Positions 1-1,295 of a stretch of 1,295 bases of DNA are shown here, piece after piece. Both the position numbers and the translations under genes were made by a program. Origin of the DNA: Escherichia coli. GTDB lineage: Bacteria; Pseudomonadota; Gammaproteobacteria; Enterobacterales; Enterobacteriaceae. The DNA is taken from NCBI RefSeq assembly GCF_003334385.1, contig NZ_QOWN01000117.1; one strand, given 5' to 3'. The first letter of the stretch is position 1, and each line of letters opens with the position of its first letter. The notes under the pieces are model-generated. The model was not told the origin of the DNA. It did not search any database and was given only the letters and a program-made list of their open reading frames with translations.

Positions 1-271
1 GTTCAAAGAGGCATACATCAATGCCTTTAACCAGATGGAGAAACAGCTTTCAAATCCCTCTGTACTGAGCGACGTTGCACATAACGCCAGCGTTCTCTAT
101 TCCTACATTTCATCAATTCATCAGGTCTGGCTGCAGCAGCTTTATCCCATGTTGGCAAAAGCCGAATCCCCGCTGGCTGTAAGTCTGTATGACCGCATCA
201 ACGACGCGGCGCTACTGGCCAGTCTCATAAATTTGTCGCTGAACCCTTCAGAGGTAAGGGGGCGCAAATGA
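1..271 (+). CDS. Hypothetical protein, 5'-truncated at the window edge (about 90 C-terminal residues visible)
   Basis: Frame 2 is open from position 2 to the TGA at 269-271. The first in-window ATG (35-37) has no Shine-Dalgarno motif upstream, so the true start is probably upstream of the window. The stop overlaps the next gene's start (ATGA). No family recognised by eye. Confidence 0.6.
   Translation, partial: FKEAYINAFNQMEKQLSNPSVLSDVAHNASVLYSYISSIHQVWLQQLYPMLAKAESPLAVSLYDRINDAALLASLINLSLNPSEVRGRK
256..262 (+). promoter_or_regulatory. Shine-Dalgarno-like ribosome-binding site for the CDS starting at 268
   Basis: AAGGGGG, 5-nt spacer, then ATG; embedded in the 3' end of the upstream gene. 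Confidence 0.6.
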
Positions 272-492
272 TCCGGAATATTTTCAAACGGTTTACCAAT
301 CAGACTTTCCGTTGTCCTCGTCCTGGTCAGTGGTACACCACGCCTGCAGGGCATGTTCTACGTGTCAGCCTGGTTGACCGTGAATGTCAGAAGGTGATTT
401 GTGAACCGCTGGGCCGTAATTACCGCATCAGTATGCCGCTTATAGCCTTTTGCTCCGGAAAAATGTTTAAGCGTCTGGGAGGTGTGGCGTGA
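268..492 (+). CDS. Hypothetical small basic protein (74 aa) with four cysteines; possible nucleic-acid-binding or metal-binding protein
   Basis: ATG at 268-270 lies 5 nt downstream of AAGGGGG (256-262). The ORF runs to TGA at 490-492. By my count it has 13 Arg/Lys against 3 Asp/Glu, with Cys at residues 16, 40, 45 and 62 and His at 29. It overlaps both neighbours by 4 nt. Confidence 0.7.
   Translation: MIRNIFKRFTNQTFRCPRPGQWYTTPAGHVLRVSLVDRECQKVICEPLGRNYRISMPLIAFCSGKMFKRLGGVA
477..482 (+). promoter_or_regulatory. Shine-Dalgarno-like ribosome-binding site for the CDS starting at 489 (GTG)
   Basis: GGGAGG, 6-nt spacer, then GTG; embedded in the 3' end of the upstream gene. Confidence 0.6.
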
Positions 493-788
493 ACTGTTTT
501 CAGTTTGTGTGCGGATGTGCTTTCGATAACCCGATTCAGCGCCTGATTATGTTGCGTGTTTTGATGTCGGGTTCTTCAGACGGTGAAGGCGAGAGAGTTA
601 TTGATCATCAGGTGCTTGCTGATTTCTGCTGTTGTTCTAAGCAAGCGATATTCAGGGAAACCCTGGCACTGGAAAGAGCTGGTTATCTTCATATCCGAAA
701 AATTGCAACGCTTACTATTGATGCAAAAGCCAGACTACAACCTGCGCGTGGCTACACAATTCTCATGCCGCGGAAGGAGGTTGTATGA
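489..788 (+). CDS. Hypothetical 99-aa protein with a helix-turn-helix-like segment and two cysteine clusters; putative small DNA-binding regulator
   Basis: GTG at 489-491 lies 6 nt downstream of GGGAGG (477-482). The ORF ends at TGA 786-788. The internal ATGs at 549 and 564 have no Shine-Dalgarno motif, so the GTG is preferred. Residues about 40-69 (HQVLADFCCCSKQAIFRETLALERAGYLHI) fit a helix-turn-helix pattern. Cys clusters are C-G-C (nt 510-518) and C-C-C (nt 627-635). Confidence 0.65.
   Translation: MNCFQFVCGCAFDNPIQRLIMLRVLMSGSSDGEGERVIDHQVLADFCCCSKQAIFRETLALERAGYLHIRKIATLTIDAKARLQPARGYTILMPRKEVV
774..780 (+). promoter_or_regulatory. Shine-Dalgarno-like ribosome-binding site for the CDS starting at 785
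   Basis: AAGGAGG, 4-nt spacer, then ATG; embedded in the 3' end of the upstream gene. Confidence 0.65.
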
Positions 789-1295
789 GCCGTTACGCCC
801 CCACACCGGAAGTTATGGCTATTGGTCAAATTAATATTTCCGGCAATGTTACACCTGCGAACTGGTGGAAATATATTCGACTACCCAGTGGGCGTCCGGA
901 TGCGACGGCTATCGCTCTGCTTTCAGAGATCGTTTACTGGTACCGCCCGACAGAGGTCAGGGATGAGCACACCGGAGCGTTGCTGGGATATCGCAAGCGT
1001 TTTCAGGGCGACAAACTGCAAAGAAGCTACCAGGCGTTTGCTGAGCAGTTTGGTTTCGGGAAAAGGGAAACCGCAGATGCGCTGAAGCGTCTGCGCGATG
1101 CAGGGTTTATTACTCTGGATTTACGCACGGTGGAAATGCTCGATGGGGTGAAATGCAGCAATATTTTGTTTGTCGGGATCAACCCACAGGCAATTGCGGC
1201 CATCACCACACCTTCTTCTGTTTCGCCAGAAAGTAACAGCAATAATGCAATCAGCGATACAGCTATTACGTTAAAACGGAACACCCCCCGACGTC
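785..1295 (+). CDS. Putative winged-helix DNA-binding protein, possibly a phage/plasmid replication-initiator-like N-terminal domain; 3'-truncated at the window edge
   Basis: ATG at 785-787 lies 4 nt downstream of AAGGAGG (774-780). Frame 2 is open to the end of the window, about 170 codons with no stop. The segment FGKRETADALKRLRDAGFITLDLRTVEMLDGVKCSNILFVG looks like a recognition helix followed by a beta wing. It is followed by a Ser/Asn/Thr-rich low-complexity stretch (TTPSSVSPESNSNNAISDTAIT) typical of an interdomain linker. The functional assignment is by pattern resemblance only. Confidence 0.7.
   Translation, partial: MSRYAPTPEVMAIGQINISGNVTPANWWKYIRLPSGRPDATAIALLSEIVYWYRPTEVRDEHTGALLGYRKRFQGDKLQRSYQAFAEQFGFGKRETADALKRLRDAGFITLDLRTVEMLDGVKCSNILFVGINPQAIAAITTPSSVSPESNSNNAISDTAITLKRNTPRR

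Follow-up and report, generated by a model that had tools for sequence, protein, structure and literature searches.

The DNA analysed here, a stretch of 1,295 nt from Escherichia coli (hereafter the window), carries four real genes of a prophage early-right (PR) operon. These genes would most likely be translated by termination-reinitiation at junctions that combine a Shine-Dalgarno (SD) motif with an NTGA overlap and that also mark sites of module exchange; by analogy with gene pairs studied elsewhere, we give this reading a probability of about three in four. The three start/stop overlaps with their strong SD motifs exceed chance expectation, yet they are not unusual for this type of operon. 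The least ordinary element of the window is a portable gene encoding a 99-aa predicted winged-helix protein with an invariant CCC motif.

Genomic context and coding status

The whole window was 99.8% identical (100% covered) to the chromosome of E. coli SW070917, within a lambdoid SfV/mEp460-like prophage, and at least 80% of it was present in 41 of the 5,426 complete E. coli genomes. On the minus strand, the annotation of prophage locus L001 lists integrase and excisionase genes, together with a leftward early region that extends as far as a LexA-family (cI-like) repressor. The order on the plus strand is YdaS/cro-like, YmfL (cII-like, phrog_101), rha, the 74-aa gene, the 99-aa gene and the 327-aa rep, after which come PerC/YfdN-like, N6-adenine methyltransferase, LexA-like, RusA, KilA-N, DUF968, Q antiterminator and holin genes. 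The elements that characterize a lambdoid early-right operon were found in place (divergent repressor/cro upstream; cII-like, replication, nin-type and Q downstream), and a gene order matching this type of operon was also present in four deposited phages. These comparisons place the window in the interior of the early-right (PR-type) operon that an SfV/mEp460-like lambdoid prophage carries; an earlier, sequence-only reading of the same DNA had likened the arrangement to phage early operons, and the L001 annotation bears this out.

No convincing promoter or terminator was found in the window by consensus scan, in agreement with the earlier proposal that regulation of the unit lies outside it. 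A single promoter-like match (9/12) was returned, at 848-877, and near 1087-1104, inside rep, two weak terminator-like matches overlapped each other; the promoter-like count of the scanned region was below the shuffle mean. With no intergenic space and with promoter and terminator matches at or below shuffle expectation, a single transcript would probably run through the four genes. By eye, a candidate PR (TTGAAG, 16 nt, TAATAT; 8/12, below the scan cut-off) was noticed in the 90-bp repressor/cro gap of L001, where it adjoins the palindrome TTGTACC...GGTACAA; a promoter in this gap is plausible. Rfam gave a chance snoRNA match alone (E 0.51), PADLOC gave no matches, and nothing relevant was found in the literature on this phage group.

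RefSeq CDS boundaries in the best-matching genome delimited the same four genes as the plus-strand open reading frames of the window (35..271, 268..492 and 489..788, plus a frame open from 785 to the window end). Mismatches against homologues at codon positions 1/2/3 were 7/5/25 for rha (compared with Salmonella phage F1055), 7/9/31 for the 74-aa gene, 4/3/26 for the 99-aa gene and 2/3/32 for rep, whereas a minus-strand ORF used as control (142-354) displayed 14/10/16, with no third-position bias. With mismatches concentrated at codon position 3, all four frames are real genes under purifying selection. The sequence-only reading had proposed four consecutive genes, and both the identical RefSeq boundaries and the third-position bias in all four frames agreed with it. 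The features of the window are collected in Table 1.

Table 1. Genes, junctions and sequence motifs located in the window (window coordinates).
Feature	Position	Strand	Basis or remark
rha 3' end (last 90 codons), encoding a 381-aa Rha-family phage regulator/antirepressor-like protein	1..271	+	RefSeq, TIGR02681, phrog_821
GAGGTAAGGGGG, SD-like motif within the rha coding sequence, for the 74-aa gene	251-262	+	duplex -11.2 kcal/mol
ATGA start/stop overlap, rha to 74-aa gene (junction 1)	268-271	+	rha stop TGA 269-271; 74-aa gene start ATG 268-270
74-aa gene, phrog_1153 (unknown function)	268..492	+	phrog_1153, E 2e-44
GGGAGGTG, SD-like motif within the 74-aa gene, for the 99-aa gene	477-484	+	duplex -11.5 kcal/mol
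GTGA start/stop overlap, 74-aa gene to 99-aa gene (junction 2)	489-492	+	sequence, ORF list, RefSeq annotation
99-aa gene for a predicted winged-helix (wHTH) protein, accessory cassette upstream of rep	489..788	+	phrog_4617, AF2 model, family alignment
AAGGAGG, SD within the 99-aa gene, for rep	774-780	+	duplex -12.4 kcal/mol, strongest of the window
ATGA start/stop overlap, 99-aa gene to rep (junction 3)	785-788	+	sequence, RefSeq annotation
rep 5' half, encoding a 327-aa replication initiator (N-terminal DNA-binding domain and start of the linker)	785..1295	+	phrog_270
Origin-like repeats beginning inside rep: TACAGCTATTAC, then ACGTTAAAACGGAACA	1258..1295		second copy, from 1291, runs off the window

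Structure and conservation of the gene junctions

Geometry was the same at the three junctions: the stop TGA and the next start (ATG or GTG) share two bases, the SD lies within the upstream gene's last 4-7 codons, and a spacer of 4-6 nt separates SD from start. SD strength was scored as the pairing of the 20 nt upstream of each plus-strand ATG, GTG or TTG (n = 67) with the 3' tail of 16S rRNA. By duplex energy, the starts at junctions 1, 2 and 3 ranked third, second and first among the 67 candidates; over all window positions the mean was -2.5 kcal/mol, and 3.6% of positions reached -9 or lower. Strong SDs accompanied three of the 14 [AGT]TGA tetramers of the window, and these were exactly the three junctions. 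The sequence-only reading had located the three overlaps and placed a strong SD 4-6 nt upstream of each start, inside the preceding gene: every coordinate was correct by sequence, ORF list and RefSeq, and the top three SD energies sit at the junction starts. From cro to Q in the window's own prophage, seven of 12 junctions were -4 overlaps and one was a -1 overlap; SD energies elsewhere in this operon ranged from -5 to -8 kcal/mol, the three of the window being its strongest. SD masking by RNA hairpins was rejected, a control in which the upstream sequence alone was shuffled revealing no excess pairing at 13 junctions, with a marginal exception at the MTase to LexA-like junction.

Junctions were tabulated in eight loci. 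In PhiR40_1, mEp460 and Salmonella phage F1055, the rha/74-aa and 74-aa/rep pairs overlapped by 4 nt and had SD energies between -10.8 and -11.2 kcal/mol, and in Stx2a_1447 the rha/74-aa overlap was annotated with the same coordinates. The -4 overlap between the 99-aa gene and rep was kept in loci of Enterobacter (L003), Serratia (L005), Salmonella (L007) and Pantoea (L009), where the proteins were only about 60% identical. The zone around junction 1 (244-273) was identical to Salmonella phage F1055 at 29 of 30 positions, against 83% overall, which hints at a possible extra constraint there; around junction 3, 26 of 30 positions were identical against 91% overall, with no excess over the surroundings. 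Loss of the overlaps and SDs in close homologues had been named beforehand as an observation that would speak against coupling; the overlaps were kept in close and distant homologues (Salmonella, Enterobacter, Serratia and Pantoea), and the proposal was not refuted on this count. Judged from this tabulation, the overlaps are conserved and are the norm for this operon type.

Products of the four genes

The rha gene corresponded to positions 8126-9271 of L001, annotated as a Rha family regulator, and its product matched the Rha profiles TIGR02681 (114 bits) and phrog_821 (E 3e-187). The 74-aa gene is conserved just upstream of replication modules, and homologues of its product were confined to Escherichia, Salmonella, Citrobacter and Enterobacter. 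In Pfam, the 74-aa protein had no match, and DUF4222 (PF13973) was not reported even at E <= 10; searched with the DUF4222 profile, the 74-aa family gave at best one of 19 members, with E 0.097. The cores of the 74-aa family and of DUF4222 proteins were aligned by hhalign (probability 63%, E 7e-5), and in more distant prophages a DUF4222 protein occupies the position of the 74-aa gene. It is possible that the 74-aa protein is a distant DUF4222 relative, as opposed to a demonstrated member of the family. Nothing functional was found in the DUF4222 literature, and NCBIfam held no match for the 74-aa, 99-aa or Rep proteins.

The 99-aa protein aligned with positions 3-93 of the 223 in phrog_4617 ('replication initiation protein'; E 2e-29) and, by BLASTP, with the N-terminus of the SfV-type O protein (33% identity over 48 residues, E 7e-6). 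Its AF2 model (pLDDT 79, pTM 0.73) displayed the succession helix, strand, helix, helix and beta-hairpin wing, and the best Foldseek matches of the model were N-domains of RepA_N-type initiators (4pql, 4pt7 and 5kbj), which were weak (E ~3e-3, TM ~0.5). Profile match, BLASTP alignment and model point to a winged-helix protein akin to the DNA-binding domain found at the N-terminus of phage replication initiators. Pfam gave nothing significant for it (HTH_Crp_2, E 0.012), HTH_36 being found in one Pantoea homologue. The family consists of standalone proteins of 97-106 aa in Escherichia, Enterobacter, Serratia, Citrobacter, Klebsiella, Salmonella, Kluyvera, Pantoea and Yersinia, and its alignment contains 21 invariant positions, including F-C-C-C-S-x-Q, and a conserved start position. 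Compared with a 91%-identical copy, the gene presented 25 synonymous and eight nonsynonymous codon differences. A dead O-type remnant left by recombination was ruled out by the conserved length in at least eight genera, the 21 invariant positions and the synonymous excess, and a paralogous relationship to the N-domain of the accompanying Rep was discarded, there being no similarity between the two (E 32).

In Enterobacter the 99-aa gene can follow cro, from which 25 nt separate it, and has an SD of its own; in E. coli LH50-c it was absent, the 74-aa gene being joined by GTGA straight to a 91%-identical rep at a junction made of the left side of junction 2 and the right side of junction 3. Since LH50-c has the same rep without it, the 99-aa gene is a clean present/absent cassette that this Rep does not require. 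Binding of the 99-aa protein to the conserved TACAGAGATTAC repeats was not supported either: LH50-c has the repeats and the same Rep without the gene, and Enterobacter has the gene without the repeats. We regard as rather doubtful, though worth stating, that the 99-aa protein is a portable accessory factor of lambdoid replication modules instead of a mere look-alike of transcriptional regulators; the grounds for this reading are the invariant F-C-C-C-S-x-Q motif, the constant place of the gene, with a 4-nt overlap, before initiators of three unrelated N-domain types, and its clean absence in other cases. Such a factor might regulate the origin or the expression of rep, might confer specificity on either, or might compete with the initiators of rival phages. 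If true, this would be a modest addition to the biology of lambdoid phage replication.

Rep matched phrog_270 ('replication initiation protein') with E 8.5e-76, its C-terminal part resembled DnaD-like loader families, and RefSeq names for it included 'replication protein' and 'LvrA C-terminal domain-related'. Its N-terminal 168 aa were 64% identical to Salmonella rep334, and a PDB sequence search with Rep returned no matches. The repeats beginning inside rep belong to families D1 and D5, located in L001 at 10258-10356, where two 16-mers with 23-bp spacing and two to three 12-mers were found together with an AT-rich stretch; in L016 the same repeats were far more frequent than in shuffles, and in LH50-c their conservation was well above that of shuffles. 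From their position alone, the repeats inside rep would be a candidate origin.

Junctions as boundaries of exchanged modules

Similarity to known phages differed along the window. Positions 1-484 were 92-95% identical to PhiR40_1, mEp460, cdtI and several Stx phages (SfV-like); identity to Salmonella phages was 83-84%. Positions 485-1295 had no real counterpart as DNA in the 50,697 records of deposited phages, nor did the 99-aa protein; this module was present in 222 of the 5,426 complete E. coli genomes. Alignment of junction 2 in five phages revealed three different replication modules after the same GGAGGTGnnGC[AG]TGA, with GGAGGTG kept before all three. The crossover behind the arrangement of the window was placed at ~455-464, where the 74-aa gene has a conserved 3' end, ~25-35 nt upstream of junction 2, with the match to SfV-like phages on its upstream flank and the match to AR_0013-like prophages on its downstream flank. 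A crossover within the shared 74-aa gene points to ordinary homologous recombination. The junctions are, on these comparisons, ordinary lambdoid mosaic boundaries.

It could be argued that the SD and NTGA junctions are kept mainly as short homologous linkers for the swapping of lambdoid modules. The SfV-like similarity ends within a few bases of junction 2, where the three replication modules follow one and the same motif; two NTGA junctions precisely bound the 99-aa cassette, whether it is there or missing, and some E. coli matches start exactly at junction 3. However, the actual crossover lies upstream of the junction, in the conserved end of the 74-aa gene, a motif of 8-15 nt is very short for homologous recombination, and selection acting on random joints would also leave joints at gene boundaries, so that we consider such a function of the junctions unlikely.

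Translation across the junctions

Among co-directional gene pairs of E. coli, no arrangement is more frequent than the -4 overlap (PMC6728339; PMC10666635), and distances of -8 to +6 account for 24% of these pairs (PMC10666635). Of five E. coli pairs tested, four showed tight coupling by termination-reinitiation, bioBF being initiated de novo, and removal of the SD lowered reinitiation in four of the five tested pairs (PMC6728339); coupling was nearly gone once the gap reached ~20 nt, and short overlaps were enriched among subunits of complexes (PMC10666635). By analogy, a ribosome terminating at the TGA of each junction of the window would be held by the SD just behind it and would restart on the overlapping ATG or GTG, so that translation would pass from gene to gene along a single PR transcript. 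The strong SDs probably allow some initiation de novo as well, and a mixture of reinitiation and independent initiation is expected at these junctions.

Some of the evidence tells against termination-reinitiation. SDs of this strength (-11 to -12 kcal/mol) would suffice for initiation on their own, junction 3 was conserved no more than its surroundings and, since SD pairing did not go beyond that of shuffles, no predicted RNA structure visibly prevents initiation de novo. The overlaps might then be a by-product of genome compaction and of start/stop drift, each gene being translated from its own SD and uncoupled from its neighbours, a view with which several observations agree: the SDs of the window are the strongest of the operon, their masking by RNA structure is not above shuffles, the 99-aa gene of Enterobacter can follow cro across a gap and with its own SD, and one of the five tested E. 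coli overlap pairs was initiated de novo (PMC6728339). In contrast, the -4 geometry was kept across genera despite divergence to ~60% protein identity, and most of the tested -4 pairs were coupled, with coupling lost at a gap of ~20 nt (PMC6728339; PMC10666635); we judge uncoupled translation of the four genes somewhat unlikely. Coupling could also operate by unmasking of structure, with the downstream SD held in a hairpin with upstream coding sequence and freed by translating ribosomes. Minimum free energy folds did pair all three SDs with upstream sequence, and at junction 3 UACAACCU (736-743) paired with AGGUUGUA (777-784) in an 8-bp stem, the 100-nt fold having z = -2.0. Nevertheless, when the upstream sequence was shuffled and the region from SD to start was kept fixed, the SD pairing probabilities observed (0.79, 0.75 and 0.66) hardly stood apart from those of the shuffles (0.69, 0.63 and 0.59, respectively), 15-32% of which reached the observed values, and the homologous junctions of Enterobacter, Serratia, Salmonella and Pantoea presented no pairing excess. 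G-rich SDs pair with almost any sequence. Unmasking is, in our opinion, very unlikely as the basis of coupling here.

A further explanation is that the 99-aa protein and the initiator are the two pieces of one initiator, an obligatory complex of defined stoichiometry whose ratio would be fixed by the overlap. The 99-aa gene always lies directly upstream of an initiator gene with a -4 overlap, in five genera, its product resembles initiator N-terminal domains, and the subunits of complexes are enriched for short overlaps (PMC10666635). Against this, LH50-c has a 91%-identical Rep and the same origin repeats without the 99-aa gene, the Rep N-domains found downstream of the 99-aa gene are of three unrelated types, and the 99-aa protein has no sequence similarity to the Rep of the window. 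The sequence-only reading had offered subunits of a complex as an alternative, which found no support, given that the 99-aa gene can be missing before the same rep; an obligatory complex is quite unlikely.

Comparison with known systems

Beyond correct annotation, the arrangement matters little, as it is that of a standard, tightly packed lambdoid early operon. Two 'hypothetical' genes are now placed more precisely, one as a DUF4222-like small gene, possibly a distant relative of that family, and the other as a probable initiator-like winged-helix accessory gene, and the window clearly illustrates the exchange of modules at overlap junctions.

Rep resembles lambda O-type initiators in its layout, in which a low-complexity linker stands between an N-terminal DNA-binding domain and a C-terminal domain, and the candidate origin resembles the lambda O-type origin within a gene, with direct repeats and then an AT-rich stretch in the linker-coding middle of rep. 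It differs from lambda O in that Rep matches lambda-O-like families weakly (phrog_391, E 9e-8), and from the lambda-type origin in that the 16-mer occurs just twice and the 12-mer two to three times. With the SfV/mEp460/PhiR40_1/Stx2a_1447 group the prophage shares the same overlaps and the order cro, ymfL (cII-like), rha, 74-aa gene, replication gene, YfdN/PerC, methylase, LexA-like, RusA and so on to Q, whereas the SfV-type O (272 aa) of that group is replaced here by the 99-aa winged-helix gene and the 327-aa initiator. As compared with the -4 overlap pairs of Huber et al. (PMC6728339; PMC10666635), the junctions of the window are likewise co-directional, overlap by 4 nt and have the SD inside the 3' end of the upstream gene, both the -4 overlap and the internal SD being found at all three; nothing structural sets them apart, their SDs stand at the strong end, and coupling would be extended to them by analogy. 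The arrangement is already known in kind, as -4 overlap and SD pairs inside a standard lambdoid early-right operon.

Gene content and recombination

The true recombination point lies within the 74-aa gene and not at the overlap. In the window this gene is a hybrid, being SfV-like until about position 455-464 and AR_0013-like thereafter, and its product ends in KMFKRLGGVA in place of KNMKHLGGAA. The 99-aa gene that follows is a present/absent cassette with clean ends, with one NTGA junction (a 4-nt start/stop overlap) on each side. In the E. coli LH50-c prophage (L016 2282-3495, compared with window 268-1295) the 99-aa gene is missing and GTGA links the 74-aa gene straight to a rep gene 91% identical to that of the window.

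In L001, the best-matching E. coli prophage locus, the final ~22 residues of the 327-aa Rep and the PerC/YfdN gene after it are SfV-like (L001 10700-11259 vs. L014-L016), whereas in other E. coli prophages (L014-L016) genes for a DnaC-like ATPase and DnaB helicase come after the same Rep. The L001 prophage therefore has neither of these two genes. Its replication module is a hybrid.

The 99-aa protein and annotation of homologues

The motif Phe-Cys-Cys-Cys-Ser-x-Gln (window 624-644) was invariant in all 25 aligned homologues of the 99-aa protein and falls within its predicted helix-turn-helix; such a run of three invariant cysteines is atypical for a winged-helix protein. A single database protein, P0007 (107 aa), presented the 99-aa N-terminus fused by a frameshift to an overlapping 83-aa ORF; the frameshift probably arose during sequencing or assembly, and the fusion is unlikely to be a real product. 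In Salmonella phage 118970_sal3 (L010 2728-2973) a minus-strand hypothetical ORF is annotated at the place of the 74-aa gene. The window match of this phage was 483 nt vs. 484, and the record points either to an indel of 1 nt or a frameshift, or to a gene miscall.

Candidate control elements

Coordinates of the sequence elements and the overlapping ORF
Feature	Position	Strand or frame	Location
Origin-like repeats	window 1258-1295, on into L001 10258-10380		linker-coding middle of rep
83-aa ORF	window 583..834	+1 relative to 99-aa gene	
Terminator-like hairpin AACCGCGCTTCAGCGGTT, then TTTTT	L001 8540-8557	+	within rha coding sequence, 5' of window

The terminator-like match in rha may be due to chance; alternatively, the hairpin may serve as an attenuation point internal to the operon.

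The origin-like region of rep contains two copies of ACGTYAWAACGGAACA at 23-bp spacing; downstream of this pair there is a tandem array of TACAGAGATTAC, with two exact copies and a degenerate one, after which an AT-rich stretch comes in L001. The 12-mer array is shared by the rep genes of Salmonella (L007 4863-4898) and Pantoea (L009 4794-4829) prophages, and different iteron arrays occurred with other Rep N-domain types (L009 4660-4776 and, in Enterobacter, L003 4633-4754).

Follow-up and report, generated by a model that had tools for sequence, protein, structure and literature searches.

A Rha-family gene behind an IsrK/C4 antisense-RNA cassette: a likely antirepressor-type head of a translationally coupled chain with replication genes in a lambdoid prophage

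The rha gene of phages phi80 and P22 encodes a product that inhibits phage growth in IHF-deficient hosts. The scheme of a and b targets for the c4 RNA of P1 and P7 reportedly goes back to Citron and Schuster in 1990. In P1, C4 controls icd together with ant (PMC8198154). In Gifsy-1, the isrK promoter drives isrK-orf45-anrP, and the long transcript is translationally silent until the short IsrK acts on it; orf45 (45 aa) is translated and needed for the translation of anrP, and expression of AnrP raises that of antQ and induces Gifsy-1 (Hershko-Shalev et al. 2016, PMC4825925). A likeness has been drawn there between IsrK and the seqA RNA of P4, and between STnc1160 and the P4 CI RNA, the latter working by premature transcription termination (PMC4825925).

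The Rha family, the IsrK and C4 RNA families and the regulatory logic of P1/P7, P4 and Gifsy-1 are already known, and the locus described here adds one more example, whose cargo and position in the phage genome differ. As far as the literature searched shows, the corrected gene boundary, the interpretation of the “Ash” match as translated RNA, the seven specificity types and the shared C-terminal hairpin are new. We believe, with a probability of about 0.7, that the locus holds an antirepressor-type gene gated by IsrK and C4 that heads a translationally coupled chain with replication genes.

Prophage setting and the coupled chain

The window (the whole stretch of DNA analysed, 1,295 nucleotides of an Escherichia coli contig) was located by megablast in 1133 of 5426 complete E. 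coli genomes, 41 of which hold at least 80% of it; the Rha-family gene is an ordinary one, carried by roughly one in five complete E. coli genomes. The closest match, 99.8% identical, is locus L001, a lambdoid prophage integrated adjoining ybdK, where the window corresponds to positions 12001-13295. The gene order in L001 runs from integrase and excisionase through further genes to rdgC, an S24/LexA-type repressor on the opposite strand, ydaS (cro-like) and ymfL (cII-like, phrog_101), then to a 381-aa “Rha family transcriptional regulator” and ORFs of 74, 99 and 327 aa, and, past the last of these, to PerC, Dam, RusA, KilA-N, Q and the lysis genes. The same order is found in mEp460, Stx2a_1447, 118970_sal3 and F1055. 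Bases 1-484 of the window are common to mEp460, cdtI, Stx2a_1447/WGPS2, several Stx2c phages, Salmonella 118970_sal3 and F1055 (83-95% identity); beyond base 484 these phages have a different module. The homologous gene in related phages is variously labelled Rha protein, antirepressor, transcriptional regulator or peptidase. A defence-system gene was also considered and rejected. PADLOC gave noise only (E ~0.006-0.008).

Frame 2 of the window is stop-free from base 2 to the TGA at 269-271 and translates to FKEAYINAFNQMEKQLSNPS...LNPSEVRGRK. Bases 2-268 are coding beyond chance: among 51 distinct homologous sequences, the polymorphic sites fall on codon positions 1/2/3 as 23/18/58 (chi-square p = 5.6e-7). 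A preliminary description, made from the window alone, had proposed a 5'-truncated gene without an assignable motif, in an operon extending upstream and possibly in a prophage, and L001 bears this out. The frame is open there for 292 more codons upstream, the window beginning at residue 293 of the annotated 381-aa ORF, in the last helix of the Rha region; the gene belongs to the early-right operon of a lambdoid prophage, with the integrase, excisionase, S24 repressor, cro-like and cII-like genes upstream of it. The complete protein belongs to the Rha family (PF09669/TIGR02681) by profile: Pfam Phage_pRha matches residues 221-306 of the 381-aa ORF, which are residues 21-106 of the 181-aa protein discussed below, at 6.4e-32, and NCBIfam TIGR02681 scores 114.3 bits against a cut-off of 45.95. 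Only the last ~14-17 matched residues fall in the window, and a motif could not be assigned there because both Rha models, that of Pfam and that of NCBIfam, stop at residues 106-109 of the 181-aa protein, before most of the visible residues. NCBIfam gave no match for the window fragment or for the 74-, 99-, 327- and 59-aa ORFs (the last of these lies upstream, see below), and Rfam, run on the window itself, gave a single chance snoRNA match (E 0.5).

The “coupled chain” of the preliminary description is real, because the successive gene junctions overlap: the stop of the Rha gene shares an ATGA at 268-271 with the start of the 74-aa ORF, and further stop/start overlaps follow at GTGA 489-492 and ATGA 785-788. 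The 74-, 99- and 327-aa genes each have their own Shine-Dalgarno sequence (SD) inside the preceding gene (Table 1). Existing annotation labels the 74-aa ORF a hypothetical protein in L001-L005, and the 327-aa gene a “replication protein” in several genomes.

Table 1. Features in the window (positions 1 to 1295) and in the upstream part of the closest prophage (positions prefixed L001)
Feature	Position	Strand	Basis
Rha-family gene, codons 93-181 + TGA	2..271	+	translation; 99.8% match to L001; codon-position polymorphism; upstream Rha-model matches
Residues 93-109, predicted end of the long helix 88-109 linking Rha and C-terminal domains	2..52	+	AlphaFold2 model
Predicted C-terminal helical hairpin domain, helices 112-145 and 149-172	59..241	+	AlphaFold2 model; invariant residues
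74-aa ORF, phrog_1153 of unknown function	268..492	+	profile match 2e-44
99-aa ORF, like the N-terminal part of replication initiation proteins	489..788	+	phrog_4617, 2e-29, profile positions 3-93 of 223
5' part of 327-aa replication initiation / DnaD-like gene, running off the window	785..1295	+	phrog_270, 8.5e-76; phrog_1701, DnaD-like
381-aa “Rha family regulator” as annotated	L001:11126-12271		RefSeq gene call
isrK (RF01394)	L001:11486-11562		Rfam, 62.3 bits vs gathering score 50
IsrK intrinsic terminator	L001:11540-11564		hairpin + T7
C4 antisense RNA (RF01695)	L001:11584-11671		Rfam, 75.1 bits vs gathering score 45

Extent of the Rha gene and the RNA cassette in front of it

Between the end of ymfL and the Rha domain, the annotated gene takes in sequence of quite another kind. 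Diversity was compared by annotated codon position, first among 5 and then among 51 distinct homologues. The Rha region (0.113/0.090/0.251 at positions 1/2/3) and the C-terminal domain (0.064/0.047/0.181) show the third-position excess of a coding pattern, whereas the values are flat over the IsrK region (0.24/0.20/0.17), the C4 region (0.21/0.22/0.26) and nt 11672-11725 (0.34/0.34/0.32); from IsrK to the b2 target described below, polymorphic sites are spread as 48/48/47 (p = 0.99). In nt 11275-11454 (0.068/0.158/0.077) the excess lies at annotated position 2, which is where a conserved 59-aa ORF of a different frame (MQELNRWFRDGRGLYVHVIRWEPETQRVIYLRKDYPHECF..., phrog_1343, 1.9e-36) has its wobble position. 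Over this ORF the diversity-based measures are clear; the count-based periodicity test gives no more than p = 0.16, owing to loci in which the upstream segment has been replaced. On these patterns, the last 181 codons alone of the annotated gene evolve as a protein, with a Rha and a C-terminal domain, and its N-terminal 200 codons take in the 59-aa ORF in the other frame, the IsrK sRNA and the C4 antisense RNA.

Both RNAs score above the Rfam gathering thresholds in L001 (Table 1). IsrK has its own predicted promoter and ends in an intrinsic terminator. The promoter, TTGATT-17-TACACT, was read from the sequence and is not listed by a consensus scan (8/12 matches); the pattern TTGAY-17-TAYAYT is conserved with Gifsy-1 and Sakai in a five-way alignment. 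The C4 RNA has the conserved three-helix structure: for eight C4 variants from the Rha gene family, 100% of 215 cells of the Rfam structure pair, with compensatory double changes in 8 pairs, in comparison with 33-49% pairing in slid controls. The c4-a1b1 model stays below its threshold in L001 (22.6 vs a gathering score of 46.7) and exceeds it in Gifsy-1, Sakai and a further locus, L088. In Gifsy-1 and VT2-Sakai, isrK and C4 stand directly before AnrP (STM2616) and a P22-like Ant, respectively, and the SD GAGG and ATG of the 181-aa ORF, which are invariant, line up with the start codons of both. The promoter boxes, SD and cargo ATG co-align with those of AnrP and Ant, which places the real start of the gene at L001:11726, 275 bases ahead of window base 1. 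To judge from this alignment, the IsrK/C4 cassette is portable, with the position of the cargo start fixed.

The loops of C4 and their targets follow the a/b target logic of P1/P7 c4. In L001, loop b' (CAUGUGCGA) is complementary to UCGCACAUG, one copy of which lies within IsrK (b1) and another immediately 5' of the GAGG-N9-ATG at 11726 (b2), and segment a' (UACGCCAA) matches UUGGCGU in an IsrK loop (a1) and a second time near position 11684 (a2). The loci fall into seven (b', a') types, and in each the loops and all target sites change together, the targets measuring 8-12 nt (b1), 9-12 nt (b2) and 6-7 nt (a1/a2). The C4 loops are thus complementary to an upstream (a1, b1) as well as a downstream (a2, b2) pair, with which they co-vary, and the downstream target lies at the ribosome-binding site (RBS) of the following gene: b2 abuts the SD in L001, ending 2 nt before the GAGG and 14 nt before the ATG, and runs into it in five of the seven types (example GUCAACGGAGG). 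These five are L031 (b' CCGUUGAC, target GUCAACGG), L041 (b' CUUUGGUGA, target UCACCAAAG), L046 (b' CCGAUAAC, target GUUAUCGG), L066 (b' CCGUAUGC, target GCAUACGG) and L005 (b' CUAUGUUGA, target UCAACAUAG). The C4 types are shuffled relative to the repressor type. As for the chain described from the window, it does extend upstream, as had been proposed; its real head, however, is the RBS that C4 is predicted to gate, which is invisible in the window.

Three other starts would each give a different protein. An ATG is present at 35 in frame 2 of the window, and a free-standing 78-aa ORF beginning there was the outcome foreseen in the preliminary description should an in-frame stop lie just upstream. 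L001 has no such stop, and both the coding signature and the conservation of residues continue upstream; since the signature runs on to the ATG at L001:11726, the ATG at 35 is Met104, placed within helix 88-109 in the AlphaFold2 model, and is no start. We therefore rule this ORF out, leaving it practically no chance. At the other extreme stands the annotation itself, a 381-aa protein composed of an N-terminal region, “Ash”, Rha and the C-terminal domain, and translated from an ATG that overlaps the ymfL stop. In 73 of 81 loci its frame continues without a stop for 201-220 codons ahead of the Rha ATG, the Phage_ASH model of Pfam fits residues 117-211 (1.1e-13), PHROGs 821, 995 and 3960 span the N-terminal part, and many database proteins have 381-387 aa. 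Residues 1-200, however, lack codon periodicity, and the signal in residues 50-110 belongs to a different frame. The “Ash” stretch is exactly IsrK plus C4, complete with intrinsic terminator and compensatory RNA covariation, and the conceptual “cI protein” of P4, which contains the CI/C4 RNA gene, receives the same Pfam match over that RNA gene. The extension is cut by stops at 78-162 codons in 7 of the 81 loci (in one further locus it runs past the end of the contig), and four distinct upstream variants (L021, L025, L028 and L037) carry other sequence ahead of the conserved -35 box. Counted from a common M-[AT]-[TS]-x-P start, moreover, all diverged homologues (50-65% identity) have 181-187 aa. 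A genuine 381-aa protein is thus very unlikely, and the annotation of 381-387 aa is probably a read-through artefact, about twice too long. One database entry, P0139, is called exactly from the M-[AT]-[TS]-x-P start.

An intermediate product would be translated, additionally or mainly, from the AUG in the 5' end of C4 (L001:11588), which in Gifsy-1 is the start of orf45, giving 227 aa with a 46-residue leader. Of 23 distinct upstream sequences, 22 have no stop in the Rha frame over the 81 codons before the Rha ATG, a stretch that takes in C4 and the greater part of IsrK, against 0-5 stops in the other frames; in 22 of the 23 the C4 AUG is in frame with Rha, at a spacing of 138 or 141 nt. Because of this open frame and the in-frame AUG, a 227-aa isoform, or regulatory translation through the cassette, is conceivable, and a precedent exists in the dependence of anrP on orf45 translation (PMC4825925). 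The 46 leader codons, however, show no constraint at the protein level (polymorphic sites 26/29/32, p = 0.73), a conserved SD and ATG stand behind b2 where the 181-aa protein begins, and the type of L030 has a spacing of 136 nt, which breaks the fusion. The longer isoform is therefore unlikely, if less so than the annotated protein, and the 181-aa protein is the one considered from here on.

A fusion of Ash and Rha domains is rejected on the same grounds: the match to PF10554 covers IsrK and C4, where diversity by codon position is flat, and Ash does not hold as a protein domain of this gene, whose product does not belong among the Ash-domain proteins. Much of the Pfam Ash family seems to be RNA cassette in translation; a literature search found no paper linking Phage_ASH to C4 RNA. 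Standard annotation (“Rha family regulator”, “peptidase” or “antirepressor”, with “Ash”) obscures both Rfam RNAs as well as a conserved 59-aa gene.

The C-terminal hairpin and the question of antirepression

An AlphaFold2 model built on a 13-sequence alignment (mean pLDDT 82) predicts an alpha/beta Rha domain (residues 13-82), a long helix (88-109) and a two-helix hairpin (112-145 and 149-172), the last with pLDDT above 90 over residues 120-170. The Rha domain is modelled as a winged-helix-like alpha/beta module. In the homologue alignment F93 is nearly invariant, and the hairpin carries the invariant residues N120, W135, P141, L143, S148, P149, A151, L154, D156 and D160 within the motif AHNA..x..IHxVW..LYPxL..ESPLA..LYDRINDA. 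It is covered by neither Pfam nor NCBIfam models and forms a narrow family: a search of 1.84 billion representative proteins gave 24 clusters (E up to 1e-3). Solved structures offered nothing significant: a PDB sequence search with the family profile gave a best E of 0.49, and Foldseek against the PDB a best E of 0.16, to PadR-type dimeric regulators. Against BFVD, all Foldseek matches are other Rha or antirepressor predictions.

The same hairpin is found behind other N-terminal heads, namely an AntA head (P0129) and Bro-N heads (P0142 and P0143). The gene of P0129 follows Q and is preceded by isrK (80 bits) and C4 (74 bits), while that of P0142 comes directly after a divergent pair of Arc-family genes, a layout that we take to be that of P22 mnt-arc-ant. 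With three heads on one tail, all in the usual slots of antirepressors, the hairpin may be the common module of antirepressor-type proteins, a candidate for a shared effector or oligomerisation function.

The Rha protein most likely acts as an antirepressor-type regulator. It has no demonstrable homology to the two antirepressors that share its cassette: BLASTP against AnrP and Sakai Ant gave E above 0.9, and hhalign gave insignificant values of E 0.55 against AnrP and 0.012, over 34 columns, against Sakai Ant. The antirepressor role is accordingly argued from context, that is, from the cargo position behind isrK and C4 and from the C-terminal domain held in common with proteins of the arc-ant slot and with Q-proximal ones. 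A search of the literature found no characterised Rha-type antirepressor of this family. The neighbouring repressors look RecA-cleavable, so the need for an antirepressor is not obvious. Furthermore, nearly the same hairpin occurs beside at least eight different HTH-S24 repressor clusters and does not co-vary with the neighbouring repressor; if a repressor is the target, recognition would have to be broad, or aimed beyond the repressor next door.

This constancy would also fit a protein that is no antirepressor, but either a regulator binding specific DNA sequences or an accessory factor for the replication module downstream. The winged-helix-like model of the Rha domain and the PadR-type regulators among the solved structures, insignificant as these matches are, point in this direction, as does the coupling to replication genes. 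All three head types, on the other hand, stand in classical antirepressor slots (isrK and C4 in two, arc in the third), and the downstream replication genes vary between relatives while the Rha gene stays constant. We regard such a function as improbable, though deserving of some weight, and retain the antirepressor-type regulator as the preferred reading.

Proposed mechanism and comparison with known systems

The gene is the cargo of an IsrK/C4 antisense-RNA cassette consisting of the promoter, IsrK (with a1/b1 and the terminator), C4 (with a' and b') and the a2/b2 targets. In a lysogen, the cassette's own promoter would supply IsrK, and read-through would supply C4; cut out of the read-through transcripts, C4 would pair with a2/b2 and occlude the RBS, preventing synthesis of the Rha protein. 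The 74-aa, 99-aa and 327-aa (replication initiator) genes would be kept silent as well, through coupling and polarity: as the genes overlap start-to-stop, their translation would fall without translation upstream, and their RNA would be exposed to polarity. Once C4 is outrun or titrated, be it by IsrK with its a1/b1 or by heavy transcription from pR, the chain would be translated. An RNA-gated RBS at the head of the chain thus predicts silencing of the downstream replication genes in lysogens, including those of Stx2a and Stx2c phages with the module. More tentatively, the cassette may gate the whole coupled chain down to the replication initiator as a second, P4-like layer of RNA immunity over replication, with at least seven specificity types that assort independently of the CI repressor type, and the hairpin of ~70 residues may be a portable effector domain, not described before, within the Bro/Rha/AntA antirepressor network.

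Among the described systems, the Rha proteins of phi80 and P22 (PF09669, TIGR02681) have the Rha domain in common with the protein described here (P22 rha is 35% identical over residues 17-124 by tblastn) and differ in their C-terminal parts. The isrK-orf45-anrP cassette of Gifsy-1 has the same succession of promoter, IsrK with terminator, C4-type RNA (the STnc1160/orf45 region) and SD with the ATG of the cargo, with equivalent Rfam matches and aligned cargo start codons. Its cargo, however, is AnrP, without detectable sequence or profile similarity to the Rha protein; the Gifsy-1 cassette lies between Q and the lysis genes, while the present one has the cII-like gene before it and the replication genes after it; and the stop of orf45 overlaps the anrP ATG, whereas here the corresponding frame runs into Rha.

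The immI region of P1/P7 shares an antisense RNA processed from the same transcript, loops a'/b' that match upstream a1/b1 and downstream a2/b2 at the RBS, a loop sequence that sets the specificity type and, putatively, a cargo of the secondary-antirepressor kind (ant in P1). The cargo here is a Rha-domain protein, not P1 Ant; in P1 the blocked RBS is that of icd, to which ant is coupled, whereas b2 here abuts the cargo's own SD, and the host element here is a lambdoid prophage. Finally, the left operon of P4 (seqA, CI RNA, seqC, epsilon, ..., alpha) has the isrK-like and C4 Rfam families in the same order. P4 is a satellite phage, not a lambdoid one, and its CI RNA acts by premature transcription termination; but with its RNAs followed by epsilon (helper derepression) and then by alpha (replication), it has, as judged by RNA families and their order, the layout closest to that of the locus described here.

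The isrK/C4 cassette and the frame upstream of Rha

What Pfam lists as the family Phage_ASH seems to be the isrK/C4 RNA cassette, conceptually translated. The match to Phage_ASH in L001 is the same stretch as IsrK, C4 and the target element b2, and in phage P4 the “cI gene product (AA 1-137)”, as annotated, matches Phage_ASH (8.3e-16, Pfam) and contains an Rfam C4 match of 74.9 bits.

The Rha frame itself runs without a stop over the 81 codons 5' of the Rha ATG in 22 of the 23 distinct upstream sequences, a stretch that takes in C4 and most of IsrK; the other frames contain 0-5 stops there. The AUG of C4, which is the start of Gifsy-1 orf45, lies in frame with Rha, likewise in 22/23 sequences. 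This stop-free frame through the cassette may be read as a translated leader fused to Rha.

In the upstream 2.4 kb of loci L006-L085, the C4 specificity type, the Rha-domain variant and the repressor cluster assort independently, with one variant of the C-terminal hairpin found with at least 8 repressor clusters, and the cassette's left boundary falls at the -35 box of IsrK's promoter. Two database entries, the “proteins” P0123 (821 aa) and P0126 (402 aa), each extend across a tandem pair of C4-Rha units, recognised by a repeated MVGxxG...MATxP pattern, which suggests that some prophages carry tandem duplicated cassettes.

Coordinates of the features discussed (L001, 99.8%-identical E. coli lambdoid prophage; L090, E. 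coli K-12 e14; L091, phage P4)
Feature	Window	L001	Other locus
Phage_ASH / isrK/C4 cassette	5' of window	11474-11758	L091 8168-8584, minus strand
ymfM / embedded 59-aa ORF		11275-11454	L090 4323-4661
81 stop-free codons 5' of Rha ATG		11483-11725	
74-aa ORF	268-492		
99-aa ORF	489-788		
327-aa replication gene, 5' part	785-1295		
Direct repeats in 327-aa gene	1258-1295	on to 13356	

The replication module

The similarity of the window to phages stops at base 484, which places the mosaic breakpoint at the replication module. Here the 99-aa ORF covers only positions 3-93 of the 223 in phrog_4617, a replication-initiation family, and the 327-aa gene that follows it matches other initiator and DnaD-like families; relatives have one single, different replication gene in place of the two. 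The 327-aa gene contains short direct repeats, TACAG(C/A)(T/G)ATTAC three times and ACGT(T/C)A(A/T)AACGGAACA twice, which are candidate origin iterons, comparable with the origin iterons that lie inside the lambda O gene.

ymfM and the embedded 59-aa ORF

The start ATG of K-12 ymfM (“cell division inhibitor YmfM”) is the ymfL-overlapping ATG of the 381-aa ORF annotated in L001. Where e14 and L001 share their most conserved stretch, almost every difference between them is synonymous in the other frame, which encodes the 59-aa ORF (phrog_1343); the e14 copy of this ORF starts with TTG, preceded by AAGGAG.

The 59-aa ORF, at L001 11275-11451 and thus 5' of the cassette, and the 74-aa ORF, 3' of the Rha gene, show a weak similarity (BLASTP E 0.05 over 25 residues), and the former cross-matches phrog_1153, the family of the latter, at E 0.008.

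The published filamentation construct included the entire ymfM ORF, and therefore the embedded 59-aa ORF as well. In the immI region of P1, too, a division inhibitor (icd) adjoins c4 and ant (PMC8198154).

Follow-up and report, generated by a model that had tools for sequence, protein, structure and literature searches.

A free-standing winged-helix protein of replication initiator type, with a conserved cysteine triplet, is encoded at the head of a lambdoid prophage replication module

We analyzed a 1,295-nucleotide stretch of Escherichia coli DNA (here called the window), which is the early-right region of a lambdoid prophage and is matched over its whole length by complete E. coli genomes at 99.4 to 99.8% identity. 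The order of genes in two annotated examples of this prophage runs from a cI-like repressor through a Cro/YdaS-like protein, YmfL (CP76/CII-like), a Rha regulator, a 74-aa hypothetical protein, and a 99-aa hypothetical protein to a "replication protein" of 327 or 363 aa, followed by a PerC-like protein, Dam methylase, a LexA-domain protein, and RusA, with Q further on. Window positions 1 to 271 hold the C-terminal part of the Rha-family regulator (PHROG 821), the end of its gene being at 35 to 271, and this left end is 92 to 95% identical to mEp460, cdtI, and several Stx phages. The Stx phages matched there are of the type named Eru6 (PMC8951638). The features discussed below are as follows.

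268-492, plus strand: 74-aa ORF (PHROG 1153, unknown function), upstream of the 99-aa gene.
478-482 and 489-491, plus strand: Shine-Dalgarno sequence GGAGG and GTG start of the 99-aa gene, read from the sequence, with a 6-nt spacer.
489-788, plus strand: gene for the 99-aa triple-cysteine winged-helix protein (ORF call; RefSeq WP_000995577.1, "hypothetical protein").
510-518, plus strand: codons tgc gga tgt for C8-G-C10, allele specific.
531-566, plus strand: predicted helix 1 (residues 15-26; AlphaFold2), with a conserved P-x-Q-R-L-I-M motif in which R18, L19, I20, and M21 are conserved.
606-677, plus strand: predicted helix-turn-helix (HTH), consisting of helix 2 (40-47), a turn, and the recognition helix (51-63), from AlphaFold2 and an hhalign alignment to the mEp460 initiator domain.
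627-635, plus strand: codons tgc tgt tgt for C47-C48-C49, the family hallmark motif F-C-C-C-S/T, at HTH positions 8-9-10.
687-761, plus strand: predicted beta-hairpin wing (strands 67-71 and 87-91; AlphaFold2), with a long low-confidence loop and a conserved R-G-Y-T-I strand motif.
785-1295, plus strand: replication initiator gene, 5' portion (full product 327 or 363 aa; PHROG 270, E 8.5e-76; RefSeq "replication protein").

An earlier note on this DNA had described a GTG-initiated ORF of 99 codons at 489 to 788, and RefSeq calls the same ORF. The replication cassette begins with this cistron. Its GTG overlaps the TGA stop (490 to 492) of the 74-aa ORF as GTGA, while its own TGA (786 to 788) overlaps the initiator ATG at 785 as ATGA; the initiator also has a Shine-Dalgarno sequence of its own, AGGAGG, at 775 to 780. 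The possibility, raised at the time, that homologues begin at a downstream methionine was not borne out, as they start at the same place or 4 to 6 codons further upstream. The gene is intact and full length in 196 of 5,426 complete E. coli genomes, and the ratio dN/dS among four E. coli alleles is 0.04 to 0.10, at dS values of up to 0.79. This ORF is a real gene under selection. An 83-aa ORF that overlaps it in the +1 frame (window 583 to 834) is not a gene; the only database entries that contain it are frameshifted versions of the 99-aa protein (P0007 and P0011), of which it forms the tail. Scans of the window with Rfam and for promoters and terminators gave nothing above chance. The 74-aa ORF, which contains four cysteines and is coupled to the 99-aa gene through the GTGA overlap, had no match in Pfam, NCBIfam, or PADLOC.

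Homologue sets were built with word-indexed and exhaustive hidden Markov model searches across billions of proteins. The resulting family is small: its clusters at 90% identity numbered 45 at first and 59 in the end, with 25 representatives at 50%, and its members are almost all 97 to 106 aa long. Hosts are Escherichia, Salmonella, Klebsiella, Enterobacter, Citrobacter, Kluyvera, Serratia, Pantoea, and Yersinia, together with metagenomes, and one E. coli copy lies on a 393-kb plasmid record. Artifacts or rearrangements account for a few odd entries, among them the two frameshifted proteins mentioned above and a chimera (P0001). When the 99-aa protein and its Salmonella homologue were compared by tblastn with 50,697 phage records, no family member was found, and the only matches were to initiator N termini, at E values of 0.1 to 1. 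The family is thus seen in prophages and in none of the sequenced phage isolates among those records; it is a small Enterobacterales prophage family of ~100-aa proteins.

AlphaFold2, run with the family alignment, predicted a winged HTH (pLDDT 78, pTM 0.73) with helices at residues 15 to 26, 40 to 47, and 51 to 63 and strands at 36 to 38, 67 to 71, and 87 to 91, which is the winged-helix order H1-b1-H2-turn-H3-b2-wing-b3. The helices at 40 to 47 and 51 to 63 coincide with the HTH that had been proposed from sequence at nucleotides ~606 to 695, and the Foldseek matches of the model are all winged-HTH proteins. Phage replication proteins were at the top of the comparison with viral models (E 6e-5 to 1e-3, TM 0.65 to 0.74), including the "replication protein O" of Min27, HTH-domain initiators, a "replisome organizer," and the N-terminal domain of lambda GpO. 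Matches in the PDB were weak (E about 1e-2) and comprised the N-terminal domains of RepA_N initiators (4pql, 4pt7, and 5kbj) among general winged-HTH regulators of the MarR, Lrs14, CodY, and NolR types, with 6j0e, the entry for comparison with ArsR/SmtB, a weak match at rank 44. A model of a tandem dimer, in which two copies were joined by a linker, reached a pTM of 0.71 and may be taken as a weak hint of dimerization; a Foldseek search with this model returned no informative two-domain match.

Profile comparisons placed the protein near the same initiators. Residues 1 to 98 matched PHROG 4617 ("replication initiation protein") with an E value of 2e-29, at profile positions 3 to 93 of 223, so that the match is confined to the first ~40% of the profile, and distant homologues also match this PHROG. 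By hhalign, the protein aligned to the HTH_36-type N-terminal domain of the mEp460 initiator with 80% probability and an E value of 1.5e-5, pairing NPIQRLIML...GEGER...LADFCCCSKQAI with NPLRKLVLI...GEC...IADQCEISKRSV. A Pfam scan gave nothing significant, the sole match being a weak one to HTH_Crp_2 (E 0.012). The threshold of HTH_36 (PF13730) was not reached by the 99-aa protein, and its homologue P0030 has a weak precomputed match to this family. By sequence, the protein is related to HTH_36 without being a member at the family's own cutoff. NCBIfam gave a single subthreshold match (15 bits against a cutoff of 65), the PADLOC profiles of antiphage defense had no match, and a profile search of PDB sequences returned nothing meaningful. 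The 99-aa protein is a free-standing relative of the initiator origin-binding domain, without everything that lies beyond the wing. BLASTP and hhalign comparisons with the adjacent initiator (in L001) and with the Salmonella initiator were not significant, which indicates that it is not a recent duplicate of its neighbor's N-terminal domain.

Both cysteine clusters pointed out in the earlier note, tgc tgt tgt at 627 to 635 and the C-x-C pair at 510 to 518, are present, and the protein has a sixth cysteine, C3 (495 to 497), which that note did not list. On the question of whether the cysteines are conserved, the two clusters part ways. In the alignment of the 59 cluster representatives, C48 and C49 are cysteine in 58 clusters each and C47 is cysteine in 56, and all three columns are among the ten most conserved; the departures are Y-C-C (two clusters), L-C-V (one), and C-E-C (one). 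The triplet is also kept in a second subfamily, which differs in its recognition helix and wing and has an identity of only 24 to 40% to the query. Its codons vary across loci (TGC TGT TGT, TGC TGT TGC, TGC TGC TGT, and TGC TGC TGC), and such synonymous variation indicates that selection acts on the amino acids. We considered a translational sensor based on the cysteine codons and rejected it as unlikely; the whole fold is conserved at the protein level. The N-terminal pair is not conserved: C3, C8, and C10 are limited to E. coli alleles, the commonest of which has C-G-S in place of C-G-C, and other genera have no cysteine there. Being allele specific, this pair cannot belong to a conserved metal site, and since the triplet provides the sole cysteines in 17 of the 59 clusters, there is no conserved fourth ligand.

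The triplet had been described as lying inside the first helix of the HTH. It is within the HTH, but in the AlphaFold2 model it begins at the end of that helix and the rest of it is in the turn. A canonical HTH has hydrophobic residues at positions 4, 8, 10, 15, and 19, alanine at position 5, and glycine at position 9. Read from its sequence, the 99-aa protein has this pattern in the register L43(4), A44(5), C47(8), C48(9), C49(10), S50(11), I54(15), T/I58(19), L61(22), and G65(26), which agrees with the hhalign alignment to the HTH_36 initiator domain. In this register the three cysteines replace the usual hydrophobic-Gly-hydrophobic trio, which is F-G-F in the adjacent initiator and C-E-I in the mEp460 initiator; L-C-V and C-E-C occur in the outliers of the family itself. 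A purely structural null explanation would see the triplet as small residues that pack the two HTH helices. This would fit positions 8 and 10 well and position 9 less well, because glycine or serine is a single nucleotide change away from the cysteine codon and yet is almost never seen; the near-absence of these residues at position 9 hints at selection for the thiol itself.

The earlier note had also proposed a link between the 99-aa gene and a replication gene downstream, and this link holds across genera. Neighborhoods were read at 14 loci, including six of E. coli (L001, L002, and L013 to L016), two of Serratia, and one each of Salmonella and Pantoea; further loci read were that of Klebsiella aerogenes (L012), L011, and the metagenome and read-assembly contigs L007 to L009. 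The 99-aa gene directly precedes a replication initiator in every locus (14 of 14), the stop/start overlap between the two genes is ATGA in 13 of them, and genes for a DnaC-like ATPase (loader) and a DnaB-like helicase often follow the initiator. There is also one natural fusion, P0065 (214 aa), which joins the triple-cysteine domain to an initiator N-terminal domain, the initiator part being 33% identical to the N-terminal domain of the L011 initiator (E 9e-7). By the Rosetta-stone argument, this fusion suggests that the triple-cysteine domain and the initiator work together. A read-assembly contig (L007, 4571 to 5971) contains three initiator-type DNA-binding ORFs in a row, namely, a stand-alone N-terminal domain of the window's initiator type (135 aa), a triple-cysteine fusion (214 aa), and an HTH_36-type protein, which suggests frequent shuffling of these domains. 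At the Serratia odorifera loci L003 and L004 (6297 to 8584), an insertion sequence (Transposase_mut) splits the downstream initiator, and the 99-aa gene is intact.

The window's initiator consists of an O-like winged-HTH N-terminal domain, a linker that contains repeats, and a DnaD-like C-terminal domain. All initiators with a readable 3' end have such a C-terminal domain (PF09524 in L011 and L012; PHROGs 270, 26426, and 1701 in others). Their N-terminal domains are of at least four unrelated types, each with its own iteron-like linker repeats spaced 23 bp apart. The recognition helix of the 99-aa protein (S-K/R-Q-A-M-F-K-E-I-K) is nearly constant across three of these initiator types, and with iterons and initiator types varying around a constant helix, the 99-aa protein is not the determinant of iteron specificity. 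Initiators have iteron specificity matched to their own gene, which the 99-aa protein lacks, and no repeats were found in the 99-aa gene itself. A helicase- or loader-recruiting C-terminal domain is likewise absent, as the protein ends right after the wing and such a domain is encoded only by the gene that follows. Four diverged loci with nearly the same recognition helix were compared by k-mers for an operator or motif shared near the gene, and none was found. The initiator gene contains two kinds of repeat (window 1258 to 1295; L001 9258 to 9356; L002 5297 to 5499). One is a 12-nt tandem repeat (TACAGAGATTAC) that codes for T-E-I-T, of which the 327-aa allele has 2 copies and the 363-aa allele about 11. 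The other, just upstream, is a pair of 16-nt repeats spaced 23 nt apart, ACGTTAAAACGGAACA at 1268 to 1283 and a second copy from 1291 that runs past the end of the window. By analogy with lambda O, the repeats look like an origin inside the initiator gene. The TACAGAGATTAC repeats were also considered as the binding site of the 99-aa protein and rejected, as they are missing from L005 and L007, which carry the gene.

Comparison with sequenced phages of the SfV, mEp460, cdtI, and Stx types showed how this module is bounded. These phages have the same left flank up to window 484, a block which includes the 74-aa ORF and is outside the replication cassette, and they have the C-terminal third of the initiator in common at 97% identity. 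Between these shared flanks, they have only an HTH_36-type initiator front and no triple-cysteine gene. The shared flanks with a different middle indicate that the exchangeable unit is the 99-aa gene plus the initiator N-terminal domain and the repeats, and the phages that have the same initiator C-terminal domain without the gene indicate that the gene is dispensable for that class of initiator. The mosaic joint lies exactly at the start of the 99-aa gene (window 484 to 489; position 3989 in phage mEp460, L010; 2081 to 2160 in L013), the same Shine-Dalgarno sequence and overlap serve the initiator in SfV/mEp460-type phages, and the 74-aa ORF is kept upstream of the replication genes in both cassette types. 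In the chimeric entry noted above (P0001), from a metagenome scaffold, the first 24 codons of an mEp460-type initiator are fused in frame to codon 3 of the triple-cysteine gene.

Among known systems, the 99-aa protein is most similar to the N-terminal domains of phage initiators (lambda O-like; HTH_36, PF13730; PHROGs 4617, 391, and 270). It has the same predicted fold and order of secondary structure, and its gene likewise heads the replication module. Sequence landmarks in common are a helix 1 of the form N-P-x-x-R/K-L-hydrophobic, a G-E-x loop that precedes strand 1, L-A-D-x-C-x-x-S-K within the HTH, and G-hydrophobic-hydrophobic following the recognition helix. It differs from phage initiators in having no iteron linker and no DnaD-like or P-binding C-terminal domain, in being encoded in addition to a complete initiator, and in having C-C-C where initiators have L-G-V, F-G-F, or C-E-I. 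The RepA_N plasmid initiators (RepA of pSK41 and pTZ2162), whose N-terminal domains are dimeric winged HTHs that bind iterons, provided the best matches per domain among solved structures (the three entries given above; root mean square deviation 2.8 to 4 Å over ~86 residues). Identity to them is only 15 to 20%, at E values of about 1e-2, and unlike the 99-aa protein, the RepA_N domains belong to a two-domain initiator and have no cysteine triplet.

Two other kinds of protein resemble it in particular respects. Members of the ArsR/SmtB family are also small, dimeric winged-HTH proteins whose first HTH helix contains a cluster of cysteines, and R773 ArsR reportedly leaves its DNA when As(III) is bound via C32-V-C34 and C37 in that helix. 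In contrast to these proteins, the 99-aa protein has no sequence match to the family (Pfam HTH_5 and HTH_20, NCBIfam, or PDB sequences); the ArsR cysteines, when aligned to the canonical HTH, are at the start of the helix (positions of about 0, 2, and 5, in sequences of the E-L-C-V-C-D-L type) rather than at 8, 9, and 10, and ArsR genes belong to resistance operons, not phage replication modules. Lambda CII and P22 C1 are, like the 99-aa protein, small (~95-aa) HTH proteins encoded between cro and the replication genes, and in the Salmonella locus (L005) the 99-aa-type gene is directly after cro, exactly in the CII slot. There is no match to CII in sequence or at the level of the fold, and CII is not a winged helix. 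We rejected a CII analogue as unlikely, given the different fold and the prophage's own CII-like CP76/YmfL gene.

Taken together, we lean toward the view that the 99-aa protein binds DNA as an accessory factor or regulator in the initiation of phage replication. It is a free-standing winged-HTH domain of the initiator origin-binding type (of the lambda O-like, HTH_36, and RepA_N kinds), translated in tandem and presumably stoichiometrically with the initiator. We infer that it is a DNA-binding protein, probably homodimeric, which cooperates with the initiator or tunes it at or near the origin; in the absence of a helicase-recruiting C-terminal domain, it would be an accessory or regulator and not itself an initiator. 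The triplet, at positions 8 (core), 9 (turn), and 10 (core), would hold the two HTH helices together, and oxidation or soft-metal binding at this site would be expected to deform the HTH and release DNA. Counting against an accessory role are the lack of a shared DNA motif, the variation of initiator N-terminal domains and iterons around a protein that stays similar, the dispensability of the gene in related phages, and the lack of a homologue in phage records. A further proposal, which adds to an accessory role and is compatible with it, is that the triplet is a working sensor. The HTH would be distorted either by oxidation, to a vicinal or intersubunit disulfide or through S-thiolation, or by a soft metal or metalloid bound at C47 and C49, as a C-x-C pair, and C48; DNA binding would be switched in this way, and phage replication coupled to the host's redox or metal state. 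We regard this as possible but less likely than not. Such a sensor would account for the conservation of the triplet between two subfamilies only ~30% identical, for the cysteine in 58 of 59 clusters at position 9, which is normally an exposed glycine and from which glycine or serine is one nucleotide away, and for the synonymous codon changes that point to selection on the amino acid, and As(III) sensing by ArsR is a precedent. On the other hand, positions 8 and 10 belong to the core, where small hydrophobic residues are expected anyway, and the related sequences L-C-V, C-E-C, and C-E-I have the pattern expected of structural positions. No fourth ligand is conserved, as 17 clusters have only these three cysteines, a regular helix does not allow three adjacent residues all to chelate the same ion, and Pfam, NCBIfam, and PDB sequence searches gave no match to any metalloregulator family. 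That a thiol switch on a replication accessory makes the firing of the prophage origin answer to oxidative stress, sulfur stress, or soft metals seems to us rather unlikely.

The protein could instead be an ordinary transcription factor, for example, one that autoregulates the early-right or replication operon and does not act directly in the firing of the origin. Several NCBI records give it that name, stand-alone winged-HTH proteins of ~100 aa are typically repressors or activators, the PDB matches by Foldseek include regulators of the MarR, Lrs14, CodY, and NolR types alongside the weak HTH_Crp_2 match in Pfam, and its position after cro in Salmonella is where lambda has cII. We nevertheless consider this unlikely: its closest relatives in both sequence and structure are initiator N-terminal domains and not regulators, the gene travels with the initiator whatever its upstream neighbor, the window's prophage already has a CII-like protein, and neither a promoter-like site above chance nor a shared operator was found. 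Because the protein is homologous to the N-terminal domain of HTH_36-type initiators but ends after the wing, and because it occurs in prophages and in no sequenced phage isolate, one could also imagine a truncated-initiator decoy that damps the prophage's own initiation or blocks superinfecting relatives with HTH_36-type initiators. The tight translational coupling to the resident initiator suggests cooperation instead, the recognition helix tracks no iteron type, and there was no match to a PADLOC defense system, all of which make a decoy improbable. It is more improbable still, to the point where we give it hardly any weight, that the gene is a nonfunctional remnant, left when recombination exchanged the front of an initiator gene. 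The region is highly mosaic, with the joint at window ~484 to 489, a chimeric variant (P0001) exists, and stand-alone ORFs for initiator N-terminal domains are found in L007; set against this, the gene has the low dN/dS values given above, none of the 196 E. coli genomes with the gene has a disrupted copy, and its length and start/stop overlaps are kept across genera, down to 24% identity. The dN/dS of 0.04 to 0.10 rules out a decaying remnant.

The fold, the type of domain, and the genomic module are of known kinds. Searches of the literature by accession, for HTH proteins with consecutive or vicinal cysteines, and for HTH_36 turned up no account of the protein, and two aspects of it were not described in the literature found: a separately encoded, strongly conserved domain of initiator type and an invariant C-C-C at HTH positions 8 to 10. 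The replication modules of lambdoid and Shiga toxin-type prophages are far more varied than the lambda O/P model, and a role has yet to be assigned to most of their small genes. The 99-aa protein, which is small and carried by about 4% of sequenced E. coli, demonstrates that a DNA-binding domain of initiator type can be a protein in its own right, strongly selected and made together with a complete initiator, an arrangement that points either to an origin complex of two proteins or to a regulator that is built in. A chemically active triplet would tie the replication of the prophage to host redox or metal state; this would be a mode of sensing not described for the control of phage replication and a cysteine arrangement not described for any HTH sensor. 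Such a link would matter in the gut, where replication drives copy number and hence the dosage of toxin genes in Stx-type phages.

Follow-up and report, generated by a model that had tools for sequence, protein, structure and literature searches.

A stand-alone initiator-type winged-helix protein encoded directly upstream of the replication initiator gene of an Escherichia coli prophage

The start of a prophage replication module

The window analyzed here, a stretch of 1,295 nt, matched chromosomal E. coli prophages over its full length at 99.5–99.8% identity and covers the beginning of the replication module in a lambda-like E. coli prophage. In RefSeq, it is set in the early-right operon of a lambda-like prophage, where the gene order is cI repressor, cro-like gene, YmfL, Rha-family regulator, a 74-aa ORF, gene 3, and gene 4, with PerC, methylase, RusA, and Q located downstream of gene 4. 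RefSeq labels gene 3 as a "hypothetical protein" (99 aa) and gene 4 as a "replication protein." Four genes fall within the window, the first and last of them in part:

Ending at nt 271: C-terminus of the Rha-family regulator
268–492: the 74-aa ORF (phrog_1153, function unknown)
489–788, + strand: gene 3, 99 aa with a GTG start, a stand-alone winged-helix protein
785–1295, + strand: gene 4, first 170 codons, running off the window end and comprising the N-domain (aa 1–143) and the start of the linker

Overlaps of 4 nt between stop and start codons (ATGA at 268–271, GTGA at 489–492, and ATGA at 785–788) link all four genes into a chain, a sequence arrangement consistent with one translationally coupled operon. 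A promoter and terminator scan of the window returned nothing above chance, and the repeats identified within it were just short two-copy families at chance level.

We identified a mosaic boundary at approximately nt 484–489, at the start of gene 3. Only nt 1–484, containing the Rha C-terminus and the 74-aa ORF, were common to 51 deposited phage genomes, including mEp460, cdtI, and several Stx phages, and to approximately 900 further E. coli genomes, with a different replication module downstream in the phages and genomes sharing this part only. Because the deposited phages share only nt 1–484, the mosaic joint falls exactly at the gene 3 start. Gene 3 and gene 4 were found together in 196–222 of 5,426 complete E. 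coli genomes (~4%). The 74-aa ORF accompanies the replication module in other loci too (L013 and L014–L016) and diverges far faster than its neighbors (dN 0.35 against L016; gene 3, 0.036).

Two winged helices and the motif they share

Gene 4 is a prophage replication initiator. It matched phrog_270 (E 8.5e-76) and the "O-like" phrog_391, and its full-length copies encode 327–363 aa. The C-terminal 130 aa matched phrog_1701, annotated as a "DnaD-like helicase loader" (E 2e-35), along with phrog_26426, and the C-domain was 61% identical to that of Enterobacter and Salmonella initiators preceding DnaC-like and DnaB-like genes. At the N-terminus, the AlphaFold2 model of aa 1–143, built from the family alignment, is a winged helix to which an N-terminal extension and an inserted hairpin are added (pLDDT 91.5). 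Residues 80–110 gave a GntR-type helix-turn-helix (HTH) match to YvoA, and the Pfam match of gene 4 to HTH_36 was not significant (i-E 0.11).

For gene 3, the AlphaFold2 model built from the family alignment is a classical winged helix (pLDDT 81.5), with helices at residues 15–26, 40–47, and 51–63 and strands at residues 36–39, 67–72, and 86–91, giving the winged-helix topology H1-beta1-H2-turn-H3-beta2-wing-beta3. The protein matched phrog_4617 (E 2e-29) over profile positions 3–93 of 223 and also the "O-like" phrog_391. The two-domain layout of an initiator, in which a linker with the origin and a C-terminal recruiting domain follow, was not found in gene 3, which ends right after the wing. 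Pfam gave no significant HTH_36 (PF13730) match for gene 3, its only hit being HTH_Crp_2 at E 0.012, and one relative, P0030, has a precomputed PF13730 match. NCBIfam and PADLOC searches returned nothing significant, and a PDB sequence search with the gene 3 profile retrieved a spurious designed-protein match only. The elements of the two winged helices lie as follows:

606–677, + strand: HTH of gene 3 (helix 2 aa 40–47, turn, and helix 3 aa 51–63; DSSP on the AlphaFold2 model)
627–635, + strand: Cys47-Cys48-Cys49 of gene 3, invariant, at the end of helix 2 and in the HTH turn
654–695, + strand: motif 1, RETLALERAGYLHI, gene 3 aa 56–69, covering the Ala-Gly turn, with the C-terminal half of helix 3 before it and the beginning of wing strand beta2 after it
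687–761, + strand: wing of gene 3 (beta2 aa 67–72, a low-confidence loop, and beta3 aa 86–91 with the invariant GYTI)
1019–1183, + strand: winged-helix core of gene 4, aa 79–133 (beta1, helix 2 at 82–89, helix 3 at 93–105, and strands at 109–117 and 123–132)
1073–1117, + strand: motif 2, ADALKRLRDAGFITL, gene 4 aa 97–111, with the same make-up (C-terminal half of helix 3, Ala-Gly turn, and beginning of the wing strand)

The initial annotation had pointed to a pair of similar peptides in the two genes between nt 606 and 1130, and both are present there exactly as quoted, RETLALERAGYLHI in gene 3 and ADALKRLRDAGFITL in gene 4; helix 2 of the gene 3 HTH starts with the codon at nt 606. The consensus proposed for them, [charged]xxLxxL[E/R]xAG[Y/F][L/I], contains a register slip and as written fits neither protein, the spacing being L-x-L in gene 3 and L-x-x-L in gene 4. 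With Ala-Gly as the anchor, the pattern L[ER]xAG[YF][LI]x[IL] fits both (gene 3 residues 61–69 and gene 4 residues 103–111) and had zero occurrences in 20,000 shuffles of either protein. Among relatives, this detailed pattern was identified in 3 of 39 sequences for gene 3 and 2 of 18 for gene 4. The generic winged-helix pattern h..h...Ghh was widespread in three initiator-related families (23/39, 11/18, and 21/21) and aligns also to GntR-type regulators, such as YvoA. Since the detailed pattern is conserved in neither family, the residue identities beyond the generic winged-helix pattern are coincidental additions to a generic signature.

The peptides had been described as a recognition-helix signature. 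In the AlphaFold models of both proteins, which are winged helices, the motif occupies the same element (the end of HTH helix 3, the Gly turn, and the first wing strand), and it consists of fold core, with a buried Leu, the Gly turn, and the strand, and not of the DNA-reading part. In HTH proteins, the N-terminal half of helix 3 normally reads bases. When the motifs are aligned on Ala-Gly, that half has one residue common to the two proteins, K51/K93. Because the shared residues are fold core and the DNA-facing positions of helix 3 differ, the further suggestion that the two proteins recognize related binding sites is unsupported. A common DNA motif was likewise not found near gene 3 across six diverged loci, where a low-power search with 11-mers and at most 1 mismatch retrieved only coding conservation in the initiator C-domain. 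The motif is an ordinary winged-helix core signature and is not evidence of common DNA targets.

We compared the two proteins and their families at the level of sequence, profile, and structure. BLASTP of gene 3 against gene 4 returned nothing, and direct hhalign of the two families, which spans helix 2 to the last wing strand in register, was marginal (P 0.0027–0.0057, probability 6–11%, 50–51 columns). Both families aligned significantly to the O protein of Escherichia phage Min27, the gene 3 family to residues 3–81 (probability 91%, P 9e-7, 25% identity) and the gene 4 N-domain family to residues 37–88 (probability 95%, P 4.6e-8), with both motifs falling on the Min27 O segment HIRALEEMGLL. 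The gene 4 N-domain also aligned to the N-domains of HTH_36-type initiators (probability 93%, P 3e-7), which are 41% identical to Min27 O by BLASTP and match phrog_4617 in the same positions as gene 3; gene 3 itself reached only P 0.0034 against the HTH_36 initiator profile. The best viral structural neighbors of gene 3 were phage initiator N-domains, the top one being that of Min27 "O" (99 columns, TM 0.73).

Since both families align significantly to the same Min27 "O" segment, gene 3 and the gene 4 N-domain are, as judged from profiles and predicted structures, remote homologues within the initiator-type winged-helix lineage. The direct similarity and that between gene 3 and HTH_36 being marginal, the homology rests on one strong intermediate plus the common fold. 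The idea of two related DNA-binding modules encoded side by side was therefore supported, as a stand-alone module next to an initiator with a common winged-helix fold and a match to the same Min27 "O" segment, and neither an absence of profile similarity beyond the motif nor a difference in fold, the two outcomes named in the initial annotation as speaking against it, was observed. Convergence on a generic motif, offered there as an equal possibility, describes the details beyond the generic pattern, conserved in neither family, and does not describe the fold core, whose motif positions were inherited by both proteins from the O-like initiator domain family.

A wider form of the convergence argument holds that two unrelated HTH proteins happen to carry L-x-x-A-G-aromatic and that their adjacency is meaningless. 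The blank BLASTP result, the direct hhalign probability of 6–11%, the rarity of the detailed pattern (3/39 and 2/18), and the spread of h..h...Ghh across winged-helix families, including GntR YvoA, would all be expected from such a coincidence. We nevertheless consider it unlikely, given that both families match the same Min27 O segment significantly, that the motif lies in equivalent elements of a common fold, that initiator N-domains are the best viral structural neighbors of gene 3 over its full length, and that the gene pair is conserved across genera.

A conserved gene upstream of the initiator gene

The gene 3 family is a narrow prophage family of Enterobacterales. An exhaustive search of 1.84 billion proteins gave just 25 representatives at E ≤ 1e-3, from which the long proteins P0100 and P0112 were rejected as repetitive false positives. 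Proteins of the family have a constant length of 98–105 aa and were identified in Escherichia, Enterobacter, Serratia, Citrobacter, Klebsiella, Salmonella, Pantoea, and Yersinia, with 24 invariant columns, including G-x-G-E-R, F-C-C-C-S, and G-Y-T-I. The family was seen only in prophages and metagenomes, and a tblastn search of 50,697 deposited phage genomes with gene 3 as the query gave no match at E ≤ 1e-3. Gene 3 is under purifying selection (dN 0.036, dS 0.50, dN/dS 0.07).

In all 7 of 7 assessable contexts, gene 3 lies directly upstream of an initiator gene. The junction in the window is formed by a Shine-Dalgarno (SD) sequence and an overlap of stop and start codons:

776–788, + strand: SD GGAGG and ATGA overlap at the gene 3 stop/gene 4 start, with the same arrangement in L003, L006, L008, L009, and L010

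The ATGA overlap was present in every assessable context except L012, where the two genes are 2 bp apart, and an SD sequence usually precedes it. From this arrangement, translation of gene 4 would be coupled to that of gene 3. The neighboring initiators belong to four subtypes (phrog_270, phrog_428, phrog_345/6493, and phrog_6643/1032), and initiator N-domains, iterons, and downstream helicase genes vary among the gene 3 contexts. Gene 3 is thus a real conserved gene that immediately precedes the initiator gene and in nearly all contexts overlaps it.

In E. coli UTAK-5, gene 3 is cleanly absent, and the GTGA junction of the 74-aa ORF runs straight into codon 2 of gene 4 (L014 2950–3050 compared with L002 6440–6830, corresponding to window 440–830). 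Gene 3 behaves as an optional cassette of approximately 300 bp bounded by SD and (A/G)TGA microhomology. Because UTAK-5 lacks gene 3 in an otherwise identical arrangement, the initiator does not need gene 3.

Several unusual forms were also identified. In L009 (5001–5645), P0113, at 214 aa a long form within the gene 3 family, has an ACCCS motif and a C-terminal half weakly resembling an initiator N-domain (phrog_1347, E ~1e-3), and the next gene downstream encodes an O-like initiator. P0001, a 121-aa protein from an ENA metagenome contig, has a Min27-O-like N-terminus, MSMELMVKAMKIRVGNPLRKLVLI, fused to gene 3 from residue 3, and represents either a recombinant of two related domains or an assembly chimera. 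In Serratia odorifera (L006 5297–7584), the initiator gene is split by an insertion sequence (Transposase_mut), and the gene 3 homologue upstream is intact.

Presence/absence polymorphism, together with the mosaic joint at approximately nt 484–489, the odd fused and long forms (P0001 and P0113), and a match to only the first 93 of 223 phrog_4617 positions, could be taken to mean that gene 3 is a decaying, functionless leftover of an initiator 5' end after a recombinational module swap. Such an origin by decay is extremely improbable in view of a dN/dS of 0.07 at a dS of 0.5, the constant length and 24 invariant columns across genera, the conserved SD and ATGA coupling, and the retention of the family beside four initiator subtypes.

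We also considered that gene 3 might be the functional counterpart of lambda CII, the ~97-aa activator of lysogeny promoters encoded between cro and the initiator gene. Gene 3 has the right size, and in Enterobacter and Salmonella prophages, it follows directly after cro and precedes the initiator gene, with no other CII candidate present. Where other genes separate cro and the replication module, however, as in the window, in Serratia (L006), and in L009, gene 3 keeps to the initiator and not to cro. The prophage of the window, moreover, already has the CII-family protein YmfL (Pfam Phage_CP76, E 7e-14), gene 3 is absent from UTAK-5, and its fold is a winged helix with no CII match in Pfam, PHROGs, or NCBIfam, so that a CII role has very little probability.

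Probable origin, proposed role, and comparison with known systems

In the linker DNA of gene 4, we identified 12-bp TACAGAGATTAC repeats arranged head-to-tail and encoding TEITT units in frame. The tandem array starts approximately 38 nt past the window end (L001 7333–7472), and copy number ranges from 2 in most loci (L002 and L014–L016) to 11.7 in the Shiga-toxin-producing E. coli (STEC) genome STEC2018-553. The repeats were enriched (4 matches against 0.56 expected), and an outlying copy lies inside the window:

1258–1269, + strand: TACAGCTATTAC, an outlying copy of TACAGAGATTAC identified as a repeat match

TEITT-type repeats recur in the linkers of homologues only 45–70% identical, which speaks for conservation of the DNA sequence itself. 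In HTH_36-type initiators beside gene 3 homologues in Enterobacter (L003 5633–5806) and Salmonella (L008 5654–5834), lambda-like iterons, TTTTCACCCTTCAGAATCTGAC, are present in three to four copies and occupy a position corresponding to that of the gene 4 repeats. In these 2 loci, lambda-like repeats of 20–27 nt are followed by 24-bp AT-rich repeats in mid-gene, which is the textbook layout of a lambdoid origin. Because TEITT repeats recur in distant homologues and the iterons of HTH_36-type initiators sit at the same place, the TACAGAGATTAC repeats are probably origin iterons bound by the gene 4 N-domain, by analogy with these loci; a tandem 12-bp array without spacers is unusual for iterons. 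Placing a probable origin for this initiator type helps prophage annotation.

The explanation that we favor, and hold to be probable overall, is that the window encodes an initiator and a stand-alone winged helix remotely homologous to it, with a common fold core, and that gene 3 is an accessory or regulator with a different target. Under this explanation, the N-terminal winged helix of gene 4 would bind the TACAGAGATTAC repeats in the linker of its own gene, as in the lambda ori, and the DnaD-like C-terminal domain would recruit the helicase machinery. Gene 3 would be made together with the initiator through translational coupling and would serve the replication module as an optional accessory or regulator. 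It most likely binds DNA, through helix 3 (invariant S50 and Q52, with K/R51) and a basic wing (R70, R82, and R87). A protein-protein role is an alternative for gene 3, as winged helices can serve such contacts, the N-terminal domain of DnaD being an example.

As to what gene 3 would bind, helix 3 is near-invariant beside quite different iterons, and its target is therefore probably not the iterons of the initiator. We weighed the opposite reading, in which gene 3 and gene 4 have identical or similar iterons as their targets and gene 3 is a competitor or partner of gene 4 at the origin. The two proteins are distant homologues, adjacent and co-translated, and an N-domain-only protein without a helicase-recruiting domain would be a natural origin competitor. 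Common sites are nonetheless improbable, as the N-terminal half of helix 3 has just K51/K93 in common, gene 3 proteins 55–67% identical keep a near-invariant helix 3 beside differing initiator N-domains and iterons (TACAGAGATTAC and TTTTCACCCTTCAGAATCTGAC), and no common repeat was found near gene 3.

The Cys-Cys-Cys triplet was invariant in 28 sequences and kept in the most distant members, whose helix 3 differs; the codons used for it vary, which places the selection at the level of the protein. We rejected an operator or RNA structure formed by a 7-bp inverted repeat on either side of the CCC codons (nt 614–650), as synonymous changes in other loci destroy it. The triplet is possibly a thiol or metal switch; in sensor proteins of the ArsR/SmtB-like kind, which are winged helices, a ligand bound by cysteines clustered in or beside the HTH causes release from DNA. 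More speculatively, and with a rather low likelihood, the gene 3 family could form an undescribed class of "orphan origin-binding domains," stand-alone initiator N-domains that are co-translated with any initiator present in a lambdoid prophage and gate replication, perhaps by thiol or redox sensing through Cys-Cys-Cys or by occluding the origins of the resident phage or its competitors.

The motif itself is ordinary and changes nothing. The gain, a modest one, is that a small gene annotated only as "hypothetical protein" or "transcriptional regulator" is a conserved stand-alone copy of an initiator DNA-binding domain. With its apparent translational coupling to initiators of several unrelated subtypes, it is a concrete candidate for a regulator acting on prophage replication, also in the Shiga-toxin-producing E. 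coli strains in which this prophage is present.

Among known systems, the origin-binding domain of the O initiators of lambda and Stx phages is N-terminal and the iterons lie inside the O gene (PMC7466680). Gene 4 is predicted to have the same layout as lambda O and O-like initiators, with an N-terminal winged helix, mid-gene linker repeats, and a C-terminal partner-recruiting domain, and the whole length of gene 3 is covered by its matches to O-like PHROGs and structural models. Compared with lambda O, however, the HTH of the gene 4 N-domain is preceded by an additional N-terminal part and a beta-hairpin (SEIVYWYRP...), the gene 4 repeats are 12 bp long and head-to-tail, whereas those of lambda and Stx phages are four to six spaced 19-bp iterons, and the C-terminal domain of gene 4 is DnaD-like and not lambda-O-like, whereas gene 3 has no linker, iterons, or C-terminal domain. 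With respect to the Pfam HTH_36, GntR, and MarR families, both proteins lack a significant HTH_36 match and an effector or dimerization domain of the GntR or MarR kind. The N-domains of RepA from a staphylococcal multiresistance plasmid (PDB 4pta) and of DnaD (PDB 8ojj) share 7–11% identity, a likeness at the fold level only.

The best bridge in both sequence and structure is the Min27 "putative replication protein O" (222 aa, ABY49882.1, PHROG 4617), whose N-terminal 80 residues align to gene 3 and to the winged-helix core of gene 4 and whose gene precedes a large "P" gene of the primase-helicase type. Min27 O is full-length, with a Gly/Ala-rich linker and a C-terminal part, whereas gene 3 stops right after the wing and has CCC where Min27 O has C-E-V. 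Gene 3 is an uncharacterized stand-alone winged helix of the initiator type with an invariant Cys triplet.
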